Sequence record: OR544956 | Direction: 5' to 3' (one strand) | Length of the DNA: 64,000 bases | Source of the DNA: Escherichia phage vB_EcoM_EP57 | In this document: positions 1 through 64,000 of the stretch, one piece after another | Numbering within the stretch: position 1 is the stretch's first letter | How the letters are laid out: each line of letters begins with the position of its first letter | Position numbers and translations under genes: made by a program | The notes under the pieces: model-generated | The model's input: the letters and a program-made list of their open reading frames with translations, nothing else | The model's database searches: none | What the model was told of the DNA's origin: nothing

Positions 1-47
1 TTTGTCGGTAGATAACTTGGTAGTATTTGTAGCAGTATTCGCAAGTT

Positions 48-686
48 TTGGTATTAAAAGCACACACTTGCAGCACAATAGGCACTTACTTGTTAAGTTT
101 GGGCTGGTATGTTAATATCTTCTTCGGTGCGGTCATCCTTTTCTGTGCAGCTAAAATGGTATTTGCTGGAGATAATGACGCAGAAGTTGATTACTCTAAA
201 CACTGGGCTACCCGTATTGTTCGTAAACTGTTCCCTGTATCTAATAAAATGGATGGGGAGAAGTTCTTCACAATCGAAAATGGTGTTCGTGTAGCAACTC
301 CAGCTTTGGTTTGCGTATTCGTGATGGAAATGGTGGATGTAATCTTTGCAGTAGATTCGGTTCCAGCGGTGATCGCAGTGACACAAGAACCCCTGCTTGT
401 ATTCTCTTCGATGTTATGTGCAATCTTAGGTCTACGTGCTCTGTTCTTTGTTCTTAGTGTCGCACTGAAGTATCTGGTTCACTTGGAGAAAGCAGTTATT
501 GTGGTTCTGGTGTTTGTAGGCGTTAAACTGATGTATCACCCGTTTGCAGAAACATTGCATGAGAAAATGAGTTTCCTGCCAGCACATATTGATCCAACTA
601 TTAGTATGTATATCGTGCTTGGTACTTTGGCCCTTGGTGTTATTGCAAGCTTTATCTTCCCTGAAAAAGAAGAAGCTACTGTTTAA
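48..686 (+). CDS. terC: TerC-family integral membrane protein, C-terminal part; the N-terminal part (LSVDNL motif) reads in another frame from position 2 and the gene starts upstream of the window
   Basis: Translation contains the second TerC signature VDVIFAVDSVPAVIAVT...FSSMLCAILGLRALFF; frame 2 at positions 2-112 reads LSVDNLVVFVAVFASFGIK; the two frames overlap at 48-115. Confidence 0.6.
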   Translation: MVLKAHTCSTIGTYLLSLGWYVNIFFGAVILFCAAKMVFAGDNDAEVDYSKHWATRIVRKLFPVSNKMDGEKFFTIENGVRVATPALVCVFVMEMVDVIFAVDSVPAVIAVTQEPLLVFSSMLCAILGLRALFFVLSVALKYLVHLEKAVIVVLVFVGVKLMYHPFAETLHEKMSFLPAHIDPTISMYIVLGTLALGVIASFIFPEKEEATV

Positions 687-692
687 TAAATG

Positions 693-717
693 AGCCTCCT
701 TCGGGAGGCTATTTTAT
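693..717 (+). terminator. Intrinsic terminator after terC
   Basis: agcctcc-ttcg-ggaggct hairpin followed by attttat. Confidence 0.5.
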
Positions 718-728
718 AGGAGAGACTT

Positions 729-1079
729 ATGAGTAATTTTGATGAAATTCAAGAACTTGTTTGGGATTTATCTGGTGATGTGGATTACATTTCAGATTAT
801 CTTTCAAAAGTTTACCCTGGGGTAAGCGTTATGATTGTGACCAAAGATCCAATTAATTTGCCTCCTAATGTTGTAGCTTGTTGTGGAAGTGGTTCAGGAG
901 AAGTAGAGCCTGTATCTCGTTGGGAATTAACTAAAGCTGTTTCAAAACGAAACGGTGAAGTTTTGAATATTGATATTGAGCAAATATGGACTTCTCCAGC
1001 AGCCAAATGGAATGATCCAAATGGTTGGGATTTGTTCTTCTGGGATAATGAGACTGATGATGAGGTGTTTTTAAAATGA
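729..1079 (+). CDS. Hypothetical protein
   Basis: ORF with ATG start preceded by ggagag; no recognisable motif. Confidence 0.4.
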   Translation: MSNFDEIQELVWDLSGDVDYISDYLSKVYPGVSVMIVTKDPINLPPNVVACCGSGSGEVEPVSRWELTKAVSKRNGEVLNIDIEQIWTSPAAKWNDPNGWDLFFWDNETDDEVFLK

Positions 1080-1146
1080 AATACTTGTTGGTTGTGTTTG
1101 AAAATATCTGTTTTGCAATAGGGTTGTTTGTTGTAATTTTTGTATT

Positions 1147-1175
1147 GACAAGCGTAATCAACGGCAGTAAAGTGA
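1147..1175 (+). promoter_or_regulatory. Candidate sigma70-like promoter (TTGACA-17-TAAAGT)
   Basis: TTGACA at 1147-1152 and TAAAGT 17 nt downstream, upstream of the lipoprotein gene. Confidence 0.3.
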
Positions 1176-1262
1176 GTTTATACCGAGATGGAGAGCAACT
1201 TTATTGCTTCTCTGGAGATTTCAAACACAGATGTATTAATAGCCAAAACGAGGAAAGCAAAT

Positions 1263-1700
1263 ATGAAAAAACTAGCCCTGATTTTAATTGGTTGTATCTT
1301 TTTAACAGCTTGCGAGGATGAAACAAATCCTGCACAATACCAACAACCTCCTCAACAATACGCTCAACAAGGATCTGACGGAGATACAACTATTATCAAC
1401 AATGGTGGCGGTTCTAGTAGTAGCGGTGTTGGTGAGTTTGCTACAGGTATGTTGTTAGGGCATATGATGAGTGGCGGTAGTAATCGTAGCAGTGGGGATT
1501 ATAACGATAACAGAACGATTATTAATAAGCATTATAATACACCTAAACCGAAAACTAATTTTTATGGTAAGCCTAAACAAGAGATAAAAACTTATGAAAA
1601 GCCGAGACAAACTTTTAAAACAAATAGTAGCTATACAACTCGTAAATCTTACAATAGCCCTTTAAGTAAAAAGAGTTCATCTCGTAGCAAGCGACGTTAA
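1263..1700 (+). CDS. Putative lipoprotein (signal peptide with lipobox LTAC, Gly/Ser-rich, basic C-terminus)
   Basis: Internal ATG at 1263 preceded by gaggaaag; MKKLALILIGCIFLTAC; the track ORF 1188..1700 is the same frame with an earlier start. Confidence 0.5.
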   Translation: MKKLALILIGCIFLTACEDETNPAQYQQPPQQYAQQGSDGDTTIINNGGGSSSSGVGEFATGMLLGHMMSGGSNRSSGDYNDNRTIINKHYNTPKPKTNFYGKPKQEIKTYEKPRQTFKTNSSYTTRKSYNSPLSKKSSSRSKRR

Positions 1701-1714
1701 TAAGGAGAAAAACA

Positions 1715-2308
1715 ATGACAATTTCTATTCGTACTTCCATCGTAGGTGTTAAAAGGTTGCCTAATGCTTTGCAAATCACACGCGCTTTGAGGGATACATT
1801 CTCTGCTGTGGACGAGCATAAGATGCTTGATAATCTTTCAAATTGGCCCTATTTCCATTATTTTAAAAATGAAGATGACGAGTTTATAGACGCTGTTTCT
1901 TATGGTTATGATTTCGGTAAGGAGGTTTCTGCTGAAGAATTTGTAGCTATGGTGTTCCCAAACGGTTTGCCTACTCGCAGTAAACGTAAAAAAGGACCAA
2001 AAAACAAGAAACGTGCTACTAATAAAGCTACCATTTTCTTTACTGATGGCACACAATATACGATTAAAGATTTTGAAGAGGTATCTTATACAGCAGGTGG
2101 GAATCTTTCTTTCTACACCATCAAAAAACAAAACTCTACGTTCAGCCATGTTTCTAACATGATTGAAATGTTAGTAGAAGATATTGAAAGCGTAGCTGTG
2201 TTAGGTATGCATAAAAGCTTTTTAATTACAAATATTTCAGATTTCAGTGCAAGTTTATCTGGCCCTGATTTTGAAGCCACGACCACGCATTTCGCTTTTA
2301 AGGTGTAA
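1715..2308 (+). CDS. Hypothetical protein
   Basis: ORF with aggagaaaaacaATG ribosome-binding context. Confidence 0.45.
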   Translation: MTISIRTSIVGVKRLPNALQITRALRDTFSAVDEHKMLDNLSNWPYFHYFKNEDDEFIDAVSYGYDFGKEVSAEEFVAMVFPNGLPTRSKRKKGPKNKKRATNKATIFFTDGTQYTIKDFEEVSYTAGGNLSFYTIKKQNSTFSHVSNMIEMLVEDIESVAVLGMHKSFLITNISDFSASLSGPDFEATTTHFAFKV

Positions 2309-2311
2309 GTT

Positions 2312-2902
2312 ATGCATACCGAGAGAGACTTGCAACTCTTGTGGTGGGAAGTGATGCAGGAAATAAAAGAAGATTTTCCTGTTTACTACAACATGTTACG
2401 TGAAGCAGGATATAAAGCTTGTGTTAGAAACAAAGTGAATAACTCTTTCGGTTGGTGCAACTACCGAGATAAAATTGTTGTTGTAAATTGGCACTTGCAT
2501 AAGAACTCCACAAGAGATATGATCGTGGATACAATGAAGCACGAAATTGCTCATGCTATTGATGGTTGTATGGGTAAGTTTAGTAGGCACGGTGCTCATT
2601 GGCAAAAACTGGCAGCAGAATTAGGGGCTAATCCTAAAGCCACTTCCAAAGAGCCGTTGAACCACGAATATAAATATGTTCTTGTTCTGGTAGATAGGTT
2701 TGCGACAAGATGTGTTAGAGGTTATAATCGTAAACCTAATCGCATGTACCCAGGTAAGCAACCTAATATGTGGTTGAAATCAGATAAAGAAGGGACCGAA
2801 GGAAAATTATGGTTGTATAAATGGGACGATTGGGTTAAAGTAGCTAAAGAGTACGGTGTTTCACCATATATAAGAGATGCAGAAGAGGAGAATGAAGAAT
2901 GA
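2312..2902 (+). CDS. SprT-like zinc metallopeptidase domain protein (putative)
   Basis: HEIAH motif in a context (KHEIAHAIDGCMGKFSRHGAHW) resembling SprT-family proteins. Confidence 0.4.
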   Translation: MHTERDLQLLWWEVMQEIKEDFPVYYNMLREAGYKACVRNKVNNSFGWCNYRDKIVVVNWHLHKNSTRDMIVDTMKHEIAHAIDGCMGKFSRHGAHWQKLAAELGANPKATSKEPLNHEYKYVLVLVDRFATRCVRGYNRKPNRMYPGKQPNMWLKSDKEGTEGKLWLYKWDDWVKVAKEYGVSPYIRDAEEENEE

Positions 2903-4011
2903 CAAGTCCATTTTTAAAAGCAGCTACTGGTGGTCAGAAGAAGCCTGAAATGAGCGTATTTGCTGCAACAACAGATGCAAGTAAATCTGTATTCGCTCCA
3001 AGCGTGTTAGATGCCAGTCCTGTTTATGCACCAGCGGCACCGCAAGAAGTTCCAGTTTTGCCTTCTATGACCCGACAAGAGATCGAAGAGATTGGGGCAG
3101 AGGCAGGAACAACCTTGCGTTCCTTGAATGCCGAGGTATTAAAACATCAACGTAGTAATCAAGGCGATCAGATGAGTGAACGACTCACAGCTTTGATTAA
3201 ACAGGCAAAACAACTTGATCCAAACTCTATTAAACAAAGCAAGGGTATTACTAAACTCATTAAAAAAGTTATGGGTATGAAAGAAGACCTGTTTGGGGAG
3301 TTTGATAATGTTAATAACCGTATTGAAGAGTTGGTAAAGAACCTTCAAATGGATATTCGCAAAGAAGAAGATTCCTTGGTATATCTTGAAAAGCTACATC
3401 AAGCTATTGGACAATATGCTGCAAGTTTGAACCGAGATATGCAGCTTCTAACAGCAACCTATGAAAAAGAAGAACAAGCTTTGGCTGCTCTTCCAGAAGA
3501 TGCAGTAGAACAGCGACAAGTGATCCGAGATACTTTGGATCTTCTGGAGATTCGTATTGCAGATTTAAAAGCATTGCGCCTACTGTGTGTCCAAATGGGA
3601 CCGCGTGTACAAGGTATGCAAAAAGTTTCTGCAAGCTTAATGCGATCTGCGCGTAACATAGTAAATAATGTTATTCCTGCTTACTCTGCTAACTTCTCAA
3701 TGTATATAGAGAGCTTACGTCAAATGAAAGCAGCAGAGACGCAGAATAACGTTCTTGATGAATTTAACCTGGCAATTAAACTGGGTAGCGATCTTGCCAC
3801 ACAGAATCAGATCGAAGCAGCAGCACTGGCTAACCGTCAAGTGTTGGATATTGAAACTCTGCGTCACGATCAGGAAAACTTGGTTAAGATGTTGGAAGAA
3901 ACTAACCGCATCAATACGGAAGCCCGTGCTGCTCGTGTTGATTATATTAATGAAGTTCAATCTCTGGAAGACGGGATGGTAGCTGCTGTGAAACGAGGGC
4001 TTGGTAAATGA
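2899..4011 (+). CDS. TelA-like coiled-coil protein (putative toxic-anion-resistance family)
   Basis: 370 aa, coiled-coil rich; pattern LKALRLLCVQMGPRVQGMQKV ... LDIETLRHDQENLVKMLEE resembles TelA/KlaA family; sits inside a Ter-like gene cluster. Confidence 0.4.
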   Translation: MTSPFLKAATGGQKKPEMSVFAATTDASKSVFAPSVLDASPVYAPAAPQEVPVLPSMTRQEIEEIGAEAGTTLRSLNAEVLKHQRSNQGDQMSERLTALIKQAKQLDPNSIKQSKGITKLIKKVMGMKEDLFGEFDNVNNRIEELVKNLQMDIRKEEDSLVYLEKLHQAIGQYAASLNRDMQLLTATYEKEEQALAALPEDAVEQRQVIRDTLDLLEIRIADLKALRLLCVQMGPRVQGMQKVSASLMRSARNIVNNVIPAYSANFSMYIESLRQMKAAETQNNVLDEFNLAIKLGSDLATQNQIEAAALANRQVLDIETLRHDQENLVKMLEETNRINTEARAARVDYINEVQSLEDGMVAAVKRGLGK

Positions 4012-4545
4012 GAATCCGTATCTATATAATTGATGAAGACATTGGTGTCCGTTATGATGACGAAAAACGATTCGCACCGATGGGAGGTATATATCCCCCA
4101 AGTGTTCTAGCAGTTTGTCGTGATTGTTATATTTATGAAGGTTGTCGTAACTTCCGTAAATTCGAACTCCTTGCAGATATTGACTTCAATGAGGAGGAGG
4201 AGTAATGAAAATATTACGAGTGAATATTGAAACTGCTTGGTGTGGATGCAATGAGGTTGTGGATATCGAAATTGAAGATGATATGTCTCAAGAGGATATA
4301 GAAGATCTTGCGCACGAAACCTTTCAGGATTATTGTAATTACGGGTTCCATATTTTAGAGGAGGAAGAAGATGTTTAATTGACTCGACAGGAACTGATCA
4401 CAATCATTGAAGATGCTTTTATTGATGGCTGGAATACACAAGATAATGACTGGGGTGGACCCGAAGCTTTTCTGGAACATCATAAAACTTATGGAGACTC
4501 TTGTGAAACCACTGTAGCTCTTGATAATCTGAAGGAGGGTTTGTA

Positions 4546-5109
4546 ATGGGTTGTTTTAGCTTTTTGTGCAAAGAATCGGGCAAAGCTGCCCTTTCTACTT
4601 CTTTCGACGGATCACCTTGCTACCTCTTTCTTTTGAAGGACGGTGTTGTTATTGAAGAGATGTATGGCAACTATGATAGTTATGGTTGTGTTTTCTCTGG
4701 AAAGGAGGATGAAAACGGCGTTCGTGAACGATTTGAATGGGCTATGGATTGGGGTAAGGTTTGTGATTTGATGCATTCCTCAAATCCAAGGGACGGTATC
4801 GCTATGGTGCTGGAAGAGTACTTTACAGGTGAAATCCCTACAGAACAATCTGACGGAGATCCTAACCAAGGTTGGGGTGATGGTGAAGAAGATCCAGATT
4901 GTTTTTTCAGCACAGAAAAGAATAAGTTTAAACGTGTTGACAACCCTTATCACAAAGTGCATAATACTCTCATTGAAACAGAAGATGACAAGATGGAAAT
5001 TGAAGAAGATGATCCTCTTGTAACACTTCCTGTAAGTGAGTTACAAAAGATCACTAAGGAAGCTTACGATTTGGGCTTCAAAATTGGTAGAGGAGGTATG
5101 CGTGTTTAG
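4546..5109 (+). CDS. Hypothetical acidic protein
   Basis: ORF track; ggagggtttgtaATG context. Confidence 0.35.
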   Translation: MGCFSFLCKESGKAALSTSFDGSPCYLFLLKDGVVIEEMYGNYDSYGCVFSGKEDENGVRERFEWAMDWGKVCDLMHSSNPRDGIAMVLEEYFTGEIPTEQSDGDPNQGWGDGEEDPDCFFSTEKNKFKRVDNPYHKVHNTLIETEDDKMEIEEDDPLVTLPVSELQKITKEAYDLGFKIGRGGMRV

Positions 5110-5380
5110 ATTCAATATTCAAGAAGAAAAAAGTCAGGATTTACCTATTGCTTTCGAAGATCTTGACGTAGGGGCCACATTCATGTATTATGATGCCTAT
5201 GAAGACGCAGGGTTGGATACCTACCGTAACTTGGTGTTCATTAAAAATTCCACAAACAGTGCGATCTGTATTAATGGATCACTAGCACAACGAGGCTATA
5301 CTCATTGCATCCCACCAGATACAAATATGGTGGAAGTAGATTTAGAAGTTACCAATATTACACTTAAGAAGGAGAAATAA
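5102..5380 (+). CDS. Small conserved protein, paralog A (shares DLDVGxTF ... EVxLxVTxITLK with 6402..6671)
   Basis: GTG start at 5102 after ggtagaggaggt; paralogous to 6402..6671. Confidence 0.4.
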   Translation: MFRFNIQEEKSQDLPIAFEDLDVGATFMYYDAYEDAGLDTYRNLVFIKNSTNSAICINGSLAQRGYTHCIPPDTNMVEVDLEVTNITLKKEK

Positions 5381-5381
5381 T

Positions 5382-6176
5382 ATGTCCGAGAAAATCAGCC
5401 TGAAAAAACGTCAAGAAAACCTTGCTTTCTCTCTGAAAAAGAATAAGAACCTGAATGAAGGTAAGATTGTTCTTCGTGTAGCATGTGCTCTAGATATTTC
5501 TGGTAGTATGCATGGTCTATATTCTAGTGGGGTAGTGAGTGATTTTGTAGGTAAACTGCTTCCTTTTGGTATGCTGTTCGACGATAATCAACAAATTGAT
5601 ATGTGGGCCTTCAATACGAGTTCCCAAGAGCTTACTCCAGCAACAGCAGATGTTTACGATGACTATGTTGGTAAATGTATGCGTAATGTTCGTATCGGAG
5701 GTGGAACAAATTACGCCCCTGTAATGGCGGATATCTACGATGAGTATTTTGGCACTGTTACTAAATATATTACCACTAAACAAGTGGTACAAGAGGAGGC
5801 TCCAAAGAAAGGTTTCTTTAATCGTCTACTTGGTAAAACTGAAACAGTATCTGTAGAGCGTGAAAAGGTCGTAGCTGTATCTGAACCAGGTGCTGACGTT
5901 ACCCCTGGTGTTGTATTCTTCCAGACAGACGGTGAGAATGGTGATCCTAGTGCTGTTCGTCGTCTTATCGAAGAGAATAAGAATAAACCTATTTATTGGT
6001 TCATGGTTGGCGTTGGTAATGAGAAGTTTGGCTTCCTGAAAGAACTGGCAAATGCTTATGATAATGTTGGTTTTATTGGCATTAAAGATTTAGACTTGAC
6101 AGATTCAGAGCTTTATGACAAACTCTTATCTGAAGAGTTCGGAGAGTGGGTTGTTAAAGTAGGTGCTAAAAAATGA
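5382..6176 (+). CDS. von Willebrand factor A domain protein (TerY-like)
   Basis: MIDAS-like motif VACALDISGSM near the N-terminus; located next to TerD. Confidence 0.5.
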   Translation: MSEKISLKKRQENLAFSLKKNKNLNEGKIVLRVACALDISGSMHGLYSSGVVSDFVGKLLPFGMLFDDNQQIDMWAFNTSSQELTPATADVYDDYVGKCMRNVRIGGGTNYAPVMADIYDEYFGTVTKYITTKQVVQEEAPKKGFFNRLLGKTETVSVEREKVVAVSEPGADVTPGVVFFQTDGENGDPSAVRRLIEENKNKPIYWFMVGVGNEKFGFLKELANAYDNVGFIGIKDLDLTDSELYDKLLSEEFGEWVVKVGAKK

Positions 6177-6421
6177 TCGACGAGCTTGCCTCTCAAGTCA
6201 TAGAAAATTATTGGCGCGAGAGAGAAGCTTTCATTATGCGCAGTCTCAAAGAGTATTTCATTGGGACTGTGCGAATGGAAGATATTGTAAGTAGAGTAGA
6301 GATTCATGTATGGCCCGATTATGAAGAATGGGTTGACAAAGAAAATGAAAATGCTATAATTCTTCGTATATACAAACCGGAGATAACATTAGGAGGAAGA
6401 AGTGTTAAACTTCGAAATTGA
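6173..6421 (+). CDS. Hypothetical protein
   Basis: ORF overlapping the upstream stop (ATGA). Confidence 0.35.
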   Translation: MIDELASQVIENYWREREAFIMRSLKEYFIGTVRMEDIVSRVEIHVWPDYEEWVDKENENAIILRIYKPEITLGGRSVKLRN

Positions 6422-6671
6422 TGAGCAAAAAGTAAATAAACGATGCCTTACCATTAAAGATTTGGATGTAGGAGATACTTTCGTCTATGAAAATGCATTT
6501 GACGAAAATGGTTTAGACCTTAGTGAAATCATTGTTTATTTAAAAGTAGATGATGGGGAAAATGATTATTCTGCTGTAGAACTAAACCATCATGCACAAT
6601 TAGTATCAATCCAAAACACATCTAAGCTTTTGGAAGTAGAATTGACTGTAACTGGTATTACACTTAAATAA
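6402..6671 (+). CDS. Small conserved protein, paralog B
   Basis: Paralog of 5102..5380; ggaggaagaaGTG context. Confidence 0.4.
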   Translation: MLNFEIDEQKVNKRCLTIKDLDVGDTFVYENAFDENGLDLSEIIVYLKVDDGENDYSAVELNHHAQLVSIQNTSKLLEVELTVTGITLK

Positions 6672-6686
6672 TAGAGGAGACAAAAG

Positions 6687-7289
6687 ATGACTGATAAAAT
6701 TTCCCTGAAAAAAGGCTCTAGCGAAAAAATTTCCCTGAAGAAAGTTGCTCCGGCTCTGAAAGAACTACGCCTGGAATTCTCTTGGAAATCTGATTCTAAA
6801 CTAGATCTGGATGTAAGTGCACTGGTTTGTCGTCACAATGCCGCTGGCAATCCTGAAATGCTGTCTGCACGTCATCTGGTTTGCTATGCTAACAAGTTTG
6901 ATCCTGAACGTTCTACCTTCGCTGGTGACGATGTTCGTGATGGAACTGGCAGCATGGAGCAGATTGATATTACTCTGGCTAAAATCTCTCCTGATGCACA
7001 AGAGATTGCCTTTGTTCTGACCATTGATGATGATACAGGTCTGAAACGTTTTGGTCATGCTTCTGAAGGTATGCTTAAAATCTTCGACTCCGAGCGCAAT
7101 GTGGAAATTCTGGATTTTGACTTCCTGGCTCCTGAAGTAGCTGGCAACACAATCTGCCACGTGGCTTCCTTGGTTCGTGAAGATGGGGAATGGAAGCTGA
7201 AAGCATATGGTGTAGGTAAAGCTGGTCTGGATATTTGTGATGTGGTGATGGCCTTCGGTGGTAAAAAAGAATGGTATGAATGTCCGTAA
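6687..7289 (+). CDS. terD: TerD-family protein (tellurium-resistance TerD/TerZ/TerE-like)
   Basis: ISLKKGSSEKISLKK, DLDVSAL, IAFVLTIDD and EDGEWKLKAYGVGKAGL align with my recollection of E. coli TerD (SLSKGGNVSLSK, DLDASAF, IIFVVTIHD, NGEWKFRAVGQGYAGGL). Confidence 0.8.
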   Translation: MTDKISLKKGSSEKISLKKVAPALKELRLEFSWKSDSKLDLDVSALVCRHNAAGNPEMLSARHLVCYANKFDPERSTFAGDDVRDGTGSMEQIDITLAKISPDAQEIAFVLTIDDDTGLKRFGHASEGMLKIFDSERNVEILDFDFLAPEVAGNTICHVASLVREDGEWKLKAYGVGKAGLDICDVVMAFGGKKEWYECP

Positions 7290-7307
7290 TAATTAACAAA
7301 TGATTTT

Positions 7308-7327
7308 GAGGGGGAGAAATCCCCCTC
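7308..7327 (+). terminator. GC-rich hairpin gaggggg-agaaat-ccccctc after terD (terminator or conserved stem-loop)
   Basis: 7-bp G/C stem; a similar element occurs at 23447-23464. Confidence 0.4.
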
Positions 7328-7388
7328 TTGCAATAAAGCCTCTATCGTGTTATACTAGAAATTCGTTAACTTAAAAAGGAGGCAAAAT

Positions 7389-7910
7389 TTGCTGATAAAA
7401 AACTTTGTAACAGTTGCGTTACTATCCTTAACTGCTTTTACATTTACACCTGTTGTGGCGAAAGCCGAAGCTGCAAACGTAAAAACCGCTAAAGTAGTTC
7501 ACAAATGTACAAAGCAATATAATGATAAAATTCTATTAGCTTGTGCAATTTACGCAGAAGGTCGCGGTCTGGGTAAAAAAGGAATGAATGCCGTTGGGAA
7601 TGTGGTAATCAACAGAAGAAATGATACCTACTTCCCTAACACAGTCAGAGGAGTCTTGTTCCAGAAAGGGCAATTCTCATATGCGAAAACTTTTAACGTA
7701 ACAGAGAAAGATAAGTGGCAGGAAGCAAAAGCAATAGCGGAGCGTTTACTTTATTTAGAGAAACATTTTCCTGAATTGCGGTCTGTTTTAGATGTTACTA
7801 AAGGTGCTCTATACTTCAAGAAACGGAATATAAGAACACACTGGGAACGTGATATGCGTCTTGTTTATCGAGATAAAGTGCATGGTTTCTATCTACCAAA
7901 GGGGAGTTAA
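7389..7910 (+). CDS. Cell-wall hydrolase, SleB/CwlJ-like, with N-terminal signal peptide (candidate endolysin)
   Basis: Signal peptide MLIKNFVTVALLSLTAF; motif LACAIYAEGRGLG...NVVINR typical of Hydrolase_2 family. Confidence 0.5.
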   Translation: MLIKNFVTVALLSLTAFTFTPVVAKAEAANVKTAKVVHKCTKQYNDKILLACAIYAEGRGLGKKGMNAVGNVVINRRNDTYFPNTVRGVLFQKGQFSYAKTFNVTEKDKWQEAKAIAERLLYLEKHFPELRSVLDVTKGALYFKKRNIRTHWERDMRLVYRDKVHGFYLPKGS

Positions 7911-7911
7911 A

Positions 7912-8196
7912 ATGCAAGAAGATAATACTGTTGTTGTAGCAAGTTACCTGGTTGTCGGTCTTACTGAAGAGGATGTATACTACACCCGTAAGCATTTAGA
8001 AGCATACGCTACTTTGTTTATGGAAGATGAAAAGGATGTAGATAAATATAGCATTGACATGATCAACGACAGTATTTATCCTTGTATGGTTCTTAAAGTA
8101 GATGCTGTGTTGTGGGAGCGTTTTGCAAGGACTCATGATGCTGTAGAATGCTCCGCAGTAATGTCTCAAAACAACATTTTAGGGGAGATTCACTGA
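7912..8196 (+). CDS. Hypothetical protein
   Basis: ATG at 7912 after aaggggag; track ORF 7849..8196 is the same frame. Confidence 0.35.
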   Translation: MQEDNTVVVASYLVVGLTEEDVYYTRKHLEAYATLFMEDEKDVDKYSIDMINDSIYPCMVLKVDAVLWERFARTHDAVECSAVMSQNNILGEIH

Positions 8197-8420
8197 TGGG
8201 AGAAGTCATTGAAGTCAATTTTCGCACTAAACAGAAAGTGCAAAAATATGTCGTTATTAAAAACATTTGCGTTGTCTGCTTCAATACAGTAATATACGAC
8301 TCACGACGCGGAGAAAACGAACCTTACATTGAAATTTCTAAGAACAAAGGTCAATGTATTTGTAAGAACTGTGCAGTAGCTATTAAGGAGGTTGTAAATG
8401 AAAACGCTTGGGACCAATGA
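8196..8420 (+). CDS. Small Cys-rich (zinc-ribbon-like) protein
   Basis: CVVCF...CICKNC; ATG overlapping the upstream TGA. Confidence 0.3.
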   Translation: MGEVIEVNFRTKQKVQKYVVIKNICVVCFNTVIYDSRRGENEPYIEISKNKGQCICKNCAVAIKEVVNENAWDQ

Positions 8421-8589
8421 AACTGGCGAGATCTCTCTTCAAGAAGTGACAAACGACAAACTGATTAAACTACGGGACGTAGCCCGTGACCATCTCCAAG
8501 AATCTTTTAAAGAATATATGGAAGCACGAGATCGTGTGATCCAAATCCAACAAGAAATGATTAAACGTGGGATTGTAGCCGACAGTTAA
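8398..8589 (+). CDS. Hypothetical small protein
   Basis: ORF track. Confidence 0.3.
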   Translation: MKTLGTNETGEISLQEVTNDKLIKLRDVARDHLQESFKEYMEARDRVIQIQQEMIKRGIVADS

Positions 8590-8605
8590 TATAACGGAGG
8601 GGAGA

Positions 8606-9169
8606 ATGATTTATTATATTACTCCCTATCTGACAGGAAATATCGGCAAGGCTATCAATGAAGCCATTGCCGTTCTTCCAGATGATAGTTGGGTGTGTTT
8701 AAGAGATACCGATACAATGTTCCTCCTACCTGATCAACCATCTATGCTTGAAGAGCTTGTTATGTCAAACCCGCCTTTTGATGTAATAGGTGCAACTTGT
8801 AACAGGTTAGGCAGTGGTTATCAGCTTTTCTCTAACCAAATTAACGATGATCCAGATATTCTAAACCATATAGAATATGCTAAGATTGCAAGAGAATATC
8901 ATAAAGTAAATGTTGAAGAAGTTCCTTTCGGAACACCTCTGGCAGGTTTCTTTTTGCTTTTTAGAAAATCATTGTGGAATGAAATTCCTTTTGAAGAAAA
9001 ATCTATCCAATTCGACTTAATTTTCTCTCGCACTTTACATGAAAAAGGAAAGAGGTTAGGATTGATGCGGGGAATGTATCTGTTTCACATTTACAGATTA
9101 GGTCAAACAAATCCTCAACGGTCTATACATCATTTATTACACTGTCATGATCACAGTAAAACTATTTAG
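8606..9169 (+). CDS. Putative glycosyltransferase-like protein
   Basis: N-terminal pattern NIGKAINEAIAVLPDDSWVCLRDTDTMF resembles GT-A nucleotide-sugar transferases; first gene of a glycosyltransferase block. Confidence 0.3.
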   Translation: MIYYITPYLTGNIGKAINEAIAVLPDDSWVCLRDTDTMFLLPDQPSMLEELVMSNPPFDVIGATCNRLGSGYQLFSNQINDDPDILNHIEYAKIAREYHKVNVEEVPFGTPLAGFFLLFRKSLWNEIPFEEKSIQFDLIFSRTLHEKGKRLGLMRGMYLFHIYRLGQTNPQRSIHHLLHCHDHSKTI

Positions 9170-9177
9170 GAGAGAAA

Positions 9178-9861
9178 ATGGAAAATATTAAAATCGGAGT
9201 GGGTGTTATCACTGTAGGTGTCCGTCCGCTTAAAGACTACCTTGTAACAGATCCACGTGCAGATTTTCGAGTATTCAACGATCCAGATCGTAAAGGTGTA
9301 GCTTATGCCAGGAATGAACTTATGCACCAGTTTTATGAAGAAGGTTATGATTATTGGTTTATTTTTGACGACGATTGCTACCCAGTCATGGAGGGATGGG
9401 AAACATATTTTGTAGATCAAGCTGTCTCTGGAGGATGGGATTTCTTTGGTATGCCGGAGTACTTCAAAGATAAAGTTGTTGGAAGCAAAGGAGAAGTTAT
9501 TCTCTGGGAACTTGCAATGTGTCAATTTGCAATGTATTCTCGTGCCGTTGTTGAGAAGATGGGTTATTTCCGTCCTTACACTCACGGTTATGGTTTTGAA
9601 GATGCTGAATGGGGACACCGTTTGCAAGCTGCTGGTTTGAATCATGGTATTCAGGCAACACCTTGTCCACTTCGTATCATGGCTTATATCCACCCAGACG
9701 ATGTTTTTGGAAACAATCCTATGCCTTTTGCTAATCTGACAAAAGAAGAGAAAGAAGCTGCTATTGGGATTAACTGGGAAGAATATAAAGCATCTTTAGA
9801 GGATATTAAAAATGGGAAAATCCGAATTTCCTATGAGGAGGCACTAGCACATGTCAAATAA
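9178..9861 (+). CDS. Glycosyltransferase, GT-A fold (family 2-like)
   Basis: GVRPLKDYL...AYARNELM...DYWFIFDDDCYP (DxD-type motif). Confidence 0.5.
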   Translation: MENIKIGVGVITVGVRPLKDYLVTDPRADFRVFNDPDRKGVAYARNELMHQFYEEGYDYWFIFDDDCYPVMEGWETYFVDQAVSGGWDFFGMPEYFKDKVVGSKGEVILWELAMCQFAMYSRAVVEKMGYFRPYTHGYGFEDAEWGHRLQAAGLNHGIQATPCPLRIMAYIHPDDVFGNNPMPFANLTKEEKEAAIGINWEEYKASLEDIKNGKIRISYEEALAHVK

Positions 9862-10798
9862 AAAATGGTCTAAACTAAAAATTGATGCAAAACCTCACAG
9901 CGGTTGTGACTATCATCGTATTGTTATGCCATTTAACAACAATAATATTCAACCTAAGAAAGATGCTGTTGTGTTTAACCGTATCCACTCTAAAGGTGCA
10001 GAATACGTTTTATCTTTGAAACGTCAAGGTGTTAAGATTGTTGTAGATTTAGATGATTTCTACCAACTTAATCCAGAACATTATTTAGCAAGTCTATACG
10101 AGTCAAACACTCATGCTATTGTAGCTATGGTTAAGCTTGCGGATGTGGTTATTGTGACTACGGAATATTTGGCATATAAGATCCGTCACTTAAATAGGAA
10201 TGTTGTTGTGATCCGAAATGCACTTCCTTTTGATAGTGGACAATTCACTTTGTCAAATGATCGTTCATCCGGTACCCCTGTTGTATGGGCTGGCGGTGCT
10301 AGTCACGAACCAGACTTACGACTAGTCTCTAATACTTTCGATGATGAACTTCTTACTATTGCGGGATATGAAACATCACAAAGCATCACGGGACAAGAGT
10401 GGATTAAGATTCGCAGAAATTTACCAAATGCTAAATATAAAGCCGCTGTAAAAGATTTAGATAATTACATGAGTGTTTACGAAAGTCATGCTATTGCTAT
10501 AGCTCCTTTGGTAGATAACGATTTTAATAATTGTAAAAGTAATCTCAAAATCCTGGAAGCTGGAGCAAAAGGTATTCCAATTGTTTGTTCTAAGGTATTA
10601 CCTTATTTTAACCCTGTAGATGCTCGCGCTGTTGCTTACGCAGAGAATAAAGCAGAATGGCATTACGAAATTGTTAAGCTTCTTCGCAATCCAAACTATC
10701 GGGAAGATCGTGGCTTGTTCTTGGCTGAACATGTTCGAACACATTATAATCTGGCAGATGCAAACGAGTTGCGACGCCAGGTTATTGAAAGTTTGTAG
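9851..10798 (+). CDS. Glycosyltransferase, GT-B-like, tandem paralog 1
   Basis: Paralogous to 10806..11750 over the full length; C-terminal NNCKSNLKILEAGAKGIPIVCS resembles the GT-B nucleotide-sugar binding motif. Confidence 0.5.
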   Translation: MSNKKWSKLKIDAKPHSGCDYHRIVMPFNNNNIQPKKDAVVFNRIHSKGAEYVLSLKRQGVKIVVDLDDFYQLNPEHYLASLYESNTHAIVAMVKLADVVIVTTEYLAYKIRHLNRNVVVIRNALPFDSGQFTLSNDRSSGTPVVWAGGASHEPDLRLVSNTFDDELLTIAGYETSQSITGQEWIKIRRNLPNAKYKAAVKDLDNYMSVYESHAIAIAPLVDNDFNNCKSNLKILEAGAKGIPIVCSKVLPYFNPVDARAVAYAENKAEWHYEIVKLLRNPNYREDRGLFLAEHVRTHYNLADANELRRQVIESL

Positions 10799-10805
10799 GT
10801 GAAGT

Positions 10806-11750
10806 ATGGGACAAATAATTCTTGACAATCGTAACGGAATCAATTATAGTGTCTGCGATTTCCATAGGGTAGTGCTGCCTTACTCAAGGCAGTTCTCTTC
10901 ACAACCTAAACACAACGTTTTCGTTTTTAACGGGGTGCCAACAAAAGGTAAAGAGGGCTTTTTAGCCCTTAAAAACCTAGGCTTTAAAATGGTTATGGAT
11001 TTGGATGACTCTTTAGTTATTCCAAAAGGACACATGTTAGAAGGTATTTTTGAATCAGGTATTCGTGAACATTTAAAATGGTTTTTAGAGCACAGCGATC
11101 TTGTTACAACTACGACACCTGCTTTGCAAGTTGAACTTTCACAATACAATGATAATGTGCACATAATCCCTAATGGACTTCCTTACGATGAAGGTCAATT
11201 TGTGTTGACCCGTGATCGCTACTCCAAAACTCCATTAGTCTGGGCTGGAAGTGAAACACATAAACAAGATTTGGCTATCTTGCCCGATTTTGGTAAAGAT
11301 CTTACAATATGTGGTTTTCGTAGGGATTCTGAAGTTTTAAGTAGTCGTGAATGGTCTGTGATCAGAGAAAATGTAGCACCAACTTGTGTTTATGAAGGTG
11401 TAAGACCATATGCCAACTACATGGAATCTTACGATGGTCATCAAATCAGTCTTGCGCCATTGATTGATAACGTGTTTAATAATGCAAAAAGCAATCTTAA
11501 AATTCTTGAGGCAGGTGCTAAGGGTTTACCTTTGATTTGTTCTCCTCGTGAGAATTATCATACACAAGAGTTTAAAGATTTGTTATTCTTTGCTGAAACA
11601 CCTTCCGAGTGGAAAGATATTACGGAATACTTATTAAGTGCTCCCGATGTTTGCATGGAGAAAGGATTAGCATTAGCTAAGTATGTCAGGACTCATTATC
11701 ACATTGATGTGTTGAATGAGCGTCGTAGACTTTTATTTGAGGAGCTATAA
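10806..11750 (+). CDS. Glycosyltransferase, GT-B-like, tandem paralog 2
   Basis: NNAKSNLKILEAGAKGLPLICS; about 35-40 percent identity to paralog 1 by eye. Confidence 0.5.
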   Translation: MGQIILDNRNGINYSVCDFHRVVLPYSRQFSSQPKHNVFVFNGVPTKGKEGFLALKNLGFKMVMDLDDSLVIPKGHMLEGIFESGIREHLKWFLEHSDLVTTTTPALQVELSQYNDNVHIIPNGLPYDEGQFVLTRDRYSKTPLVWAGSETHKQDLAILPDFGKDLTICGFRRDSEVLSSREWSVIRENVAPTCVYEGVRPYANYMESYDGHQISLAPLIDNVFNNAKSNLKILEAGAKGLPLICSPRENYHTQEFKDLLFFAETPSEWKDITEYLLSAPDVCMEKGLALAKYVRTHYHIDVLNERRRLLFEEL

Positions 11751-12028
11751 TGATTAACACTTTTGATTTTGAATACACCACTCGTAACGGGAAAGCTTTA
11801 GTCGTGGAGGTGGATTACTATTATGAAGAGCCTAACCCGCTTTCTCGTGAAAGTGATTGGGATTACCACGGAGGGCTTTTAATCGACGGTATTCGTTTTT
11901 ATGAAGGCTCTACAGAAGTTTTTGAAAAAGATTTAAATGTAACTGTAGCAGAAATTGCTTTCCAATTTAGAAAGCACATGGAAGAACTAGAAGCAGAATA
12001 TATGATGGAGACTAACGAACCATTTTAA
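11750..12028 (+). CDS. Hypothetical protein
   Basis: ATG overlapping the upstream stop. Confidence 0.35.
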   Translation: MINTFDFEYTTRNGKALVVEVDYYYEEPNPLSRESDWDYHGGLLIDGIRFYEGSTEVFEKDLNVTVAEIAFQFRKHMEELEAEYMMETNEPF

Positions 12029-12040
12029 CAGGAGAACAAA

Positions 12041-13561
12041 GTGTCGCACATTATAACTAAATATGGATTTGATGTTGATCTTAGCAAGGAAGGGCATACA
12101 GGTTGTCCGCGCTGCATGAAAAATGGCAAGGATCGCTCTCGTAATAACCTGATGGTTTATGGATTAGATTCTAATGGAGAGCATAAAGGTGCTAAGTGCT
12201 TTGCGTGTGAATACACTATTCCTAGCGTAGAATGGTTACGAGAAAATGGTGAAGTTTTAGAAGAAGAGGAGGAGATTGTGGGTTCGGAATTTAATAAACA
12301 GATTCATCGTAAAATTGTTCAAGAAACATCAACCAACCCACGTGGTTATCGAGGCATTAAAGAAAAAGTTTCATCTTTCTATGGCGTTCGTTATGAATAC
12401 CGTCAGGAAGGGGATCAGATGGTAGTAGAAAGTTGTTTATATCCGACTACCATCGGTAAAGAGTTGGTTGGTTTTAAGCGTCGTATTCATCCTAAAGATT
12501 TCAGTAAACCTATTGGTCAAGTAGGTAAAGATGTAGATCTTTTTGGACAAATTCGTTTTGCAGACCGTTCTCATACTGTGGTAATTACAGGTGGTGAACA
12601 CGATGCTCTGGCAGCTTATCAAATGCTGTCTGAAAACTTGGACAACAAATATGAACTTCCAGCAGTAGTTAGTGGCACAACTGGTGAAACCAGTATGTAT
12701 AAACAAGTTCAGGCACAATATCCTTTCTTTGAAAAATTTAAGAAGATTATTGTTTGCATGGATAATGACAAAGCAGGTAATGAGGCATTTGAAAATATTG
12801 TTAAGGTGCTGCCTCGTAACAAAGTCTACCGTATGCAGATGGATCTAAAGGATGCCAATCAGTATCTGGAAGAAGGCCGTGCAAAAGATTTCGTAAAAGC
12901 TTTTTGGAGTGCTCGTCTATACACCCCAGCAGGTGTTTATGCTTCTAATGTCTTGTATGAAGCTGCATTAGAATGCTTGGAATCCAAGATGATTACCTTG
13001 CCTCCTTTTATGCGTGTTGCTGCAAACATGCTGGGTGGTGGTTTAGTAGAGGAAGAGATTACCGTCATCCTGGCAAAGACCAGTATCGGTAAAACTTTGA
13101 TGGTGAACGAGATCACCAAACATATTATTGTTGCGCACCCAGAACATACCCTAGGTATTCTGTCCTTGGAAGCAACTTATAAGAAATATTCTCGTAACCT
13201 GTTGTCCTCGTTCCTGCATATTCCTCTACACAGGAAAACACCGGAAGAGAAATTTCAAATCTTGGAAGAGAATAAAGAAAAAATCCTAGATTTTTACGAA
13301 AGAGAAGATGGATCACCACGTTTTTATGTGTGTGATGATCGTGGAGCAGATGTGGAGTCTATCAAAGAAAAAGTTTTGGAGATGATCATCTATTTTGGAG
13401 TAACAATTCTTGTTATCGACCCTTATTCTGATTTGCTTTCTGGTATGGATGTTCAAGCCCAGGAAGAGTTAGCAACATGGTTGAAGCGCATCATGAAAGA
13501 GTATGCTATAACCATTATCCACACGTTAAGAAGTCGGCTAATGGTGGCAATGAACACTTAA
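12041..13561 (+). CDS. DNA primase/helicase (T7 gp4-like), N-terminal and central part; reading frame changes near 13520
   Basis: N-terminal Cys4 zinc ribbon (CPRCMKNG...CFACEY), Walker A LAKTSIGKT, beta-strand ITIIH; the C-terminal helicase motifs continue in the -1 frame. Confidence 0.7.
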   Translation: MSHIITKYGFDVDLSKEGHTGCPRCMKNGKDRSRNNLMVYGLDSNGEHKGAKCFACEYTIPSVEWLRENGEVLEEEEEIVGSEFNKQIHRKIVQETSTNPRGYRGIKEKVSSFYGVRYEYRQEGDQMVVESCLYPTTIGKELVGFKRRIHPKDFSKPIGQVGKDVDLFGQIRFADRSHTVVITGGEHDALAAYQMLSENLDNKYELPAVVSGTTGETSMYKQVQAQYPFFEKFKKIIVCMDNDKAGNEAFENIVKVLPRNKVYRMQMDLKDANQYLEEGRAKDFVKAFWSARLYTPAGVYASNVLYEAALECLESKMITLPPFMRVAANMLGGGLVEEEITVILAKTSIGKTLMVNEITKHIIVAHPEHTLGILSLEATYKKYSRNLLSSFLHIPLHRKTPEEKFQILEENKEKILDFYEREDGSPRFYVCDDRGADVESIKEKVLEMIIYFGVTILVIDPYSDLLSGMDVQAQEELATWLKRIMKEYAITIIHTLRSRLMVAMNT

Positions 13562-13812
13562 CAGAGGACGATGCAATGGGTAGTAGTTTCTTGGCTAAAG
13601 GTGCTGGTATTACCTTGGCTTTGGAACGAGATAAAGCCGCTGAAGACCCTGTAGAACGCAATACGACTCATTGCTTTATCCTAAAAAACCGTGAGTTCTC
13701 GGAAACTGGTCCGGCAGGGCAGTTTTACTATGACATTAGAACTGCAACTCTGCATGACAAAGAGCAGTATTTCAACAATCCTGCTAATTTGCCTACGGAT
13801 AGCAACTATTAA
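13477..13812 (+). CDS. C-terminal segment of the primase/helicase in the -1 frame
   Basis: HVKKSANGGNEHLTEDDAMGSSFLAKGAGITLALERDKAAED resembles the T7 gp4 helicase C-terminal motifs (LICHLKNPDKG...[23 protein letters not shown]). Confidence 0.55.
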   Translation: MVEAHHERVCYNHYPHVKKSANGGNEHLTEDDAMGSSFLAKGAGITLALERDKAAEDPVERNTTHCFILKNREFSETGPAGQFYYDIRTATLHDKEQYFNNPANLPTDSNY

Positions 13813-13831
13813 GGGCTTCGGCCCTTTTATT
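13811..13831 (+). terminator. Intrinsic terminator (GGGC-UUCG-GCCC then UUUU)
   Basis: aagggcttcggcccttttatt immediately after the helicase stop. Confidence 0.5.
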
Positions 13832-13842
13832 AAAAATACCTG

Positions 13843-13871
13843 TTGACAACTTTACGGAAGAGATTTATACT
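13843..13871 (+). promoter_or_regulatory. Strong sigma70-type promoter (TTGACA-17-TATACT)
   Basis: Consensus -35 at 13843-13848, 17-nt spacer, TATACT at 13866-13871; gaggagaag then ATG at 13905. Confidence 0.6.
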
Positions 13872-13904
13872 TGTCTCATCAACCAAACAAGAGGAGAAGT
13901 AAAA

Positions 13905-14336
13905 ATGCGTATGACAATCGATCTGAATGCAAAAGTTAAAGCTGCTGGTGCTCTGGGTGCTGGTGTTATTAAACACAAACAAGCGTTGGCATTTGCCATC
14001 CCACATATGATTGTTGAGGATCATCCTGAAGAGTTTGCTGTAAAAGTTGTTGAGAACAATGTCTCTGTTATTGAACATCTTCCAACTGGACGTTCTTACC
14101 GTGTTGTTTCTTCTAAAGGTTTTCGTTTCGATGTAAGCCCTTCTTTCACAAAAGGTGCTGGTCGTAGTAAAGTGGGTATTCTTTCTTACAAATATTATAT
14201 CGATAAAGTTGCAGATGGTGTCGCATTCTGTCGTGTAAGTGAAGGTAAAGTAGATATCATCTTTAAAAATACCAAAAACATGGTTATTTCTGACGATGGT
14301 AAAGTTGACCTCACTATTGAGTTCGCTAACAACTAA
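13905..14336 (+). CDS. Hypothetical protein, first gene behind a strong promoter
   Basis: ORF with strong ribosome-binding site. Confidence 0.45.
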   Translation: MRMTIDLNAKVKAAGALGAGVIKHKQALAFAIPHMIVEDHPEEFAVKVVENNVSVIEHLPTGRSYRVVSSKGFRFDVSPSFTKGAGRSKVGILSYKYYIDKVADGVAFCRVSEGKVDIIFKNTKNMVISDDGKVDLTIEFANN

Positions 14337-14345
14337 GGAGGACTA

Positions 14346-15140
14346 TTGAGCAAGTTGAATACACTTGATCAATATTACACTAACCCCGCTTATGCGGGGT
14401 TCTTATGTGATAAGATCAAAGAAATTTTTGGAGAGGAAGCTAACTACGTAGAACCATCTGCGGGAGAAGGAGCTTTCTCTTTTTGTTTTAAAAACATAAC
14501 TTCTTTTGATATTGATCCTAAGTTTGAAGATTGTATTGAGGCAGATTTTTTAGCTCAATCTGTTGAGTCTGTTGGTAGTGTAACTGCTTTTGTCGGTAAT
14601 CCTCCGTTTGGAAAAAATGCCAGTCTTGCCATTAAGTTCTTTAACCATTGTGCTGAAATGTTGGATAACGAAGGTGGTATTTGTTTTATCTTGCCTCGCA
14701 CATTTCAAAAAATCTTTTTTGCACACAAACTAAATCCCCACATGCATCTTCTTTACGAAGAAGAATGTCCAAAAGGATCTTTTATTCTTCATGGAGAACC
14801 TTGGGATGTTCCTTGTGTATTCCAGATATGGATTAAACGCAACGAGAAGCGTTCTCCCGTTGTTTTAGGAGAAAATCGACTGTTCGTATTAGGTAACAGT
14901 AAAGACTACGACATAGCCGTTAGGAGAGCGGGAGCAAGTGCAGGTAAAGTGTTATCAGAAGAAGATTCTTTATCTGAAGCATCTACCTACTTTTTAAAAG
15001 CCTTGACTTCTGATCTTAAAACACGTATCATTGAGGCTTACCCGTTACTTAAAGCTGAAGCTAGTAAAACTGCGGGAGTAAGAAGTTTAAGTTTAAAAGA
15101 ACTTCAGTGGGTTCTGGAGAACATTAGAAAGGAGGAATAG
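14346..15140 (+). CDS. DNA N6-adenine (amino) methyltransferase
   Basis: Motif I-like EPSAGEGAF and catalytic motif IV GNPPFG (NPPF/Y); TTG start after aaggagga. Confidence 0.6.
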   Translation: MSKLNTLDQYYTNPAYAGFLCDKIKEIFGEEANYVEPSAGEGAFSFCFKNITSFDIDPKFEDCIEADFLAQSVESVGSVTAFVGNPPFGKNASLAIKFFNHCAEMLDNEGGICFILPRTFQKIFFAHKLNPHMHLLYEEECPKGSFILHGEPWDVPCVFQIWIKRNEKRSPVVLGENRLFVLGNSKDYDIAVRRAGASAGKVLSEEDSLSEASTYFLKALTSDLKTRIIEAYPLLKAEASKTAGVRSLSLKELQWVLENIRKEE

Positions 15141-17737
15141 TGAGTAAGTTTACATGGGATATTGAAGCAAACGGATTGTTGAATAATGACACTATTGATT
15201 ATTTAGCTAGTCCTTATCGTCTCAAAGACACATTTCAAATGCACTGTATTGTCTTAGAGAACCATGAAACAGGAGAAATAGTAGCTTTCCACGATGGCCC
15301 TAAATACATCTTTGATGGGCGTCCTTATGAAGAGTCAGATGGTAAATACACATATGTTCTTAAAGAGTATGTGGCGCAAGATTACACACATTTTCAACTA
15401 AAAGATTTCCCAGATTTTATTAATCATGAAGGTTATTTTAAAGATAAGCCTGAATATCTGGTTGAAATGGCTGTGGCTCACAACGGTATCAACTACGACT
15501 GGTTGGCTACAAAACTGTTTTATGGATTAGATTACAGTGTTAAATATAATACGTGGGGCAAAAATAAGGTAAAACTTATTGACTCCTTGATTTTGAGTAA
15601 AGTGTTAAACCCAGATCGAAAGATTGAGGGCAAATCAGGACATAGCTTGGCAGCACTTTCTCGAAAAGCAGGTGGTGATGTAAAAATAGATTTCCGTAAA
15701 GAGATTCCAGAAGAAGATCGATTTAAGACTTTTGCTGCGGATATGCTTTATTACTGTATCTATGACAACAAAGCCAATACGAGCGTATATAATTACCTTA
15801 TGGAAGAATGGGGTGATTATGATAAATGGGAAGGTCCATTTGAACTTGAACAACGTGTAGCAGACATTATTACACGTCAGGAACACCGTGGATTTGCTTT
15901 TAACATGAAACAAGCAGAAGAGAACCTTGCTTTTTTGGATGCAGAAATGGAGCGTCTTCGTTTACTCGTTGAGCCTATTTTGCCACCTAAACCAGCAACA
16001 AAAGGTTATCTTAAGGCTTTTATTCCACCTAAGTTGCAAATTAAAAAGAACTTAGAGCCAACTAACCATATGATCAATTTTGCTAAGAAACATGATGGTC
16101 ATTTGGAAGAGAGGGATGGCGATTGGTGGTTAGTTATGTTGGGGAAAGAGTGGAAACTGCCAGTTGCAGCAGATGAGCCTCTATGTGATCCTAACATCCC
16201 TGCAACATTGAACGATACAACCCATATTAAAAACTGGCTTGTAGGATTAGGTTGGGTACCGTCTGAATATAAAGATAAAGACTTGACGCTTAAATCTGGC
16301 ACCAAAATTAAAAAGAGCGAGGAAGAACTTCAGAAAGGTATTCGAGCTTACGTTGAGCAAACTCTATCTTCTAATTTTTGTCAGGATCGTTGTGATCATC
16401 TGGAGTGCACACCGGAAACCTTGGAAAGGAAGATTCAAGAGCGTATAGCAAAAGGTAAAGGTCGCGGTCTTAAAGTATTGACTAACCCGTGTTTTACCAA
16501 AGGTCAGGAAAAAGAAATTTGTCCTAACCTGCAAGCTTTGGGTGAGAAGTTTCCTTATGCTACACAGATTGTAGAATACTTAACGTATAAGCATCGTAGG
16601 AACTCTATTTTAGGTGGCGGTGCTGATTGGGAAGAAGATGAAGAAGATCAAGAATACGATAAAGGTTTCTTAGCCGCAGTAAGGGCGGATGGTCGTATTC
16701 CTACCCCAGCAGCTACATGTGATGCTGCAACCTCTCGTATGAAGCATAGGTCTGTAGCTAATATTCCTCGTGTCACATCTTTGTTTGGATGGGAGATGCG
16801 TAACTTGTTTGGTGTAGAGGTTCCTAAATACTTCCAGATTGGCTACGACTTCGACTCTTTGGAAGCAAAAATTGAATCACACTACTGTTGGCGGTACGAG
16901 CCGGAGCCACACGAATATTGTAACGCTCTGTTATTAGAGAAACCTAATGATGTTCACACAATGATGGCAAAACGTATCACTGAAACTATCGGACGTAAAT
17001 TTGAACGTAGTCCTGCTAAATCTGTTAAGTATGGTATTACCTATGGTGCACAAGCCGACAAGGTTGCTAAAACAATTGGTAGCGATAAGTTTACAGGTCA
17101 ATTGGTGTTCGATGCTTTCTGGGAAGCTGCATTCCCATTGGCGCGTCTTAAAGAACGTTTAAACGATTTCTGGGTTAAGACTGGTAAACAATATGTTTTG
17201 GGTATTGACGGTCGTAAGGTTCCTACTCGTTCTGCTCACGCGATTCTTAACTCTCTGTTCCAAAGCGGCGGGGTTATCTGTGCTAAACGTGCAATGGTTA
17301 TTTATGACGACATGATCGAAGAAGAAGGGCTAAGTGTTGACTTCTTTAAAGATGACTGGAAGAATAAAGATTTCGTGCAACAAATGATTGCATATCACGA
17401 TGAAGCCCAGCTTGAAGTTTCTCGTAACCTTGTAGAATTTAAATGGTTTTCACCTGAATCATTAGGTTGGAAGAAAGTAGACGATCCTGAAGAACAAAAG
17501 AAAATTGATAAAGAATGCCTTGCTAAAGTTGAAGAATGGAAGCATAATAAGGAAAAAGAGACGGGACAAATTTGGGCTAACATTCATGAATCTCCCAAAG
17601 GTGGATGGTTTACAGCCTATAGTCGGGCAGGTGAACTTGCTGCTTTAGCTGTTACTAAGGCTGGAGAATTTTACAATCTTAACGTTCAGCTTACTGCCGG
17701 ATATGATGTGGGTAACTCTTGGGCGTCCTGTCACTAG
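15140..17737 (+). CDS. DNA polymerase, family A (T7 gp5-like) with N-terminal 3'-5' exonuclease
   Basis: WDIEANGL exonuclease motif; C-terminus RSAHAILNSLFQSGG ... GNSWASCH resembles T7 gp5 (RSPHAALNTLLQSAG ... GPNWAICH); GTG start after aggagg. Confidence 0.85.
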   Translation: MSKFTWDIEANGLLNNDTIDYLASPYRLKDTFQMHCIVLENHETGEIVAFHDGPKYIFDGRPYEESDGKYTYVLKEYVAQDYTHFQLKDFPDFINHEGYFKDKPEYLVEMAVAHNGINYDWLATKLFYGLDYSVKYNTWGKNKVKLIDSLILSKVLNPDRKIEGKSGHSLAALSRKAGGDVKIDFRKEIPEEDRFKTFAADMLYYCIYDNKANTSVYNYLMEEWGDYDKWEGPFELEQRVADIITRQEHRGFAFNMKQAEENLAFLDAEMERLRLLVEPILPPKPATKGYLKAFIPPKLQIKKNLEPTNHMINFAKKHDGHLEERDGDWWLVMLGKEWKLPVAADEPLCDPNIPATLNDTTHIKNWLVGLGWVPSEYKDKDLTLKSGTKIKKSEEELQKGIRAYVEQTLSSNFCQDRCDHLECTPETLERKIQERIAKGKGRGLKVLTNPCFTKGQEKEICPNLQALGEKFPYATQIVEYLTYKHRRNSILGGGADWEEDEEDQEYDKGFLAAVRADGRIPTPAATCDAATSRMKHRSVANIPRVTSLFGWEMRNLFGVEVPKYFQIGYDFDSLEAKIESHYCWRYEPEPHEYCNALLLEKPNDVHTMMAKRITETIGRKFERSPAKSVKYGITYGAQADKVAKTIGSDKFTGQLVFDAFWEAAFPLARLKERLNDFWVKTGKQYVLGIDGRKVPTRSAHAILNSLFQSGGVICAKRAMVIYDDMIEEEGLSVDFFKDDWKNKDFVQQMIAYHDEAQLEVSRNLVEFKWFSPESLGWKKVDDPEEQKKIDKECLAKVEEWKHNKEKETGQIWANIHESPKGGWFTAYSRAGELAALAVTKAGEFYNLNVQLTAGYDVGNSWASCH

Positions 17738-17754
17738 TTAACATATTGTTTTAT

Positions 17755-17776
17755 AAGGGGCTTCTGCCCCTTTATA
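17755..17776 (+). terminator. Intrinsic terminator after the DNA polymerase gene
   Basis: ggggc-ttct-gcccc then tttata. Confidence 0.45.
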
Positions 17777-17785
17777 GGAGGAAAT

Positions 17786-17977
17786 ATGCATTACGATTTA
17801 GATTGTCTTGGTATGCCTTACCTACCAGATGAATTTGAAGGCGAAGAAGAACGTGAATGGGACGATGGGGATATCCGTTGTTGGTCTTGTGGTAAAGATA
17901 TGTCTTATGAACAACATATGCACAATGATGGTTTCTGTATACATTGTTATAATGAAATTGATCTGGAGGAAGATTAA
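17786..17977 (+). CDS. Small Cys-rich protein
   Basis: CWSCG ... CIHC. Confidence 0.35.
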   Translation: MHYDLDCLGMPYLPDEFEGEEEREWDDGDIRCWSCGKDMSYEQHMHNDGFCIHCYNEIDLEED

Positions 17978-18154
17978 TGGGAAATGGTATCATGATTTGC
18001 TATAAAATTGTGCGTATTGTCGGAGACGAAGTTACCACTCGGTATTTTATGATAGAGTCTCAAGCCGATGAGGTTTACAATGACTGGCTTGAAAAAGGTG
18101 GATACGATTTTGTATCTAAAGAAACTTTCCGTTTAGAAGTATAAGGAGAAAACA

Positions 18155-18373
18155 ATGCGTAAACTAGTGAGCTTTAATGTTTCAATTCTTATTGATGAAC
18201 AAAATGAAGATGTTATTAAAGGTCTTGCAAATAAGATTGCAGGTGGAATGACGGAAGCTGAAGTGTGGGAAGAATGTGCTCGACTTTATGAGGAAGGTGT
18301 TATTGAGGTCTTGGGAGATGAGATTAATATGGACGATATTGTTAAAGTAACTGTGGAGCGTATCAATGACTAA
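18155..18373 (+). CDS. Hypothetical small acidic protein
   Basis: ORF track; aaggagaaaacaATG. Confidence 0.3.
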   Translation: MRKLVSFNVSILIDEQNEDVIKGLANKIAGGMTEAEVWEECARLYEEGVIEVLGDEINMDDIVKVTVERIND

Positions 18374-18593
18374 ATCAAAACAAATCAATATTGCCAAAGA
18401 AATTCTTACCGTATTAAAGATCGCTGATCCTAATTCTGTCTTGGCTGGCGGTGCTGTTCGTGATTGGCGTATTCTTGATATTGCTGGACGTGATCTGGAT
18501 TTTTACACATCTCTTCCTGCACATCGGAAGGTGTTACTGGTCTTAAACACGTTTTTGAGTTTGAACGTGATGGTCAGCTTTGCAACCTTATGA
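18366..18593 (+). CDS. Pol-beta-superfamily nucleotidyltransferase (CCA-adding-like head), N-terminal segment; continues in the -1 frame
   Basis: VLAGGAVRDWRILDIAGRDLDFYT (GGxVRD plus DxD). Confidence 0.45.
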   Translation: MTKSKQINIAKEILTVLKIADPNSVLAGGAVRDWRILDIAGRDLDFYTSLPAHRKVLLVLNTFLSLNVMVSFATL

Positions 18594-18868
18594 TTATGGA
18601 ACCAAGCGTAATGACAACCTTTCTAAATGAGTTTGATCTGTCCATCTGTCAAGCTGCATTTGATGGGAAGGATTGTTATTATTCTAAAGATTTTGAAACA
18701 ACCTTGGAAACAGGGATCTGCTTCTTGCACAAAGATGTTAGAGAAGATGCCAAACACGTTATTAAAATTGCTACACGTTTCCCATATCTTCGTTTTGTGA
18801 AAGAGGTTAAGGTTCCACGTCCACCTCAAGTAGATACCAGATTGGAAGAAGATGATATTCCTTGGTAA
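18590..18868 (+). CDS. C-terminal segment of the nucleotidyltransferase (frame -1 relative to 18366..18593)
   Basis: This frame is open upstream of its first Met and reads ...EGVTGLKHVFEFERDGQLCNLMIMEPSV... Confidence 0.4.
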   Translation: MIMEPSVMTTFLNEFDLSICQAAFDGKDCYYSKDFETTLETGICFLHKDVREDAKHVIKIATRFPYLRFVKEVKVPRPPQVDTRLEEDDIPW

Positions 18869-18875
18869 TTAAAGC

Positions 18876-18905
18876 TTGACAATATTAAACATTTTATGAT
18901 AGGAT
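18876..18905 (+). promoter_or_regulatory. Candidate promoter (TTGACA-18-TAGGAT)
   Basis: -35 consensus at 18876-18881; -10 is degenerate. Confidence 0.35.
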
Positions 18906-18913
18906 AGCATTCA

Positions 18914-19306
18914 ATGACTGAACGTTCTAAGATAGCTGTTGAAACTGTTTATGGAAACTATACCAGTTTGACACTAGTTGAGAAAAATGTTGTAGGTCTT
19001 GACAACTCTTTTTATTTTCAAATTTTGGTTATTCAAGGTGGAAACAAGAAGCTAACTGCTCGTGTTGAAACATCTGAAATAATTGAAACCACTGTTACAA
19101 ACAAAGAATTCATTTCACTGCAAGATACAATCCGAAACGTTATAGACGAAGAAGGCAAAGCTGCCACAATTAAACTCGGAGGTTTCCCAGTGCAAATAGT
19201 TCATTTTCCTAATGGTGAAATTGGAGTTGGAATAGGTAAAGGTAAATACCTGTTAGAGCAAGATGATATGGAAAGACTCCGCTCTTTCTGTGCAAAATTA
19301 ATGTAA
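18914..19306 (+). CDS. Hypothetical protein
   Basis: ORF track. Confidence 0.4.
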   Translation: MTERSKIAVETVYGNYTSLTLVEKNVVGLDNSFYFQILVIQGGNKKLTARVETSEIIETTVTNKEFISLQDTIRNVIDEEGKAATIKLGGFPVQIVHFPNGEIGVGIGKGKYLLEQDDMERLRSFCAKLM

Positions 19307-19322
19307 TGTAGAGGAGATAATA

Positions 19323-20210
19323 ATGTCCGTAATTAATACTGAAACTGATCGTAAAGGCAAAACCGTAACTTATGCAACTGGTATCGTAGACTACGTTAAA
19401 CTGGATAAATTCGCTGAACCTAAAACTTTCCATTGGGAAGGAAAAACGATTGTTTCAACTCACCGAGCTTCTCTTGTTCTGAAAGAGAAAGGTGCTAAAC
19501 CAGATGAGAAAGGTGTTTGGATTTCTCTTGGTGACATTGAACTGAAAGAAGGTTATGAAAACCTGCAAGTCAAAGAAGGTGATAACTGGATCACTATTGA
19601 AAAAGGTGTAGAAGTAAGTATTGATATTGATCGCGTTGATAATAAAGGCGGTAAAACTTACTACAATACTAAAAAATCTCGTATTACAGTATTGTCTACC
19701 GAGGGTGTTCAGAAGTCTAACAAATCTTCTGGCAATAAGGGGTCCAACGATGCGGCTCCTAAACAATCCTATAAAAAACGTGATACTGTAGGTCTGGAAA
19801 CTGGTCACGCAGTAAATGGTGCACTGGAACTGATTCGTAATGGTGTTAAAGGCGATGCTTTCGATATTGCTGGGGTTGTTCAATCTGCAACTGTCACGCT
19901 GAAATCTGAAATTGCTGAATCTCGTGGCGTTGATATTAATGATTATGATCTTGGGGCATCTGTTGGTCACGCTATTCTCAATGCTTGTAAAGACCATACT
20001 ATTAAGACTGTCTCTGTAGAAGATCTGATTGATTCTGCTCGTAAAGTTCTGGCTCTGTCTGATAAAGTTGCTGCTGCCATTCGTGGTTCAGCAGAACAGC
20101 CTAAGAAAGAAGAGAAGAAAGAAGTTAAGAAACCTGAACCACAACCAGAACCAACTCCAAGTAATCAAGAAGAACCTCCAATGGACTTCGACGATGATAT
20201 TCCATTCTGA
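19323..20210 (+). CDS. Single-stranded-DNA-binding-like protein with an E. coli SSB-type C-terminal tip
   Basis: C-terminus EEPPMDFDDDIPF is essentially the E. coli SSB interaction tail (MDFDDDIPF), preceded by a Pro/Glu-rich linker. Confidence 0.5.
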   Translation: MSVINTETDRKGKTVTYATGIVDYVKLDKFAEPKTFHWEGKTIVSTHRASLVLKEKGAKPDEKGVWISLGDIELKEGYENLQVKEGDNWITIEKGVEVSIDIDRVDNKGGKTYYNTKKSRITVLSTEGVQKSNKSSGNKGSNDAAPKQSYKKRDTVGLETGHAVNGALELIRNGVKGDAFDIAGVVQSATVTLKSEIAESRGVDINDYDLGASVGHAILNACKDHTIKTVSVEDLIDSARKVLALSDKVAAAIRGSAEQPKKEEKKEVKKPEPQPEPTPSNQEEPPMDFDDDIPF

Positions 20211-20220
20211 TCTTATTGAT

Positions 20221-21849
20221 TTATAAAGAGTTTTTATAAAAGAAAAGATACTCAACAACCATACCAGGTAAGCTTGCTGCCCCTGTTGGCGTTATTTCTG
20301 CTACCATTGTTTGTGTTGTTCCTACATCCATCGCAGATAAGCTAGGAGTGTAAACGCTCAATGTTGAAGCATATCCTCCAGAGGTATCTGATAAAGTTGT
20401 TCCTTCAGCGTTTAAGGCTGTCATACCTGCATCAAAACCACCTTCTGCATGGAAAGTCATTAAACCAGTAGATGATATTGTCATGTTTGCAGGGGCAGAA
20501 GAAGTGTATTTAATATTGAAAAGTTTACCTCCTTCTGGGCTAACAGAATGTGTCAACTGTTTAGTTCCACCTACAATACAAATTCCTAAAGAATCTGTAG
20601 TTAAGCCAGTTGCCAGAATATCACCCGTAATCACGGAGCTTGCTATTGGTGTGAATTTATTATAGTTTAGACCGCTATTGAACAGATACGAGGCTTTCCC
20701 ATCTTTCCAAATACCGGAATAATACATATCTCCATTATAAACGAAAAAGGTTCCTTGATAACCTAATTGGTTAGTAACATCCATATTCAGCGTATGAACG
20801 CTTGTGAGCTTGTTTATATCCCAAGAACCCACTCCTTCAGGTTTAACTGGTTTTCCCACTTGGAGTGGATCTCCGCTCGCAGAATCATACCCCAAACCTA
20901 AGTTTGCAGTGTAGTTCTTACCAATAGCCCACAAGGAATTATTGATCCCAACGAAAAAAGAGTGGCGGCTTGGTGGAAACTTCCATGTTGAGAAACCTGC
21001 TGCAAAGGTATCCAGTTTAGTGTAGGTTGTTTCTGTATTAGACCTAACATATAAGTAGTTTACTGTACCCGAGCCACCGGAGGTATCTCCTACAACTATT
21101 GTCTGGGAAACTGTATTGATGTAATCTTTGACATACACTGTTTCAGTAGCGGATATCTTAGCATTGACAAAAGCTGTTGTTGTGTTATTATTACCTGCTA
21201 AACCTTTACTAGCTCCACAAACACGCAAGGTTCCCACATTGTTGACATAAGAGCATTGGTTGTAACCTGCATCAAAAGCAACTGCTGCACTTGTTATCTG
21301 ACGAGGAGTAGAAACTTCGTTAGTAGTACTTGCACCTAAACTACCTACTGTGTTTTGACCTGATCCATAAAGAACACCACTATTCATTAACCAGAGAGTG
21401 TTGTTATATCCTCCCTTAACCTCTTTAAGATTGGCTAAAGAGATAGTCCCTGTTATTACAGATGGAAAGCTGGTCCAAGTAGTTACACATGCGTCCGTAC
21501 CACCTGCCGCTATAGATCCTACCAATCCTGCTGTCAATCCTGAATATTGCCATCCCCCACTGTTAGTTTTAATAACAAAACAACGATCTGCGGTAAACAC
21601 ATCCGCTACTACAGTAGAAGCTAAGTGGAAATTATTGAATCGTGCACTACGAGTTCCATCTGCAATCTCACCAAAAAGGTTTGCGCCTTGAGTAAACAAT
21701 CTACCATCATTAAGCAAAATTGCTAAACTGCTATTAGAATTACCAGCATTATCTGGGTAATCTAAAGTGATTACTTTTTTAACAATACCTGCTGGCAGAG
21801 GAACGACACCAGTGCTGGTCATAATAGTAAATATTGGAATTGGAAACAT
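20221..21849 (-). CDS. Tail fiber or receptor-binding protein (Gly/Thr/Ser-rich, repetitive)
   Basis: 542 aa, last gene of the late module; repeated G-x-hydrophobic segments. Confidence 0.4.
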   Translation of the reverse strand: MFPIPIFTIMTSTGVVPLPAGIVKKVITLDYPDNAGNSNSSLAILLNDGRLFTQGANLFGEIADGTRSARFNNFHLASTVVADVFTADRCFVIKTNSGGWQYSGLTAGLVGSIAAGGTDACVTTWTSFPSVITGTISLANLKEVKGGYNNTLWLMNSGVLYGSGQNTVGSLGASTTNEVSTPRQITSAAVAFDAGYNQCSYVNNVGTLRVCGASKGLAGNNNTTTAFVNAKISATETVYVKDYINTVSQTIVVGDTSGGSGTVNYLYVRSNTETTYTKLDTFAAGFSTWKFPPSRHSFFVGINNSLWAIGKNYTANLGLGYDSASGDPLQVGKPVKPEGVGSWDINKLTSVHTLNMDVTNQLGYQGTFFVYNGDMYYSGIWKDGKASYLFNSGLNYNKFTPIASSVITGDILATGLTTDSLGICIVGGTKQLTHSVSPEGGKLFNIKYTSSAPANMTISSTGLMTFHAEGGFDAGMTALNAEGTTLSDTSGGYASTLSVYTPSLSAMDVGTTQTMVAEITPTGAASLPGMVVEYLFFYKNSL

Positions 21850-21860
21850 TTAAACCCTCC

Positions 21861-21886
21861 ATAAAAAGAAAGCCCCTTTCGGGGCT
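21861..21886 (-). terminator. Intrinsic terminator (AGCCCC-GAAA-GGGGCU then U-run)
   Basis: Hairpin plus T-run immediately downstream of the 21891..23429 stop on the minus strand. Confidence 0.45.
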
Positions 21887-21890
21887 TCTG

Positions 21891-23429
21891 TTATCGTGTT
21901 ACAACAACCATGTCCACGATATCACCCACACCAGGATACGTTAATTGCAAAATTGTTACTGCGTTAGCAGTAGTTGCTATTTCTGTATCATTTAGTGCTC
22001 CATAAGACGCATCTAGTGTAACCGTGTGTCCCGTTGTATCTTGAATCAAATAAATCATTGCTGAAAACGCTTTAGGTTTTGTAGAGCCAGTGACACCAGG
22101 CCATGCTCCAACTGTCAGAGCGTCAGTTACTGTAACAACATACATATTGGAAGTTCCAGAAGGAGTCCAAGATGCTCCAGAGTTGGCAGTAGTTGTTTCA
22201 AGTTCCATGAAACCTGCTGTAACTCTAGTTGGTGTTATAGCTTCCGTAGGATCTGATCCTGATATTTCGATCCAGTTTCCATCAGAACGACCATACGTCA
22301 AGCCGTCTTGAGGGGCTTCTGGTATACTAGGAAGAGTTCCTATAAGTGTCCACGTAGAAGAATCTGTTTTCTTAAACACTGCTCCAGTGGTAGTATTGAA
22401 GGCGTAATCATTGATAACACCGTCTCCTGCGACTGGATTAGTTGTTGCTACAAACCATTGTGCGCCGTCCTTACCGACAAAATCTACTTCTGTCCCTTCA
22501 TTACCAGCATCCAGCCAACTTTGATATGCAGATTTCCCTTCGTCTCCATCTGTTCCATCTAGACCGTCTTTACCTGCCTCACCTTGTGGACCTTGAGGAC
22601 CAACAATATTACCCATGTTGACCCAAGCTGTCCCATTAGAGACATAAAGATTACCACTGATAGAATAAGCTTGGCTTACGTTTTCAGAGTTAGGTTGTGG
22701 TAAGTTACTTGTAGAAGGCAAATCTCCACGATAATCAAAACCGTTGGCGTTAACACCAGGTGCTCCCTGTGGCCCTGTAGGACCAACATCGCCTTTATCA
22801 CCTTTTATAGAGGTAAGAAAATCATAAACAGACCCTGTATTACCATCTGCCAACCATACCTCGTAAGCTGATTTACCTTCTGGCCCAAGAGAAGAAATAA
22901 GTTTCCAAACAGAACCATCCCAAGCGTAAATCACATCACCTACAATATAACCGTCCCCTGCAACGTTACCTGTGGATGGTAGTTCACTAGTGCTTGCTAA
23001 TGATCCTTTAATATTAAGTTGAGCACCAGTATCCCCTTTCAAAGAGGCAAGCCATTGTGCTTCTGTTCCAACAAAACCATTATCAAGTGCGATCTGATAA
23101 GCCGATTTACCAGCTTCAGGTATTGTTTCCGACAGATCATCAATTTGTTGCTGCACTGCCGTAAACTTGGCATTGATAATTGCTATATCATCAGCGGTCC
23201 CAACACTTTGCCATGCAAGGGAAGAAATACCACCTGTGGTGGCTGGCGTAGAGTTTGCTGGAACTACTTTAGGAAAAGTTCCTTTCCATTGGTAATAATT
23301 CCCTTCTGCTGCTAACAGCAAAACTTCACGGGAATTACGTAATGTAAAACCTGCCTCAAAGCTGCGACGTTTTCGATAAGTAGCTTCTACCAGATCGGCT
23401 ATCGCACTATTAGGTCTTGTTAAATTCAT
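21891..23429 (-). CDS. Tail fiber protein with collagen-like G-X-Y repeats
   Basis: GDKGDVGPTGPQGAPG and GPQGPQGEAGKDGLDGTDGDEGKSAY; repeated KSAYQ/EVWL modules. Confidence 0.6.
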   Translation of the reverse strand: MNLTRPNSAIADLVEATYRKRRSFEAGFTLRNSREVLLLAAEGNYYQWKGTFPKVVPANSTPATTGGISSLAWQSVGTADDIAIINAKFTAVQQQIDDLSETIPEAGKSAYQIALDNGFVGTEAQWLASLKGDTGAQLNIKGSLASTSELPSTGNVAGDGYIVGDVIYAWDGSVWKLISSLGPEGKSAYEVWLADGNTGSVYDFLTSIKGDKGDVGPTGPQGAPGVNANGFDYRGDLPSTSNLPQPNSENVSQAYSISGNLYVSNGTAWVNMGNIVGPQGPQGEAGKDGLDGTDGDEGKSAYQSWLDAGNEGTEVDFVGKDGAQWFVATTNPVAGDGVINDYAFNTTTGAVFKKTDSSTWTLIGTLPSIPEAPQDGLTYGRSDGNWIEISGSDPTEAITPTRVTAGFMELETTTANSGASWTPSGTSNMYVVTVTDALTVGAWPGVTGSTKPKAFSAMIYLIQDTTGHTVTLDASYGALNDTEIATTANAVTILQLTYPGVGDIVDMVVVTR

Positions 23430-23446
23430 TTATCTCTCCTATCATT

Positions 23447-23464
23447 AGACCATTCTATTGGAAG
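23447..23464 (-). other. GC-rich hairpin (GAGGGGGG-AAU-CCCCCUC family), intergenic
   Basis: Similar to the hairpin at 7308-7327. Confidence 0.35.
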
Positions 23465-23491
23465 AAGAGGGGGGAATCCCCCTCTATTCCA

Positions 23492-24940
23492 TTAGGTTGT
23501 TGGCACATCTACTACTGGCGTTGGGCGAATAACCGCAGTATTACCTACAGAAACATTACTGGAATCATTAGGTATGGTTTTAATTCTAACTCCAGCACTT
23601 GTAGGCGTTACAATTGGATCTGCAATGTCTATTTTAACTGGGTTAGTCCACGTATCATTATCTTGATAAGGTGCACGAGTAATAACTGTGTCCAAATCTG
23701 CTCCACCTACGCCAGCACCAGGAATACGGATACGTGTCCCTGCTGACAGAGGGTAATGATACAACCAAGAAGCATTTGTTGCTGTCCCGTTAGGAGTCAA
23801 GTTCTGTGTCAGGAAGGTATCTCCTGCCTGTGTAGCTCGAATACCGAAAGCTGGGATATCTGGAATATATGCCCCACTTGTTGTTACAAGGAAGAACGTA
23901 TTATCCGCCTTGACTATCATATCACCTTTGTCAAACTCTTTCCCTGTTGGGAAATGCATTCCATCAATGTTTCGACTAGGATTAGGCTCTAAGTAATAAA
24001 CTTTGCCCGTTGTCCCTACAATAGCTCCAATACCACCTGCGATATTGGTATACATATTAGCTTCAACATTACAGTTGACACGATGAATATCCGAGTAACG
24101 GCAACGGCTCCACTGTGGACGACCAGTAACCATCGTCTTGCCATCTGGGTAACAGTTTACGTTAACCATTTCAAGAACAGATTTTTCTCTACGGAAGAAT
24201 CCATCATAAAATGTTCCTGGACCAGATTCAGGTTGACCAACACAATCGAAGATATTACAGGTGATGTTAGACATTGAAAGCCAAGAAGCTATACCGAACA
24301 ACTGCAATGCAGCGCAACGAATATTTTCAAAGCTAACTCTGTTTTCATAACCTGGCCCAGCGGAAACTCCCGCAAAAACACGCCCAGTTTTGGTGTGAAT
24401 GTTACGAACAGAATAGTTAAAGCATGGGTTTGAAGGTCTACCCTGTGCCGGAACTACCGGATTACCCTCTTCGTCCAGAACTGCGTTAGTTCCCCACTCC
24501 AAATAAATCATACGGATATTACTTGCAAGTGTGCTACCGTCTGTTTTAGGCTCCCCATAAACACCGTCAATCGTAAAATCTTTACTTCCATACATTACAA
24601 CTGCGCCAGTTGCCAAACCTGTCCCAACAGATACGGTTTGATCTGGATCGCCATGAATGTTTTCGATAGAAATATTACGACCAACTTCTACGTGGACAAT
24701 CTGACGGCAACGTTTTGCAAAAACGTTACGAATTGTAATATTCTTGCAATATTGATCATCAGGGATTCCGTAACCATATGGTCCTTTACCAGCTACACCG
24801 ATACCGATACCCCAGTTGGACAGAGGAATAGGAGCGTTAGTCCCATCGATATTAGACAGGTAAATATTCTCAATCACACAACCATCATCATAATGTTTAT
24901 TGATGACGTTCAGTTCTATCGCATCACCTTGCATGTCCAT
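23492..24940 (-). CDS. Tailspike or tail fiber C-terminal segment with a parallel beta-helix (pectate-lyase-like) region
   Basis: NITIRNV...ISIENIHG...NIRMIYLEWG repeats; its frame is open upstream of the first Met and overlaps the end of 24970..25704 in the -1 frame. Confidence 0.5.
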   Translation of the reverse strand: MDMQGDAIELNVINKHYDDGCVIENIYLSNIDGTNAPIPLSNWGIGIGVAGKGPYGYGIPDDQYCKNITIRNVFAKRCRQIVHVEVGRNISIENIHGDPDQTVSVGTGLATGAVVMYGSKDFTIDGVYGEPKTDGSTLASNIRMIYLEWGTNAVLDEEGNPVVPAQGRPSNPCFNYSVRNIHTKTGRVFAGVSAGPGYENRVSFENIRCAALQLFGIASWLSMSNITCNIFDCVGQPESGPGTFYDGFFRREKSVLEMVNVNCYPDGKTMVTGRPQWSRCRYSDIHRVNCNVEANMYTNIAGGIGAIVGTTGKVYYLEPNPSRNIDGMHFPTGKEFDKGDMIVKADNTFFLVTTSGAYIPDIPAFGIRATQAGDTFLTQNLTPNGTATNASWLYHYPLSAGTRIRIPGAGVGGADLDTVITRAPYQDNDTWTNPVKIDIADPIVTPTSAGVRIKTIPNDSSNVSVGNTAVIRPTPVVDVPTT

Positions 24941-24969
24941 GAAGGTAAGGTTACGGAAGACACCACGTG

Positions 24970-25704
24970 TTACTGGTTCCCCTGTCCCTTGTTGAAGCCA
25001 TATAACCCGTTTTTAAAAGTACAGTTATCAATTTCAAAAGTACCTGATATTGGGTTGCCTTGGAATACCAAGCTACCAACTTGACCTGCGCGAGGAGCAC
25101 CGTCCCACAAACAATCGAACATGCGCACAGCACCACCCCAATACATAACACGAGAGTTACGGAAAGTTGTGCCTTCTACTGTAGCATTTTGCACACGATA
25201 GTCGCGTTGACCACGGAACACACCCCCACGCAAAGTGATATCTTGAATATCAAAAGAGCTTGTCGTGAAAGTCATATCGCAACCGTAAGCATCGAGAATC
25301 TTGCTTTTCGAAGCTTTTGCTGCTAACAGTGCCGCCTGGAAAGCTGCTTCTGGTGTGGTATAGGTAGTTGTATTGTTAGCAAATTCTGACAAGTAGACAA
25401 CATCGAATAAATCGTTGTATGTTCCACCACGAGGGGTTAACAGTCCTTCCGTATTAGTTAGAACCCATGCGTTTGGACCTAATCCACCGCTTGTCTCTAA
25501 TGTGTCAGAGGCCAAAATACTTTTTGGTAAACTTCCAGCCCAACGATAACGACCAGCACCACGTCCAATCGTCTGATTTTTAGCTGTCAGGGTTACGTTA
25601 TTACCAAAGCTTGTAGGCAAATGGACAAATTGTCCACGTTCAACAGCCAGTGCAGAAAGATCTACAGATCCCCCAGAATAAGTCATTACTCCAGAAACAG
25701 ACAA
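24970..25704 (-). CDS. Tailspike middle segment, probably the same gene as 23492..24940
   Basis: This frame is open upstream of its TTG start; junction to the downstream ORF lies at a TTTTAAAAA run near 25010. Confidence 0.4.
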   Translation of the reverse strand: MSVSGVMTYSGGSVDLSALAVERGQFVHLPTSFGNNVTLTAKNQTIGRGAGRYRWAGSLPKSILASDTLETSGGLGPNAWVLTNTEGLLTPRGGTYNDLFDVVYLSEFANNTTTYTTPEAAFQAALLAAKASKSKILDAYGCDMTFTTSSFDIQDITLRGGVFRGQRDYRVQNATVEGTTFRNSRVMYWGGAVRMFDCLWDGAPRAGQVGSLVFQGNPISGTFEIDNCTFKNGLYGFNKGQGNQ

Positions 25705-25709
25705 AGATG

Positions 25710-26261
25710 TTAAAGTTCCTGTAATGTTAGGAGGTAGTGTGTAGGAAGACTGTGACTATCTTCTATGCGGAAAGCTTCCCCCAGAACCTGAATAACACCA
25801 TTGATCGTAACAATAGCACTATCAAAGATGTAAGGAGGACTAATTACTGTTTCATAACCAGTTGCACCAGAATATACCCAAGGGGTGACTTCTGTTGCCA
25901 ATTGTTCTGTCTTCAGTCCCCACAATACCCAGTTGTTATCTCCTACTGGAGTCCCTTGCATAGGGATAGGGTTAACCAATGTAGCGTTAGGAGCATAGTA
26001 ATAACCGCTCAATACTCCATTCTGGAAATAACGAAGTTGGTTAAAAACTGTTTCGTTTGTGCCTTGCGCCCAATCCAATGGGCTTTTAAAGAAAAAGTTG
26101 TCAACAAGGGCTTTTCTCAGGGTTGGTATCAACCCTGATTCTGTTTCAATACTCTCTGTAGCACTTCCATTAATAACATCATGGAGTTGGTTAGATGAGA
26201 AAATAACCAGGTCTACGCCCTGTTCGAGAGACGTTGCTGGATATGTTGGGAATGTTGCCAT
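25710..26261 (-). CDS. Tailspike N-terminal segment or separate tail-associated protein
   Basis: Ends 5 nt upstream of the next ORF; both frames are open across the junction. Confidence 0.35.
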   Translation of the reverse strand: MATFPTYPATSLEQGVDLVIFSSNQLHDVINGSATESIETESGLIPTLRKALVDNFFFKSPLDWAQGTNETVFNQLRYFQNGVLSGYYYAPNATLVNPIPMQGTPVGDNNWVLWGLKTEQLATEVTPWVYSGATGYETVISPPYIFDSAIVTINGVIQVLGEAFRIEDSHSLPTHYLLTLQEL

Positions 26262-26264
26262 TAA

Positions 26265-26516
26265 TTACCCCTTATTCTGTGTACGTTTAACTATGTCATC
26301 TAGCATCATTTGGATAGTCGCATTCTTGAGGTCCATAATCTTTTCAATTTTTTGCTCAAGGGTGTTGTTATTTGCCATTAATGTAGAGTTAATTTGATTT
26401 AGCATCTGGGTAAGTTCGGCTTTAGTTGCGTAAGTTGATTCAACAAAGACCAACTTCTTCTCTAGCTCTCGACTTTTCTCCTCCATTTCCTCAAGATCAG
26501 AGCCGAATTTATCCAT
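26265..26516 (-). CDS. Hypothetical coiled-coil protein
   Basis: ORF track. Confidence 0.3.
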   Translation of the reverse strand: MDKFGSDLEEMEEKSRELEKKLVFVESTYATKAELTQMLNQINSTLMANNNTLEQKIEKIMDLKNATIQMMLDDIVKRTQNKG

Positions 26517-26557
26517 TTTTTGTTTGAAAAAGAACCAGATGACTCCGATTAAAGGGA

Positions 26558-26950
26558 TTATTGCATCCTTTGCAAGTCCCCATGCGTAGCATCTGTAATA
26601 TTTGCCGACAAGTGATTATGACTGTTATCTAGAACTTGAATAGATAAAGTAACTTCTTTATTACCATTCCAAGTAGCCTCACCAGTAGCATCACCTGCCA
26701 TTGTAATCTTAGTTCCAACTAAAGGCAAGTAAGTATCAGGTAAAGTTGGAAGAAAGTCATCCACCAAATAGCGAATCCATAAACCGATATTATTAAGAAT
26801 CCAGTTCATTTCTTCGCAAGTCATGATTTGACCATAATCCATACCAACTGTGCGGATGGTTTCTTTAGGTCTAATTTTGTTTGTGTTTAAAGTTCCTGGG
26901 AGCGTTACAGTTTGTGTAGCCCAGTCAGGATAATATATTGGCTTCGCCAT
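26558..26950 (-). CDS. Hypothetical tail or baseplate protein
   Basis: ORF track; position in the tail module. Confidence 0.35.
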   Translation of the reverse strand: MAKPIYYPDWATQTVTLPGTLNTNKIRPKETIRTVGMDYGQIMTCEEMNWILNNIGLWIRYLVDDFLPTLPDTYLPLVGTKITMAGDATGEATWNGNKEVTLSIQVLDNSHNHLSANITDATHGDLQRMQ

Positions 26951-26959
26951 TTAAACTCC

Positions 26960-27589
26960 TTAATCTATTTGCTTGAGAAGCGTACACATGCGTCCTGTTT
27001 CATCCCCAGTAGATTCCATGTACAGGGAACCTAAACCACCAATACCATGAGGCGGTTTGGTAGCATAATAAGAACTAAAACCAAAAGCTGATCCTGCTTT
27101 TGCTCCAAGACGGTAGCTACTAATGATAGGGAAAACACTTAGCAACTGTTCTAAAGCTTGATCAGATTGAAGACACAGGTTGTAGAAAAACACATCAAAG
27201 GTTTTATTCAAACCTACGTAAGTATTAAGCGTTTCACGCTCTGTTCCTGTGAAACGGGCGAAGATATCAATTATGTCACCACGAGTCCCCGATGAGGCTA
27301 CGCGGTAAGCCCTGATTTTTAATATTGTTCTATACTCTTCATCATCAGAGCCATTACGTTCGATCCCCATTTCTTCTCCTAAGATATCTAGGTATTTGCC
27401 TGTGGCTGTGGAGATCAAGCGGTGTTTAGCAAGATAGATCATTGCCTGATCTATCTTTTGCTTTTCACTGGATACGATGTAGAGGAGCTTGACAATGTTA
27501 GGAGAAGATTTAAAATCTTCAATCAGAAGGTTTTTAACGTCTTCATTGATACTGGCCCAAGTTGTTACATGGTCAACACTCACTGCCAT
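26960..27589 (-). CDS. Hypothetical baseplate-associated protein
   Basis: ORF track; position. Confidence 0.35.
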   Translation of the reverse strand: MAVSVDHVTTWASINEDVKNLLIEDFKSSPNIVKLLYIVSSEKQKIDQAMIYLAKHRLISTATGKYLDILGEEMGIERNGSDDEEYRTILKIRAYRVASSGTRGDIIDIFARFTGTERETLNTYVGLNKTFDVFFYNLCLQSDQALEQLLSVFPIISSYRLGAKAGSAFGFSSYYATKPPHGIGGLGSLYMESTGDETGRMCTLLKQID

Positions 27590-27591
27590 TT

Positions 27592-27933
27592 TTACACTCC
27601 ATACTCGTAAGAAATGTTATCAAGGTCAAAAGAAGGGACAACATTATAAGCAGGAACTATATTATTCTCTGTATATTTACTGTCATCCTCAGTATTAAGT
27701 TTAACATAAACACGAAGAGAAGTCAAGCGTCCAAAAGCAAGTGCTGCATAAATAACCCCTTTGATTTGATCGTTCGTTACTGAAGAACCTAATTCAAAGT
27801 AAGCTTGCAGGTTTTGTAAAGCTTCTACGATGTTTTGTTTTTCTGTTCCACTTAAAGTTGTTCCGTTGACAGTTTGATAAACAAGTTTTACAGAATACAT
27901 AGCAGAAGCACCTTTCTTCAGCACTCCCTCCAT
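27592..27933 (-). CDS. C-terminal segment of the baseplate J-like protein (different frame from 27794..28969)
   Basis: Overlaps 27794..27933 with the upstream ORF, whose last ~40 residues look out-of-frame. Confidence 0.35.
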   Translation of the reverse strand: MEGVLKKGASAMYSVKLVYQTVNGTTLSGTEKQNIVEALQNLQAYFELGSSVTNDQIKGVIYAALAFGRLTSLRVYVKLNTEDDSKYTENNIVPAYNVVPSFDLDNISYEYGV

Positions 27934-28969
27934 AAACTATAGTCTGGAAAGTCATAGCTGGAGCATGTTCTTGATCATGTAACGTAGGGTTATCATAAAT
28001 CTTCACCTTAGTAACACCATCTGTAAGTAACAGAGCTTTCACAATAGCTGCTCGTGTCCCTGCGTTAGCTTCGTCAACGTTGTCATTGAAACGAGAGCGG
28101 AATTCTGCGTCTGTCTCAACATCTCGACCAGGGGAAAATGAATAGAAGTTACCACTATCAAGATAACCTGTAAAGGTAGAAGATATCCCTGTAATAGACT
28201 CCACACCAACAGGATTGTATCCTTTCTCTGCTGCAACTACCGGAATCTCACTCCACTTGGTTCCAACCGGAACACTAGCATAAAATTTAATAGGAGTTAC
28301 CAGTCCCACTGGAGTATCACTGGTTAAAGAAGTAAAACCAATTGATAAGTTACCTGAATCAGAAAATACAAGACTACGATCAGCTTCTGTTAAATTTGCC
28401 TTGATAAAAGTTTCAAGATCGGTTATAAATGTAGAAGAACCAGGTGCAAGTGTTTTACTGTTTAGTCCTCCATCGACCGCACTTTGTGCATAAAAAGTAA
28501 TATTTGGAACACCTGTAGCAGTTGCATTAGCACGAGAGATTTGATAAGCTGCAATCTTAGCATTCAACATGGTTGGTGTGCTAACATAATAGTTCATATC
28601 ACTATCAGAGTTGAAGTAAATATCCGTGCCTAACTCATAAGTCCAAGCTGCTTTGTTATTACTCTTAACATATGCATAACCTGTACTTGCTGCTGCCCCT
28701 GCTCGATAGAAACCGCGTTTAGAAAAAATTTCGTCAAGATAAATACCTTCTGCGCCATCTAGTGTTTGAGTATTATAAACACCTTGCATACCTTCCCACA
28801 ATGTGTAATCTGTGTATGCAATTATTCTAAACAGTTGTCCGATCACAGTATCTTCAGAAGTGGCTGCATCTGCACCAAATGTGTTTTTTACTGCTGTCAT
28901 ATAATTGTTTAGAACATCGTCAAAAGTCGGGATTACAAATCCCGCATCTGTTAAACCATATTCGTCCAT
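27794..28969 (-). CDS. Baseplate J-like (gp6/gpJ-like) wedge protein, frame-disrupted near its C-terminus
   Basis: N-terminus MDEYGLTDAGFVIPTFDDVLNNYMTAVKN... resembles Baseplate_J family; C-terminus ERCFCYVFCKTCLSNCQRNN looks like frame noise. Confidence 0.45.
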   Translation of the reverse strand: MDEYGLTDAGFVIPTFDDVLNNYMTAVKNTFGADAATSEDTVIGQLFRIIAYTDYTLWEGMQGVYNTQTLDGAEGIYLDEIFSKRGFYRAGAAASTGYAYVKSNNKAAWTYELGTDIYFNSDSDMNYYVSTPTMLNAKIAAYQISRANATATGVPNITFYAQSAVDGGLNSKTLAPGSSTFITDLETFIKANLTEADRSLVFSDSGNLSIGFTSLTSDTPVGLVTPIKFYASVPVGTKWSEIPVVAAEKGYNPVGVESITGISSTFTGYLDSGNFYSFSPGRDVETDAEFRSRFNDNVDEANAGTRAAIVKALLLTDGVTKVKIYDNPTLHDQEHAPAMTFQTIVYGGSAEERCFCYVFCKTCLSNCQRNNFKWNRKTKHRRSFTKPASLL

Positions 28970-29151
28970 TAGTCATCCTCTTTGGTAGATTGTGATCTGC
29001 CCCAACGTAAATCAATAAGATTTTTCATGAGGCGAGAAGGGGTTATCATGAAAACAAAAGCCCAACCCATCCATTCAGGAATTTCTTTTTCTATTCCTAA
29101 AAAGATAAACATGCCTGTCATAACAGACATGCCTACAGCGTTCCAGACCAT
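28969..29151 (-). CDS. Small two-TM membrane protein
   Basis: Two hydrophobic segments in 60 aa. Confidence 0.3.
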   Translation of the reverse strand: MVWNAVGMSVMTGMFIFLGIEKEIPEWMGWAFVFMITPSRLMKNLIDLRWGRSQSTKEDD

Positions 29152-29202
29152 TAACTTTTGATGTTTCGGGTAAATTAGTAATTGTAGTTGACATTTTTAC
29201 TC

Positions 29203-29517
29203 CTATATATAAAATTTTTGTGTTGTTACTAAATCTTCTCCAGATTTAGTGGCTAATGTAATTCCACTTATGGTGGCAATCTCAACATTTACCTGTTTAA
29301 GAGTGATATCCTGTAAATAAACGTTCAAAGGCACGTTACCCATATAGAAAACTTGGGATTGAGAATTAACTACCGTGATAGAATCGTGCATTATTTGAGG
29401 ATAGGCCCATATATATTGTGTAAGTCCGTCAAACTTATTGGCGTTCAACACTATGTTACCTATAATCATCTTCCAAAGATACGTGCGGTAGTTTGATTTA
29501 GGATCAAAGCCATACAA
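29203..29517 (-). CDS. C-terminal segment of the Calx-beta tail protein (-1 frame)
   Basis: Overlaps 29466..29517 with 29466..31283. Confidence 0.35.
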   Translation of the reverse strand: MYGFDPKSNYRTYLWKMIIGNIVLNANKFDGLTQYIWAYPQIMHDSITVVNSQSQVFYMGNVPLNVYLQDITLKQVNVEIATISGITLATKSGEDLVTTQKFYI

Positions 29518-31283
29518 AGGTGCAAGAGTAGCATCTGGAACAAAACCTGCATCTTACCTTCCAACAACCAGTCATAACACTCTGAACAGTAAAAATCAAA
29601 AGCTTCAGGAATGTAGTAATCAGACGGGAAGTTAACTTTCTCCATCAAACCGTTGCCGATAATTGATGGCAAGAACGGAAGCAATGTTACCTTGGCTCCT
29701 GGGTAAGTTGCTCTAGTATCTGTTGCAAACTTTGTAACTCTTAATCCTAGTTTACGAGACAAAAATGCATAGTATTCGTCAAACGGCGTTCCTGTTTTAT
29801 AATTATCTATTGTTCCTGCATCTTGTGCAAATAAACCTGTTTCTGTGTTGAATGCCAGTTTGGTAGTGTAATCATATATGCAAGGCATTTTACTTGCTGT
29901 ATTATACCACCACCAAGGCTCACCAATTTGAATGACAACTGGAATATTATTAGCTTGCGAAATAGATGCTATTTTATTAATAACATTTTGCAAATATTCC
30001 ATACCTTCGTCAATAGTTGGAGACAACACATAACTAGGAGGTTTATACCCTGTTGCTGCAAGAGCATCGTTCCAATCATGCTGGACCCATTCTACAGGAC
30101 AAACTGTGCTCATCAATTCAAAACTTAAAGAGTTCATTATTGTGTAGCCCTTCTCGTTTGCTATAGAATGGAAGCTGTTAAGCCAAGCTTCTGTAGCCGG
30201 ATTCAGGAAAACAGATTTATTTAAAGCCCAAGATGTTCCATTCCATGAGAACTCATAATAGTGAGACATTCCGTTATAATGGTTAATCATCCCACGATAA
30301 CCTAGTGCATATGTATTATAAATAACTCTCTCTGGAGTCAGGTTATACATATCATCATAAGATGTGCACATGCGAATATCATGTTCAGGCTGGACAAGGT
30401 TGCTGACTTTCATCATACTGTAACCAGAAGTAGGTTCAAGAAGAGTGAAAGTAAACCAAGCCTCTTGACTGGCAATAGGTACAATCTCTTCTATTTCTTC
30501 GTACCTTGCTGTAATCAAAGAGAAGAAAATATTATCTACAGCACTCATATCCAAAGGAATATCATTATTAGGGCCAGAAAAGATATTACCAAAATCTAAC
30601 TTGATTGTAGCTGTTTTACCATCTTCTGAAATATCTAAAGCGTAGAATCCTAAACTGACATAATGAACACTTTTATCCAGGAGAGTTACAGTCAAAGTCG
30701 GCACCAAAGGTTCTTCTTTAAAACCTGGCATGTTTTGACTAATTTCCATTTTAAACCAAAGTTTCTCTGAACTTAAATCTGTGTGGGGTAAATACCCAAC
30801 ACCTTTATGGTCATATTTGTCAACTGTGCTCCAGATAACCCCTGCCAAACCTGCTGTTGTTCTGTTTACAAATCTTGCAGTAAAAGAGTCTCCATGAGAT
30901 ACAATAGAACAACTTTCCGTTGCTTGAGAATCTATTGTCCAATACATAGGAGAGAACATTTTAACGTCTTTTGTAGTCCAAGTTATTGGAGTAGTATTTT
31001 CTTGGATAGTAGTTATAATACAATTGATGGTTGTTTCAACCATCATATTATTTTGACTAATCCCTGAAACTTGGAGGGAGAAGTTAAGATCTATTGAGTT
31101 CTTTGGTCGTTCAAATACTTCAACCACAATAGTAGCAGAATCAGCATCATCAGGGAACACAAGTGTTCCCGATTTTGCAATATAATCTCTACCAGCGACT
31201 GCTGTTCCGTCAACAGTCGTGTAGTTAAATGAACTCGCATTTACTCTCTTGTCTCGCGTGACAGTAAATATAGCTTGTTTCAT
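29466..31283 (-). CDS. Tail-associated protein with N-terminal Calx-beta domain and a probable glycoside-hydrolase-like domain
   Basis: TVDGTAVAGRDYIAKSGTLVFPDDADSATIVVEVFER matches the Calx-beta signature; C-terminal ~30 aa look out-of-frame. Confidence 0.5.
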   Translation of the reverse strand: MKQAIFTVTRDKRVNASSFNYTTVDGTAVAGRDYIAKSGTLVFPDDADSATIVVEVFERPKNSIDLNFSLQVSGISQNNMMVETTINCIITTIQENTTPITWTTKDVKMFSPMYWTIDSQATESCSIVSHGDSFTARFVNRTTAGLAGVIWSTVDKYDHKGVGYLPHTDLSSEKLWFKMEISQNMPGFKEEPLVPTLTVTLLDKSVHYVSLGFYALDISEDGKTATIKLDFGNIFSGPNNDIPLDMSAVDNIFFSLITARYEEIEEIVPIASQEAWFTFTLLEPTSGYSMMKVSNLVQPEHDIRMCTSYDDMYNLTPERVIYNTYALGYRGMINHYNGMSHYYEFSWNGTSWALNKSVFLNPATEAWLNSFHSIANEKGYTIMNSLSFELMSTVCPVEWVQHDWNDALAATGYKPPSYVLSPTIDEGMEYLQNVINKIASISQANNIPVVIQIGEPWWWYNTASKMPCIYDYTTKLAFNTETGLFAQDAGTIDNYKTGTPFDEYYAFLSRKLGLRVTKFATDTRATYPGAKVTLLPFLPSIIGNGLMEKVNFPSDYYIPEAFDFYCSECYDWLLEGKMQVLFQMLLLHLCMALILNQTTARIFGR

Positions 31284-31291
31284 TTTACCCC

Positions 31292-31885
31292 TTACTCAGT
31301 AACGTCCACACTAATGTTTGCCATTGTCAAAACAGTAAGTGCAGGAATATTGCTCGAATCCAAAACAGGTAATGCATTTTGGGGATTAAGTTTTTTGTAT
31401 AAGGCATACAACCCAAAACCACGTAACAACTCTCCAGCGTGGAAGCCAAAGAAAACTCCGTTATCACTGTCTGGTCTAGGGGCAGCACTCCAACAACCAT
31501 TCATAACGTGATTAGGACCAAGAACAATATAATTTTCCTGAATAAGTTCAAAACAGCGGTCTGCTACTATTTTAATGTTAGGAATTTCTGAATCATATCC
31601 AGCCATCCCCATTATAGCACATCCCGCCATAAAGAGCGCAGACATGTGACTTGTAAAGTCATCTACAGGCGCAGCCACTTCTCCGTTGGGATAAAATATT
31701 GTTGGTGTTCTTCCTTCGTTGTTATCTTGGAACCACTTCAGATAGTTGATCCAGTTTTTACAAACTGTTAAAAGTTTTTCAGGAACTTCTGCTCCTCGTC
31801 GCTTTAGTTCGTATACCGTATGACACGCACAGAAGAATGCTCGTGCTTCATAACCATCCCAAGCTTTATCGTTCCAATGATACAT
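31292..31885 (-). CDS. Tail fiber or depolymerase segment 4 of 4
   Basis: Overlaps the upstream ORF in the -1 frame. Confidence 0.35.
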   Translation of the reverse strand: MYHWNDKAWDGYEARAFFCACHTVYELKRRGAEVPEKLLTVCKNWINYLKWFQDNNEGRTPTIFYPNGEVAAPVDDFTSHMSALFMAGCAIMGMAGYDSEIPNIKIVADRCFELIQENYIVLGPNHVMNGCWSAAPRPDSDNGVFFGFHAGELLRGFGLYALYKKLNPQNALPVLDSSNIPALTVLTMANISVDVTE

Positions 31886-32340
31886 TGTGAACTCATTTTT
31901 GTTTCCATAACATAAGCTTGTGCCATTGGCCCAGGCATTACAGGGGCAAACTTATTATAAAACCACATTTGTGAATCATATAAAAAGTCTATACTGTTGT
32001 TCATACGAACCCAGTCAATATCTCTCCCTTTAAAACAATATAAGGATGGGTATTGATAACCTGGGTAAGGAATACCACGCCAACCGTCATATAATGCTGT
32101 GTTAGGATCACTAATATTGGAAAATGGAATGATTCCTGGAGTATAATTCAAACTATCAAGTTTGTAGTCCAGTATTGTACAATCTCCAAGTTTTGCTGTA
32201 TAAGGATTTTCAGATGAAACTGTAACCCTGAAATACATTGTGTAATCATCGCCAGCGGCTGAAGAATACAAAGATGGGATATCGTTAACGCAATAAAAGT
32301 CGATTGCCCCTGTCAAGCCATTTGCAGGTTCAGAATCCAA
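31804..32340 (-). CDS. Tail fiber or depolymerase segment 3 of 4
   Basis: Frame open upstream of its TTG start, reading ...TAVDQINIALDSEPANG. Confidence 0.35.
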   Translation of the reverse strand: MDSEPANGLTGAIDFYCVNDIPSLYSSAAGDDYTMYFRVTVSSENPYTAKLGDCTILDYKLDSLNYTPGIIPFSNISDPNTALYDGWRGIPYPGYQYPSLYCFKGRDIDWVRMNNSIDFLYDSQMWFYNKFAPVMPGPMAQAYVMETKMSSQCIIGTIKLGMVMKHEHSSVRVIRYTN

Positions 32341-32356
32341 TGCAATATTGATCTGA

Positions 32357-33406
32357 TCAACAGCAGTCAGGTTTATTGACGAAGGTTTTGCCTCGTTGCC
32401 AAGTACTTAATTTGAAATCGGCAGGACTTAAAGCTTTAGTAACCCATGCAGAATTTGTTTTTTCTAACATGGCCCACCATCTCCAACCTGCGGAATCCGT
32501 AATAGTGATGTTAAAATCATCTGCGTATGAACGATATGTAATAGATTTTAAATTGGCTGTTTTAGTTGGTGTTAACCAAAACCCAACAGTAAAACCACCA
32601 TCTGAATCCATATTAGCAGAAACTATCTGATCACTATTTGTCCCAGCAATACCAGTTGCATATTTATATTGTATCACAGTATTGCTTCCCCAGTCAACAA
32701 TAATTCTGGGTTCAGCAATAATATATACACCCCCTCCAGGAGGTTCAGTGCGCATAAAACTGGATAAAGGTATATCCATCTTAGTCATATTAGCTGCACC
32801 AAGAGGTAAGCCACAACGATATGTCACTGTGTCTGTTTCACTCTTAGTCTTGCTTAATTCTAACTCTGGACGGAAAAGAACACCTTCCCCTGCATCATCT
32901 ACACCTTGAAACTCAATACGCAGTTTTGAATTCTGATCCACTCTGAACCAAACTGCTTGTTGTTCTAGAGTTGTTTGTGCTGCAACATCTTGGCGAATTA
33001 CTGTGTATCCTAACTCGTCACGAGAATATTTAGGTATTGCTGTAGATGGGTATGAGTAATCATACGAGATACCATCTGTAAAAGGAATTATTGCTGTCGT
33101 AGATCTACGGAAGAATTTATCAAACATATCGATGTTTGAGTAGTCTTGACACAGCAATAAAGAAGATTGCCAGCAAAGCCAGTATTTTCTCTCTCCTGTG
33201 ATCTGATACATCAGGTAGTTTGCATCACACCACCACGTTTCAGCATCGGAAGCATTATCTTGATAACCTAACTCTACCGGAACGTTTACAGGACGGTTAT
33301 GCCACATCTCATTACGCTTAAGCAGATATCCACCGTGTTCTACAGGGTTGCATGTAGCGTAGTTGAATTTATAGTCACCGTTCACAGAAGCATTTTTAAG
33401 TTGCAC
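32357..33406 (-). CDS. Tail fiber or depolymerase segment 2 of 4
   Basis: Frame is open upstream into 33481..34107 (reads ...ADKAWFAFNGNLGWNSVNATVYAINPDG...). Confidence 0.4.
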   Translation of the reverse strand: MQLKNASVNGDYKFNYATCNPVEHGGYLLKRNEMWHNRPVNVPVELGYQDNASDAETWWCDANYLMYQITGERKYWLCWQSSLLLCQDYSNIDMFDKFFRRSTTAIIPFTDGISYDYSYPSTAIPKYSRDELGYTVIRQDVAAQTTLEQQAVWFRVDQNSKLRIEFQGVDDAGEGVLFRPELELSKTKSETDTVTYRCGLPLGAANMTKMDIPLSSFMRTEPPGGGVYIIAEPRIIVDWGSNTVIQYKYATGIAGTNSDQIVSANMDSDGGFTVGFWLTPTKTANLKSITYRSYADDFNITITDSAGWRWWAMLEKTNSAWVTKALSPADFKLSTWQRGKTFVNKPDCC

Positions 33407-33480
33407 TGTTCCATATTCTGCAAAGCTGTGACCTGTAGATAAAATGTTACCGTCCCAATCAACTTTACGTCCTAGACGAT

Positions 33481-34107
33481 CTATAATCCATTCAACGTCC
33501 CACTGATCTCCATATTCTTTCCAGTTGGTTGAACCGTCTGGGTTAATTGCATAAACTGTTGCGTTAACGGAGTTCCAACCAAGATTACCATTGAAAGCAA
33601 ACCAAGCTTTATCTGCGCACCTTTAGGAATAATAGTCCTTCCGTTAATCCAAGTCATCATGCTACCTTTGAACCCACCGTGCGTAGGATACCCATCATCT
33701 GTGAGAGGATAGTGTGCTAAACGTGGTTCTTTACCATTGATGATCCAGTTGGGACGATATTTAGCTGGAGGATCAGGAATAGGTTGGCCCCCGAAGAAGT
33801 GATCTATATAGGCTTGCCAATACTTCTCGGCAGATTCAAGATATTTTTTATCCCCTGTAGCCAAATATGCATAAGCAAAACCAGTGATAAGCACAGATTG
33901 ACCTTCGGTAGTAGCGTCACCGTTTGGTTGCCCTTCCTGCGCTGTCCAGTTAATAAAGTGTCTGTTGTTCGCCAATACGTTTTGTGGGTTGATAATGTAA
34001 TGCTGAACCGTAGGATCTATGGTAAGCCCAGTATTTCTTTCCAAAAACTGAACCAACCCTTCAATCAACTGAAACGTGTTGTCAATATTGTGCTTAACTC
34101 TTGACAT
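33481..34107 (-). CDS. Tail fiber or depolymerase segment 1 of 4 with a glycosidase-like (alpha/alpha-toroid-like) motif
   Basis: VLITGFAYAYLATGDKKYLESAEKYWQAYIDHF; C-terminal ~35 aa look out-of-frame. Confidence 0.4.
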   Translation of the reverse strand: MSRVKHNIDNTFQLIEGLVQFLERNTGLTIDPTVQHYIINPQNVLANNRHFINWTAQEGQPNGDATTEGQSVLITGFAYAYLATGDKKYLESAEKYWQAYIDHFFGGQPIPDPPAKYRPNWIINGKEPRLAHYPLTDDGYPTHGGFKGSMMTWINGRTIIPKGAQIKLGLLSMVILVGTPLTQQFMQLTQTVQPTGKNMEISGTLNGL

Positions 34108-34400
34108 TAAATAACTCCTGCTAAAACTAAGCTACCTGTCCAAGTTGCACCATTATCATAACTGATAAACTCAAAAGTGTCTGTTGCACCTTGACGATAA
34201 CTCAAAACTGGGGAACGACCAAAACTCCATTTTACAGAAGAAGGCCATACGACTTTATTTGCACCACTTCCTTGACGCAAAGCTAAAGTAAAGTTTAAAA
34301 CTGCATTTGTTGCTACTGGAATATTAGTAAAACTAATTGTGCACGTTGCAGAAGATAAAGTTGCAGAAAAATATTCTGCTGAACTAATATCTAATGCCAA
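34107..34400 (-). CDS. Small tail or baseplate protein
   Basis: ORF track. Confidence 0.3.
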   Translation of the reverse strand: MALDISSAEYFSATLSSATCTISFTNIPVATNAVLNFTLALRQGSGANKVVWPSSVKWSFGRSPVLSYRQGATDTFEFISYDNGATWTGSLVLAGVI

Positions 34401-34578
34401 GGCTGGTTACTGTTCCCCGTGCATTCAGACGGTTTCTAGTTACCCCTGCACCACTCAACAACACTTTCAAAGAAGTTTTCTTTGTTATTCCAGCCTGATC
34501 TGTTACAAAGAAATCTGTATCAGACACAGAGGTTGTTTGTGTAAGATCAGAAATTTTGATCGTAGTTAAATCTGCCAT
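34384..34578 (-). CDS. Small tail or baseplate protein
   Basis: ATG with ggag ribosome-binding site. Confidence 0.3.
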   Translation of the reverse strand: MADLTTIKISDLTQTTSVSDTDFFVTDQAGITKKTSLKVLLSGAGVTRNRLNARGTVTSLGIRY

Positions 34579-35204
34579 TACTCTTCTACTCCTGTCATAG
34601 CTGTTATACCGAAATTATTGTTTGTAGTTAATGCATCACCTTTTTCGTTAACCATGATTCTTTCCACTGCTGACTCTGTAGACCATTCATTCCACCAAGT
34701 AGAGTAGGTATCACGTGGCAAACCAACAAAGTTGATAAAGCGATAAAGTCTATTCGAATTCTCAACAATACTGTAAGCTTCACAAATGATCGCTGCATTG
34801 TCTTCACCAGCTTCAGGGTAAATAAACTCTTCAGAAGGTTGAGTATTGAATATAGATGTTACTGTATCTGCTCCTACTGTGACCATAACTGTCATTGAGT
34901 AATAACGTTGATCCATGTCATAAGCAGATTTATAACTGTTTATTGTATCTATGTAAACGTTTTTGGCAATCTCTGCTAAAAATATTCTGTCTACAATATC
35001 TTTCTTTCTAGCAACACCAATAATCTCTTGTAAGTAAGGAACACCGAAGTTAGTATTTAAAAACCACTCCCCACGATACGTGTTCAGAGTTATCCCAAGA
35101 GTTTGTGCTGCAATTTCTGTTCTGGTTGTAGTGAGGACCAAATCCCCATCATCCATGATGAGGTCGTTGTTTGGTCCAAGTTTTAAGTCAAAAGGGATTC
35201 CCAT
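34578..35204 (-). CDS. Baseplate wedge protein (gpW/gp25-like, putative)
   Basis: Position next to the spike; LKLGPNNDLIMDDGDLVLT motif. Confidence 0.35.
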   Translation of the reverse strand: MGIPFDLKLGPNNDLIMDDGDLVLTTTRTEIAAQTLGITLNTYRGEWFLNTNFGVPYLQEIIGVARKKDIVDRIFLAEIAKNVYIDTINSYKSAYDMDQRYYSMTVMVTVGADTVTSIFNTQPSEEFIYPEAGEDNAAIICEAYSIVENSNRLYRFINFVGLPRDTYSTWWNEWSTESAVERIMVNEKGDALTTNNNFGITAMTGVEE

Positions 35205-35205
35205 G

Positions 35206-35940
35206 TTAGGCTCCTGTTGGTTTTAAGGACTCGGCACTTGAGTTACCGCTCTGAATGTTACGAACCGTGTGCGTGTGAGTATGGAATCCGATGCCATTAC
35301 CATCTGTCATCAAACCGTTCTGGTCTATTTTAAGACCATTGATATCTGCCACGCCGCCTTTGAAAGTTAAATTACCACCTTTTAGATCCAAAGTCCCTGT
35401 GCCATCTGTAATAGTAATACCAGAGGTGGTAATATCTATTTTCATCCCTTGACTATTCCATATTGAAATATTACCTGTAGGGTCGAAAGAAGCGTACGTG
35501 TTTTTGTTATTAGAAATAACTACCTTTTCAGAATCTACAGCTTCTGTTGAATCTGTTCCTGTAGCTATTTTGGGAATAAAACAAATAGGGTATAATCCAC
35601 AAGGCTGCATAAAAGTGGATGATGAAGAGGTTTCTCCACTAGTTTGCAGTGCATTAGAAGGATCTCTTTCAGAAAATATAACAGTTCCTAAATCGCCAGC
35701 TTTAATAGGGAATGAGATTCTTCCTGTCCCACCACCATTAACCATAAAAGGAACATCTTCAAAAGTAGGGTAATCTATTTCATCTTCGCTAGATCGTGTG
35801 TTTTTAACAATAGATTCTAAGGTGACAGTCTTAGCACCATAATTAACGCCAGTCACACGGACTGGCAGGGCTGTATGGACTTCTGCTAATTGTTCTGTCA
35901 TTAAGCCACGCATTGCTGTGACAAAATTTAATGCATCCAT
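35206..35940 (-). CDS. Baseplate central spike protein (gpV/gp5-like)
   Basis: C-terminal tip with HTHTHT motif of the kind seen in metal-binding spike apexes. Confidence 0.5.
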   Translation of the reverse strand: MDALNFVTAMRGLMTEQLAEVHTALPVRVTGVNYGAKTVTLESIVKNTRSSEDEIDYPTFEDVPFMVNGGGTGRISFPIKAGDLGTVIFSERDPSNALQTSGETSSSSTFMQPCGLYPICFIPKIATGTDSTEAVDSEKVVISNNKNTYASFDPTGNISIWNSQGMKIDITTSGITITDGTGTLDLKGGNLTFKGGVADINGLKIDQNGLMTDGNGIGFHTHTHTVRNIQSGNSSAESLKPTGA

Positions 35941-36950
35941 TATTTCTCCTTAGTCATTATTTCAGACACAGATACACACTCCACTTCAGTAACCCACTCT
36001 TTACCCTCTTTATCACCATTGTGAGAAACAGAAACAACTTTAAACGGACCATCATAATCTCGGCTTTTTAACCAGATTGTTTTTTCTGGTAATATTGCAC
36101 CATTCATTTGGCATTTGAATTTAACACCATCTGTAGGTTTCTTTGCCTTCTTAGAGGACTTGGTAACTTTTTTAGTAGGTTTTATATCGTTGTGGAATGG
36201 TTCTGGACTTCCTATCAGACCAGTTTCAGGGCTAATGTAGGCGCTACGTGCACTAGACATTTGTGAACGAGGAGTGACATAAACAGATCCATCTTGTATT
36301 GACACATTGTGATCAATACTTTTACAAATATGTTCTAGGTAATGTGAAGTGTTTCCACACATAGCTGTTGCTGAAGATAAGGTTTGATCATTATCTACGT
36401 GTATATTACCTTCTGTAGTTCCTAAATCCTTTACCAAATCTGTCACAACACGTTTGATTTTAGTTCCTTTTGGATAACTGCGGCTTGTTCTTGCTTCTGC
36501 AATGTTAATACCGCCATCCAAACAGTGTAAAGTGGTTTTCCTGTCTACCGAGTCAAAAGTATCACTAACCCACTGGATAGTTCCTTTGAAAATCATAACC
36601 AACTCTTCACCTTCGTATCCTACCGCTAAAGCAACAGCCAAGTTATTTCGGATACCACGGTTTATATAGTTAACAGTATCATCCGAAAGGTTATAAACTA
36701 CAATCTCTGCTTGGTTAGGATCTTTGTTATTATCTTTCTTAATACTGAAGGTTATTTGATGGTCTTGCAACAAATACAAATTAGAAGAGGATTTTTCTGT
36801 TGTTCCTAACTTGGTATCCAAATCTACTGTAGATTTAAATGCCGAGTTCTTAGTTCTCTTCTGTATTGTGTTTGTGGCAGAACCAATTAATAGTTTGTAT
36901 GCCCTGTTTAAATTAGGGGCAGGAGCTTTTGTATACTCTCTTTCTGCCAT
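35940..36950 (-). CDS. Baseplate hub or tail protein (putative)
   Basis: Position between the distal tail protein and the spike. Confidence 0.35.
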   Translation of the reverse strand: MAEREYTKAPAPNLNRAYKLLIGSATNTIQKRTKNSAFKSTVDLDTKLGTTEKSSSNLYLLQDHQITFSIKKDNNKDPNQAEIVVYNLSDDTVNYINRGIRNNLAVALAVGYEGEELVMIFKGTIQWVSDTFDSVDRKTTLHCLDGGINIAEARTSRSYPKGTKIKRVVTDLVKDLGTTEGNIHVDNDQTLSSATAMCGNTSHYLEHICKSIDHNVSIQDGSVYVTPRSQMSSARSAYISPETGLIGSPEPFHNDIKPTKKVTKSSKKAKKPTDGVKFKCQMNGAILPEKTIWLKSRDYDGPFKVVSVSHNGDKEGKEWVTEVECVSVSEIMTKEK

Positions 36951-36959
36951 ATTATCTCC

Positions 36960-37373
36960 TTACGCCTGATTAGGTTTGTTATCAATATAAACCAATACAA
37001 AACGTTTATCTCGACCTGTAGTTGTATACCCAGGACGACCATTAATCTTGACTGTATCTACTATATATAATTGACCATCTGGCACACTTTCAAGATATTT
37101 ATAAGGTTTAAGAAGATCTAAACCATTTGTAACTTTGAAACTTATACTCGGATCATCCCCAGATAATCCCATCTGACATTGCCAAGATTCGTCCCTAGTG
37201 TTCCACCTTAAACGAATGTCATAATCAACCCCATCCAATGTAACTGTATATGTTTGATCAGGGTACTCTTCAGTTTTCAGATACCATGCAAAATAAGTAG
37301 AATGGTCCTCCAGATAAACTGCACTGTAGCCTGTATTACTTGTAGACCTTGTTGTTTTAGAATAAGTTGTCAC
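36960..37373 (-). CDS. Tail or baseplate protein (hypothetical)
   Basis: ORF track. Confidence 0.3.
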   Translation of the reverse strand: MTTYSKTTRSTSNTGYSAVYLEDHSTYFAWYLKTEEYPDQTYTVTLDGVDYDIRLRWNTRDESWQCQMGLSGDDPSISFKVTNGLDLLKPYKYLESVPDGQLYIVDTVKINGRPGYTTTGRDKRFVLVYIDNKPNQA

Positions 37374-37375
37374 TA

Positions 37376-38077
37376 TTAACCTCCGTTGTTTGTTGGGGTA
37401 TTAGTAGCTTTGGCAGTTCTTACTGTAATATCTGACTTAGGACCATCCGAAGAAACTTGACCTTTCACATCACCACCAGTCGATTTATTTGGTGCTGTTT
37501 TTACAGCAATAGCATTAGTAGTGGCCTTAGAAACGAGACGGATTTGTTCGAACTCTAAATCAAATTGCATAGCAAATTCAGATTTATAATCATAAGAGTA
37601 GCCTTTGAGAATAACATTTTCAAAAGTTCTGTGTTCTGTCAAAAGAACTATTGGTTGTCTTGACTCAAATATTTGATCTAGATATTCTATTGCTTGAGAA
37701 ATCCTTGCACCATTTACACCTGCACTGTATAATTGATCTCGCATAAGCCGAATTGGTGTTTCGGTAATTATACCTGAAAGTTTAAATCTGTTGTTTTTTA
37801 TTTGAACGTGGTCACTTACATCCGATCCTGATTCTACTGGAAAACTTGTAACATCTGCCTCACGAGTTACACCTATTTCAGGGACTGAATCGAAAGTAAT
37901 TGCTTTAAAGTTTTGAATGTATTGATCACTTGAACTATTATAAACACTTGCTAAAATGCAGAAACCATTATCACCCTTTACAGTAGATGCCGAGGTATTT
38001 TTATTCTCGGTAGAGTTGATTTCCTGTTCTGCCTTATAGACGGCTCTCACCGACTGTTGTGGAGTCATTGCTGCCAT
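37376..38077 (-). CDS. Distal tail or baseplate protein (hypothetical)
   Basis: First gene after the tape-measure terminator/promoter. Confidence 0.35.
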   Translation of the reverse strand: MAAMTPQQSVRAVYKAEQEINSTENKNTSASTVKGDNGFCILASVYNSSSDQYIQNFKAITFDSVPEIGVTREADVTSFPVESGSDVSDHVQIKNNRFKLSGIITETPIRLMRDQLYSAGVNGARISQAIEYLDQIFESRQPIVLLTEHRTFENVILKGYSYDYKSEFAMQFDLEFEQIRLVSKATTNAIAVKTAPNKSTGGDVKGQVSSDGPKSDITVRTAKATNTPTNNGG

Positions 38078-38136
38078 GATAACCTCGTAGTAATGATAAT
38101 GCCAAAAGGAAGATGCAAGATCTTCCCATATTGATT

Positions 38137-38166
38137 ATTGTAACACATATAGAAACTTCGTGTCAA
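38137..38166 (-). promoter_or_regulatory. Sigma70-like promoter on the minus strand (TTGACA-18-TACAAT)
   Basis: Reverse complement of 38137-38166 reads TTGACAcgaagtttctatatgtgtTACAAT. Confidence 0.45.
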
Positions 38167-38174
38167 GGGAAACG

Positions 38175-38203
38175 AAAAAACCCCGCCGAAGCGAGGTATT
38201 TTA
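38175..38203 (-). terminator. Intrinsic terminator after the tape-measure gene (CCUCGC-UUCG-GCGGGG then UUUUUU)
   Basis: Hairpin with UUCG loop and six U on the minus strand. Confidence 0.55.
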
Positions 38204-40048
38204 TTAACCACCAGTGTTAGATTGTCCACTTAGAGTTGAAAGAGATAAACGTTGGAAAATGCTATTTCCGCTATTTTGAATTCTTGCATCAAGAATATTT
38301 CCAAACTCTGAAGAAGGGCTGATCGTAACTTTGATAAGATCACTTGGTATTGCTACCGTATTCTCAACAACAGGTTGATTACGAGCCAAACTTACATTAG
38401 GTGTATATGCCGACTGACGTAAATCTTCCAGAGGATTACCAAATCCAAAAGCACGTGTCCTTGTTTGTTCTCCTCTCCACATACGACCAATATCTTGTGT
38501 ATCAATACCTGTTAAATTGTACAACCAATCTGCTACAGGATTGCTGTCTCCACTTTGCGTTGCCTCGTATGCTTTTTGTGCTAAAGATTTATTAGGATCT
38601 GTGTCTTTAACGTTATCCAACCAAGAATCATCTTTAGGTAAGGCTTTCACAAAACCCTCTAAGAAGTGGTTCTGCATACCTTGACCTACAAGCTGAACTG
38701 TTGCAGCAAAACGAGTAAACTCTTTAGAAGCATCTATTTGTTCTTGAGTTAATGTTGCACCTGTTCTTTGAAGCATTTTCAATACTTCATTATACCCTTC
38801 GCCGTTTTTACTAAACATACGTTGGTAGTGCATAAGGTCATCACCAAGGTTTTCAAGAAGTCGCCCGATTTGAGCAGAGTTCATACCTCGACGCTCACCT
38901 TCATTAACAGTAGCCTGAATAAAAGCTAAAGGATCGTTCTGTAAAGGTTTAAGCTGTTCTGGATTCCATCCAAACAAGTTCATAATGTCATTTATGCCAT
39001 TATCACCGCCTTTCCACTTCCCTTCTTTCTCATTCCATTTTGAGGCTAAAACTGTATTACCAAGACGTTCACGAACGTCTTTAATATTATCTATTGACTT
39101 AATAATATTTGCAGAGTCTACACCGTTCTGTTCACCCCAAGCTGTCATCGCTAAAATAGAGTTGGCGTTTGTCTGAACGTTTTCAGCGCCACGACTTACA
39201 AGTTTAATTCTTTCGTTAGTATTCATCAACGTGTTACCAACTACAGAACCACCTGCAAACAGCCCAGCACCTATTAAAGAGGATGCAATCATGCGTGGAT
39301 TAAGACCTGCTGCACCTTCTTTTAATTGTCCATATCGACGATCACGATCACGTTTTTGTTGAGCTAATTCACGCTTACGGTTGCGTTCTATATCTCTAAG
39401 TTCACGATTTCGCATACGTATACGCATTTTAGCTTCTGCTTCTAGCTCTCTACGAATACGGCGACGACCGCGAACCTCGTCTTCTATTTCAGCATTCTTT
39501 TCACGATGAGATCTGCGTAAGGCATCTAACTGGTGAGCAAGAGCTTGGTTCATACGTTGAAGAGTTATTTCACCCTTTTTGTATTGCTCTACAGCTTTAC
39601 CCATAACGTCCCTAGCTTCTTGCATAGCCCCAGGACTGGCTTTACTAAATGCTCTTGCTCTGTAGTTAAAGTTCTGCAAACGAAGATTACCTAAATCTTC
39701 CCTACGTGCTGCTGCTTTAGCTTCGCGTTCAGCAGCTTTACGAGCTTTTTCTTCTTCTCTTCCTTGCGGGGTTTTAGGAGTTCTAGGTCTACCAGATCCG
39801 CCTACAGGAGCACCCGCTCCAGCGGGAGTAGGTGCTCGCATAGGTTTTTGACTTTGAGTTTGAGCTTTCTTAAGTTCACGCTCAATCTCTTTCATTTGTT
39901 GTCTAAACTTGGTCATGTTCATAGTGGGTTGCATTTTATTTGCAAACTTCTGAACACTCAACACGGCATCTTTTGCTTCCTTGAGACTGTTCTTGTCCAC
40001 CTTAAACGTAACCACGTTACTAATTTTGGAGGCGTTAATTTCTAACAA
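38204..40048 (-). CDS. Tail tape measure protein
   Basis: 614 aa, highly charged coiled-coil (RRELEAEAKMRIRMRNRELRDIERNRKRELAQQKRDRDRR), located after the tube and chaperone genes. Confidence 0.7.
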   Translation of the reverse strand: MLEINASKISNVVTFKVDKNSLKEAKDAVLSVQKFANKMQPTMNMTKFRQQMKEIERELKKAQTQSQKPMRAPTPAGAGAPVGGSGRPRTPKTPQGREEEKARKAAEREAKAAARREDLGNLRLQNFNYRARAFSKASPGAMQEARDVMGKAVEQYKKGEITLQRMNQALAHQLDALRRSHREKNAEIEDEVRGRRRIRRELEAEAKMRIRMRNRELRDIERNRKRELAQQKRDRDRRYGQLKEGAAGLNPRMIASSLIGAGLFAGGSVVGNTLMNTNERIKLVSRGAENVQTNANSILAMTAWGEQNGVDSANIIKSIDNIKDVRERLGNTVLASKWNEKEGKWKGGDNGINDIMNLFGWNPEQLKPLQNDPLAFIQATVNEGERRGMNSAQIGRLLENLGDDLMHYQRMFSKNGEGYNEVLKMLQRTGATLTQEQIDASKEFTRFAATVQLVGQGMQNHFLEGFVKALPKDDSWLDNVKDTDPNKSLAQKAYEATQSGDSNPVADWLYNLTGIDTQDIGRMWRGEQTRTRAFGFGNPLEDLRQSAYTPNVSLARNQPVVENTVAIPSDLIKVTISPSSEFGNILDARIQNSGNSIFQRLSLSTLSGQSNTGG

Positions 40049-40068
40049 AGTATGTTCCTCGTGTTGGA

Positions 40069-40404
40069 TTAAACAAGTTTCTTAAACAAATCTGACATTT
40101 TATTTGTCTGGTTTTGATGTTTTCTCTTTATTGAAGTGTCTTTAACATACATGGCTTCAACATACTCTTCGTATGTTAAATACTCATATAGTTTTAAAAG
40201 ATAATCTACACCGTAGTTATCCAATGTTTTCAGTGTTTCCGAGGTATCTTTAACGACTTTGCAAAGAATAACCTCATACCACTTCAAAGTAAGGGTTTTC
40301 GTTGCTGTGTCGATAGCATGTTCAATCGCAGGTGTTAATTTGCTGCTAAACTCGTCATCGCCTGAAGCTGTGTGAACAGTTTTCCGAAACCTCGTTTGAA
40401 AAAA
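40069..40404 (-). CDS. Tail assembly chaperone frameshift extension (GT-like product made by -1 frameshifting from 40335..40817)
   Basis: The -1 frame is open from 40428 to the stop at 40069; slippery site on minus-strand codons occupies plus 40398-40404. Confidence 0.5.
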   Translation of the reverse strand, partial: FFQTRFRKTVHTASGDDEFSSKLTPAIEHAIDTATKTLTLKWYEVILCKVVKDTSETLKTLDNYGVDYLLKLYEYLTYEEYVEAMYVKDTSIKRKHQNQTNKMSDLFKKLV

Positions 40405-40817
40405 GGGCCGTAGTTTACCTCCAGAACTTTAGCAGTAAGATCTAACACTAGTTCTGGGTGAGCCATAAATAATTCATCAAAATTTTCTGCAACGTTATAA
40501 CCGTCTTGAGTATAAACCTCATCTAAAATTTTACGCAAAAATACAGTTAAATTCTTTTCTTCCAAACCTGCAAAAAGTTGGATCAGTGCCATAGCAATAC
40601 GTGACTCAAGGTCTTCGTCTGCGGACATTGTTGCTGTGCTATACATAGTCATAGGAACAACCAGAACACTACCCAATTCTGGAATCCTGTCAAACACTTT
40701 AGATGGACTCCACTTCATAATACGGAAAGTAACAGATCTGTTTCCATCTAACGGAATCTCAACTACTTCTTCTGGTCGAGCATATTTTTGAATCGTGTTA
40801 TCTTGTTCTTGTGACAT
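40335..40817 (-). CDS. Tail assembly chaperone (G-like short product)
   Basis: Sits between tube and tape measure; carries the slippery heptamer T_TTT_TTC 21 codons before its stop. Confidence 0.55.
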   Translation of the reverse strand: MSQEQDNTIQKYARPEEVVEIPLDGNRSVTFRIMKWSPSKVFDRIPELGSVLVVPMTMYSTATMSADEDLESRIAMALIQLFAGLEEKNLTVFLRKILDEVYTQDGYNVAENFDELFMAHPELVLDLTAKVLEVNYGPFFKRGFGKLFTQLQAMTSLAAN

Positions 40818-40862
40818 ATTTTCCTCTCTAATGATAAAAAGGGCATTTCTGCCCTTTATTTA

Positions 40863-41111
40863 TTATTGAATTGTCAGAGCAGAGATTGAGTTAAGGGTGC
40901 TCAAACCTACACCAACTTCATTACGCAGAAGACTTGCATCTTTAAGACCAATAACCCATTGGTTCTCTGTAATCATTTCGCCAATAGTATCTTCAGGCTG
41001 ACTTTGAATCCATCCAATCGTGCTAATGTAATAGCCACGTGGGTCTTCCAAGTAAACACTGAACGCTACTTGACGAGTAGAATACATTGTTTGTGCATAT
41101 GTTGCAAGCAA
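40863..41111 (-). CDS. Tail tube protein, C-terminal segment (frame -1 relative to 41066..41314)
   Basis: Frame is open upstream to a TAA at about 41135; together with 41066..41314 gives about 150 aa. Confidence 0.45.
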   Translation of the reverse strand: MLATYAQTMYSTRQVAFSVYLEDPRGYYISTIGWIQSQPEDTIGEMITENQWVIGLKDASLLRNEVGVGLSTLNSISALTIQ

Positions 41112-41314
41112 GACATTGTGAGTGTTCCCAAACGGTTACGACTCAAAGCTAGTGAAACGTCGCCATCAGTCCCTGAATAAGGGTTGATAATATCGTTAGA
41201 TTTAGCAATAACGATTTTAGTATCAGCCGCAAAACCCCACGGTTCCCAACCACCTAATGAAAGGATAACTTGAGATGGGTCGTAGGCCATTACGCCAGTA
41301 AGCATTTTATCCAT
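41066..41314 (-). CDS. Tail tube protein, N-terminal segment
   Basis: Immediately downstream of the sheath gene. Confidence 0.45.
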   Translation of the reverse strand: MDKMLTGVMAYDPSQVILSLGGWEPWGFAADTKIVIAKSNDIINPYSGTDGDVSLALSRNRLGTLTMSCLQHMHKQCILLVK

Positions 41315-41338
41315 TATAGATCCTCTTTATTTTGATAA

Positions 41339-41355
41339 CGGGGGCTTAACCCCCG
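41339..41355 (-). other. Sheath-tube intergenic hairpin (CGGGGG-UUAAG-CCCCCG)
   Basis: Stable stem-loop between sheath stop and tube ribosome-binding site. Confidence 0.35.
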
Positions 41356-41360
41356 CCGTA

Positions 41361-42734
41361 TTAGTTTGCAGTACGGTTAGTCAGGACGTTGACCTGAACT
41401 TTAACGTAATGGAAGAAGCCAGCGTAAACATATTCAATCTTCATCCCATCGACCAGACGAGCATTGATTTGCGCATCAGTCATATCGGCACGAGAAGGAA
41501 TATAAACAATAGGTTTCAGATCGACACGCAAACCAGTCTCTTCAGAAGTAACAACTTCATTAGCGATGGAACCGTTGAGGATACCTACTTGGATTGGGTT
41601 AGCCAGAACAGCTTGTCGAATCAAAGCCAGACCGTTTGAAGTAGCACGAACACCACCACCCAGCATAGACTGTTGTTTAAACAGTGTAAACAGTGATTCT
41701 TCTGTGCGAGCTTTAAACCACAAAGCATGAACAACATAGTCAACAAAGAAACCGCTAACCATCAATCCATCACGATAGAACAGAGTTCCATGCTCTTTAC
41801 GATAGATGTTACCGTTCTGTTGAACAATATTGTTTTCCGAAGTCTGATCCAGTTTCTCGATCTCTACACCTACCAGTGTTTTACCGTGAAGAGTAGTTAA
41901 ACCAGGTTGACGAGAACAGATTGCACCAACAACTGCTGCTTCTGGGAATACAGAATCTGCATCGGTCATCCACAAAGCAAAGCAAGTGTTATTATAACCG
42001 AGGTCATTCAGTCGTTCCAGAACGTTATCTTCTGCTTTCGTTTTAATTCCAGGTTCAGAACTAGAGAAGAAGTAAACTTTATCATTCTCTTCTACCCATG
42101 CAGCCAAAGCTAGAACATCTTCTGTTTCATGGGAATCTGAAAGGGTCCAGAACCAGCTACTATCAATATCATGCAGAGCAGCGATATCTTCCGTAATAGC
42201 ATTAGCATAGACAGTTTCTTGAGTGAAACCTGTGCTGTCAATAGAACCAAACTTACCTTCTACTGGAGTGAAAGTCATTGCAGCGCCGTTGTTAGCTACT
42301 GTAAACAGTGGGCCATAAACAAGATCTGCATTGATCATTTCAGTCAGACCAACTACAATCTCTTGTGCAGTTGCAGTGTCATCAGCAATGAATTTAAATT
42401 CTTTTTTCTTGGTACCATTTTTGATGGTAATTGTGTAAGTTGCACTATCTTCTACGATTGGAGTTAGAGTAAAGTTTGTAACTTCACGCTTACCAACCAT
42501 GACTTGATCTGGTGGGAACAAACCGTTAAACAGTTTGACTGCCATAATATACGCTGGATCATTTAATCCATAACCTGCTTCCAAAAGTGCATCGGAAGAA
42601 GAGTAATATTGAATCGCTTCGCCAGTTACGTTCTGACCTGTAAGGATCAGGGGAATATCGAACTGGGTTTCACGAATTGATGTAGCACCATACAGTAAAG
42701 TTACGGTTGCTACCTTTTCACGAAAAGTTGCCAT
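41361..42734 (-). CDS. Tail sheath protein
   Basis: 457 aa, directly upstream of tube, chaperone and tape measure. Confidence 0.65.
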   Translation of the reverse strand: MATFREKVATVTLLYGATSIRETQFDIPLILTGQNVTGEAIQYYSSSDALLEAGYGLNDPAYIMAVKLFNGLFPPDQVMVGKREVTNFTLTPIVEDSATYTITIKNGTKKKEFKFIADDTATAQEIVVGLTEMINADLVYGPLFTVANNGAAMTFTPVEGKFGSIDSTGFTQETVYANAITEDIAALHDIDSSWFWTLSDSHETEDVLALAAWVEENDKVYFFSSSEPGIKTKAEDNVLERLNDLGYNNTCFALWMTDADSVFPEAAVVGAICSRQPGLTTLHGKTLVGVEIEKLDQTSENNIVQQNGNIYRKEHGTLFYRDGLMVSGFFVDYVVHALWFKARTEESLFTLFKQQSMLGGGVRATSNGLALIRQAVLANPIQVGILNGSIANEVVTSEETGLRVDLKPIVYIPSRADMTDAQINARLVDGMKIEYVYAGFFHYVKVQVNVLTNRTAN

Positions 42735-42768
42735 TTATGCTCCTGTTAGAAACTTAATTCCAATGAGT

Positions 42769-43407
42769 TTATTCGGTAGGGTTGTTAAATAATGATCCAT
42801 TTTGATTGACTGACGAGTATTCGCCTGGAACCAAAGTAATTGCATAAACCCTGTTTAGAATTAAATCTAAAGGGATAGGATCATTGTAACTATCTCTGAA
42901 TGAACGGATGTGCATGTTGATTGCTTCTATTGGTGTAGTAGCAATATCTTCAATACTCATACGAGTGTTGAACGTCATAACCATACGCGCTCTTAATTCA
43001 GTCTTATCTCCGTCTACAATTGTATTGGCTTGAGCTATATTGGAGGCTCCTAAAAAACCAAGACCTTTAGAATAGAGATGTTTGTATTTTAATTCCTCTG
43101 CACCACGGAGAGCAGCCAGAACATAGCTCATCAAAGTGGTAGGTCTTCCACGATAGGCTACAAGTTCAATCTCGTAGGTATTATCCATCTCGTAGGAATA
43201 CATATCATTTTGAATAGAGCTTCGGTAAGACCAACCTCCAGAATCGCTGGAAGTGATAATATGTAGTGCTAGGTAAGGAGTATCCGGTTTAATGAATGGC
43301 TTATCCATAACATAGACTGGCAACCCCACTAATTCTTGAAGGAAGCCACCTATATTTAAGTAGATGGCATTTTCGTATGCTTCTATTTGTTGGTAAATAT
43401 TAGCCAC
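42769..43407 (-). CDS. Virion structural protein (tail completion or neck, hypothetical)
   Basis: Position between head and tail modules. Confidence 0.3.
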   Translation of the reverse strand: MANIYQQIEAYENAIYLNIGGFLQELVGLPVYVMDKPFIKPDTPYLALHIITSSDSGGWSYRSSIQNDMYSYEMDNTYEIELVAYRGRPTTLMSYVLAALRGAEELKYKHLYSKGLGFLGASNIAQANTIVDGDKTELRARMVMTFNTRMSIEDIATTPIEAINMHIRSFRDSYNDPIPLDLILNRVYAITLVPGEYSSVNQNGSLFNNPTE

Positions 43408-43503
43408 TGTTCTGTTCCTTGTTGTAACCCCTTCATTTCTGTTTTAGTCCAGAAACTATATTGAGCCTTAGATCTGTAACCTTCAGGTAGTGCATTCAGT
43501 GTT

Positions 43504-43695
43504 TTACCAGATATCGGTTGTAAGCTTGCCTTCAATGGTAAATGGTTCATATTCTACACTACTTTCTAAGTTAGCAATAACTGAACCAACAGCCTCTTTG
43601 TAGACTCGTCTACGACCTTGGTATTCAGTTAGATCAAGGAGAGTAAATTGATCTAGTAACACTTGTATCTCCTTTTTAGTATACATCAAAAACAA
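43504..43695 (-). CDS. Hypothetical small protein
   Basis: ORF track. Confidence 0.25.
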   Translation of the reverse strand: MFLMYTKKEIQVLLDQFTLLDLTEYQGRRRVYKEAVGSVIANLESSVEYEPFTIEGKLTTDIW

Positions 43696-43707
43696 AGTTT
43701 ATGCAAG

Positions 43708-44196
43708 TTATTTTTTAGACTTGCTTTTTGTGATTTTTGTTTCGATTGCATTTATCATGTGTGCCGTATCTATTAAGATATGATTAGAATAGTTTCCTTT
43801 ATCTTGTCGTATCTTAATTGTCACAGGAGACAAAGGACGATAACGTTGCATTGCAATCGCTTGAGCTATTCCTTCTCTAGAGGCTCTCGCTATAGGCTCA
43901 AAAACAGCTAACCCGACATTATTCATTAAGTAATTTGCAAACACCTGCTTCATCTTTTTAGCGATATCGTTCTGTGAGATAACAGCACCATCTGTTATAA
44001 AAGGGCGAGCAGGTATGTTATTTGTTTCATTACCATATTGTTGAATAGCTGCTATTGCAGGAATAGTGAGATCTGATTCAGGATGCCTTTTGTTTGTTAA
44101 AAAACCAGCTTCGATTTGAACTTGTTCAAGGTCCATCATCTTTTTGATAATGGTTTCCCAATCTGTATCGTCACCTGGTAAGATCTCACTTTCCAT
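43708..44196 (-). CDS. Head-tail joining protein (hypothetical)
   Basis: Position. Confidence 0.3.
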   Translation of the reverse strand: MESEILPGDDTDWETIIKKMMDLEQVQIEAGFLTNKRHPESDLTIPAIAAIQQYGNETNNIPARPFITDGAVISQNDIAKKMKQVFANYLMNNVGLAVFEPIARASREGIAQAIAMQRYRPLSPVTIKIRQDKGNYSNHILIDTAHMINAIETKITKSKSKK

Positions 44197-44744
44197 TATT
44201 TGTCCCTACGATAAAAAGAAACAGGTCCGTAATTTCGCAAATAATTAACGTTGCGTGTATTCCGATCAACACTTGCAACATTACCAAGACCATTTACAGA
44301 GTTAGGATCGCTGTTTACTCGATCAATCTCACGAGCATCCACACCACCAATAAGAACTTTACTGGTTGCTCCTCGTCCTGCCGTGCACCCAGGGATCACC
44401 ATAAGACCATTTAAATAGTTATGATAGATATCTTCCCACGGAGATTTATAAGTGACTTGACCGTTGTTAAATTTAACTTCAACTTCGACTTCACCCATCT
44501 TTTCTCTGCGGGACATAGCCCCTCCTGTTTGAGTACTGTTGTTAAGAACATCGTTGTTCCATAAATACTCTAAAACAGAAATCAAGCTGTTCCACAATAC
44601 TGCACACTTATCCTTATCTTCATTCCCTATAATATCAATCCAAGTTTGGATGATCTGAATCAGCATTGCGTCTGGCAATACTTCTTGAGAAGGGTTATAA
44701 ACAAGGATTCGGATCAGTGGTGCCAACTCTACCGCATTCAGCAT
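44196..44744 (-). CDS. Head-tail adaptor or head completion protein (hypothetical)
   Basis: Position. Confidence 0.3.
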   Translation of the reverse strand: MLNAVELAPLIRILVYNPSQEVLPDAMLIQIIQTWIDIIGNEDKDKCAVLWNSLISVLEYLWNNDVLNNSTQTGGAMSRREKMGEVEVEVKFNNGQVTYKSPWEDIYHNYLNGLMVIPGCTAGRGATSKVLIGGVDAREIDRVNSDPNSVNGLGNVASVDRNTRNVNYLRNYGPVSFYRRDK

Positions 44745-44753
44745 AAGCCCACC

Positions 44754-45152
44754 TTATTTTTTACGAAGGGAACGTTTTTTAGCTGGAGTGTCTACCGCTT
44801 CTACTTTTAAAACTTCTTCTTTGATTTTTACAGGCGAATAGTCTTCATAACTTACAAGATAGTAACCCATGTGTTCTTCACTTGCAAAAGGATGCACAAG
44901 AATACCTGTTTCTTCTCTCAAACGCGTGAGGAAGTGAATGAAGTTTCCACCTAATGCAATACGACCATCTTTCAGATAGAAAGACATTGGTGGCGCAGAT
45001 ACTAATGTTTTATCAGCATCAATCAGTGGTGAAAGCGATTCGAAATCACGAATCATTTCGTGATAACTAAAGTAACGTTTCAATTCTGGGTTTGACATAT
45101 CAATCTCCTCATTGTAAACTCTTATTGTAAACAGAAAAGGCTCGCCCATCAC
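44754..45152 (-). CDS. Hypothetical structural protein
   Basis: Position downstream of the capsid gene. Confidence 0.3.
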   Translation of the reverse strand: MMGEPFLFTIRVYNEEIDMSNPELKRYFSYHEMIRDFESLSPLIDADKTLVSAPPMSFYLKDGRIALGGNFIHFLTRLREETGILVHPFASEEHMGYYLVSYEDYSPVKIKEEVLKVEAVDTPAKKRSLRKK

Positions 45153-45161
45153 GGACGAGCC
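45129..45161 (-). terminator. Intrinsic terminator after the major capsid gene (GGCUCG...CGAGCC then UUUUCUGUUU)
   Basis: Hairpin plus U-rich tract on the minus strand; overlaps the start of the next gene. Confidence 0.4.
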
Positions 45162-45182
45162 TCTAATATTAACAGAGTTCTA

Positions 45183-46184
45183 TTAAGCCGTAGTCAGTTT
45201 AACTACCAGTTCTGGACGGGTGTTAACTGCGAGCAGCGAGAATTCAGACTGAAGCTGAATAGTGCGGTGCTGGCTGATCATGAAGGTATACAGTTCACGA
45301 GCCTGGGTGTTAGCCAGTTCTGGAGTATCCGCAGGAGCGTAGTGCGCCTGGAACATACCTTCGATACCCATAGGCAGAACATATGCTTCACCAGCAGGGA
45401 TGTTACCGTGGATATCTTCAATGTAAGTTACACCGTTCCATTCGAACACCTGAACATCCATGTTACCGCTAAGGCGGTCACGCAGAAGGTTAGGAGTTCC
45501 CTGGAAATACTGATATGCCTGGCGAACAAATGGAGAGTTAACCAGAGATGCGAAAAACTCACGAGAACACAGAGCTACGATACGGGTAGCGGTAGAGCCA
45601 TCTTGTTTAGTATCGATGATGTAAGCACGAGCTTCTTGTTCGATAGTGGCTGCTGGAGAAACAGTGGTAGAAGCAAAGTCTACAGCAACAGATTTCTGGG
45701 TAGCACCCCATTCGGTATACCAGTTGTATGCAGAGTTAGCTGCACCACCTACGCCGTTATAGGCACGACCCATAACTGCTTCTGCAAAGATTTTCTCTTT
45801 GGTTTTTGCTACGTCACGCAGAATCTGGGACATATAGCGGTTAACAACTTCAGCGTCTGTGCGCAGAGAGTCATTGATTCCTGCCATTGCAAAGCTACGG
45901 AAAGATTGAATATCTTGAGCTTTGATGTTTTTATCCAGAGGGAAGAACGGAATGCGGAACGCTTTCAGTTCTGGATTTTTCATGGTCAGGAAGTTACGCT
46001 CACCACCACGCTCACGAGCGGAGATCAGAGCATCTTCAGCTTTTTCTTTACCGATTTCAATAGCGGTAGTTGAATGATAGTCAACACTGAACAGATTCAG
46101 GCTGGCAATCAGTGTATCAGGGGAATCCTGAAGTTCGATCATAGGGCTGAAATCTACAACCTGATCTAAAATTACTGCTGGCAT
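45183..46184 (-). CDS. Major capsid protein (lambda gpE-like)
   Basis: 333 aa; C-terminal region LPMGIEGMFQAHYAPADTPELANTQARELYTF resembles lambda gpE (LGNTQARGLRTY); follows a decoration-like gene. Confidence 0.65.
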   Translation of the reverse strand: MPAVILDQVVDFSPMIELQDSPDTLIASLNLFSVDYHSTTAIEIGKEKAEDALISARERGGERNFLTMKNPELKAFRIPFFPLDKNIKAQDIQSFRSFAMAGINDSLRTDAEVVNRYMSQILRDVAKTKEKIFAEAVMGRAYNGVGGAANSAYNWYTEWGATQKSVAVDFASTTVSPAATIEQEARAYIIDTKQDGSTATRIVALCSREFFASLVNSPFVRQAYQYFQGTPNLLRDRLSGNMDVQVFEWNGVTYIEDIHGNIPAGEAYVLPMGIEGMFQAHYAPADTPELANTQARELYTFMISQHRTIQLQSEFSLLAVNTRPELVVKLTTA

Positions 46185-46205
46185 TATATTAATCTCCTAT
46201 TAAAA

Positions 46206-46604
46206 TTAAGAAGTGAAAACGACTTTTTCGGTCAGTTTCAGATCATGTGTTTCCAGTGCTGCTACGCCAGCGTCATCTACCAGGGAGCCATCTTTGTAGT
46301 ATACTGCAAAGCGGTTCAGAGTAAGATCACGTACGCCAACAACTGCGGTGAAAGTGTCACCTACTGCTACATCGTCAATACCGAACAGAGCATCAGTCCA
46401 AAGCAGAACTTTAGCAGCATCGGCAGCTTCAGCTTTAGCAGCTTCAGTGTTGTCAGCTTTCAGGATAGAACCAATTTTCATGGTTGCTGTTTTAACCAGG
46501 TTAACTTCACGTACACAGTGTCCAAGGTCAGAGCTAAACACTCCACCCAGAACCAGGTGTCCGAATTCCTGGCGAGAGTTAGATAAAGTAATTCCTTTAG
46601 CCAT
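46206..46604 (-). CDS. Head decoration protein (gpD-like, putative)
   Basis: 132 aa immediately upstream of the capsid gene. Confidence 0.4.
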   Translation of the reverse strand: MAKGITLSNSRQEFGHLVLGGVFSSDLGHCVREVNLVKTATMKIGSILKADNTEAAKAEAADAAKVLLWTDALFGIDDVAVGDTFTAVVGVRDLTLNRFAVYYKDGSLVDDAGVAALETHDLKLTEKVVFTS

Positions 46605-46623
46605 TTAATTTAATCTCCTAAGA

Positions 46624-47739
46624 TTATTGTTTCTGGGCTTTTTTAAGTTCAGCAGCTTTCTGACTAATCAGTTCAGAAGAAGATTTAGCTACAGGTTGAG
46701 TATTGATCACATCAACACCACGTTCTGTTCCAAATTCTTTCTTAACTGCGTCCACTTCTGCACGTGCTTTTTCGAATGCTTTGACGATAGTTTCAGCGAT
46801 ATCTTTATTGTCTACCAGATATTTAACGAGAGCTTCAACTTTGTCTTCTTCTACGAAAGAATAGGATTTAACAACAGTTGTATATTCTTCTTCGATACGA
46901 GCTTGTTCAGCTTTACGAAGTTCTTCTGCTTCCTGTTCTGCCTTAGCGATTTTTTCCTGTGCTTCAAGTTCTGCGGCTGCACGTGCATCTGCTGCTGCTT
47001 TTTCTACAGCTTCAGCGATCTGTGCTTTCATCAGTTCTTGGAATTCAGCAGATTTCAGGAATTCTTCTTTGTTGATATTTTCCAAAGGGGTTTCTCCTTT
47101 ATTGATTCCAGTTGTGTTTGCAGATTTATCACCTGCGGGGTTAGCCTCTGCATCCACAGAGTTTGTATTAGCTTTAGCGTGAGCTTTCACTAAATAATCT
47201 TTAACTTGACTTTGTTTCAAGGAACTCTTAACGAGATTACTCAAAGCATCGTCTAAAACGTCCTCAAAGAAATCAATGGAGATCATTACATCACCATCAA
47301 CAACTTGATAATCAGTAACACGAACAACAGGTTTAGCAACCTCTTCAACTTCAACATTCAGTCCGTCAACTTTAAAGCCAACAGAGAACATACCGTTATC
47401 TGAACAGAAAATTGCAACGTTCGCATCGAAGTCAGCATCAATAACGTAAACCCAATCCCAACCAGCTTCAAATTTTTCACGCACTTTTTCAGAAATGCGA
47501 TCCATCACTTGTTGAATATAGCTTTTACGTAACTCTGTAACATCTTCTCCCATTTTAGTGAGAGCTTCTAACTTTTCAAAAGTTATGTCTGGAGATCCGT
47601 CTGACTTAAATAAAAGGGGGGTATTATAACCAGATGCCGCTCCACCTTGAAAATCAAAAGTGTAAGCAATATGAGCACCTAGTGACTCTTCCGTAGCTTT
47701 TCCAGAAAAGTCTACGTTAGTTAAATATGTATTTGCCAC
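46624..47739 (-). CDS. Head scaffolding protein (possibly with protease domain)
   Basis: Ala/Glu/Lys-rich coiled-coil AAADARAAAELEAQEKIAKAEQEAEELRKAEQARIEEE; position between portal and capsid. Confidence 0.4.
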   Translation of the reverse strand: MANTYLTNVDFSGKATEESLGAHIAYTFDFQGGAASGYNTPLLFKSDGSPDITFEKLEALTKMGEDVTELRKSYIQQVMDRISEKVREKFEAGWDWVYVIDADFDANVAIFCSDNGMFSVGFKVDGLNVEVEEVAKPVVRVTDYQVVDGDVMISIDFFEDVLDDALSNLVKSSLKQSQVKDYLVKAHAKANTNSVDAEANPAGDKSANTTGINKGETPLENINKEEFLKSAEFQELMKAQIAEAVEKAAADARAAAELEAQEKIAKAEQEAEELRKAEQARIEEEYTTVVKSYSFVEEDKVEALVKYLVDNKDIAETIVKAFEKARAEVDAVKKEFGTERGVDVINTQPVAKSSSELISQKAAELKKAQKQ

Positions 47740-47741
47740 GA

Positions 47742-48221
47742 TTAGTCCTTCTTGACTTTAACGCCCATTGCGCCTATACTCAAACCTTTAAGAACGCCGT
47801 CTTTACGAGCTTGATATAATTCAGGGTCGTTGAATTGGATTTTAACGAGGGGAGTTCCTTCCACAACGAGTTCGTCACCAATGTAACAATCGACTTCATT
47901 TACCCAAGCTTTAATTGGAGAAAACTTATCGGTGTTCTTCATGTGACCAAGATTACCACTAATGTTGGTAATATTCTCATTGAAGTTGTCAACCATCTTC
48001 CTGATTTCCAAATCAGACATGCGCTCTCCGTGGAGATCGTCTTCTTCAGGTGGACAATACAAGACCTCAATAACCTGCATCTTTTCTTCATCAAATTTAT
48101 TTTGTTTGACTAGAGTTTCAGGTTTTTGAGATGGTATAGAATCTTGTTGGGATTCAGAATTCTCTTTAAAACCAGCGAAGGTTTTGAAGAGTTCCCACAG
48201 TGTATCTTTATTGAGTTCCAT
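47742..48221 (-). CDS. Head morphogenesis protein (hypothetical)
   Basis: Position after the portal. Confidence 0.3.
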   Translation of the reverse strand: MELNKDTLWELFKTFAGFKENSESQQDSIPSQKPETLVKQNKFDEEKMQVIEVLYCPPEEDDLHGERMSDLEIRKMVDNFNENITNISGNLGHMKNTDKFSPIKAWVNEVDCYIGDELVVEGTPLVKIQFNDPELYQARKDGVLKGLSIGAMGVKVKKD

Positions 48222-48257
48222 TTGAAACCTCTTAAAAACAGATATCCCATAAATCTT

Positions 48258-48286
48258 AGTCTACAGGATATTTGTTGTTTTGTCAA
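48258..48286 (-). promoter_or_regulatory. Promoter on the minus strand with CTATTGACAA -35 context (TTGACA-17-TAGACT)
   Basis: Same extended -35 motif as the three promoters in the tRNA locus. Confidence 0.4.
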
Positions 48287-48314
48287 TAGAAAAATTAAAA
48301 AATATTAAATATTT

Positions 48315-49880
48315 TTAATTCGACAGGTTTTGTGCTGAAGGATCTAAAGCAGAAACAGTATCAGACGTTCCAGTTCCCGCTGTAGCTAAACCGTCTCCTG
48401 ATCGTGAAGTTTTGTCAGGCATATAGTTATCCATGAATTCAAAGAATTTCTCTTTATTGGCAACAATATCGTCAGGGATACGATATTCAAAACCAATTTT
48501 TTCAAGGAACTCGTTAATAACTTCTGGGGTTAAAGGTATTGCACCAGAGGCTACCAACTGCTGAATAGCTTTAGCATTTACTTCAATATCAGGATCACCC
48601 ATTTCACCACTGACAAACTTAGGCATATCTTCATCAGAAAGGAAGATATTGTTTAGTCGTAGTGTTTGAGGGATCAGTTGAGAGTTTATAGCTTCTACAA
48701 CAATATCTACATCTCGCTCAATAAAATGAGACAATAGTGTTTGTTTGTTGTCAGAAAGCGCAAAACTTCCTGCATCACCATCACCCATAATCAACACACC
48801 CGCACCAAAACGGTTATAAATATCTAGCTTGCGTTGTTTGATTAGTGCTTGAGTGTCAAACTGTTTACCCGTGCCATCAACACCTTGGAATACAAGATCG
48901 TATTGACGCATCACTGTGCCTTCATAAACGTCTGAAGGCAATACCATGTAGGCTTGCTCCCCAGAGTGCAGGTTAGCGATGTTGGCTTGAAGAACTCGAA
49001 GAGATTGTGCTTCATCCCCAGCAGGATCTAAAGATGCCCTGTTTAGAATGTCACTTGGAACCTTAAGAACTGGCATACCACCTAAATCTTTAGATACCCC
49101 AATAACCTCAAATTCCTGAATAAGAGATTTTTCACGCCAGCTACGATATACAGCTAAAAGCGGACTAACTCCTAGTGGGTTATTCTCTGTAATGTTGCTA
49201 CCAACAAATAAAACTTTACTGAAAGGAATTTCTTTAATACCAGTTTCTAAAGTTGTATTACCTGGAGCTAACATCGTATTGGTGATATTCTGGTTAACAG
49301 ATAGAATAGAACGTCCGTCTGCCGAATATGTAAAAGGTTGAGCCATGTGAAGAGTGTCTTGTGGTCTAAAAGCCAGTTTGGTTAATCGCCAATACCCAAA
49401 GTAAGGACTTTTAGGATCTTCATCCAACTCATAAACTTTCTCTGCGAATGCAAAACCATATTGCTTATATGTCAAAAGTGATCTAACATATTGACGTAGA
49501 GGGGCTTGCATATTGCGTAACATGTAATCAATAAACTTAGCAGCTTTTCTTGACTTTGCCGAGTTTACATTGTATTTTATCTTGAAATCAAAGAATGCTC
49601 TATCTACAAAGATATATGTAGCGTCAAGAGCAGTAGCTACATCAGGGTCTTCACCCATCTCTTTAAAAGTGCGAATACATTCTGGGAAACGAGTCTCATA
49701 AGGTTGCATGAAATTCGTAAATGCTTTGATTGAGTTTAATCCGATCGTTCCTATTTCAGGTGACAGGAGTAACGTTTTCTCTTTCTCTGCCTCTTTTGTT
49801 GGAGAGAGAGCAGCTTTATTTGCAGCACCTTTGTCCCAGTATTCTGACTTTTTAGTGTACGTTCTTTTTCCTGTTGACAC
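48315..49880 (-). CDS. Portal protein
   Basis: 521 aa, immediately downstream of the large terminase. Confidence 0.55.
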   Translation of the reverse strand: MSTGKRTYTKKSEYWDKGAANKAALSPTKEAEKEKTLLLSPEIGTIGLNSIKAFTNFMQPYETRFPECIRTFKEMGEDPDVATALDATYIFVDRAFFDFKIKYNVNSAKSRKAAKFIDYMLRNMQAPLRQYVRSLLTYKQYGFAFAEKVYELDEDPKSPYFGYWRLTKLAFRPQDTLHMAQPFTYSADGRSILSVNQNITNTMLAPGNTTLETGIKEIPFSKVLFVGSNITENNPLGVSPLLAVYRSWREKSLIQEFEVIGVSKDLGGMPVLKVPSDILNRASLDPAGDEAQSLRVLQANIANLHSGEQAYMVLPSDVYEGTVMRQYDLVFQGVDGTGKQFDTQALIKQRKLDIYNRFGAGVLIMGDGDAGSFALSDNKQTLLSHFIERDVDIVVEAINSQLIPQTLRLNNIFLSDEDMPKFVSGEMGDPDIEVNAKAIQQLVASGAIPLTPEVINEFLEKIGFEYRIPDDIVANKEKFFEFMDNYMPDKTSRSGDGLATAGTGTSDTVSALDPSAQNLSN

Positions 49881-49981
49881 TTGTTCCTCCAGTCAGGTAT
49901 AAAATCGTTAAGGCAAGGCTGTATTATATACAACCTCACCTATCTAGTTATAATACACTTTAAAGTGACTTTTGTCAACAA

Positions 49982-52057
49982 TTATCTTTTACGGACACTA
50001 TACGGTTGGTGAAATCCGCTGTTCATTCTACTGTATCCTGTAGGAGCATTTGTTGTTGTAGGGATAGCTACTGCTTTGAAAGTATTCTCTTTTGACAGAG
50101 TATTAAAACAAGAGGCAGCAGCATCGGGAATGTCATCTTTAATAGTGGCTGTAGATCTTTCACCATTGAAAGATTCCAATTCTTTATAAAAGTGGGTTAA
50201 AGTCTCCACATTAGGGAAAGAATCTTCAACAATATAAACAAAACCGTTTTGACACGCACTACTAAAAGGCATGAAACGCTGAAGCTTTTTCTTGTTACCT
50301 GGCATAGCATCTGGTTTAACAACAAAACCCTCTAGAATAAGTTTCTTTGCAGACTCTGTGTATTCTATTGTCCCAGCACCAGATGGGTCTTTAGGAAGCA
50401 CTACTGTAACTTCTGGTCCATCAATCTTACATTGATTTAGAATCAGGTTATCCCTTTCCCCAGGTAGTCTTCGAAACCTTCCGAAAATTTTACTTTTCTC
50501 ATCCACAGCATCATAATCATAGTCGCCAAAGATGTAGATATTACCATCTTGGTCTTTACCCATTTTGACAGATGTTGTATAGTCTGGATAACGGTAAGTT
50601 TCTGTAGGAACTGAAACAGCTTTATCCCATGCTCGCATTAGTTTAAGATTGTTAGGAACATCTTTATAAGATATTTTATGTAACCATTCACGTTGAAAGA
50701 AAGATTCTTTCTGGATACGTGCAAACCAACAACCGTCCAGAAGCTGTGCTCTTTTGATCGCTGTTTGTGATTTAAGCTGTGCTAAGTAATTAGGGTTAAG
50801 CCTAATGAGTTCTGGGTTATCAAATATTGTCCCACCAATAAATACGAAAGTTTGTGGTTCAATAACAACTGTCTCCCCTGTATTAGGGTTTTCCATGAAA
50901 CAGTTTTCTGGATATTTTTCTTTCAGTTCTTCAGGTGTGTCAGCAAAAACAGGTTCATCGTTAACAATGATGAAATATTTTTGTTTACCACACATATCTT
51001 CTCTAGGATAACCACCCTCATCAAGATAAGGTAACACCCAATTCAAAACCCAACTATCTGCGTCAGGGTTACATGTGCACAACATGAAACTTGTTTCTGA
51101 CTCTGAACGCATACGTCCCAGAAGATAGAGCATTTCATATTGTGTGAAGTGGGTTAACTCGTCAAAACCTACCATTGAATACTGTGTACCCTGATGGTTT
51201 GTTTCTGCTGTTACGTTATCATTTTCCAAATGGTCAAATTTGAGGGTTCCGCCACCAGTGGCTTCAAAAATGATATCCATTGTACTTTCTTTTACGTGTG
51301 GTTGTAAAGGAAGATACAAACGTTTTGCTTCTGTAAACAGACCACCTGGTTTACGGTGAGCAGTGGTGTTCTTACGGAAAAGTATTCCACCAAACAAAGG
51401 GTCTTTGTAGGCGTATTTTAAAGCTTTCAGCAATAGCAGACGAGACTTGCCGCTATTCCCAGTAACGAAGCAGTGATCGCCACGTCTAAAGACAATATAG
51501 CTGCTTGGAGTCTCAAAACAATATTTCTTATCATCTGTTGAAATAACCTCGTGTATTTTTAAGTAAGTGCTCTTTTTACCAGGTATGTTAAAAGGAACAC
51601 GTTTACCGAATGGATTTTCTACATAACCTTGCAGGGGTTTTCCTATTTGCTGTAATGCAATAAGATCTCCTACAAGAATCTCGAAATGTTTCTTTGATTT
51701 CTTTTTCTTATAGAATACAAAACGGTGTTCCATACTAAGTTCTTGGAATAATCCTACACCATTTGTTATTCTGTATAGGTTATCTCCATTTAAATCGTAT
51801 TCTACAAAATAAGGTGTTACCAATTCTAAACGCTTATTCTTAGGATTGTATTGGTAAATATCCTCTCCCGAATATTCACTAATCTGCCTCCAACCATCTT
51901 TTGTAAGATATTCCGTTTCAGCAGAAACACATCCAGCGGCACCACCATAAATCATAACCTCTGGCATTAAATCCATTGCAAGAGTCTGTTTACCTGGTTG
52001 AGCCTTTACTTCAATATCTACTCCAGCTAAACTACCTGCTGCCTTTTTCTTTGCCAC
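49982..52057 (-). CDS. Terminase large subunit, intein-containing
   Basis: Walker A split as GGAAG / SGKS by an insertion; C-terminal nuclease region; 691 aa including a 159-aa intein. Confidence 0.8.
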   Translation of the reverse strand: MAKKKAAGSLAGVDIEVKAQPGKQTLAMDLMPEVMIYGGAAGCVSAETEYLTKDGWRQISEYSGEDIYQYNPKNKRLELVTPYFVEYDLNGDNLYRITNGVGLFQELSMEHRFVFYKKKKSKKHFEILVGDLIALQQIGKPLQGYVENPFGKRVPFNIPGKKSTYLKIHEVISTDDKKYCFETPSSYIVFRRGDHCFVTGNSGKSRLLLLKALKYAYKDPLFGGILFRKNTTAHRKPGGLFTEAKRLYLPLQPHVKESTMDIIFEATGGGTLKFDHLENDNVTAETNHQGTQYSMVGFDELTHFTQYEMLYLLGRMRSESETSFMLCTCNPDADSWVLNWVLPYLDEGGYPREDMCGKQKYFIIVNDEPVFADTPEELKEKYPENCFMENPNTGETVVIEPQTFVFIGGTIFDNPELIRLNPNYLAQLKSQTAIKRAQLLDGCWFARIQKESFFQREWLHKISYKDVPNNLKLMRAWDKAVSVPTETYRYPDYTTSVKMGKDQDGNIYIFGDYDYDAVDEKSKIFGRFRRLPGERDNLILNQCKIDGPEVTVVLPKDPSGAGTIEYTESAKKLILEGFVVKPDAMPGNKKKLQRFMPFSSACQNGFVYIVEDSFPNVETLTHFYKELESFNGERSTATIKDDIPDAAASCFNTLSKENTFKAVAIPTTTNAPTGYSRMNSGFHQPYSVRKR
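51455..51931 (-). other. Mini-intein (Hint domain without homing endonuclease) inserted in the terminase P-loop
   Basis: Begins with Cys (CVSAETEYL) right after GGAAG and ends ...DHCFVTGN followed by SGKS; removing it restores a GGAAGSGKS-type P-loop. Confidence 0.6.
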
Positions 52058-52060
52058 TCC

Positions 52061-52405
52061 TTATTCAGCAATAATACCTTTTTCTTGCAGTGTTTTAATA
52101 TATGTTTGTAAACCTAGAACCTTTCGTCTATCTTGCTCCCAAAGAGCATTGTTTTGAGTTTGGTTGTTAACAACTTCAGATCTACTAACCCCTTTTGCAA
52201 TTTGATTTTTAGTGTATGGCACAGGTGTCGATACTTTATCCATCAAGTCCGAATCTGGACCTTTAACCTTTTCTATGGCTACAGCCTTACACTCATCAAT
52301 AAGAACTGGGGAAACTTTTGTTGATGATGAACAACCCGTCATCATTAGGGGCAAAGCAAGACATACTGCCAGAATTAGTTTTTGCATAATTCGTTGTATC
52401 CTCAT
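52061..52405 (-). CDS. Outer-membrane spanin (o-spanin, Rz1-like lipoprotein)
   Basis: Lipobox LMMTGC; overlaps the 3' end of the i-spanin gene in another frame. Confidence 0.45.
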   Translation of the reverse strand: MRIQRIMQKLILAVCLALPLMMTGCSSSTKVSPVLIDECKAVAIEKVKGPDSDLMDKVSTPVPYTKNQIAKGVSRSEVVNNQTQNNALWEQDRRKVLGLQTYIKTLQEKGIIAE

Positions 52406-52688
52406 TGATCGTTTGTTTCTTCTTCTCTAAATCTGCTTTTAATTGTGCATTGTTTTTAGACAAGTTGTTTATTTGAGTATTTAATAATGCTCTTTCTTCA
52501 TCTGCTCTTTTTTGAAGAACATCAAAATCTTGTTTTGCTTTTGCTTGGGCTGCTTGATATACTTGCGTTTGATAGGCAACACCATCTTTGTAGCCAGACT
52601 CACGTATCTTGTTATAAGCAAACATTCCGGCAAGAATAAGAACAACAATTAAAACAAAACTTAATACAGTTTTAGTCTTTAGATTCAT
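52296..52688 (-). CDS. Inner-membrane spanin (i-spanin, Rz-like)
   Basis: N-terminal TM (VLSFVLIVVLILAGMFAY) followed by coiled-coil. Confidence 0.5.
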   Translation of the reverse strand: MNLKTKTVLSFVLIVVLILAGMFAYNKIRESGYKDGVAYQTQVYQAAQAKAKQDFDVLQKRADEERALLNTQINNLSKNNAQLKADLEKKKQTINEDTTNYAKTNSGSMSCFAPNDDGLFIINKSFPSSY

Positions 52689-52738
52689 TATCTTCTACTT
52701 CCTCATAAAATTTTATTTTAGGAAGAGAAGGGGCGTTG

Positions 52739-52909
52739 TTAACTATCTTCTTCACTTCCATTGGTTGAGCCTCCGCTAGGATCTCTTCCCAAGTCTTCTC
52801 TGTCATCATAAAGTTCTTCCTCCAAGTTCCAAGCCCGTGTGTAATCATTCTTTTTATCTTTATGATAAGAAGAACGGTTAAAATCATTTTTAACTACAAA
52901 ATTGCGCAT
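52739..52909 (-). CDS. Small acidic protein (56 aa) with strong ribosome-binding site; overlaps track ORF 52672..52887 in another frame
   Basis: gaggagga then ATG at 52909; reads MRNFVVKNDFNRSSYHKDKK... Confidence 0.3.
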   Translation of the reverse strand: MRNFVVKNDFNRSSYHKDKKNDYTRAWNLEEELYDDREDLGRDPSGGSTNGSEEDS

Positions 52910-52930
52910 ATTTTATCCTCCTCATATCTG

Positions 52931-52960
52931 ATCTTATCACAAAATGATATATAATTGCAA
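52931..52960 (-). promoter_or_regulatory. Sigma70-like promoter on the minus strand (TTGCAA-18-TAAGAT)
   Basis: Upstream of the small gene and spanin/terminase block. Confidence 0.4.
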
Positions 52961-52964
52961 GCAT

Positions 52965-53002
52965 TAAAAATAAAAAAGCCCCTAACCTTTCGGAGAGGGG
53001 TG
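52965..53002 (-). terminator. Intrinsic terminator (second of a tandem pair) on the minus strand
   Basis: CCCCUCUCC-GAAA-GGUUAGGGG then CUUUUUUAUUUUU; a first hairpin GGGGCUUUGCCCC lies at 53021-53034. Confidence 0.45.
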
Positions 53003-53049
53003 TTAAAAATAACAAGGAGGAGGGGCAAAGCCCCAAGAGAGGAGAGGGA

Positions 53050-53346
53050 TTAGATTACGATCTTTTTAGGAACGTCATCTGTATTCTGCACGGCAGGGGT
53101 TTCTTCTTCCATAGCTTCATAATGTTCTTCTAACCATTCTTCTACTTGCTCTTTAATAGCTTTAGCTGCTTGGAAGCGGAGAGGTTTTGCTGCATCCTTA
53201 TCATTAACAAGTTCAACAATATACCGCATAGCTTCTAAATAATGCTCTGCAAATAATTCTTTTACACTTGCTTGCGCCGCATCCATTGCGTAAATCTGTT
53301 GCATTTCGGCTGTTGGTCTTCCACGACCACGTTTTAGTTTAGGCAT
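53050..53346 (-). CDS. Small DNA-binding protein with AT-hook-like KRGRGRP motif (terminase small subunit candidate)
   Basis: 98 aa; its own promoter and tandem terminators. Confidence 0.3.
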   Translation of the reverse strand: MPKLKRGRGRPTAEMQQIYAMDAAQASVKELFAEHYLEAMRYIVELVNDKDAAKPLRFQAAKAIKEQVEEWLEEHYEAMEEETPAVQNTDDVPKKIVI

Positions 53347-53367
53347 AATAAAATCCTCCTAAACTTT

Positions 53368-53396
53368 ATCTTAACATATAAAAAATAATAAGTCAA
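53368..53396 (-). promoter_or_regulatory. Sigma70-like promoter on the minus strand (TTGACT-17-TAAGAT)
   Basis: Followed by AGGAGG and the ATG of 53050..53346. Confidence 0.45.
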
Positions 53397-53553
53397 GTTT
53401 TATTCAATAGATAGCAAAAAGCCTCCAATAAGGAGGCTAATAAATACTGTTAAGTTGAAATGCTTTATTATAATTGTGCGTTAAGGAGTCGCACCCCTCC
53501 ATCTTAGAAGGAACCAGGCAAGGTCTTCAAAGATACCGCTGGCAAGCGATATT

Positions 53554-53632
53554 TGGAGGCGGGAATTGGATTTGAACCAATGATCTCCAGCATATGAAAC
53601 TGGCGAGGACGACCAGACTCCTCTATCCCGCT
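53554..53632 (-). tRNA. tRNA with anticodon CAT (Met or Ile2)
   Basis: Manual fold: T-arm ATTGG-TTCAAAT-CCAAT, anticodon loop TTCATAT, CCA encoded; 1-72 is an A-C mismatch. Confidence 0.55.
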
Positions 53633-53638
53633 ATTATG

Positions 53639-53708
53639 TATCCCGTGCTGGATTCGAACCAGCATCACAATAAGCTGTGGAACTCTTATCCTGTAAGTCT
53701 AACGGGAA
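53639..53708 (-). tRNA. tRNA-like element, unassigned (anticodon arm cannot be folded; possibly degenerate)
   Basis: Good T-arm GCTGG-TTCGAAT-CCAGC and acceptor pairing, but only about 70 nt. Confidence 0.3.
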
Positions 53709-53710
53709 AC

Positions 53711-53784
53711 TGGTTGTTTCGACAAGAATCGAACTTGTGTCTCACGATTATCAGTCGTGGGTTCTACCATTGAACTACGAAACA
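53711..53784 (-). tRNA. tRNA-Ile (anticodon GAT)
   Basis: Perfect acceptor, T-arm and anticodon stem; loop CTGATAA; CCA encoded. Confidence 0.7.
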
Positions 53785-53790
53785 TTAAAT

Positions 53791-53867
53791 TGGTCGGAAT
53801 TGCAGGATTCGAACCTGCGACCCTACGCTCCCAAAGCGTATGCTCTACCAAACTGAGCTAAATTCCG
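53791..53867 (-). tRNA. tRNA-Pro (anticodon TGG)
   Basis: Perfect cloverleaf; anticodon loop TTTGGGA; CCA encoded. Confidence 0.7.
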
Positions 53868-53960
53868 TCATAACATTCTAAAGGTACACCGCAAAAGAAA
53901 GTGTTCGGCGGCTCCTCGTTTTTAACTTCACACTTGAGGTAGTGACTCACCTTTGTTATA

Positions 53961-54036
53961 TGGCTGGTCTGTCTGGATTTGAACCAAACCTACGACAGTC
54001 AAAGTGTCGTGTGCTACCGGACTACACTACAAACCA
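53961..54036 (-). tRNA. tRNA-Gln (anticodon TTG)
   Basis: Cloverleaf with anticodon loop CTTTGAC; CCA encoded. Confidence 0.65.
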
Positions 54037-54134
54037 ATAAATCATTTAATGAAGGGCAACCAGAAGAGGTGTGAGAGAAGGAGAAAACCATGAGTAAAAG
54101 AGAAAGTTTTCTGGCAACCCTTTATTAAATAATT

Positions 54135-54208
54135 TGGAGCGTTCTACGAGGATCGAACTCGTGCCGCCGACTTGGAAGGACGGAATGCTACCGCTACACC
54201 AAGAACGC
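54135..54208 (-). tRNA. tRNA-Gly (anticodon TCC)
   Basis: Acceptor GCGTTCT/AGAACGC, anticodon loop CTTCCAA; one mismatch in the anticodon stem. Confidence 0.55.
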
Positions 54209-54219
54209 CCTACATCTTT

Positions 54220-54249
54220 ACTATACTACATTTTACTATTGGTTGTCAA
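54220..54249 (-). promoter_or_regulatory. tRNA-operon promoter 1 (CTATTGACAA-18-TATAGT)
   Basis: Minus strand; -10 ends about 11 nt before the tRNA-Gly 5' end. Confidence 0.55.
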
Positions 54250-54524
54250 TAGTTTTATTGAGTGGGACAGTGACGAGTATCCCGTTGGGTGACTAGCCCT
54301 ACGTTCGGTAAGCTAACTTAAAATAATACAAAACCAAAGTCAAATATTATTCTTCGTTGCTGTCGATGGGAGAGCCGCTTCTCATTTTGCCCCATCCAAC
54401 CCTACTCCGGTCAAGTTTCGGGTAACTCTTTTTGTGTGATCAACACAATACTAAGAACACTGTCTTTCGAACAGACCTTGTGCACAGGATACGACGATCA
54501 ATCACAGTGCTCTTAATGTTGTGT

Positions 54525-54599
54525 TGGTGCTCCCACACTGAATCGAACAGAGATCCACGGATTACAAAACCGTTGTAATAGCCATTATACTATAGGAGC
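54525..54599 (-). tRNA. tRNA-Thr (anticodon TGT)
   Basis: Anticodon loop TTTGTAA; minor stem mismatches. Confidence 0.5.
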
Positions 54600-54605
54600 A
54601 AAGCT

Positions 54606-54682
54606 GGGACTCGGCAGGATTCGATACCTGCAATTCCAGAAGCCTCTTGGCGACTGGGGGTTTACCTTAACTCTACAAGTCC
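54606..54682 (-). tRNA. tRNA-like element, unassigned (T-arm near-identical to tRNA-Pro but with an 8-nt loop; no foldable anticodon arm)
   Basis: gcaggattcgatacctgc versus gcaggattcgaacctgc in tRNA-Pro. Confidence 0.3.
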
Positions 54683-54689
54683 ATAATTC

Positions 54690-54775
54690 TGGCGATGAGT
54701 ATAGGATTTGAACCTATATCGTTCTTTCGAACACGGATTAACAGTCCGCCGCTTAAACCATTCAGCCAACTCATC
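54690..54775 (-). tRNA. Class II (long variable arm) tRNA with anticodon GTT
   Basis: Perfect acceptor GATGAGT/ACTCATC, T-arm ATAGG-TTCAAAT-CCTAT, extra arm GTTC-GAAA-GAAC, anticodon loop CTGTTAA. Confidence 0.45.
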
Positions 54776-54781
54776 TTAATT

Positions 54782-54869
54782 TGGTGGTGAGTGATGGAGT
54801 TGAACCACCCGAATCGCAATGATAACAGATTTACAGTCTGCCCCGCTACCCCTACGGAATTAACTCACC
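54782..54869 (-). tRNA. tRNA-Tyr (anticodon GTA), class II
   Basis: Anticodon arm CAGA-CTGTAAA-TCTG as in E. coli tRNA-Tyr; 88 nt. Confidence 0.6.
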
Positions 54870-54947
54870 TAAATACTAATATTTAAATTCTTTTTAAAAT
54901 AGCCAGTGTTCACACCACTAACTATGTAAGCCATATTAAAAAGAACT

Positions 54948-55033
54948 TGGCGGTAGATGTAGGACTCGAACCTACACGCCGTTTCCGACTACAGTTTAGC
55001 AAACTGTCGTGGCTACCATTTCACCAATCTACC
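54948..55033 (-). tRNA. tRNA-Ser (anticodon GCT), class II
   Basis: Anticodon arm ACAGT-TTGCTAA-ACTGT; long variable arm. Confidence 0.65.
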
Positions 55034-55038
55034 TAATC

Positions 55039-55129
55039 TGGCGGAAGGAGGGAGAGTCGAACTCCCAAGGCTCTTTCAAGCTCGGCGGTTTTCAAGACCG
55101 TTTTCGTCGCCACGTCGATTTGCCCTTCC
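55039..55129 (-). tRNA. tRNA-Ser (anticodon TGA), class II
   Basis: Anticodon loop CTTGAAA; long variable arm; 91 nt. Confidence 0.55.
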
Positions 55130-55137
55130 ATACTTAT

Positions 55138-55167
55138 AATCTAACATAAAATAATGTTTGTTGTCAA
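55138..55167 (-). promoter_or_regulatory. tRNA-operon promoter 2 (CTATTGACAA-18-TAGATT)
   Basis: Minus strand; -10 ends about 9 nt before the tRNA-Ser(TGA) 5' end. Confidence 0.5.
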
Positions 55168-55363
55168 TAGTTTTTTAAAACATTTTACCATGAATGGTGA
55201 CTCCACCAACCCCCGTTCTCCACGAACGGTGCTCTTCGAGCATTTATGTCTTCTAATATAACCGTGGCCTTTGTTTATAATGTCTGACATACTTGCCTCA
55301 TTCTCTGCCACCATGATCAGTAGTGGGTTCAAATTACTTGAGCTAATTCATGTTAAAATGTTC

Positions 55364-55438
55364 TGGTGTCTTTACAAGGAATCGAACCTTGACTAAGAGT
55401 TTAGAAGACTCCTGTGCTATCCATTACACCATAAAGAC
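55364..55438 (-). tRNA. tRNA-Arg (anticodon TCT)
   Basis: Anticodon loop CTTCTAA; acceptor GTCTTTA/TAAAGAC. Confidence 0.6.
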
Positions 55439-55440
55439 GT

Positions 55441-55515
55441 TGGTGGCCCTGGCTGGTTTCGATCCAGCTACCTATCGGTTATGAGCCGACAGCTCTCCCA
55501 TTGAGCTACAGGGCC
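55441..55515 (-). tRNA. tRNA with anticodon CAT (Met or Ile2), second copy
   Basis: Acceptor GGCCCTG/CAGGGCC, D-stem GCTC/GAGC, anticodon loop CTCATAA. Confidence 0.6.
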
Positions 55516-55519
55516 ATAA

Positions 55520-55713
55520 ATGTGGTAACAGAGACGCTGACGATTGTAGAGAACCGCTACATTCTCTAAGACCAAGCCCAACTTTCAGCGTAAAAGTTCT
55601 TGAGCCGAGACTGTTCCTTTTCCTCTTTGGTAGCTAACCTCTGAAGAAGTAGTCTCTAACACTACCGCAGTGCAAGCCCCTCTTAACAAAAGTCAACGAC
55701 ACTGTTACCACAC
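55520..55713 (-). ncRNA. Candidate structured small RNA (about 190 nt) closed by a perfect 10-bp terminal stem, first transcript unit behind promoter 3
   Basis: Plus 55522-55531 gtggtaacag is the exact reverse complement of plus 55702-55711; lies between a promoter and the first tRNA; no ORF. Confidence 0.35.
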
Positions 55714-55724
55714 TTGATGAACGT

Positions 55725-55754
55725 ATCCTAACATATGAAGGATACGTTTGTCAA
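55725..55754 (-). promoter_or_regulatory. tRNA-locus promoter 3 (CTATTGACAA-18-TAGGAT)
   Basis: Minus strand, directly downstream of the 55762..56010 stop. Confidence 0.5.
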
Positions 55755-55761
55755 TAGTTAT

Positions 55762-56010
55762 TTAAGCATATTCTGCTACTTCTTCACTATCTTTCTTTTC
55801 CAGAAGAGCAACAACCAAAGCTTCTGCGTTAAAAGTATTAATTTCAAGATCCATCTCTCGCATCAGAGCCAAGAAATCAATAACTTTAACATCTTTAGTG
55901 ATTACAATAGAAGTTGTACCATTGTTTTCAGATGTGTATTTTTCTGGATGGAAAAGAAAAACTGCATTGCCGTTACCATCTTCAAACACGTGTTTTTCTA
56001 ATAGAGACAT
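55762..56010 (-). CDS. Hypothetical protein
   Basis: Strong ribosome-binding site tAGGAGGaacaATG. Confidence 0.45.
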   Translation of the reverse strand: MSLLEKHVFEDGNGNAVFLFHPEKYTSENNGTTSIVITKDVKVIDFLALMREMDLEINTFNAEALVVALLEKKDSEEVAEYA

Positions 56011-56018
56011 TGTTCCTC

Positions 56019-56270
56019 CTAATCTGTTAGTTGTTCGTCCTCTACCAAGTTTGACACGAGAACGTCTGTTATATATTGATGCTGATAAACCCTTTCGGGA
56101 CTATCATCAAAAGCCAAACCTGTGCAAATAGAACAGAGGTCTGATTCCTTGATGACTCCATTTTTATCACGTCTGGAGTGGTTTGTCAAATGCCTATTAC
56201 AAGCACGGCACCTAAAATAAAAGCTATTTTGCATATATCCTTCGAACCCCAAATGGGGAGTGATCGGCAT
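56019..56270 (-). CDS. Small Cys-rich protein
   Basis: CRACN ... CSIC. Confidence 0.35.
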   Translation of the reverse strand: MPITPHLGFEGYMQNSFYFRCRACNRHLTNHSRRDKNGVIKESDLCSICTGLAFDDSPERVYQHQYITDVLVSNLVEDEQLTD

Positions 56271-56307
56271 CTCCTCACTTCTAGTTTAGCACGAAGGATA
56301 TCTTAAG

Positions 56308-56505
56308 TCAACTAGGAATAATTTTATCCCTTTTGGTTTCATAACCAGTCCAATCTAAATCCTCCCAGCCTTCATCATCGTCTAACACATTGTCATCATC
56401 ATAAGATGCAATGTTATAAATAGAACGTGGATTACAAGACATACAATCTTTAATAGGCACATGATGCCATTTGCACGGATTCTCACTAATCATTGCACAC
56501 CTCAT
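56308..56505 (-). CDS. Small Cys-containing acidic protein
   Basis: ORF track. Confidence 0.3.
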   Translation of the reverse strand: MRCAMISENPCKWHHVPIKDCMSCNPRSIYNIASYDDDNVLDDDEGWEDLDWTGYETKRDKIIPS

Positions 56506-56514
56506 CTATAGATC

Positions 56515-56700
56515 AAGTATTATTTATAATAATTTATTATTTTATTTTTAATTGATAGAAGTTGATCTGTACGTACCAGTTCTGATACACTGTACCTGTT
56601 TGTTAGATCTAATAATTATTTATTATTAATATTTAATAATTATTAATCTAGTACGGAGTACAGTACTTGAGTACAGAGTACTACATCAACGACCTAAAAC
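56515..56700. repeat. AT-rich repeat region at the switch between divergent gene blocks (candidate origin or divergent promoter region)
   Basis: Direct repeat TAATAATTATT at 56601 and 56626, imperfect palindrome around 56596-56650, and clustered GTACAG/GTACGG repeats at 56650-56690. Confidence 0.35.
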
Positions 56701-56915
56701 CTTAACTCGCTGCGCTCGTTAATAGATTTCTAGGGTAACATACTTCGAACACAAAAGTCAAGAGTTTTATTAAAAATTATTTTCTGTGTGCAAAAACCTT
56801 GCTTAAACAGGTAGCAATAGTATTAAGAGGCTGTAGAGCAAGTTTACTTACTAGGTAAGGTGATTTATCATCTTATATATAAAAAGTGCGTCAGAGACGC
56901 GTTTAGGAGGCTAGA

Positions 56916-57332
56916 ATGAGATTTACAAGACAAGAGGTAGTTGTACTTGACGAAGCAATGACAATGATCGTCTTTTACTATGAGGATATCTTCTGTGCAG
57001 CATATCATTTAAATGATATTCAGATTGAATGGAAGCAGATAGCATTCCTGTTGGACAAGAGTAATCATTTGGATGGCTTTGAGTATTTGGAGTGGGATGG
57101 TGCAAAGGAAGTTAAAATTGTAGGGTTAAATCACGATCAGATTGTTGACATGCAATGTAAGTTGTGTCATTATCAGTTCTCAAACAATCCTGGCAACAAT
57201 TGTTCTGATTTTTGCCATGTGTGTGGTTCACGATGTTCTGGTAAGCTACTTTTGAAGACACAAGATGTGTCCTACAGCCGTGTTACGCTTACTGGCGACC
57301 ATACCCCAATCATGGAGTACGTAAAGAAATGA
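56916..57332 (+). CDS. Cys-rich hypothetical protein
   Basis: CKLCHY ... CHVCGSRC; taggaggctagaATG. Confidence 0.4.
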   Translation: MRFTRQEVVVLDEAMTMIVFYYEDIFCAAYHLNDIQIEWKQIAFLLDKSNHLDGFEYLEWDGAKEVKIVGLNHDQIVDMQCKLCHYQFSNNPGNNCSDFCHVCGSRCSGKLLLKTQDVSYSRVTLTGDHTPIMEYVKK

Positions 57333-58132
57333 GCAACTATCCAATTACAGGCGTAACCTATTCTTGTGTAGCAAAAGGTGGTTTATATACAGTAGTGGAA
57401 TTTCCAAAACCTGCCGGAATATCTAAAGTGTTTGATCCTGTGGTTATCTATGAAGATCTTAGAACAGGTCAACGTTACTGGAGATTTGTGAATGACTTTT
57501 TAGATCGTATGGAGGTAGTAAGTGGCGAAAACACCGAAGAAGTTATCAAAGCCAACGTTACTAAGAAACCGAAAAACGAGGTTCTCAAAGTAGCCAAATC
57601 AGTTCCTAAGAAAGATAAATTTGATACGGAGGCATTCGTCTTTGACACACCAATCGAGAAGATTGAAGAAGCGTTGCAACGTCTTGAGGAGCAGGAGGCA
57701 GATCCAATGGCTGAACCACTCGCTGAAGCAAAAAACATTGGTCGTTCCAATGAAACAACACCAGAAGAACAAGCTGAACTTGAAGCTTTTGCCAAATGGA
57801 CAAAACAGTTAAAGAATGGCTATTATAAAACAAAAGAAGAAGCTGAAAACCATGTTCCTTCCACACCAATGAAATGCCAGGATTATAAAGATTATCCTGA
57901 AAGGGTTGTGTTCCCTGGTTATGCACAATACAAACTGAACGGGTTACGTTCTATGATTAACATGAAAGGAGAGTGTTTATCAAAAGCTGGGGAAGTGTAC
58001 AACCTGCCACCTCATTGGAAAGGTATTCCAAACTTTATTAGTGAAGTTGTTGGTCATCCTCTTGATGGTGAAGTGTTTGCTGGGTTAGGTGTCCTTAGTC
58101 TGCAACAAATTAACAGTGCTTGCAGTAGTTGA
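57329..58132 (+). CDS. ATP-dependent DNA ligase-like protein, N-terminal and adenylation part; frame changes near 58090-58130
   Basis: Motif I-like YKLNGLR (KxDG-type with N in place of D) and motif III-like LDGEVFA. Confidence 0.45.
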   Translation: MSNYPITGVTYSCVAKGGLYTVVEFPKPAGISKVFDPVVIYEDLRTGQRYWRFVNDFLDRMEVVSGENTEEVIKANVTKKPKNEVLKVAKSVPKKDKFDTEAFVFDTPIEKIEEALQRLEEQEADPMAEPLAEAKNIGRSNETTPEEQAELEAFAKWTKQLKNGYYKTKEEAENHVPSTPMKCQDYKDYPERVVFPGYAQYKLNGLRSMINMKGECLSKAGEVYNLPPHWKGIPNFISEVVGHPLDGEVFAGLGVLSLQQINSACSS

Positions 58133-58592
58133 AGATTATGGTCTTGATGAGCTTATTTGTGTAGTTCATACAGAGTATATTGAAAACCAAGAACAGTTTG
58201 ATGCTTTCTATGAAAAAGCTTTACTTGAGAAAGCTGAAGGTGTAGTATATCGTAATGCTCACGGAGTTTACGAATTTGATAAACGTTCTTATGACGTTAT
58301 TAAACGTAAGCCTCGCCATACGCTTGAAGTTAAAGTAATAAATTCAAAAAGTGATAAAAATGGCGATGGAGTGTTGACAGGTGAGATGGAAAATGGTAAA
58401 GTAGTCGAATTCTTAATGCGTAAAGATGCTCATGAGACTATCAATTATCGTAAAGCAGAGAATGCTTCTACCTTGATTAATCAGTTCGTTGAAATAGAGT
58501 ATGAAGAATTTTCAGATGAAGGTATTCCAACAAAACCTGTTGGTGTTCGTATTCGAGAAATGATCCCAGGCACTTGGGAACCAGCAGAATAA
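58089..58592 (+). CDS. DNA ligase C-terminal part (motif IV/V and OB-fold region), +1 frame relative to 57329..58132
   Basis: EGVVYRN ... KPRHTLEVKV pattern typical of ligase motifs IV-VI. Confidence 0.45.
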   Translation: MSLVCNKLTVLAVVEDYGLDELICVVHTEYIENQEQFDAFYEKALLEKAEGVVYRNAHGVYEFDKRSYDVIKRKPRHTLEVKVINSKSDKNGDGVLTGEMENGKVVEFLMRKDAHETINYRKAENASTLINQFVEIEYEEFSDEGIPTKPVGVRIREMIPGTWEPAE

Positions 58593-58645
58593 GGAGGAAA
58601 AATGTTCTTAGCTTATCATTGTGCAAAATACCTGGAGGCATTTTT

Positions 58646-58828
58646 ATGATAATTTTAGCAACAATTCTTATGATGTTGATAGCAATTGCTATTATAATTC
58701 TGGCATCTTTTCCGGCGGATAAATGGTATTTCAATATTCCACGTATGCTTGTTTTCGGTTTCGCAGGGATTTACATGGGTGAGTCTGTAGTAAATATTAG
58801 CAACTTTCTAGAAAGCTATTTTAAATAA
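58646..58828 (+). CDS. Small two-TM membrane protein (holin-like candidate)
   Basis: Internal ATG at 58646 after ggaggca; MIILATILMMLIAIAIIILA and MLVFGFAGIYMG hydrophobic segments. Confidence 0.3.
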   Translation: MIILATILMMLIAIAIIILASFPADKWYFNIPRMLVFGFAGIYMGESVVNISNFLESYFK

Positions 58829-58837
58829 GGAGTTATA

Positions 58838-59551
58838 ATGATCGAGAATTTTTTTAAAGATATTAAATTCGATACTGAATTTTTCAAAAATGCAGCAAAG
58901 CACGTAATTGATTGGAATGCCAAAGCACGAGGTGGTGAACAACCTGAATTCACTCAAGAGCTATTTATGTCCCAAATCGGGTTCGTTCGTGAAGAGCTTA
59001 AAGAGTATGAAACAGCCGCGAAAGTAAACGATCATGTAGAACTCTTGGATGCAGCAGCGGATATTTTTGTAGTATCCAGTTATCTTACTTACATGTTCTT
59101 TGGTGAAGAACATACGATGAATTTCTTGGACTATGCTGTAGGCGATGTTTTTACTCCAACTGTGTATACTGATTTTGATGCTTTGGAACAAACATTTACA
59201 GAGCCAGTTCAAATGGCACTAATGGCTGCTGGTATTATGCGTATGTCTCGTGACACTCTAATCCGTTCAAAATATCCAGAAAAGAAAGTTATTAAAGAGG
59301 TATTGAAAAGTAATGATTCCAAGTATCCAACTAAACAACAGTTGCTGAAAACTTGGAAAACTTCGGATATCGATTCAGCCATTGCACAAGAATGCGCTGC
59401 AATTGAAGAACGAAATGCCAATCGTCCAGAAGGGGCATACACTGGTGTTCATGCTGTTTATAATGAAAAACAGAAAGTGTATGTGTTCTTTGATGATAAA
59501 GGTAAGATCATGAAACCATCGACCTTTGTCAAACCTAATATTAATAAGTAA
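58838..59551 (+). CDS. Hypothetical protein (possibly MazG-like nucleotide pyrophosphohydrolase)
   Basis: EELKEYETAAKVNDHVELLDAAADIFVV resembles the EExxE...D motif of all-alpha NTP pyrophosphatases. Confidence 0.3.
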   Translation: MIENFFKDIKFDTEFFKNAAKHVIDWNAKARGGEQPEFTQELFMSQIGFVREELKEYETAAKVNDHVELLDAAADIFVVSSYLTYMFFGEEHTMNFLDYAVGDVFTPTVYTDFDALEQTFTEPVQMALMAAGIMRMSRDTLIRSKYPEKKVIKEVLKSNDSKYPTKQQLLKTWKTSDIDSAIAQECAAIEERNANRPEGAYTGVHAVYNEKQKVYVFFDDKGKIMKPSTFVKPNINK

Positions 59552-59607
59552 TGTTGTAAGCCGCCCTTTATGGGCGGTAATGTGAGATGTATTAAATAGG
59601 AGGAAAC

Positions 59608-60486
59608 ATGTTTGTAAAATCTTTTAAATCCGCTCTGCCTATGGTTGTTGGTGACAATGCTTCTGTAGCATCCCTTAACAGCATTACAGATATTCCTCTG
59701 GAATTTGTAACAGCAGAAGGCTCCCAGTCACACACTATTGGTCTTGTTCGTTTTGAAGATGACTCTAAATTTGTAAAAGAGTTCTCAGATCTTGAACTGC
59801 TTAATGTAGGTCAATCTGTGAAGAAGGTAGATAAAAAGAAAGTTAAACGTATTCTGAATGAACGTCTAGAAGAAATGCGTCAGGACATGGAGAGCGAAGG
59901 TAAAGAGTTTTATGTCGATAAAGAAGTAGTCAAAGCAATGAAGGAAGATATTGAATTTGCACTATTGCCTGAAACAGAACCTGAAGATTTCTTTAACTAT
60001 GTTGTCTTGGATAAAACTACGAATCTTCTTTATGTTCTTAATGGAAGTAAAAAGGTTGCAGAAGAGATTACTTCTTTCCTCCGTTCCGTTCTGGGGACTT
60101 TCCCTTCGGTAGGTTTTAGTGTGCATGAAGAAGCTATTGTAAAAGGTTTTGGTGAATTGCTGGAGAATCACGAAGCAGATCGTATTACTCTCGGAAATTA
60201 TATCAAAATGGAGGATAGCGAGGGCGTTGTTGTTTGGAGTAAAGAATCCCTATACGAGTCTAAAGCTGTCGAACTAAAAGAAGATGGTAAAGATGTTGTT
60301 GCAATCGGTCTTGAATATGACGGTGTTGTAGATTTTGTAGTGGATAAAGAGTTTAAACTTTCTAAACTACGTTTTCCGAAATATTTTGCAGACGAAGAAG
60401 GTAGTATTGAAGCTTCAGTCCTTCTGTGCTTCAATGAGATTCGAGGTCTGATGGAAGATTTAACCAAAGCAACAATCCTTAAATAA
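59608..60486 (+). CDS. RdgC-like recombination-associated protein
   Basis: About 290 aa; pattern resembling E. coli RdgC in the C-terminal half. Confidence 0.4.
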   Translation: MFVKSFKSALPMVVGDNASVASLNSITDIPLEFVTAEGSQSHTIGLVRFEDDSKFVKEFSDLELLNVGQSVKKVDKKKVKRILNERLEEMRQDMESEGKEFYVDKEVVKAMKEDIEFALLPETEPEDFFNYVVLDKTTNLLYVLNGSKKVAEEITSFLRSVLGTFPSVGFSVHEEAIVKGFGELLENHEADRITLGNYIKMEDSEGVVVWSKESLYESKAVELKEDGKDVVAIGLEYDGVVDFVVDKEFKLSKLRFPKYFADEEGSIEASVLLCFNEIRGLMEDLTKATILK

Positions 60487-60490
60487 GTTC

Positions 60491-60519
60491 TTGACTTGCG
60501 GGATTAGTTATGATATTAT
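60491..60519 (+). promoter_or_regulatory. Sigma70-type promoter (TTGACT-17-TATTAT)
   Basis: Near-consensus boxes, then aggagg and the ATG at 60559. Confidence 0.5.
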
Positions 60520-60548
60520 GCCTACCTACTTAATGAGGTAGGCTTTTT
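60520..60548 (+). terminator. Intrinsic terminator overlapping the promoter-proximal region (GCCTACCT ... AGGTAGGC then TTTTT)
   Basis: 8-bp stem followed by a T-run. Confidence 0.45.
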
Positions 60549-60558
60549 AGGAGGCGTT

Positions 60559-60768
60559 ATGAAAAAGATTCTGACAGTCGTTCTTTTAGCTTTTAGTTTC
60601 ACAGTAGCAGCAGGTCAAATTACTTTAATCTTGTCTGATTCTGAAGTTAATGGCAATACAAAATATTGCTACTATTCTAACGCTAACCAAGATGAAGTTA
60701 TAGCAATCCCGAAAAGTCGTCAATGTCCGTATACTAAAACATTCTCAACAGAGGATGACGATGAATAA
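60559..60768 (+). CDS. Small secreted protein (signal peptide, two Cys, acidic tail)
   Basis: MKKILTVVLLAFSFTVAAGQ signal peptide. Confidence 0.45.
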   Translation: MKKILTVVLLAFSFTVAAGQITLILSDSEVNGNTKYCYYSNANQDEVIAIPKSRQCPYTKTFSTEDDDE

Positions 60769-61209
60769 TTAGGGGGAAATATTAGCGGTTATATTTTAAT
60801 TAAGCCTGAAGATCTTCATTTATATGTCAACGAAGAAACAATAGCTGCAATTGATTATGATCAGATCGCTTTCCAAGCAGCGTCTGCATTAGAGAAAAGA
60901 ACAATCATTGCAAAGCACATCCCTTCAGGTGCTCAAAAGGAATTTAAAAATAAGACAGAGTTTTGGGGTAAAAGCAAGACTAAGATTGGAGGTTGGCTAG
61001 GAGATACAAATGCAGAAAGAGCCTCCAAAAACAAACGTCCCTTCACAAAGGAAGAGTTCGAAATCATTGATAAGCAATACCCGCCAGAAGATATCGGACA
61101 CACCTTCCAAGCAGCTAAAACAAAAGTCTTAGGTATTCTAAAACATCTACGTTTAGAAAAATATTGCGGAGTTATTGGCGTAGGAAAAACTTTCAGACAC
61201 GCCTTCAAA

Positions 61210-61899
61210 ATGCCTGTAGAATATAAATCTGAACGATTAGATATCAAACCACTTCAGCTTTCAGAAACCAAAGATTATCTTGTGGAGTTCCACAATGGTG
61301 ATGTTGTTACTGTAATAGAAGCTGATGATGAGTTAGAGAAGTATGGTTTCCAAGGTTATAAAGATTATAAAAGGACGGGTAAATTTTCTTATATCGTTGT
61401 ATCTATAGATAAAGATAGTTTACATACTCCTAGTATCCTTTTTAATTTCTACAAAGAGGATGGAGTATTTAAAAATCCAGATATAATTCTTATTGACGAG
61501 TCTATTGGCGATATATGGATCGTAGATAAAGGTAAAAAGAAAGAAGTTAAAGGTTGGGGCAGTTACTGGTTAGCATATCAGATGCTAATGGGAGATAAAA
61601 CAGATAGTATCCGACCTTATCAAGATTTTGATATTAAGTTCGGAGATATTACTTGTTTTAATCTTCTTTCAGCTTGTAAAACTCAAGCAGAACTTTTCCA
61701 AACAGTTAAAGACACTTACTACTCATGGTTCCCAGAGGGTGTTAATTTTACTTCTTGGGATGGAGAAGAAGTCCATATGACAACAGATGAATGGATAGAA
61801 ACAATTTTCCAGTTGGTATACATGAAACGCTGGGATAATGACGATACAACATTTGAGAGTATGCTTCAGTCATACATCTCGCAACAGGAGGCAGAGTGA
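61210..61899 (+). CDS. Hypothetical protein; the reading frame is open from 60769 with no canonical start before 61210
   Basis: Same frame as 60559..60768, separated only by the TAA at 60766-60768. Confidence 0.35.
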   Translation: MPVEYKSERLDIKPLQLSETKDYLVEFHNGDVVTVIEADDELEKYGFQGYKDYKRTGKFSYIVVSIDKDSLHTPSILFNFYKEDGVFKNPDIILIDESIGDIWIVDKGKKKEVKGWGSYWLAYQMLMGDKTDSIRPYQDFDIKFGDITCFNLLSACKTQAELFQTVKDTYYSWFPEGVNFTSWDGEEVHMTTDEWIETIFQLVYMKRWDNDDTTFESMLQSYISQQEAE

Positions 61900-62849
61900 G
61901 CAGATTAACAGAAGAGCAGAAAGCAGATATCCTTAGTATGAGTGCAGAGGGTATGTCTTCTCGTAATATTGCAGCAATTGTTTTAGGTAGTCCAACAAGA
62001 AAAAGCACAGTGAACGATTTCCTTGCACGATTAAGTAAACAAGAGCCAGTTAAAAAGAAACAACCCGTTATTAAAATTATTGATGTTGAAACTGCACCAG
62101 AGATTGCATATACTTTCCGTCGATTCAAAGCCTTCATTTCTCCAGATCAAGTAATTCGTAGGGGTTATTTGTTATCTTACTCTTCTGCTGACCTATATAC
62201 TGGTGAAGTGGAAGGTAAGAACTTGTCTTCTTATCCTCTTTTTGATATTGATCATACAGATGATTGGGAGCTTTGCCAAGATCTTTGGAACCTTCTGAAC
62301 GAGGCAGATGTAGTTGTGGCACACAACGGGTATAAGTTTGACCGTGCATACATTAACCAACGATTTGCATATCACGATATGGCTCCTCCTTCTAATTATG
62401 TAGTTGTTGATACATTGAAGGCAGCTAAGAAACAATTTGCACTTCCTTCCAACTCCCTTAAAGAAATGGGAGCATATTTCGAAACAGAAAGTGAAAAACT
62501 GGATAACGAGGGGTTCCCTTTATGGAAAGCATGTTGTGAAGGTGATCGTGATGCTTTTGAACGTATGCAGATTTACAATGATGGTGATGTTGTTTCACTC
62601 CGTGATTTGTATATGAAAATCCTTCCGTGGATTCCACAGCATCCTAACTTATCCGCTTATTACCCAGATGAGAAAGTCCGTTGTTCTCGTTGTGGCAGTG
62701 ATCACGTTCACGTTGTTACTGGTAAGCAATACCACACTGCGGTAAGTTCTTTCGATATCATTCGTTGTGAATCTTGCGGCGGTTTGTCACGTAGTAGAGC
62801 AAACACCAGATCCAAGGATAAACGAGCAGCAACTATCATTGGAATCTAA
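61896..62849 (+). CDS. DnaQ-like 3'-5' exonuclease (DEDD family) with N-terminal HTH and C-terminal zinc-finger
   Basis: Exo I IIDVETAP, Exo II VVVAHNGYKFDRAYI, Exo III YNDGDVVSLRDLY; C-terminal CSRCG ... CESCGG. Confidence 0.55.
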   Translation: MSRLTEEQKADILSMSAEGMSSRNIAAIVLGSPTRKSTVNDFLARLSKQEPVKKKQPVIKIIDVETAPEIAYTFRRFKAFISPDQVIRRGYLLSYSSADLYTGEVEGKNLSSYPLFDIDHTDDWELCQDLWNLLNEADVVVAHNGYKFDRAYINQRFAYHDMAPPSNYVVVDTLKAAKKQFALPSNSLKEMGAYFETESEKLDNEGFPLWKACCEGDRDAFERMQIYNDGDVVSLRDLYMKILPWIPQHPNLSAYYPDEKVRCSRCGSDHVHVVTGKQYHTAVSSFDIIRCESCGGLSRSRANTRSKDKRAATIIGI

Positions 62850-62855
62850 TAATCA

Positions 62856-62878
62856 GGGAGCTTATTGCTCCCTTTTTT
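62856..62878 (+). terminator. Intrinsic terminator (GGGAGC-UUAUU-GCUCCC then UUUUUU)
   Basis: Hairpin plus T6 right after the exonuclease stop. Confidence 0.55.
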
Positions 62879-62879
62879 A

Positions 62880-62908
62880 TTGACAAAAATTTTATATTAG
62901 TGTATACT
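62880..62908 (+). promoter_or_regulatory. Strong sigma70-type promoter (TTGACA-17-TATACT)
   Basis: Same boxes as the promoter at 13843; followed by aaggagg and the ATG at 62936. Confidence 0.6.
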
Positions 62909-62935
62909 CTGCTAACCACAATAAAAGGAGGAAAT

Positions 62936-63090
62936 ATGAGCATTACATTAACAGGTAACGAAATTTTCGAACTGTTTGAAATGTTAGGTTTGAACTATAC
63001 CATCCGATGGTGATATTATCTATCAAGGTAGGGTAGCTTATTATGCAGACTACCCAGAAGAAGGCGCAGTAGGAATTCAGGAGGAAAATT
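62936..63090 (+). CDS. Small protein (about 50 aa) split by a frame change near 63005-63013
   Basis: MSITLTGNEIFELFEMLGLNYTIRW stop, continuing in another frame as GDIIYQGRVAYYADYPEEGAVGIQEENYV. Confidence 0.3.
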
Positions 63091-63492
63091 ATGTCTAATG
63101 CTTTTGATAATCAGGTTGACGGTGATCACTACACAAAGATGGCAATGCAACCTATTGAACTAGCTTATTTGGTTGGTGGCACACCTTGTTTTTGCAAATT
63201 GGCAAAATATGCAACACGTATTAAAGGTGAACGTCAGATTAACCTAGATAAAGCTATTCATTGTATTGAACTAGAAAGAACCCTTATGCAAAATAACACG
63301 TATATGGTTCGTGAAAATTATCCCTCTATGACAAATGCAGCTAAACATGATCAAGCTATGCTTCTTATTGATTTCTTCACAAAAGATCCTTTAATACGAG
63401 TAGCACTGAAACACATGTATAACTCTTCTTATGTAGATGCAATCGAAGCTATTAAACAACTTAAGGAACGTATTAGTGGCGAGCAATACTAA
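63091..63492 (+). CDS. Hypothetical protein
   Basis: caggaggaaaattATG. Confidence 0.45.
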   Translation: MSNAFDNQVDGDHYTKMAMQPIELAYLVGGTPCFCKLAKYATRIKGERQINLDKAIHCIELERTLMQNNTYMVRENYPSMTNAAKHDQAMLLIDFFTKDPLIRVALKHMYNSSYVDAIEAIKQLKERISGEQY

Positions 63493-63580
63493 ACAATATG
63501 GAGCAGGAGAAGTTTATAAAATATTCAACCGAAAAGGTGATAAACTTTTACTAACTTTGACTATTCCAGAAACAATGTGC

Positions 63581-63610
63581 AAGGCGGGGTTAGACCGCCT
63601 TTTGTTTTTT
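63581..63610 (+). terminator. Intrinsic terminator (AAGGCGG-GGUUAGA-CCGCCUU then UUUGUUUUUU)
   Basis: Strong hairpin plus T-run; it lies inside track ORF 63437..63670, which argues against that ORF being fully coding. Confidence 0.5.
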
Positions 63611-63680
63611 AAACATAATATCCCACCAGGGGAATATACAGCTAAAAAGGTGAGCAATATTGGCAGGTGAACCAAAAATA

Positions 63681-64000
63681 ATGTGGGGTGAAGGAACACC
63701 CTGGAAAACACAAGCTGAATTTTATACTTATCTTAGGGGATGTTTTAGAAAAGCATGGATGAGACACCCTAATAAAATTAAGGTTATCAATGCAAGGCGT
63801 TTTAAAGTTGATCGTGTAGATAAAGACGGCAATGTAATGATAGACAAGAAAACTGGAAAACCAAAACAAGTTTGGAATTGTGAGTGCGAAATATGTGGAC
63901 ACAGAGGAGGAATGAAAGACTTCCAAGTGGATCATATTCACGCAGCAAAACAACTTCAATGTTTTGAGGATATTCCCCTTTTTGTTTTCCGTTTAATCTA
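63681..64000 (+). CDS. HNH/endonuclease VII-like nuclease, 5' partial (runs off the window end)
   Basis: CECEICGHRGGMKDFQVDHIHAAKQ resembles the T4 endonuclease VII CxxC ... HLDHDH zinc/catalytic region; no stop before 64000. Confidence 0.4.
   Translation, partial: MWGEGTPWKTQAEFYTYLRGCFRKAWMRHPNKIKVINARRFKVDRVDKDGNVMIDKKTGKPKQVWNCECEICGHRGGMKDFQVDHIHAAKQLQCFEDIPLFVFRLI

Follow-up and report, generated by a model that had tools for sequence, protein, structure and literature searches.

An array of tRNA genes behind σ70 promoters is textbook biology for a phage. The window (the whole 64-kb stretch of DNA analysed here) comes from a Phapecoctavirus, a phAPEC8-like E. coli myophage, and the locus under study is 99.7% identical to that of the phages nieznany and tuntematon. 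The closest described systems are the Phapecoctavirus tRNA clusters of ASO2A (vB_EcoM_ASO2A, MZ726793) and nieznany (MN850598), 99.2–99.7% identical to the window. The ASO2A record carries 12 annotated tRNAs, with anticodons matching those of the window, and a terminator; the nieznany annotation lacks the Tyr and Ser-TGA genes, and promoters and spacer RNAs are annotated in neither record. Because these GenBank relatives already annotate the 12 tRNAs, the cluster as first described is known and ordinary. What the present analysis adds lies in the spacers, which contain conserved structured RNAs that carry no annotation in the relatives examined.

The region is a tRNA gene cluster (operon) whose co-oriented genes are divided by three near-identical σ70-type promoters, and about half of the 2.3-kb array is neither coding nor tRNA. 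A TerL-based retrieval of related loci yielded eight loci, and comparison of related loci showed that the order of the tRNA genes is kept across the subfamily. The tRNA genes are listed below, supported by ARAGORN, Rfam and the ASO2A annotation unless other evidence is given:

55441–55515, minus strand: tRNA with anticodon CAT, 75 nt (ARAGORN, Rfam; tRNA-Ile-CAT of the lysidine type by tRNAscan-SE in ASO2A)
55364–55438, minus strand: tRNA-Arg(TCT)
55039–55129, minus strand: tRNA-Ser(TGA), 91 nt; the D-arm region is atypical and the extra arm has a GAAA loop (sub-threshold tRNA-Sec model match; ASO2A; orthologues)
54948–55033, minus strand: tRNA-Ser(GCT)
54782–54869, minus strand: tRNA-Tyr(GTA), class II (Rfam tRNA model, 39 bits; annotated in ASO2A)
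54690–54775, minus strand: tRNA-Asn(GTT), 86 nt, class-II shape (ARAGORN; Rfam, 62 bits; ASO2A annotation)
54525–54599, minus strand: tRNA-Thr(TGT)
54135–54208, minus strand: tRNA-Gly(TCC)
53961–54036, minus strand: tRNA-Gln(TTG)
53791–53867, minus strand: tRNA-Pro(TGG)
53711–53784, minus strand: tRNA-Ile(GAT)
53554–53632, minus strand: tRNA-Met(CAT), 79 nt, long D arm

The first-pass annotation of this DNA had proposed about 14 minus-strand tRNA genes; the strand and the array stand, and the number becomes 12 on the combined evidence of ARAGORN, Rfam and tRNAscan-SE on relatives. ARAGORN detected ten minus-strand tRNAs between 53554 and 55515 (anticodons CAT twice, GAT, TGG, TTG, TCC, TGT, GTT, GCT and TCT), all among the 12 accepted genes. 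The Rfam tRNA model found 11 genes at or above the gathering score in the whole 64-kb window, adding Tyr-GTA (match 54785–54869, 39 bits for a gathering score of 29). Ser-TGA was matched by the tRNA-Sec model only (55043–55129), at 37.4 bits versus a gathering score of 47. Both genes are annotated by tRNAscan-SE on the 100%-identical ASO2A sequence and are called by ARAGORN in orthologous clusters. All 11 anticodons originally listed are thus present, ten of the 12 genes (GTT included) being found by ARAGORN and Tyr-GTA and Ser-TGA through Rfam or tRNAscan-SE evidence, while GTT is a twelfth anticodon missing from that list. Among three elements set apart as atypical, one is presumably tRNA-Asn(GTT), a real tRNA whose extra arm is long, and the other two, at 54606–54682 (S4) and 53637–53708 (S8), are tRNA-like RNAs. 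All 12 tRNA genes encode a 3′ CCA and have a 7-nt anticodon loop with a readable anticodon. S4 has a tetraloop on an extended hairpin and S8 a 6-nt loop (5 nt in the related locus L004); both lack the 7-nt anticodon loop and the encoded CCA and were therefore not counted as tRNAs, and neither is called by ARAGORN or the Rfam tRNA model. The tRNA-Met(CAT) gene is 97% identical in Justusliebigvirus.

The tRNA-Asn(GTT) gene combines a 4-bp extra arm capped by GAAA with G73 and an encoded CCA. The stem of this arm covaries across phage lineages (GTTC/GAAC, GAAC/GTTC, GAGA/TCTC, GAGG/CCTC or GTC/GAC), with a GAAA cap in every case. The GUU anticodon and G73 of this predicted tRNA-Asn are what we take to be the identity elements of E. 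coli AsnRS; G73 together with a long arm is also Ser-like. To our knowledge, bacterial class II tRNAs are as a rule those for Leu, Ser, Tyr and Sec only, a rule that is broken by the covarying extra-arm tRNA-Asn of several phage lineages. A recent origin of this gene as a paralogue of the adjacent Tyr or Ser genes is not supported, the long-arm Asn genes being 72–76% identical across lineages and 55–72% identical to Tyr/Ser. A literature search for long-arm phage tRNA-Asn returned nothing relevant.

The signals predicted to govern transcription of the array are as follows:

55725–55757, minus strand: promoter P1, CTATTGACAA, 18-nt spacer, TGn-extended −10 TAGGAT (motif count, consensus, conserved position)
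55138–55170, minus strand: promoter P2, CTATTGACAA, 18-nt spacer, TGn-extended −10 TAGATT (motif count, consensus, conserved position)
54220–54252, minus strand: promoter P3, CTATTGACAA, 18-nt spacer, TATAGT (11 of 12 consensus matches, motif count, conserved position)
48258–48289, minus strand: fourth CTATTGACAA promoter-like site (motif search; between portal and head-protease-like genes)
53420–53438, minus strand: intrinsic terminator, AGCCTCC-TTATT-GGAGGCT then TTTTT (terminator-like site; the ASO2A record has a terminator at the corresponding position)

Exact CTATTGACAA occurs four times in the 64-kb window, always on the minus strand (48280, 54243, 55161 and 55748) and at the places indicated by the first-pass annotation, versus a mean of 0.22 in shuffled sequences, none of which (0 of 100) reached four copies. 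The three spans of TTGACA, 18 nt and TAnnnT fall exactly at 54220–54249, 55138–55167 and 55725–55754, and the fourth copy (48258–48286) does lie in the head module. The distance from the −10 element to the tRNA, put earlier at 9–11 nt, is 11 nt between P3 and tRNA-Gly (54208) and 8 nt, close to that estimate, between P2 and tRNA-Ser(TGA) (55129). P1, which directly follows the stop codon of the ORF at 55762–56010, adjoins no tRNA and is followed instead by a 209-nt structured leader RNA (S1). The CTA of the proposed extended −35 element is not conserved: it is lost in diverged relatives, whose promoters read GTATTGACAA, GTGTTGACAA, TACTTGACAA or CTCTTGACAA at this position; constant in them are TTGACAA and the TGn-extended −10, (A)TGTTAGAT. 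P1 is found at the same position in L003 and L004 as GTATTGACAA...GTTAAGAT, and L003 to L006 retain TTGACAA with TGTTAGAT at the array head as well as in front of Ser-TGA and Gly. Justusliebigvirus and phiWec181/190, the latter about 80% identical, likewise keep the three promoter positions despite diverged spacers.

P1 to P3 match 10–11 of the 12 σ70 consensus positions, with 18-nt spacers, one above the optimum; in the −10 hexamer, P1 and P2 each agree with the consensus at only four of six positions, which the TGn extension may offset. In the 64-kb window, TTGACA-N16-19-TAnnnT was found 19 times versus 5.2 expected, 15 of the 19 sites being co-directional with the genes according to our reading of the strand blocks, and TTGACW...TGTTARRNT four times versus 0.06 expected, on the minus strand only. 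Variants of CTATTGACAA with one mismatch showed no enrichment (11 versus 7.6 expected), and a literature search for Phapecoctavirus transcription starts returned nothing relevant. From consensus, enrichment and positional conservation, we infer that P1 to P3 are active promoters. On the minus strand, one terminator-like site lies at the end of the array and the remaining matches fall inside tRNAs.

The elements between and around the tRNA genes are the following:

55516–55724, minus strand: S1, 209-nt leader RNA from P1 to the first tRNA, 22-bp terminal closing helix (folding, covariation)
55171–55363, minus strand: S2, 193-nt structured spacer with paired ends (z = −4.2; consensus fold with two compensatory pairs)
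54870–54947, minus strand: S3, remnant of a conserved 122–170-nt multi-hairpin RNA (comparison of relatives, covariation)
54606–54682, minus strand: S4, tRNA-shaped RNA without anticodon loop, 8-nt T-loop TATCGAAT (RNA3 covariance model, covariation)
54253–54524, minus strand: S5, 272-nt spacer with long 5′ hairpin (z = −2.2)
54037–54134, minus strand: S6, long hairpin, 12–14-bp stem, pyrimidine-rich loop (…CTCATGGTTTTCTCCTTC) (z = −5.6)
53868–53960, minus strand: S7, 93-nt spacer without significant structure (z = 0.0)
53637–53708, minus strand: S8, tRNA-like, with 6-bp acceptor, D arm, canonical T arm GCTGGTTCGAATCCAGC and 6-nt ‘anticodon’ loop, no CCA (folding, relatives)
53439–53553, minus strand: S9, 3′ trailer with hairpins (90–92% conserved between genera)

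At least five spacers (S1, S2, S3, S4 and S6) are both structured and conserved, with compensatory changes that argue strongly for S1, S3, S4 and S6 and are thin for S2. The fold of S1 (MFE −72.3, z = −4.3) has 97.9% of cells paired over four distinct sequences about 20% diverged, versus 41–46% in slid controls, and 9 of its 70 pairs are compensatory. S3 of the window lacks about 52 nt, comprising two internal hairpins, that are present in its nearest relatives, ASO2A and nieznany among them; in a comparison of two genera, covariation supports the closing stem and the inner hairpin, compensatory changes being seen in 6 of 39 pairs. The stem of S6 covaries strongly and differs in four lineages while the loop is unchanged; no convincing complementary RBS target for this loop was found elsewhere in the 64-kb window. 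The 3′ part of S5 is conserved in Justusliebigvirus-like loci (BLAST to L011/L012). Coding alternatives were rejected: S1 contains no minus-strand ORF of at least 40 aa, a 63-aa ORF with a TTG start in S2 is broken between clades by two 1-nt indels, and a micro-ORF opposite the S6 loop, with a perfect RBS and ATG, encodes a peptide conserved in neither length nor sequence, G·U pairs favouring a minus-strand RNA. Rfam searches, with permissive filters over 52000–57500 and at gathering score over the whole window, recovered tRNAs only, with no match for S1; weak matches to RyhB, YrlA, IS009 and ycf2, far under their gathering scores, fell on the terminator or on tRNAs.

S4 is, as judged from sequence and predicted structure, homologous to the RNA3 found in T5-like phages. 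When a covariance model was trained exclusively on T5-like members, S4 scored 38.1 bits (E about 4e-9) and its L008 variant 44.1 bits, and nhmmer aligned S4 to T5-like RNA3 with E = 0.0015. Pairing reaches 99.3% in its acceptor and T stems, versus 46% or less in slid controls, 7 of the 11 pairs show compensatory changes, and such changes affect three helices from T5-like siphoviruses to these myoviruses. In the window, in L005, L006 and L008 and in T5-like loci, the long-arm tRNA-Asn is followed immediately on its 3′ side by S4 or its homologue. A search at an identity of at least 95% recovered S4 from 87 records, and it is nowhere annotated in the 50 of them that were listed; it is 98–99% conserved between genera, versus 76% identity for the adjoining Asn gene. 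We read S4 as a conserved member of the T5 RNA3 family and a putative stable RNA that is probably functional. Pattern matches in IMG/VR (L019, L033 and L040) were discarded as chance since they lack an acceptor or T arm. S8, which gave a weak match to the RNA3 model (24 bits), is restricted to Phapecoctavirus and varies in its ‘anticodon’ loop among relatives; it is probably a decayed tRNA.

We give a probability of roughly 0.8 to the reading in which the whole locus is a tRNA operon expressed from three host σ70 promoters, matured by RNA processing and serving codon supply, with S4 as a stable RNA and S8 as a decayed tRNA. Host σ70 RNA polymerase would start at about 55718 (P1), 55131 (P2) and 54213 (P3) and run to the single intrinsic terminator at 53420–53438; as no terminator separates the promoters, P2 and P3 would boost, from within, a transcript that reads through the array. 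Part of the role of P1 to P3 could be redundant if transcription also reads in from upstream promoters, e.g., at 56311. By analogy with known tRNA operon maturation, host RNase P and 3′ processing enzymes would release 12 CCA-ending tRNAs, in the order CAT (Ile2-type), Arg-TCT, Ser-TGA, Ser-GCT, Tyr-GTA, Asn-GTT, Thr-TGT, Gly-TCC, Gln-TTG, Pro-TGG, Ile-GAT and Met-CAT, and the same cuts would free the structured spacer RNAs. The tRNAs would decode AGA, AUA, ACA, CCA, GGA and CAA, far commoner in this AT-rich phage than in E. coli: the fractions over 56 window ORFs are 0.18, 0.17 (ATA), 0.41, 0.37, 0.24 and 0.70, and those of E. coli approximately 0.04, 0.07, 0.13, 0.19, 0.11 and 0.35. Codon usage in the 56 ORFs gives no rationale for the Ser, Tyr, Asn, Ile-GAT and Met tRNAs, so codon compensation is not the whole story; the tRNAs may also substitute for host tRNAs lost to anticodon nucleases.

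Such losses are central to another reading, possible in our view but doubtful, in which the array is mainly a counter-defence cassette, with nuclease-resistant Thr-UGU, Asn-GUU and Tyr-GUA, S4 as a decoy or inhibitor and an extra arm of Asn that shields the cut site. The PARIS effector AriB reportedly cuts E. coli tRNA-Lys(UUU), Thr(UGU) and Asn(GUU), and the T5 versions of these tRNAs rescue infection (PMC12409363); phage tRNAs evading tRNA-targeting defences are documented (PMC10264068, PMC11555353). In keeping with this, Tyr, Asn, S4 and Thr are contiguous (54525–54869) and joined by Lys-TTT in Justusliebigvirus, two of them (Tyr and Asn) have no codon-usage rationale, and S4 is better conserved than its Asn neighbour. 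However, the phage Asn and Thr tRNAs retain UAAUC|C around the reported cut site, the window has no Lys tRNA, and the sole annotation of S4/RNA3 reads ‘unknown functions’. The Asn tRNA of a T5-sized contig has a normal 78 nt, so that the published T5 rescue is no test of the long-arm form. The cassette and a supply of tRNAs are compatible, and the two readings overlap. An RNA-based version that goes beyond tRNA supply, in which S4 is a decoy or inhibitor of tRNA-targeting nucleases, the arm of a phage-wide, class-II-shaped tRNA-Asn(GUU) lets it avoid being cut beside positions 40/41 and S1, S2, S3 and S6 are further regulatory or anti-defence RNAs, seems quite unlikely to us; if true, it would at last explain what the ‘stable RNAs of unknown function’ of the T4/T5 type do. 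Since phage tRNAs were recently shown to counter PARIS and retron nucleases, the spacer RNAs and the long-arm Asn are testable candidates for counter-defence at the RNA level.

It is unlikely that the non-tRNA spacers, S4 and S8 included, are functionless junk made of decayed tRNA genes and processing spacers. This would fit the Phapecoctavirus-only S8, whose variation, a 1-nt deletion included, lies precisely in the ‘anticodon’ loop, as well as the lack of a structure signal in S7, the 52-nt deletion tolerated in S3 and the absence of Rfam matches, but not the conservation of S4, with compensatory changes in three helices, from siphoviruses to myoviruses, the helices of S1, S3 and S6 kept by compensatory changes across at least 20% divergence, or an S6 loop that stays constant though its stem is rewritten. 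We consider it very improbable that the CTATTGACAA repeats are copies produced by duplication or gene conversion in an array read through from upstream early promoters. Only in this clade do P1, P2 and P3 carry one and the same 12-mer, AACTATTGACAA, suggesting recent homogenization, no terminators separate the sub-units and TTGACT promoters lie upstream at 56311 and 56189; yet the −35 and extended −10 are kept at all three positions while spacer and flanks changed, the pattern expected under promoter selection, and the predicted starts at P2 and P3 lie 2–5 nt ahead of the mature tRNA 5′ ends.

The tRNA operon with its three promoters and structured spacers can be set beside several known phage systems. 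In phage rV5, promoters of σ70 consensus, some with an extended −10, were predicted genome-wide (PMC3606486); P1 to P3 share with them the TTGACA −35, the TGn and TAnnnT −10, an A-rich upstream flank and genome-wide use, and differ by the 12-mer identical in three copies (in this clade) and the 18-nt spacer. The T4 cluster, like that of the window, is a co-oriented tRNA array with small stable RNAs, rnaC and rnaD (species 1 and 2 RNAs), the former with a tRNA-like T arm; it has eight tRNAs and a homing endonuclease gene within. The likeness to T4 is in layout only, nhmmer giving no match at E ≤ 10 between rnaC/rnaD and the window or related clusters, and the RNA3 model finding nothing in the T4 tRNA region. 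T5-like phages also intersperse small structured RNAs in a tRNA array, and RNA3, RNAI, RNAIII and RNA2H are annotated in the tRNA region of DT57C (KM979354), RNA3 as a ‘putative stable RNA with unknown functions’. A literature search for T5 stable RNAs returned nothing relevant. S1, S2, S3, S5 and S6 showed no similarity to RNAI, RNAIII or RNA2H by nhmmer, and among the T4 (rnaC, rnaD) and T5-like RNAs compared by BLAST and nhmmer with the cluster and its relatives, RNA3 with S4 was the sole match. RNA3 ends in an encoded ACCA that S4 lacks, and S4 has a longer central hairpin (9+9 nt, containing an internal loop). In other T5-like loci, Shin27 for example, the RNA3 homologue comes immediately after a long-arm tRNA-Asn, in the same arrangement as S4. 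Through S4, these myoviruses are tied to RNA3, a long-standing puzzle of the T5-like siphoviruses.

The minus-strand tRNA array is in itself already known and ordinary, and follow-up is worthwhile only for the unannotated structured RNAs that lie between its genes and for a tRNA-Asn with a long extra arm. The 2.8 kb around the array share 99.7% identity with Escherichia phages nieznany and tuntematon and 98-99% with dozens more Phapecoctavirus genomes (phAPEC8-like myoviruses of the Stephanstirmvirinae). Upstream of the array lie small early-type ORFs; downstream, on the same strand, follow a small ORF, the spanins, the large terminase, the portal and the head genes. The large terminase gene (49982-52057, minus strand) carries an insert of ~160 amino acids within the Walker A motif (residues about 43-202; boundaries reading …YGGAAG / C…GN / SGKS…), and the Pfam terminase domain begins only at residue 202. 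Searches of Pfam and PDB sequences gave no match for this insert, which looks intein-like from its position and termini.

The first-pass annotation had described a tRNA array behind repeated promoters, an observation that we confirm. Its interpretation is partly supported: the 11 anticodons and the promoter spans hold, a functional extended -35 does not. ARAGORN called 10 tRNAs on the minus strand. Tyr-GTA (54785-54869, minus strand) was added by the Rfam tRNA model with 39 bits, and the weak Ser-TGA (55039-55129, minus strand), whose D-arm region is odd and therefore lowers the score, matched solely the tRNA-Sec model, with 37 bits, below the gathering score. tRNAscan-SE annotates both genes in phage ASO2A, where the sequence is identical, and ARAGORN calls both in orthologous clusters, so that every anticodon listed in the first pass is real. 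The list lacked a twelfth gene, Asn-GTT, which is probably one of three elements set aside there as atypical; S4 and S8, described below, are the other two. A 3′ CCA is encoded by all 12 genes. The tRNA-Met(CAT) at 53554-53632 (minus strand; 79 nt) has an unusually long D arm and, as read from the sequence, an A1·C72 mismatch and U73. Its Justusliebigvirus counterpart shares 97% identity, and one record labels the gene tRNA-fMet.

The elements of interest, with S numbers denoting non-tRNA spacers in transcription order, are as follows.

55516-55724, minus strand: S1, structured leader of 209 nt between the head promoter P1 and the first tRNA
54870-54947, minus strand: S3, multi-hairpin RNA conserved in Phapecoctavirus and Justusliebigvirus
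54690-54775, minus strand: tRNA-Asn(GTT) with a base-paired long extra arm, class-II shape
54606-54682, minus strand: S4, tRNA mimic that lacks an anticodon, homologue of 'RNA3' in T5-like phages
54037-54134, minus strand: S6, hairpin RNA
53637-53708, minus strand: S8, tRNA-like element with acceptor stem, D arm and canonical T arm

The tRNA-Asn(GTT) is 86 nt long, and its extra arm forms 4 bp capped by GAAA. Long-arm forms also occur in other phage loci (L006 3742-3826, L012 3292-3376, L016 426-508, L051 3124-3206 and L053 5592-5678), and the arm covaries across the Stephanstirmvirinae, some of the T5-like phages and further large phage contigs. It reads GTTC/GAAC in the window; Justusliebigvirus-like loci have GAAC/GTTC and GAGA/TCTC, T5-like loci GTC/GAC and GTTC/GGAC, and a 173-kb contig GAGG/CCTC. 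The tRNA retains G73 and the GUU anticodon. Bacterial class II tRNAs are normally those for Leu, Ser, Tyr and Sec only, and we found no description of a long-arm phage tRNA-Asn in the literature searched.

S4, which follows the Asn gene, has an acceptor stem of 7 bp, a T arm whose loop measures 8 nt and, where the anticodon arm would be, a long hairpin; it also contains a conserved TAGAGTTAAGGTAAACC segment. Between Phapecoctavirus and Justusliebigvirus it is 98-99% identical, against only 76% for the neighbouring Asn gene. It is present in 87 phage records and annotated in none of the 50 listed (Stephanstirmvirinae). The same architecture was found in more than 350 T5-like phages by an IMG/VR pattern scan and BLAST, and a single record, that of DT57C, annotates an element of this type, as "RNA3, putative stable RNA with unknown functions". 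A covariance model built from T5-like sequences only matches S4 of the window with 38 bits (E about 4e-9). Pairing in the acceptor and T stems reaches 99.3%, and 7 of 11 pairs show compensatory changes. In the phiWec181/190-like lineage, a segment with a 129-nt annotated ORF stands in place of the tRNA-Asn gene (L003 2013-2141, L004 2407-2535, L007 about 4860-4990), and S4 is kept directly after it with 98% identity. Ahead of RNA3, DT57C carries a chimeric gene (2400-2503), unannotated in the record, whose 3′ half matches the long-arm Asn tRNA, with a GTA (Tyr) anticodon loop and without the 5′ acceptor strand. S8 has an "anticodon" loop of just 6 nt that varies among relatives, including by a 1-nt deletion, and is most likely a decaying tRNA.

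S1 folds with z = -4.3, and at about 20% divergence 97.9% of its pairs persist, with nine compensatory pairs; its closing 22-bp terminal helix is invariant and the inner helices covary. S1 may serve for RNase III-type processing or persist as a stable 5′ leader RNA. S2 (193 nt; z = -4.2) also has paired ends. The S3 of the window is a natural deletion variant, lacking ~52 nt (two internal hairpins) relative to a related locus (L002, 2171-2300). In S6 the stem is wholly rewritten across four lineages around a constant pyrimidine-rich loop of ~30 nt (…CUCAUGGUUUUCUCCUUC), which is anti-Shine-Dalgarno-like. The complement of this loop (54077-54094, plus strand) reads as a perfect RBS with ATG; a coding role was rejected, the encoded peptide being unconserved. 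S1, S2, S3 and S6 had no match to Rfam, T4 rnaC/rnaD or T5-like RNAI, RNAIII and RNA2H.

Three predicted σ70-consensus promoters stand at the array head (P1, 55725-55754), before Ser-TGA (P2, 55138-55167) and before tRNA-Gly (P3, 54220-54249), exactly where the first pass had them; of the 9-11 nt it gave from the -10 end to the tRNA, P3 has 11 nt and P2 slightly less, 8 nt. They share an A-rich upstream flank, a TTGACAA -35 and an 18-nt spacer, with a TGn-extended -10 at P1 (ATGTTAGGAT) and P2 (ATGTTAGATT). The exact 10-mer CTATTGACAA does occur four times, always on the minus strand and at the positions reported, against a mean of 0.22 in shuffles (0 of 100 reached four). TTGACW-N14-16-TGTTARRNT likewise has four copies, all on the minus strand (0.06 expected), and TTGACA-N16-19-TAnnnT has 19 (5.2 expected), 15 of them co-oriented with local genes by our own reading of strand blocks. 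The best evidence for the predicted promoter function is comparative: phiWec181/190 (~80% identical here) and Justusliebigvirus have a promoter at the same three places, retaining TTGACAA and TGTTAGAT while spacer and flanks have changed. The "CTA" extension is lost in both, giving way to GTA, GTG, TAC or CTC, which argues that the proposed extended -35 is either coincidental and specific to this clade or a homogenised copy, rather than a functional element; the signature of this phage's promoters looks to be the shared -10 motif. Further sites of the TTGACT…ATGTTAARNT extended -10 type lie at 27698-27726 and 53368-53396 (both minus strand), the latter being the next gene's promoter directly after the array terminator and one of the four TTGACW-N14-16-TGTTARRNT copies. 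That terminator (53420-53438) is the only convincing one on the minus strand, and thus P2 and P3 are predicted to be internal to a read-through unit. A literature search found no transcription-start data for Phapecoctavirus, and σ70 promoters of the related phage rV5 are reported as predictions only (PMC3606486).

Compared with approximate E. coli values, codon use in 56 window ORFs leans strongly to AGA, AUA, ACA, CCA, GGA and CAA, which fits the genes for Arg-TCT, CAT (Ile2-type), Thr-TGT, Pro-TGG, Gly-TCC and Gln-TTG; across the same ORFs no shift was seen for Ser, Tyr, Asn, Ile-GAT or Met. Tyr, Asn, S4 and Thr form a contiguous block, joined by Lys in Justusliebigvirus. The reported targets of PARIS are Lys, Thr and Asn tRNAs, and a T5 tRNA-Asn is reported to rescue infection (PMC12409363). 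The block overlaps these targets, which makes it a plausible candidate for counter-defence. A T5-sized contig has a normal Asn tRNA of 78 nt, and the published rescue is therefore no test of the long-arm form. In T4 and in T5-like DT57C the annotated layout is the same as here, with stable structured RNAs placed between the tRNA genes of an array.

What the first reader, a model, noticed from the sequence alone, without database searches (positions are those of the whole stretch)
53639..54682. Two degenerate tRNA-like elements inside the tRNA array
53639..53708 and 54606..54682 each have a good T-arm and acceptor pairing but no foldable anticodon arm. The second has a T-arm nearly identical to tRNA-Pro but with an 8-nt loop. 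They may be tRNA pseudogenes, processing signals, or tRNAs damaged by sequence errors.
Basis: seen in the sequence. Interest (0 to 1): 0.4.

Follow-up and report, generated by a model that had tools for sequence, protein, structure and literature searches.

The report
Non-decoding tRNA look-alikes in phage
Two tRNA-shaped genes inside a coliphage's tRNA cluster cannot read codons: one looks like an eroding tRNA remnant, while the other is conserved and belongs to a widespread class of phage tRNA mimics with an enlarged T-loop that is absent from Rfam.

Summary
The window is a Phapecoctavirus (phAPEC8-like coliphage), and its tRNA array lies on the minus strand. Elements el1 (53708→53639) and el2 (54682→54606) sit in the array with tRNA-like spacing. 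Each has an acceptor stem and a T arm but no anticodon arm. ARAGORN, Rfam and GenBank annotators all miss them. All 12 real tRNAs of the array encode CCA; these two do not. Sequencing error is excluded, because the elements recur in 77 and 87 phage records.

el2 is not a decaying pseudogene. A syntenic orthologue lies between tRNA-Asn and tRNA-Thr in the sister genus Justusliebigvirus, with four compensatory pair changes and the same 8-nt T-loop. It diverges about as much as the real tRNAs. It also fits a class of more than 100 metagenomic phage elements: a 7-bp acceptor closure, a D arm, a variable insert in place of the anticodon arm, and a T-loop UAUCRAAY. No Rfam family matched any element tested.

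el1 derives from a tRNA (77% identity to the phiEB49 tRNA-Val). Its acceptor/T minihelix is invariant, but elsewhere it evolves about four times faster than neighbouring tRNAs.

The likely mechanism is inferred, not shown: excision by RNase P as stable tRNA mimics or processing modules. Function is unknown. The closest precedent is T4 RNA C and RNA D.

The parts
54606..54682 (-). el2: a 77-nt non-decoding tRNA-like RNA gene with an 8-nt T-loop
   Evidence: Sequence read, fold. It differs by 0-1 positions across 10 Phapecoctavirus arrays. An orthologue exists in Justusliebigvirus. No tRNA finder or Rfam family hits it.
54676..54682 (-). el2 acceptor 5' strand GGACTTG, which pairs with 54607-54613 (CGAGTCC)
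   Evidence: Pairs 2:71 and 3:70 change on both sides in the Paula orthologue.
54658..54673 (-). el2 D arm GAG-TTAAGGTAAA-CCC (the middle pair is A·C)
   Evidence: The sequence TAGAGTTAA..AAAC is conserved between the two genera.
54636..54657 (-). el2 middle hairpin CCAG-TC-GCC-AAGA-GGC-TT-CTGG, which replaces the anticodon arm
   Evidence: The tetraloop varies among Phapecoctavirus genomes (AAGA, AATA, AAAA). In Paula the hairpin is replaced by CTAG-AATTTT-CTAG.
54614..54631 (-). el2 T arm GCAGG-TATCGAAT-CCTGC (8-nt loop at 54619-54626), preceded by the connector AATT (54632-54635)
   Evidence: This exact 18-mer occurs in 98 IMG/VR stretches. It is the top hit of covariance model R1 in the window (26.6 bits, E 5e-5).
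53639..53708 (-). el1: a 70-nt tRNA-derived element with a collapsed anticodon arm
   Evidence: Found in 77 phage records. Relatives are in A7_1 and UPEC06, and it is 77% identical to the phiEB49 tRNA-Val.
53666..53679 (-). el1 short hairpin CACA-GCTTAT-TGTG (4 bp, 6-nt loop) at the anticodon-arm position
   Evidence: The loop varies among genomes (GCTTAT, ACTTAT, ATTTAT, ACTAT). A7_1 has 6 bp with a 5-nt loop instead.
53640..53663 (-). el1 T arm GCTGG-TTCGAAT-CCAGC plus the acceptor 3' strand ACGGGAT
   Evidence: The T arm and acceptor positions 66-71 are invariant in the 10 Phapecoctavirus copies aligned; only position 72 varies (T or C).
55138..55167 (-). Sigma-70-type promoter of the sub-operon Ser(TGA)-Ser(GCT)-Tyr-Asn-el2-Thr
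   Evidence: TTGACA-18-TAGATT, 10 of 12 matches. This is a consensus match only.
54220..54249 (-). Sigma-70-type promoter of the sub-operon Gly-Gln-Pro-Ile-el1-Met
   Evidence: TTGACA-18-TATAGT, 11 of 12 matches.
53420..53438 (-). Intrinsic-terminator-like hairpin that closes the array
54690..54775 (-). tRNA-Asn(GTT), 7 nt upstream of el2
54525..54599 (-). tRNA-Thr(TGT), 6 nt downstream of el2
53711..53784 (-). tRNA-Ile(GAT), 2 nt upstream of el1
53554..53632 (-). tRNA-Met(CAT), 6 nt downstream of el1

Best explanation
Both elements are real, heritable, tRNA-shaped genes embedded in the phage's tRNA operons, and neither can decode.

el2 is a conserved tRNA-like non-coding RNA. It keeps the tRNA shell: a 7-bp acceptor stem stacked on a 5-bp T stem, U8, a D arm, and U before the T stem. 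Its anticodon arm is replaced by a hairpin whose sequence is free to vary. Its T-loop is enlarged to UAUCGAAU, and it encodes no CCA. It is a short member of a widespread phage class with the same design.

el1 is a tRNA-derived remnant. It retains the acceptor/T minihelix and a canonical D-loop/T-loop elbow, but its anticodon arm has collapsed to 4 bp with a 6-nt loop and its variable region to 2 nt.

The mechanism below is inferred, not shown. Each element is transcribed from the host-type promoter of its sub-operon. RNase P cuts the 5' side, since the 12-bp acceptor/T stack, U at -1 and G at +1 of el2 match what that enzyme uses. The tRNA 3'-trimming nucleases release the 3' side.

el2 would then persist as a stable RNA of about 76 nt. 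It would act through its remodelled upper half and elbow as a tRNA mimic, binding or titrating a tRNA-recognising protein of host or phage, rather than acting in translation.

el1 most likely survives because its minihelix still serves as a processing module for the Ile-el1-Met part of the precursor, while the rest of it drifts.
For: Anatomy and failure of tRNA finders.

Encoded CCA: all 12 bona fide tRNAs of the array encode CCA after the discriminator; el1 and el2 do not.

el2 within and between genera:
- 0-1 differences in 77 nt across 10 Phapecoctavirus arrays, even where the flanking tRNA-Asn and tRNA-Thr alleles are replaced.
- A syntenic orthologue lies between tRNA-Asn and tRNA-Thr in Justusliebigvirus Paula. 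Its T-loop is TATCAAAT, and its D-arm and AATT-connector sequences are conserved, while the middle hairpin is unrelated in sequence.
- That orthologue occurs in 39 Justusliebigvirus records, 35 at 99% identity or more and 4 at 98.7%.
- Four pairs change on both sides, against 0-1 in the slid controls.
- Identity between genera is 64%, within the range of the array's real tRNAs (59-76%, two at 95-97%). The Ser-Tyr spacer is 34%.

The wider class:
- The el2 T-arm 18-mer occurs in 98 IMG/VR stretches with unrelated flanks.
- 59 of 76 contexts have a 7-bp acceptor closure, against 6 and 11 of 76 in two controls.
- Most share a 5' U-G-GCG-GAAGAUAGA-CGC D arm.
- A search seeded on that D arm alone recovers the 8-nt UAUCRAAY loop on covarying T stems.
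- Position +1 is G in 63% and position -1 is U in 56%.
- 29 of 171 loci have a tRNA within 400 nt, always on the same strand.
- Model R1 was built without any Stephanstirmvirinae sequence. It finds the Paula orthologue full-length as its best hit (28.6 bits, E 4e-6). It also ranks the el2 T arm first in the window.

el1:
- 77% identical to the phiEB49 tRNA-Val; 80-84% to elements that directly follow tRNA-Tyr in A7_1 and UPEC06.
- Five pairs show compensatory changes across these lineages.
- Within Phapecoctavirus it has 4.0 differences per 100 nt, against 0.6-1.1 for tRNAs whose allele has not been replaced. None of these changes falls in the T arm or in acceptor positions 2-7/66-71.
Against: - There are no expression, end-mapping or binding data, so every step after transcription is inference.
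- Model R1 matches only the T arm of el2, not its full length. The el2 D loop contains GG and its D stem has an A·C mismatch, unlike the class consensus. Class membership therefore rests mainly on the T arm, the overall architecture and the Paula orthologue.
- The el2 T arm equals a tRNA-Pro T arm plus one inserted A. In isolation that could be a chance insertion.
- Within the genus, el2 is no better conserved than same-allele tRNAs or the Gly-Gln spacer. The argument for selection depends on a single between-genus comparison.
- In Phapecoctavirus, el1 shows uncompensated damage: 1:72 is always unpaired, 11:24 is broken in 5 of 10 arrays compared, and G18 is A in one. This is what neutral decay would produce.
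- No conserved partner protein gene was found next to members of the class.
Confidence: 0.55

Rival explanations
1. Both elements are neutral tRNA pseudogenes: dead copies of array tRNAs that are decaying and have no function of their own.
For: Both lack an anticodon loop and encoded CCA. el1 changes about four times faster than same-allele tRNAs. It also carries uncompensated changes at 1:72, 11:24 and G18. The el2 T arm is a tRNA-Pro T arm plus one base.
Against: el2 has a syntenic orthologue in another genus with four compensatory changes, the same odd T-loop, and tRNA-level conservation. The same design recurs in more than 100 unrelated phage contigs. The el1 minihelix is invariant, and its Vequintavirinae relatives keep every helix through compensatory changes, including T-stem pair 49:65.
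Confidence: 0.15
2. They are purely cis-acting processing punctuation. On this view the RNase P and 3'-trimming sites exist only so that the neighbouring tRNAs are released correctly, and the excised product is discarded.
For: Both sit 2-7 nt from real tRNAs inside sub-operons. Only the minihelix of el1 is constrained. Class members favour U at -1 and G at +1. It is established that T4 tRNA dimers depend on each other for maturation (own knowledge).
Against: The real tRNAs of this array abut one another directly without such spacers, for example Met-Arg and Pro-Ile. Punctuation needs only a minihelix. It does not explain the conserved D-arm sequence, the AAUU connector or the specific 8-nt T-loop of el2 and its class. 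Most class members are not next to tRNAs.
Confidence: 0.25
3. el2 and its class are natural 'tRNA scaffolds'. On this view the tRNA shell only provides processing and stability, and the variable insert (20-200 nt) is the functional cargo, such as a small RNA, aptamer or decoy.
For: The insert replaces the anticodon arm, exactly as in engineered tRNA-scaffold RNAs (own knowledge). Element length ranges from 41 to 329 nt, with very diverse content. Some inserts carry nested minihelix-plus-T-arm modules.
Against: For el2 itself the insert is the least conserved part. It is a 22-nt hairpin with a variable tetraloop in Phapecoctavirus and an unrelated 14-nt hairpin in Paula, whereas the shell sequence is conserved. 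The non-canonical T-loop and the D loop without GG are conserved for no reason that a mere scaffold would require.
Confidence: 0.15
4. They are functional but unconventional decoding tRNAs, for example suppressors or frameshift tRNAs with odd loop sizes.
For: Phage arrays can hold unusual tRNAs. The el1 loop contains UUA.
Against: The loops are 6 nt (el1) and 4 nt (el2), and they vary in sequence and length between isolates. Neither element encodes CCA, unlike all 12 tRNAs alongside them. el1 has a 2-nt variable region. No tRNA model scores either element.
Confidence: 0.03
5. They are assembly or sequencing errors in otherwise normal tRNA genes.
For: None, beyond the single-base difference between the el2 T arm and the tRNA-Pro T arm.
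Against: Identical or near-identical copies occur in 77 and 87 independent GenBank phage genomes and in metagenomes.
Confidence: 0.01

Closest known systems
Bacteriophage T4 RNA C and RNA D (species 1 and 2 stable RNAs, rnaC/rnaD)
   Same: They are small non-tRNA RNAs encoded inside a phage tRNA cluster and co-oriented with the tRNAs. RNA C ends in a canonical T arm. Their roles remain unknown after decades (PMC3014915, PMC9697503). An RNA D homologue (about 80% identical to T-even phages over 82 nt) sits directly after el2 in some Phapecoctavirus genomes such as phiWec188 and BI-EHEC.
   Different: Neither el1 nor el2 is similar in sequence to rnaC or rnaD. RNA C and RNA D are 139 and 119 nt. 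Neither shows the 8-nt UAUCGAAU T-loop or the class D-arm motif in its sequence. Model R1 hits only true tRNAs in the T4 locus.
Canonical tRNA (Rfam RF00005)
   Same: They share the acceptor stem, U8, D arm, T arm, position within a tRNA operon, and tRNA-like spacing. el1 is demonstrably homologous to a tRNA gene.
   Different: There is no 5-bp, 7-nt-loop anticodon arm and no encoded CCA. el2 has an 8-nt T-loop and el1 a 2-nt variable region. ARAGORN, Infernal and tRNAscan-SE-based annotation do not detect them.
YrlA bacterial and phage Y RNAs (tRNA-like domain, Rfam RF02553)
   Same: They are non-decoding RNAs that mimic the tRNA D and T arms and acceptor stem. They are substrates of tRNA enzymes, and some are phage-encoded (PMC4201824).
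   Different: In YrlA the module is circularly permuted: T precedes D, the acceptor is a hairpin, and the RNA ends form the Ro-binding stem (PMC4201824). The only weak RF02553 hit in the region lies over tRNA-Ile/Pro, not over the elements. No Ro60 (Rsr) context was examined.
ROOL and GOLLD large phage RNAs
   Same: They are phage or prophage non-coding RNAs of unknown function that cluster near tRNA islands (bioRxiv 10.1101/2024.12.08.627333).
   Different: They are hundreds of nucleotides long and have unrelated folds. No Rfam ROOL or GOLLD hit was found in the window region or in 27 class loci.
Engineered tRNA-scaffold RNAs and eukaryotic mascRNA
   Same: A tRNA shell drives RNase P processing and stability while the anticodon arm is replaced or shortened (own knowledge; PMC11693755 for mascRNA).
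   Different: These are either artificial or eukaryotic. They keep a normal 7-nt T-loop.

Membership tests
Canonical tRNA | 7-bp acceptor stem formed by the 5' and 3' ends | tested here: met
   el2 has 7 of 7 pairs (one G·U). el1 has 6 of 7 (1:72 is U·U or U·C in all Phapecoctavirus copies).
Canonical tRNA | Anticodon arm with a 5-bp stem and a 7-nt loop (U33, anticodon, purine 37) | tested here: not met
   el1 has 4 bp with a 6-nt loop that varies in sequence and length. el2 has a 9-pair-position hairpin with a tetraloop.
Canonical tRNA | T arm with a 5-bp stem and a 7-nt T-psi-C loop | tested here: inconclusive
   Met by el1 (TTCGAAT). Not met by el2, whose loop is the 8-nt TATCGAAT.
Canonical tRNA | Variable region of at least 4 nt | tested here: inconclusive
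   el2 has AATT (4 nt). el1 has only AT (2 nt).
Canonical tRNA | Recognised by dedicated tRNA models | tested here: not met
   ARAGORN gives no call. Rfam RF00005 gives no hit at E≤10. The tRNAscan-SE-based annotation of phage ASO2A lists 12 tRNAs and neither element.
Canonical tRNA (as it occurs in this array) | CCA encoded directly after the discriminator | tested here: not met
   12 of 12 real tRNAs have it. el2 reads C|AGC and el1 reads A|CAT.
Phage tRNA-like RNAs with an 8-nt T-loop (provisional class defined here) | 5-bp T stem with loop UAUCRAAY, preceded by U | tested here: met
   el2 has U-GCAGG-UAUCGAAU-CCUGC. The Paula orthologue has U-GUAGG-UAUCAAAU-CCUAC.
Phage tRNA-like RNAs with an 8-nt T-loop (provisional class) | 7-bp acceptor closure directly flanking the D arm and the T arm | tested here: met
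   el2 meets it. In the class, 59 of 76 contexts close, against 6 and 11 of 76 in the controls.
Phage tRNA-like RNAs with an 8-nt T-loop (provisional class) | U8, a purine at position 9, and a 3-bp D stem with an A-rich D loop of the GAAGAUAGA type that lacks G18G19 | tested here: inconclusive
   el2 has UA-GAG-UUAAGGUAAA-CCC, which contains GG and an A·C mismatch. Paula has UA-GAG-UUAAUAGAAAC-CUC, with no GG and a perfect stem. Similar minority D arms occur in the class (L061, L015).
Phage tRNA-like RNAs with an 8-nt T-loop (provisional class) | Anticodon arm replaced by an insert of variable length and sequence | tested here: met
   el2 has a 22-nt hairpin and Paula a 14-nt unrelated hairpin. 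In the class the insert is about 20-200 nt.
Phage tRNA-like RNAs with an 8-nt T-loop (provisional class) | Scored by a covariance model built from other members | tested here: inconclusive
   With model R1, el2 is the top hit in the window but only as a local T-arm match (26.6 bits, E 5e-5). The Paula orthologue matches full-length (28.6 bits, E 4e-6).
T4 RNA C / RNA D | Sequence homology to rnaC or rnaD | tested here: not met
   blastn of T4 rnaC and rnaD, and of the phiWec188 rnaD-like insert, against the window gives only chance matches.
T4 RNA C / RNA D | Stable small RNA processed from the tRNA-cluster transcript in infected cells | not testable with these tools
   This needs RNA from infected cells.
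YrlA (RF02553) | Permuted tRNA-like module closed by a Ro-binding stem, detected by the Rfam model | tested here: not met
   No RF02553 hit overlaps either element. The elements are not permuted.
tmRNA | tRNA-like domain plus a tag-peptide reading frame | tested here: not met
   ARAGORN reports no tmRNA in the window. The elements are 70-77 nt long.
Neutral tRNA pseudogene | Substitution rate above that of functional neighbours, with uncompensated stem damage | tested here: inconclusive
   el1 has 4.0 differences per 100 nt, against 0.6-1.1 for tRNAs whose allele has not been replaced, and breaks at 1:72 and 11:24. Its minihelix is nevertheless invariant. el2 has 0.9 per 100 nt, and its between-genus stem changes are compensatory or wobble changes, apart from 1:72 (G·A in Paula).

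The most novel reading that the evidence does not exclude
el2 may be the first representative in cultured phages (Phapecoctavirus and Justusliebigvirus coliphages) of a widespread, undescribed class of phage RNAs.

These RNAs hijack tRNA biogenesis but carry a deliberately re-engineered tRNA elbow:
- a 7-bp acceptor closure;
- a class-II-like D arm without G18G19;
- a T-loop that is either the 8-nt UAUCRAAY or a UGARAGU-type T-loop;
- an anticodon arm replaced by a 20-200-nt insert, which sometimes contains nested minihelix-plus-T-arm modules.

They lie in tRNA arrays or in the leader upstream of the terminase genes. On this reading they act as elbow or top-half decoys, or as cofactors, for a tRNA-binding enzyme or defence protein.
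Probability: 0.4. Interest if true: 0.8.

Novelty: new variant of a known kind. Interest (0 to 1): 0.6.

Why it matters
Phage tRNA clusters are usually read as codon-supply or anti-defence devices, and whatever tRNA finders skip goes unannotated. Here two tRNA-shaped genes have been overlooked in every annotated record checked, among well over 100 deposited coliphage genomes.

One of them, el2, links easily cultured E. coli phages (phAPEC8-like and phi92-like) to a large, mostly metagenomic class of tRNA mimics with a conserved non-canonical T-loop. That makes the class experimentally tractable through deletion, T-loop point mutants, RNase P assays and pull-downs in E. coli.

It may also bear on the long-open question of what non-tRNA stable RNAs in phage tRNA clusters do, T4 RNA C and RNA D being the classic case.

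In practical terms, annotation pipelines miss these genes, and they also miss two true tRNAs in this array when ARAGORN is used alone.

Tried and rejected
- **Global MAFFT alignment of 12 arrays.** It was distorted by allele replacements and rearrangements. Feature-wise local alignment replaced it.
- **Covariance model R1.** It was built from 'mini' class members with the inserts removed, and it matched only the T arm of el2. This gives limited support for class membership. The model was more useful on the Paula orthologue.
- **Search for the class D-arm motif in cultured phages.** No real matches were found. Near-matches to the T arm in Gordonia and Stenotrophomonas phages align with a 1-nt gap, as a canonical 7-nt loop would, but they were not inspected.
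- **Bacterial genome scan for the T-arm 18-mer.** It gave 24 hits against about 17 expected by chance (2 × 5.96e11 / 4^18). Only about 9 of them show the class architecture.
- **Weak Rfam manA hit next to one class member (L012, E 0.007, far below gathering score).** Not pursued.
- **YrlA, tmRNA, ROOL/GOLLD and T4 rnaC/rnaD.** These were considered as families and rejected.
- **Literature searches.** No description of an 8-nt T-loop phage tRNA-like class was found. One search was uninformative. The library is incomplete, so absence of a description is not proof of novelty.
- **Small ORFs overlapping the elements.** These are trivial frames across tRNA genes and were dismissed.
- **Metagenome scan for el1-like D arms.** It added only two more Phapecoctavirus copies and some chance hits.
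Full report
**What the window is**

The tRNA region is 97-99.7% identical to phAPEC8-like coliphages (genus Phapecoctavirus, Stephanstirmvirinae). The tRNA array lies on the minus strand between 55515 and 53554.

ARAGORN finds 10 tRNAs. Rfam adds tRNA-Tyr(GTA) at 54785-54869 and a tRNA-Ser(TGA)-like gene at 55043-55129. A tRNAscan-SE-based GenBank annotation confirms both.

Three near-consensus sigma-70 promoters and one terminator divide the array into sub-operons. Sub-operon P2 reads Ser-Ser-Tyr-Asn-el2-Thr. Sub-operon P3 reads Gly-Gln-Pro-Ile-el1-Met. In relatives the array lies about 1.5 kb upstream of the large terminase gene.

**Checking the observation**

- el1 (53708→53639): acceptor TTCCCGT/ACGGGAT with 1:72 unpaired; a D arm with GG in its loop; a 4-bp, 6-nt-loop hairpin where the anticodon arm should be; a 2-nt variable region; and a canonical T arm.
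- el2 (54682→54606): a 7-bp acceptor stem; a weak D arm; a 22-nt hairpin with a tetraloop; the connector AATT; and a T arm identical to that of tRNA-Pro except for one extra A, which gives the 8-nt loop TATCGAAT.

Minimum-free-energy folds recover the acceptor and T helices (z -2.8 and -2.7). ARAGORN, Rfam at E≤10 and three GenBank annotations do not call either element. All 12 real tRNAs of the array encode CCA after the discriminator, and neither element does.

**Not sequencing errors**

el1 occurs in 77 phage records and el2 in 87. Both also occur in metagenomes.

**el2 is under selection for structure**

Across 10 other Phapecoctavirus arrays el2 differs at 0-1 positions. The changes fall in the tetraloop, a junction base, the last hairpin pair or the discriminator. 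This holds even where the flanking tRNA-Asn and tRNA-Thr alleles have been replaced, with 11-37 differences.

Within-genus divergence is low overall, so the decisive evidence comes from the sister genus. In Justusliebigvirus phage Paula, the 79-nt gap between tRNA-Asn and tRNA-Thr holds this sequence:

GTGCTTG-TA-GAG-TTAATAGAAAC-CTC.TAG-AATTTT-CTAG-AATT-GTAGG-TATCAAAT-CCTAC-CAAGCAA

- It occurs in 39 Justusliebigvirus records, 35 at 99% identity or more and 4 at 98.7%, and none of the records shown annotates it.
- Against el2, four pairs change on both sides: acceptor 2:71 and 3:70, the hairpin base, and T-stem 50:64. Two more change to or from a wobble pair. The slid controls give 0-1.
- The D-arm sequence, the AATT connector and the 8-nt T-loop are kept, while the middle hairpin is unrelated in sequence.
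- Overall identity is 64%. The array's tRNAs give 59-76% (two give 95-97%), and the Ser-Tyr spacer gives 34%.

**A wider class**

The el2 T-arm 18-mer occurs in 98 IMG/VR stretches, with unrelated surrounding sequence.

- In 59 of 76 contexts, the 7 nt after the T arm have a complement 41-320 nt upstream. Two controls give 6 and 11 of 76.
- Right after that 5' strand, most members carry U-G-GCG-GAAGAUAGA-CGC. This is a tRNA-Leu-like D arm, but its loop usually lacks GG.
- A second search was seeded only on that D arm and returned 88 stretches. It recovered two kinds of T arm. One has 5-bp stems of varied, covarying sequence with the loop UAUCRAAY. The other has 7-bp stems with a UGARAGU-type T-loop.
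- The middle part ranges from about 20 to 200 nt. It has no anticodon arm and sometimes contains nested minihelix-plus-T-arm modules.
- Among 81 distinct 8-nt-loop members: +1 is G in 63%, -1 is U in 56%, the discriminator is A in 48%, and CCA is encoded in 16%.
- 29 of 171 loci have a tRNA within 400 nt, always on the same strand.
- The most frequent neighbours are large and small terminase genes 0.8-1.3 kb downstream on the same strand (23 and 12 loci). A sigma-70-region-4 regulator lies upstream in 6 loci.
- ARAGORN and Rfam do not recognise any member in the loci tested (30 and 27 loci respectively).
- In 596 Gb of bacterial genomes the 18-mer gives 24 hits, against about 17 expected by chance. 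Only about 9 have the class architecture. The class is therefore essentially viral.
- Among cultured phages the exact T arm is almost confined to Phapecoctavirus.

**How firmly el2 belongs to that class**

In favour: the T arm, the U before it, the acceptor closure and the replaced anticodon arm all match. The Paula orthologue has no GG in its D loop, like the class consensus. Model R1, built without any Stephanstirmvirinae sequence, finds Paula full-length as its best hit (28.6 bits, E 4e-6).

Against: R1 matches only the T arm of el2 itself (26.6 bits). The el2 D arm also resembles an ordinary class-I tRNA D arm. I rate membership as likely but not proven.

**el1 is a different thing**

Its T-loop is canonical. 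Its nearest relatives are elements that directly follow tRNA-Tyr in the Vequintavirinae phages A7_1 and UPEC06 (80-84% identity; a 6-bp stem with a 5-nt loop). It is also 77% identical to the CCA-encoding tRNA-Val of phage phiEB49.

Across these lineages five pairs show compensatory changes, including T-stem 49:65 and acceptor pairs 1-3. The fold was therefore maintained over the long term.

Within Phapecoctavirus, el1 accumulates 4.0 differences per 100 nt, against 0.6-1.1 for tRNAs whose allele has not been replaced. These include uncompensated hits at D-stem 11:24, at G18 and at position 72, plus loop indels. None falls in the T arm or in acceptor positions 2-7/66-71. This is the pattern of a tRNA remnant in which only the minihelix is still constrained.

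**Mechanism: what is shown and what is inferred**

Shown:
- sequence anatomy;
- position and orientation inside promoter-to-terminator units;
- absence of decoding features and of CCA;
- conservation and covariation.

Inferred from established tRNA biology:
- A 12-bp acceptor/T stack with U at -1 and G at +1 is what bacterial RNase P recognises, so both elements should be excised like tRNAs.
- el2 should persist as a stable tRNA-shaped RNA. The shell and the odd elbow are what evolution keeps, while the insert is free to vary. This suggests that el2 acts as a mimic toward a tRNA-binding protein.
- The minihelix of el1 probably persists as a processing module.

No partner protein, phenotype or transcript was observed.

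**Comparison with what is known**

- The closest precedent is T4 RNA C and RNA D, small stable RNAs from the T4 tRNA cluster whose roles are still unknown (PMC3014915, PMC9697503).
- el1 and el2 are not their homologues. However, some Phapecoctavirus genomes (phiWec188, BI-EHEC) carry an RNA D homologue immediately after el2. Non-tRNA RNAs evidently move in and out of these arrays.
- YrlA Y RNAs mimic tRNA, but in a permuted arrangement (PMC4201824).
- ROOL and GOLLD share only their preference for tRNA islands (bioRxiv 10.1101/2024.12.08.627333).
- A catalogue of about 10,000 viral candidate structured RNAs mentions tRNA-like candidates without describing this design (PMC10690425).

**Verdict**

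- el1 is a tRNA-derived relic or processing module, which is ordinary.
- el2 is an unannotated, conserved tRNA mimic that opens onto a large class absent from Rfam.

The main caveats are these: no expression data exist; class membership of el2 rests on limited features; the literature check was incomplete; and function is unknown.

Noticed in passing
IMG/VR loci L009-L180 (e.g. L016, L059, L090, L166, L170): This is a large class of phage tRNA-like elements. Each has a 7-bp acceptor closure, a UGGCGGAAGAUAGACGC-type D arm, a variable 20-200-nt middle, and a T arm. The T arm carries either an 8-nt UAUCRAAY loop or a 7-bp stem with a UGARAGU T-loop. ARAGORN and Rfam do not call them. They often lie upstream of terminase genes or inside tRNA arrays.
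   Followed up: partly
L170 (189-nt element) and other large class members: The insert contains complete nested modules, each an acceptor-like stem plus a canonical T arm (e.g. GTCGAACG...CACGTGGTTCGATTCCACG CGTTCGAC). The result is a tRNA-like RNA built from tRNA-like parts.
   Followed up: no
window 54037-54134 (- strand), between tRNA-Gly and tRNA-Gln; Paula L218:2302-2400: This spacer is almost invariant in Phapecoctavirus (0-4 differences in 98 nt). It folds into a stem of about 24 bp around a loop of about 43 nt (z -5.7). Paula has the same design with a partly different stem sequence (z -4.1) and the same loop string CUCAUGGUUUUCUCCUUC. On the opposite strand that string reads as a Shine-Dalgarno sequence plus ATG of a 12-codon mini-ORF. 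It may be another conserved RNA or a mini-gene.
   Followed up: partly
L216:818-935 (phiWec188), directly after el2; also BI-EHEC: Some Phapecoctavirus genomes carry a 118-nt insert between el2 and tRNA-Thr. It is homologous to T4/T2 RNA D (about 80-82% identity over 82 nt; 161 phage records match). The window itself lacks this insert.
   Followed up: partly
window 54783-54870 and 55040-55129 (- strand): ARAGORN misses two real tRNAs, tRNA-Tyr(GTA) and tRNA-Ser(TGA). Rfam scores them at 39 bits (tRNA model) and 37.4 bits (tRNA-Sec model, below its gathering score). Some GenBank records call the Tyr gene 'tRNA-Pseudo-GTA'.
   Followed up: yes
window 53554-55515 compared with L001-L003, L007, L081, L188, L213-L217: The array is mosaic among Phapecoctavirus genomes. 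tRNA-Pro, Tyr, Asn and Thr exist as divergent alleles (11-46 differences) or are missing, while the neighbouring genes are identical. This suggests frequent cassette exchange.
   Followed up: partly
window 55725-55754, 55138-55167, 54220-54249 (- strand): Three promoters share the extended motif AACTATTGACAA with an 18-nt spacer, one in front of each tRNA sub-operon. The leaders and spacers of 234-316 nt that accompany them have no assigned function.
   Followed up: no
Paula L218:2639-2715 and L218:3059-3204: Further gaps in the Justusliebigvirus array hold structured-looking sequence. One is a 6-bp closing stem ACACCA...TGGTGT. The other is a degenerate T arm (GGGGTTCGATTCCTC) followed by GCCA. 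These may be additional unannotated tRNA-like elements.
   Followed up: no
L012:1758-1918 (- strand): A weak Rfam manA-motif hit (25.9 bits, E 0.007, below the gathering score) lies immediately downstream of a class member in one IMG/VR contig.
   Followed up: no
window 53050-53346 (- strand): The 98-aa ORF just downstream of the array terminator is annotated as the small terminase subunit in one relative (phAPEC8_ev052) and as hypothetical in the others. If the annotation is right, the array sits in the same position, upstream of terS and terL, as many class members.
   Followed up: no

Follow-up and report, generated by a model that had tools for sequence, protein, structure and literature searches.

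A probable asparagine tRNA with a conserved extra arm in the tRNA cluster of an Escherichia phage

In this study, we identified in a phAPEC8-like Escherichia phage an anticodon-GUU tRNA gene with a long, paired variable arm (54690-54775, minus strand; positions refer to the window, that is, the whole 64,000-nt stretch of DNA that was analysed), which most probably represents a functional phage-encoded tRNA-Asn charged with asparagine by the host asparaginyl-tRNA synthetase (AsnRS). Sequence comparison shows that the structure of its extra arm is conserved in a family of tRNA-Asn genes enriched in viruses, and asparagine charging, together with tolerance of the arm by AsnRS, is what the identity elements make most likely. 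According to textbooks and current reviews, among them a 2023 review of tRNA identity, long variable arms in bacteria are restricted to tRNA-Leu, -Ser, -Tyr and -Sec (PMC9976931); a conserved, virus-enriched class II tRNA-Asn that retains the asparagine identity elements shows that isotype does not determine whether a tRNA is class I or class II. Genes of this type would also offer a natural test of whether AsnRS, as a class IIb synthetase, tolerates an extra arm and, in orthogonal-tRNA engineering, a naturally tolerated arm usable as a handle.

The gene is already labelled tRNA-Asn in GenBank, and annotation pipelines generally give such genes this name with the architecture unflagged. A literature search that had most subscription journals outside its reach returned no description of class II tRNA-Asn in phages, and the design is apparently an undescribed architecture, although older work such as the tRNA sequencing papers on the T5 group may already contain it.

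The gene, its fold and its cluster

The gene is 86 nt long (83 nt plus an encoded CCA) and was called tRNA-Asn (gtt) by ARAGORN in the window; in a 99%-identical relative the same gene is annotated tRNA-Asn-GTT by tRNAscan-SE. The Rfam tRNA model RF00005, for which tRNA membership was taken to require a full-length match and the gathering score is 29 bits, matched with 62 bits (E = 3.4e-12) over model positions 1-71 of 71, with CU-GUU-AA aligned as the anticodon loop and 12 nt of the variable region as an insertion. The minimum-free-energy fold of the gene sequence alone is a five-arm cloverleaf. The 5' half is parsed as GAUGAGU / UG / GCUGAAUGGUUUAAGC / G / GCGGA-CUGUUAA-UCCGU and the 3' half as GUUC-GAAA-GAAC-GAU / AUAGG-UUCAAAU-CCUAU / ACUCAUC / G73 / CCA.

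An initial annotation of this DNA, made from the sequence alone, had described an acceptor stem, a T-arm and an extra arm here, and all of them are present in the parse at 54690-54775 on the minus strand. The arm parse and the fold agree on a tRNA body with a 7-bp acceptor stem, a 5-bp T stem with a UUCRANY-type T loop, an anticodon stem of 5 bp that closes a 7-nt loop containing U33, and G18 G19 in the D loop. On the minus strand, the encoded CCA occupies 54690-54692, the discriminator G73 position 54693 and the T arm AUAGG-UUCAAAU-CCUAU, delimited by Rfam and the parse, 54701-54717. The anticodon loop CUGUUAA lies at 54738-54744 and the anticodon at 54740-54742, the triplet GUU proposed at the outset being placed at positions 34-36 by both the Rfam covariance model and the arm parse. 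The class II shape also proposed there was borne out by a variable region of 15 nt (54718-54732; class II, >10 nt) that forms a paired stem-loop in the parse and the fold, namely the 4-bp, GAAA-capped arm GUUC-GAAA-GAAC (54721-54732) followed by three unpaired nucleotides, GAU. The D arm (54751-54766; parse and lineage comparison) is likewise of class II type, with a 3-bp stem (G10-C25, C11-G24 and U12-A23), positions 13 and 22 unpaired as an opposed G13/A22, and an enlarged loop holding G18 G19. This stem varies among relatives, a fourth pair being possible in phi92 and GreteKellenberger.

Class I tRNA-Asn genes, such as E. coli asnT/U/V/W and those of T5 and the Kuttervirus Maynard, have GUU, G73 and an encoded CCA in common with the phage gene. 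The Maynard tRNA-Asn shares in addition the D-arm type and the anticodon stem-loop, and it agrees with the phi92 gene in the T stem as well and on either side of the variable loop. The difference lies in the variable loop, which in class I tRNA-Asn consists of 4-5 unpaired nt and in the phage gene of 15 nt with a 4-bp stem and a tetraloop, in the 3-bp D stem and long D loop, and in G1-C72, where E. coli has U1-A72.

The gene belongs to a cluster of 12 tRNA genes (53554-55515, minus strand; ARAGORN, Rfam and the annotation of a relative), all 12 with an encoded CCA, which run in the order of transcription as a CAU tRNA, Arg, Ser(UGA), Ser(GCU), Tyr, Asn, Thr, Gly, Gln, Pro, Ile(GAU) and Met. 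The CAU tRNA was called tRNA-Met by ARAGORN and is annotated tRNA-Ile-CAT in the relative ASO2A. Adjacent upstream of the Asn gene is a class II tRNA-Tyr(GUA) with A73 (54782-54869, minus strand; Rfam, 39 bits), which ARAGORN missed and which is real, being annotated by tRNAscan-SE in a relative. The tRNA-Ser(GCU) at 54948-55033 (minus strand; ARAGORN, Rfam and parse), 86 nt long with G73 and the extra arm GUCG-GAAA-CGGC, served as the comparator for serine-type features. The tRNA-Ser(UGA) at 55039-55129 (minus strand; 91 nt including CCA) was recognised by its parse and by the annotation tRNA-Ser-TGA in a relative; it was missed by ARAGORN, and the Rfam tRNA-Sec model scored it at 37 bits, below threshold. 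An intrinsic-terminator-like hairpin with a U tract (53420-53438, minus strand), whose equivalent is annotated as a terminator in a relative, closes the cluster. A degenerate tRNA-like element lies directly downstream of the Asn gene. Asparagine codons amount to 55.6 per 1000 in the window ORFs, set against a comparator of 9 E. coli genes skewed by one Asn-rich adhesin, and this heavy use may be read as weak support for a tRNA-Asn role.

Conservation and distribution of the extra arm

Class II tRNA-Asn genes were found in eight enterobacterial phage lineages, and at least 225 GenBank phage genomes carry a colinear copy, the four named groups among them being Stephanstirmvirinae, Vequintavirinae, Demerecviridae and a T4-like Klebsiella phage. 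A covariance model trained on seven sequences proved too permissive, with 524 matches that took in all tRNAs and an alignment of mixed isotypes, and arms were therefore parsed directly. Across seven phage lineages all 24 base pairs of the fold are supported, with 99.4% of cells paired and 16 pairs changed on both sides; the extra arm itself shows 100% pairing with 4/4 pairs changed on both sides, and slid registers of the arm reach only 30-48% pairing. In 96 diverse viral homologues the extra-arm stem scored above all 300 shuffles (z = 9.2), and the arm occurs as 61 distinct stems, mostly GNRA-capped.

Class II tRNAs are told apart by how large the arm is and by how many bases are left unpaired (PMC9976931). 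In viral class II Asn genes the arm has a Tyr-like geometry, with 0-1 unpaired nt, 3-4 bp, a loop of 3-4 nt and 3-4 unpaired nt on the 3' side; the arms of viral tRNA-Ser are mostly of 4-7 bp, with a single unpaired nt on that side. The family statistics refer to a non-redundant set of 96 viral class II Asn genes. G73 is present in 89 of these (93%), and the anticodon loop CUGUUAA in 95/96, where conservation of GUU itself is circular since the search pattern imposed GUU on the metagenomic set. At the acceptor end, U1-A72 is found in 64% of viral class II Asn, in 64% of class I Asn and in 0% of Ser genes, and the statistics of pairs 1-72, 2-71 and 3-70 are altogether those of class I tRNA-Asn, unlike those of Ser, Tyr or Leu, which fits a constraint by the asparagine charging machinery.

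The class II share of tRNA-Asn genes is about 10% in viruses and 1% in bulk metagenomes (Fisher p = 0.006), the cellular baseline being the metagenome scan, with the loci of genome collections set aside as a small sample selected by the same pattern. Both class I and class II Asn genes are held by 24 of 91 loci, often in tandem. Viral loci show extra arms in many further isotypes that are normally class I, at a rate of about 5%; among the normally class I isotypes Asn is the most frequent case, and Cys, Thr, Met, Ile, Lys, His, Glu and others are represented.

Asparagine identity and the serine and tyrosine alternatives

The identity set of E. coli AsnRS consists of the anticodon GUU and G73 and can be transplanted into tRNA-Lys (PMC9976931). 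The phage gene has both G34 U35 U36 and G73, the full published E. coli Asn identity set. Moreover, G26 and the anticodon stem-loop G-GCGGA-CUGUUAA-UCCGU (54733-54750, minus strand) form a stretch of 18 nt without a single difference from any of the four tRNA-Asn genes of E. coli K-12, which were taken from that genome by coordinates; the complete 86-nt sequence, used as a BLAST query against a 28-Gb E. coli collection, gave no match at E <= 0.01. Reading by AsnRS would account for a host-identical anticodon arm, and reading by the seryl-tRNA synthetase (SerRS) would leave it unexplained.

Synthetases of class II tRNAs use other elements: G73 acts as an antideterminant towards both TyrRS and LeuRS, tyrosylation depends critically on A73, G2-C71 is absolutely conserved in E. 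coli tRNA-Ser, and C2-G71 is an anti-SerRS element (PMC9976931). The phage Asn gene has G73, where tyrosine and leucine identity call for A73 (82/82 viral tRNA-Leu have A73); it has A2-U71 at the position of the serine pair G2-C71; and it shares U35 with the tyrosine anticodon GUA but reads GUU, position 36 being U. Of the serine elements, G73, which is common to the Asn set, and G1-C72 are present. A tRNA of Ser, Leu or Tyr type with a mutated anticodon is accordingly unlikely in view of GUU and G73, the host-identical anticodon arm, the absence of A73 and G2-C71 and the acceptor-end statistics of the family; of the initial suggestion of a tRNA with changed identity, the class II shape and the anticodon GUU stand, and a Ser-, Leu- or Tyr-type function is not supported. 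Body profiles, computed with the anticodon loop and the variable region hidden by a home-made classifier of moderate accuracy, gave the window gene 28.9 bits for Cys, 26.7 for Phe, 26.5 for Asn, 24.2 for Ser and 23.1 for Tyr; with the same classifier Asn was the best profile in 39 of 94 viral class II Asn genes and in 14 of 29 held-out class I Asn genes.

It is very improbable, in our judgement, that the gene encodes a serine-accepting tRNA with an asparagine anticodon, which would insert serine at AAC/AAU codons as deliberate mistranslation or recoding; this reading relies on SerRS ignoring anticodons and recognising the long arm and G73. Recoding has parallels in the nematode nev-tRNAs and in the Candida tRNA-Ser(CAG). 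The long arm, G73, G1-C72 and C11-G24 do overlap the E. coli Ser identity set, a class II D arm with G13/A22 opposed is shared with bacterial tRNA-Ser, the phage tRNA-Ser(GCU) is likewise 86 nt long and resembles the Asn gene in its D loop and in a GAAA-capped 4-bp arm, and the Ser body profile is the best one for 15 of the 94 viral class II Asn genes. Against serine stand A2-U71 in place of the conserved pair, with G2-C71 in 37/96 (39%) of viral class II Asn and 97/104 (93%) of viral tRNA-Ser genes; A3-U70 at 23% compared with 82% in viral Ser; the anti-SerRS pair C2-G71 in 42% of the family; the frequent U1-A72, a hallmark of Asn that is absent from Ser; and the host-identical anticodon arm. 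The arm, although of the same 4 bp as in the phage's own tRNA-Ser(GCU), is shorter than is usual in tRNA-Ser and Tyr-like in geometry, with 3 unpaired 3' nt (3-4 in the family) where Ser has 1, and the anticodon is not one of serine. Some serylation is possible, given the overlap of the long arm, G73 and G1-C72 with the SerRS identity set.

A class II shape with the anticodon of a class I amino acid is also known from nev-tRNAs, which have Leu-type bodies mischarged by LeuRS (PMC3333845), and from bacterial and phage allo-tRNAs, whose acceptor/T branches are of the 8/4 or 9/3 type and whose identity is Ser-like (PMC5389517). The phage tRNA-Asn differs from both in its standard 7/5 branch and in identity elements that match its own anticodon, and thus no recoding is implied.

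An origin from tRNA-Tyr, which is compatible with present-day work as tRNA-Asn, seems unlikely on the whole: a tandem duplicate of tRNA-Tyr(GUA) would have gained A36U and A73G and been captured by AsnRS, with the arm inherited. The Tyr and Asn identity sets differ by only these two substitutions, and bacterial tRNA-Tyr(GUA) resembles the phage gene in arm geometry, in G34 and U35 and in an anticodon of the Q-type GUN family. Here as in phi92 the two genes are neighbours, 6 nt apart; in the window they have 6/7 acceptor pairs in common, which makes them the most alike of 66 pairs of cluster tRNAs (median 2/7), and each has a variable region of 15 nt, of which 3 nt on the 3' side are unpaired. 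Throughout the family, too, the arm geometry is that of Tyr, not of Ser or Leu. However, the D and T arms of the two window genes are unrelated, as are the acceptor stems of Tyr and Asn in phi92, and in 33 co-resident pairs class II Asn agrees with Tyr at 4.3/14 positions, no closer than most isotypes, the closest to class II Asn being class I Asn (6.1/14 positions). Set beside the Maynard class I tRNA-Asn, the phi92 gene has the look of an asparagine tRNA into which a 10-nt hairpin was cleanly inserted, and the version in Klebsiella Mydovirus has the D stem of E. coli tRNA-Asn, GUUC/GAAC. A Tyr tandem duplication as the general origin was rejected after adjacency and arm similarity across the 96 genes gave no signal, the signal being confined to the window's lineage. 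The kinship with tRNA-Tyr put forward in the initial annotation may be real in an evolutionary sense, the acceptor pairs shared with the gene at 54782-54869 speaking for it and the D and T arms against it.

Possible roles of the extra arm

For the gene as a working tRNA-Asn, we propose that the minus-strand cluster is transcribed together and the Asn tRNA processed by host enzymes, the CCA being already encoded; that host AsnRS charges it via GUU and G73; and that the charged tRNA reads AAC and AAU codons in infection. The arm would set the phage copy structurally apart from host tRNA-Asn and leave untouched the anticodon arm, the part presumably read by AsnRS, the ribosome and modification enzymes, and this difference could permit escape from host nucleases that target tRNA. 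As to purpose, a shield is our preferred guess, a speculative one, with a neutral, tolerated insertion about equally likely.

Nucleases of anti-phage systems (Retron-Eco7 PtuAB, Septu and PARIS AriB) are known to attack tRNAs at the variable arm and at the anticodon stem. Phage isodecoders structurally unlike the host tRNA are known for tRNA-Lys/Thr/Asn of T5 against PARIS AriB and for tRNA-Tyr of T5 and SP15 against Retron-Eco7 PtuAB and Septu, and in the tRNA-Tyr cases the variable arm itself is the escape determinant. These variants alter an existing anticodon stem or variable arm; in the phage tRNA-Asn, to go by its sequence, a whole arm has been added to an isotype that otherwise has none, and the anticodon arm is host-identical. 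The short tRNA-Asn of T5 contributes to rescue from PARIS/AriB, which cleaves host tRNA-Asn (PMC12409363). Bas34 (SelmaRatti) is PARIS-sensitive despite a tRNA-Asn of its own, and that gene is of the 77-nt class I type; with class I versions in both T5 and Bas34, the PARIS experiments are uninformative on the long form. Class II tRNA-Asn genes would be ready substrates for asking if tRNA architecture, beyond sequence, serves immune evasion.

More generally, extra arms grafted on normally class I tRNAs might be an adaptive viral strategy, a proposal that we put forward tentatively and consider rather doubtful. If it were true, the arm would distinguish the phage copy from the host isoacceptor and spare both the anticodon arm and the elements of synthetase identity. 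A phage tRNA so marked would withstand host defences that cut tRNAs, or the removal of host tRNAs by the phage itself. The known role of the tRNA-Tyr variable arm would be extended, and a class II shape outside Ser, Leu and Tyr would be characteristic of viruses and add a new dimension to the arms race over tRNAs.

That the arm is a neutral passenger, a hairpin inserted in the variable loop and spread without advantage by descent and horizontal transfer, is a realistic possibility, if somewhat short of an even chance. It would be tolerated since AsnRS, EF-Tu and the ribosome make no contact with the variable loop, and identity for AsnRS lies only in the anticodon and at position 73; the two forms of the gene, class I and class II, are related as if by insertion, and the extra arms in about 5% of other class I isotypes of viral loci suggest a general tolerance. 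On the other hand, a paired and mostly GNRA-capped arm has been kept through 61 distinct stems with every pair compensated, and pairing kept through such sequence turnover points to selection on structure, not decay. A roughly tenfold viral enrichment over bulk metagenomes and the keeping of both Asn gene types in about a quarter of the loci also argue against mere drift.

Finally, a non-translating, tRNA-shaped decoy or regulator, for example a competitive inhibitor of Septu or Retron-Eco7 PtuAB, or else a pseudogene, is scarcely credible. Its Tyr-like arm does adjoin a real tRNA-Tyr, Septu and PtuAB cut the variable arm of tRNA-Tyr and can both be neutralised by overexpressed tRNAs, nuclease inhibition by overexpressed viral tRNAs has been raised as a possibility for AriB (PMC12409363), and the degenerate tRNA-like element lies immediately 3' of the Asn gene. 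Yet the features needed for translation are intact and conserved (7/5 branch, U33, G18 G19, T loop, CCA and G73), the anticodon loop is the same in all but one of the viral class II Asn genes, and the acceptor statistics follow class I Asn, including a U1-A72 pair that a decoy would not need.

Fold, identity and setting of the gene

ARAGORN calls an 86-nt tRNA-Asn (gtt) on the minus strand at exactly 54690-54775, where the initial annotation had placed a class II tRNA with an Asn-type anticodon, and the sequence scores 62 bits against the Rfam tRNA model (threshold 29). The Rfam alignment gives CU-GUU-AA as the anticodon loop and a 12-nt insertion within the variable region, assigning neither another triplet to positions 34-36 nor a class I structure, and the GUU anticodon stands. 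The minimum-free-energy fold of the sequence alone is a five-arm cloverleaf, with GAUGAGU, UG, GCUGAAUGGUUUAAGC, G and GCGGA-CUGUUAA-UCCGU in the 5' half, followed in the 3' half by GUUC-GAAA-GAAC-GAU, AUAGG-UUCAAAU-CCUAU, ACUCAUC, G73 and CCA. In E. coli, Asn identity resides in anticodon GUU and G73, a set that can be transplanted into tRNA-Lys, and Ser identity depends on extra-arm size, with absolutely conserved G1-C72 and G2-C71 and a moderate role for G73; Leu identity requires A73, Tyr identity requires A73 and U35, and G73 is an antideterminant for both TyrRS and LeuRS (PMC9976931). The window's tRNA carries the whole Asn set and lacks A73, thus Tyr and Leu identity are excluded, and it has A2-U71 where tRNA-Ser has G2-C71. 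G26 and the entire anticodon stem-loop (18 nt) are identical to those of E. coli K-12 tRNA-Asn (4/4 genes). The earlier suggestion that the anticodon had changed in a tRNA of Ser, Leu or Tyr type is not supported as far as identity is concerned, but Tyr ancestry is possible.

The gene is already listed as tRNA-Asn in many GenBank records, and its existence is not new; our literature search, with most subscription journals outside it, found no description of its class II architecture, conservation or viral enrichment. Its nearest named counterparts differ from it: nev-tRNAs are charged with Leu, and allo-tRNAs combine Ser-like identity with an 8/4 or 9/3 branch.

The phage is a phAPEC8-like myovirus (Phapecoctavirus, Stephanstirmvirinae), and its 2.3-kb tRNA region shares 99.7% identity with Escherichia phages nieznany and tuntematon. 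ARAGORN, Rfam and annotation in a relative together place 12 tRNA genes, all with encoded CCA, in one cluster on the minus strand (53554-55515), transcribed in the order CAU tRNA, Arg, Ser(UGA), Ser(GCU), Tyr, Asn, Thr, Gly, Gln, Pro, Ile(GAU) and Met, with a terminator-like hairpin at the cluster end (53420-53438, minus strand). The first gene is tRNA-Met according to ARAGORN but tRNA-Ile-CAT in the annotation of the relative ASO2A. The neighbouring class II tRNA-Tyr(GUA) at 54782-54869 (minus strand), already named in the initial annotation, is real, with only 39 bits from the Rfam tRNA model and a tRNAscan-SE annotation in the relative. The class II tRNA-Ser(UGA) at 55039-55129 (minus strand), in which A27 is mismatched with C43 and the D arm is unusual, was hit only by the tRNA-Sec model (37 bits, below threshold) and is annotated by tRNAscan-SE in the relative. 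Both are genuine class II tRNAs, and both were missed by ARAGORN. Between the class II tRNA-Asn and tRNA-Thr lies a 90-nt spacer with a tRNA-like fold (54607-54682, minus strand; -27.6 kcal/mol, z = -2.0). Its acceptor stem has 7 bp (GGACUUG/CGAGUCC) and its T-arm-like hairpin, GCAGG-UAUCGAAU-CCUGC, has a loop of 8 nt, but the anticodon arm is aberrant and a D stem is absent. It drew no call from ARAGORN or Rfam, and may represent either the remnant of a tRNA gene or a stable tRNA-like RNA as annotated in T5. Another spacer, AU-rich and flanked by tRNA-Tyr and tRNA-Ser(GCU) (54870-54947, minus strand), forms a long hairpin (z = -3.1, -18.1 kcal/mol; equal stability in 0/200 shuffles), which could serve in processing or termination inside the cluster.

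Conservation of the extra arm and its viral distribution

BLAST of the 86 nt matched 715 phage records, and in 225 of them the match is colinear across 80% or more of the query. The representatives fetched, namely phi92 (Justusliebigvirus), two Epseptimavirus phages, a Proteus Novosibvirus, a Klebsiella Mydovirus, a Salmonella Seunavirus and a T4-like Klebsiella phage, each encode an 82-86-nt tRNA-Asn(GUU), and the extra-arm stems vary in sequence with pairing constant (GUUC/GAAC, GAAC/GUUC, AUCC/GGAU, GUC/GAC, GAGC/GCUC, GAGU/ACUC, GUCA/UGAC). In a seven-sequence alignment, standard pairs fill 99.4% of cells and both sides have changed at 16 of 24 pairs; the extra-arm pairs are compensatory in 4/4 cases with 100% pairing, and sliding the 3' partners by 1-3 columns left pairing at only 30-48%. 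The window's tRNA is a conserved, structurally selected tRNA with Asn identity elements and a host-identical anticodon arm.

For the wider viral family, 96 non-redundant class II Asn genes were parsed, and the loci that carry them supplied 120 class I Asn, 104 Ser, 82 Leu and 63 Tyr genes for comparison. In the variable regions of the 96 genes, the longest uninterrupted stem has a mean length of 3.51 bp, versus 2.84 +/- 0.07 after shuffling (z = 9.2; reached in 0/300 shuffles). A stem of 3 bp or more is present in 86 of the genes; 61 different stems occur among these, with all six pair types at each stem position and mostly GNRA loops. The typical arm (0-1 unpaired nt, 3-4 bp, 4-nt loop, 3-4 unpaired nt) matches that of viral tRNA-Tyr (1 / 3 bp / 3-4 / 3), whereas viral tRNA-Ser (1 / 4-7 bp / 4-6 / 1) and tRNA-Leu (0 / 4-6 bp / 4 / 1) differ. 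G73 occurs in 93% of both class II and class I Asn genes, and A73 in 100% of Leu and 98% of Tyr genes; U1-A72 is found in 64% of either Asn class and 0% of Ser, G2-C71 in 39% of class II Asn versus 93% of Ser, and A3-U70 in 23% versus 82%. C2-G71, a published anti-SerRS element, is present in 42% of class II Asn. Home-made per-isotype profile HMMs of moderate accuracy only, built on tRNA bodies minus the anticodon loop and variable region, recognized class II Asn bodies and held-out class I Asn bodies at similar rates, the Asn profile being best for 39/94 and 14/29, respectively; mean scores of the class II bodies were 25.0 bits for Asn, 21.0 for Ser, 21.0 for Tyr and 12.1 for Leu. The body of the window's own tRNA-Asn scored 28.9 bits for Cys, 26.7 for Phe, 26.5 for Asn, 24.2 for Ser and 23.1 for Tyr, with no isotype clearly singled out.

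A pattern scan (GTT anticodon loop, class II-length spacer and T arm) of IMG/VR returned ARAGORN tRNA-Asn(gtt) of 79-94 nt, very diverse in sequence, in 101 of the first 120 matches. From a bacterial and archaeal genome collection, 9/120 matches were class II-length tRNA-Asn(gtt) and 96/120 were not tRNA; three or four of the nine are on MAG contigs, within tRNA arrays that are dense and phage-like, three are solitary and two are archaeal, probably containing introns. With the spacer range widened to admit both classes and so free of bias, viral contigs gave 95 class I and 11 class II tRNA-Asn loci and bulk metagenome contigs 95 and 1 (odds ratio 11, Fisher p = 0.006), thus the class II form makes up roughly one tenth of viral tRNA-Asn and is enriched about tenfold in viruses.

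Origin of the arm

The class I tRNA-Asn of the Kuttervirus Maynard has the variable loop GA-UAG followed by the T stem CAAGG, and the class II gene of phi92 has GA-ACGAAAGUUC-UAG followed by CAAGG, which on sequence comparison reads as a clean 10-nt hairpin insertion between positions 45 and 46; their D and anticodon arms are similar too. The E. coli tRNA-Asn D stem recurs in the Klebsiella Mydovirus class II version, and the two comparisons point towards an Asn tRNA plus an insertion. Alternatively, the Tyr-like arm geometry would point towards a Tyr origin, as would the adjacent Tyr and Asn genes of the window, which share 6/7 acceptor pairs and are the most similar of 66 cluster pairs. However, no such link was seen in phi92 or across 33 co-resident pairs, and we therefore provisionally treat the Tyr-Asn likeness in the window as lineage-specific shared ancestry or gene conversion. 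In the IMG/VR locus L035, an 84-nt tRNA-Met(cat) has a variable region (GTTCGAAAGAACTAT) almost identical to that of the window's tRNA-Asn (GTTCGAAAGAACGAT), while isotype and the remaining body differ; this could reflect a transferable hairpin module or convergence on a simple GAAA hairpin.

Possible function and extra arms in other isotypes

Judging from its identity elements, the window's tRNA would be charged by host AsnRS and would read AAC and AAU codons, which account for 55.6 per 1000 codons in the window's ORFs. The PARIS nuclease AriB cuts the tRNA-Asn of the host at the 40/41 bond, and T5 tRNA-Asn contributes to rescue from it (PMC12409363); tRNA-Asn of T5 and of phage Bas34 is the short form, so the rescue data concern that form. 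A variable arm has a precedent in evasion: in the tRNA-Tyr of T5 and SP15 it determines escape from Retron-Eco7 PtuAB and Septu. Since the AriB-site sequence UAAUC↓C is unchanged in the window's tRNA, escape from AriB-like nucleases, if any, must be by shape. T5 follows the opposite strategy. In its class I tRNA-Asn (T5 locus, 8953-9030) the anticodon arm, GCAUC-UUGUUAA-GUUGA, is heavily diverged, and the U30/U40 and G27/A43 mismatches fall at and near the AriB cleavage site, whereas the window's tRNA has gained an arm and left the host-type anticodon arm as it is.

Class I and class II tRNA-Asn(GTT) occur together in 24 of the 91 class II loci (fetched IMG/VR stretches), in many cases as tandem neighbours separated by 77-140 nt, and mostly with different anticodon stems (for example L064, L091, L097, L080 and L024), and five loci hold two class II copies. 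Such co-residence fits isodecoder diversification but also neutral duplication.

Well-formed extra arms were also found in 59 of 1137 (5.2%) viral tRNAs of other normally class I isotypes in the IMG/VR loci (L009-L128 and L249-L355), including Cys, Thr, Met, Ile, Lys, His, Glu, Pro and Trp, each with an isotype-appropriate discriminator (for example tRNA-Thr in L036, tRNA-Lys in L080, tRNA-Cys in L017 and tRNA-His in L013). The rate is 6.6% where class II Asn is present versus 2.7% where Asn is class I only (p = 0.003). It is 2.0% in metagenome loci (p = 0.047), all four cases lying inside dense tRNA arrays. The data are suggestive of a wider viral pattern but only marginally controlled. Readers of ANN codons (Thr, Met, Ile, Lys) look over-represented (31/423 vs 29/891 in our own tally). 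Three GTDB MAG contigs (L149, L160, L208) and two metagenome contigs (L386, L463) with extra-arm tRNAs pack 8-31 tRNA genes of various isotypes into a few kb, and look like phage tRNA arrays binned into MAGs. In phi92, a gene annotated as tRNA-Lys (TTT) (phi92 locus, 2326-2401) comes out of ARAGORN as 'tRNA-??? anticodon (tt)', a sign that its anticodon loop is non-standard, which may matter because PrrC and PARIS act mainly on tRNA-Lys.
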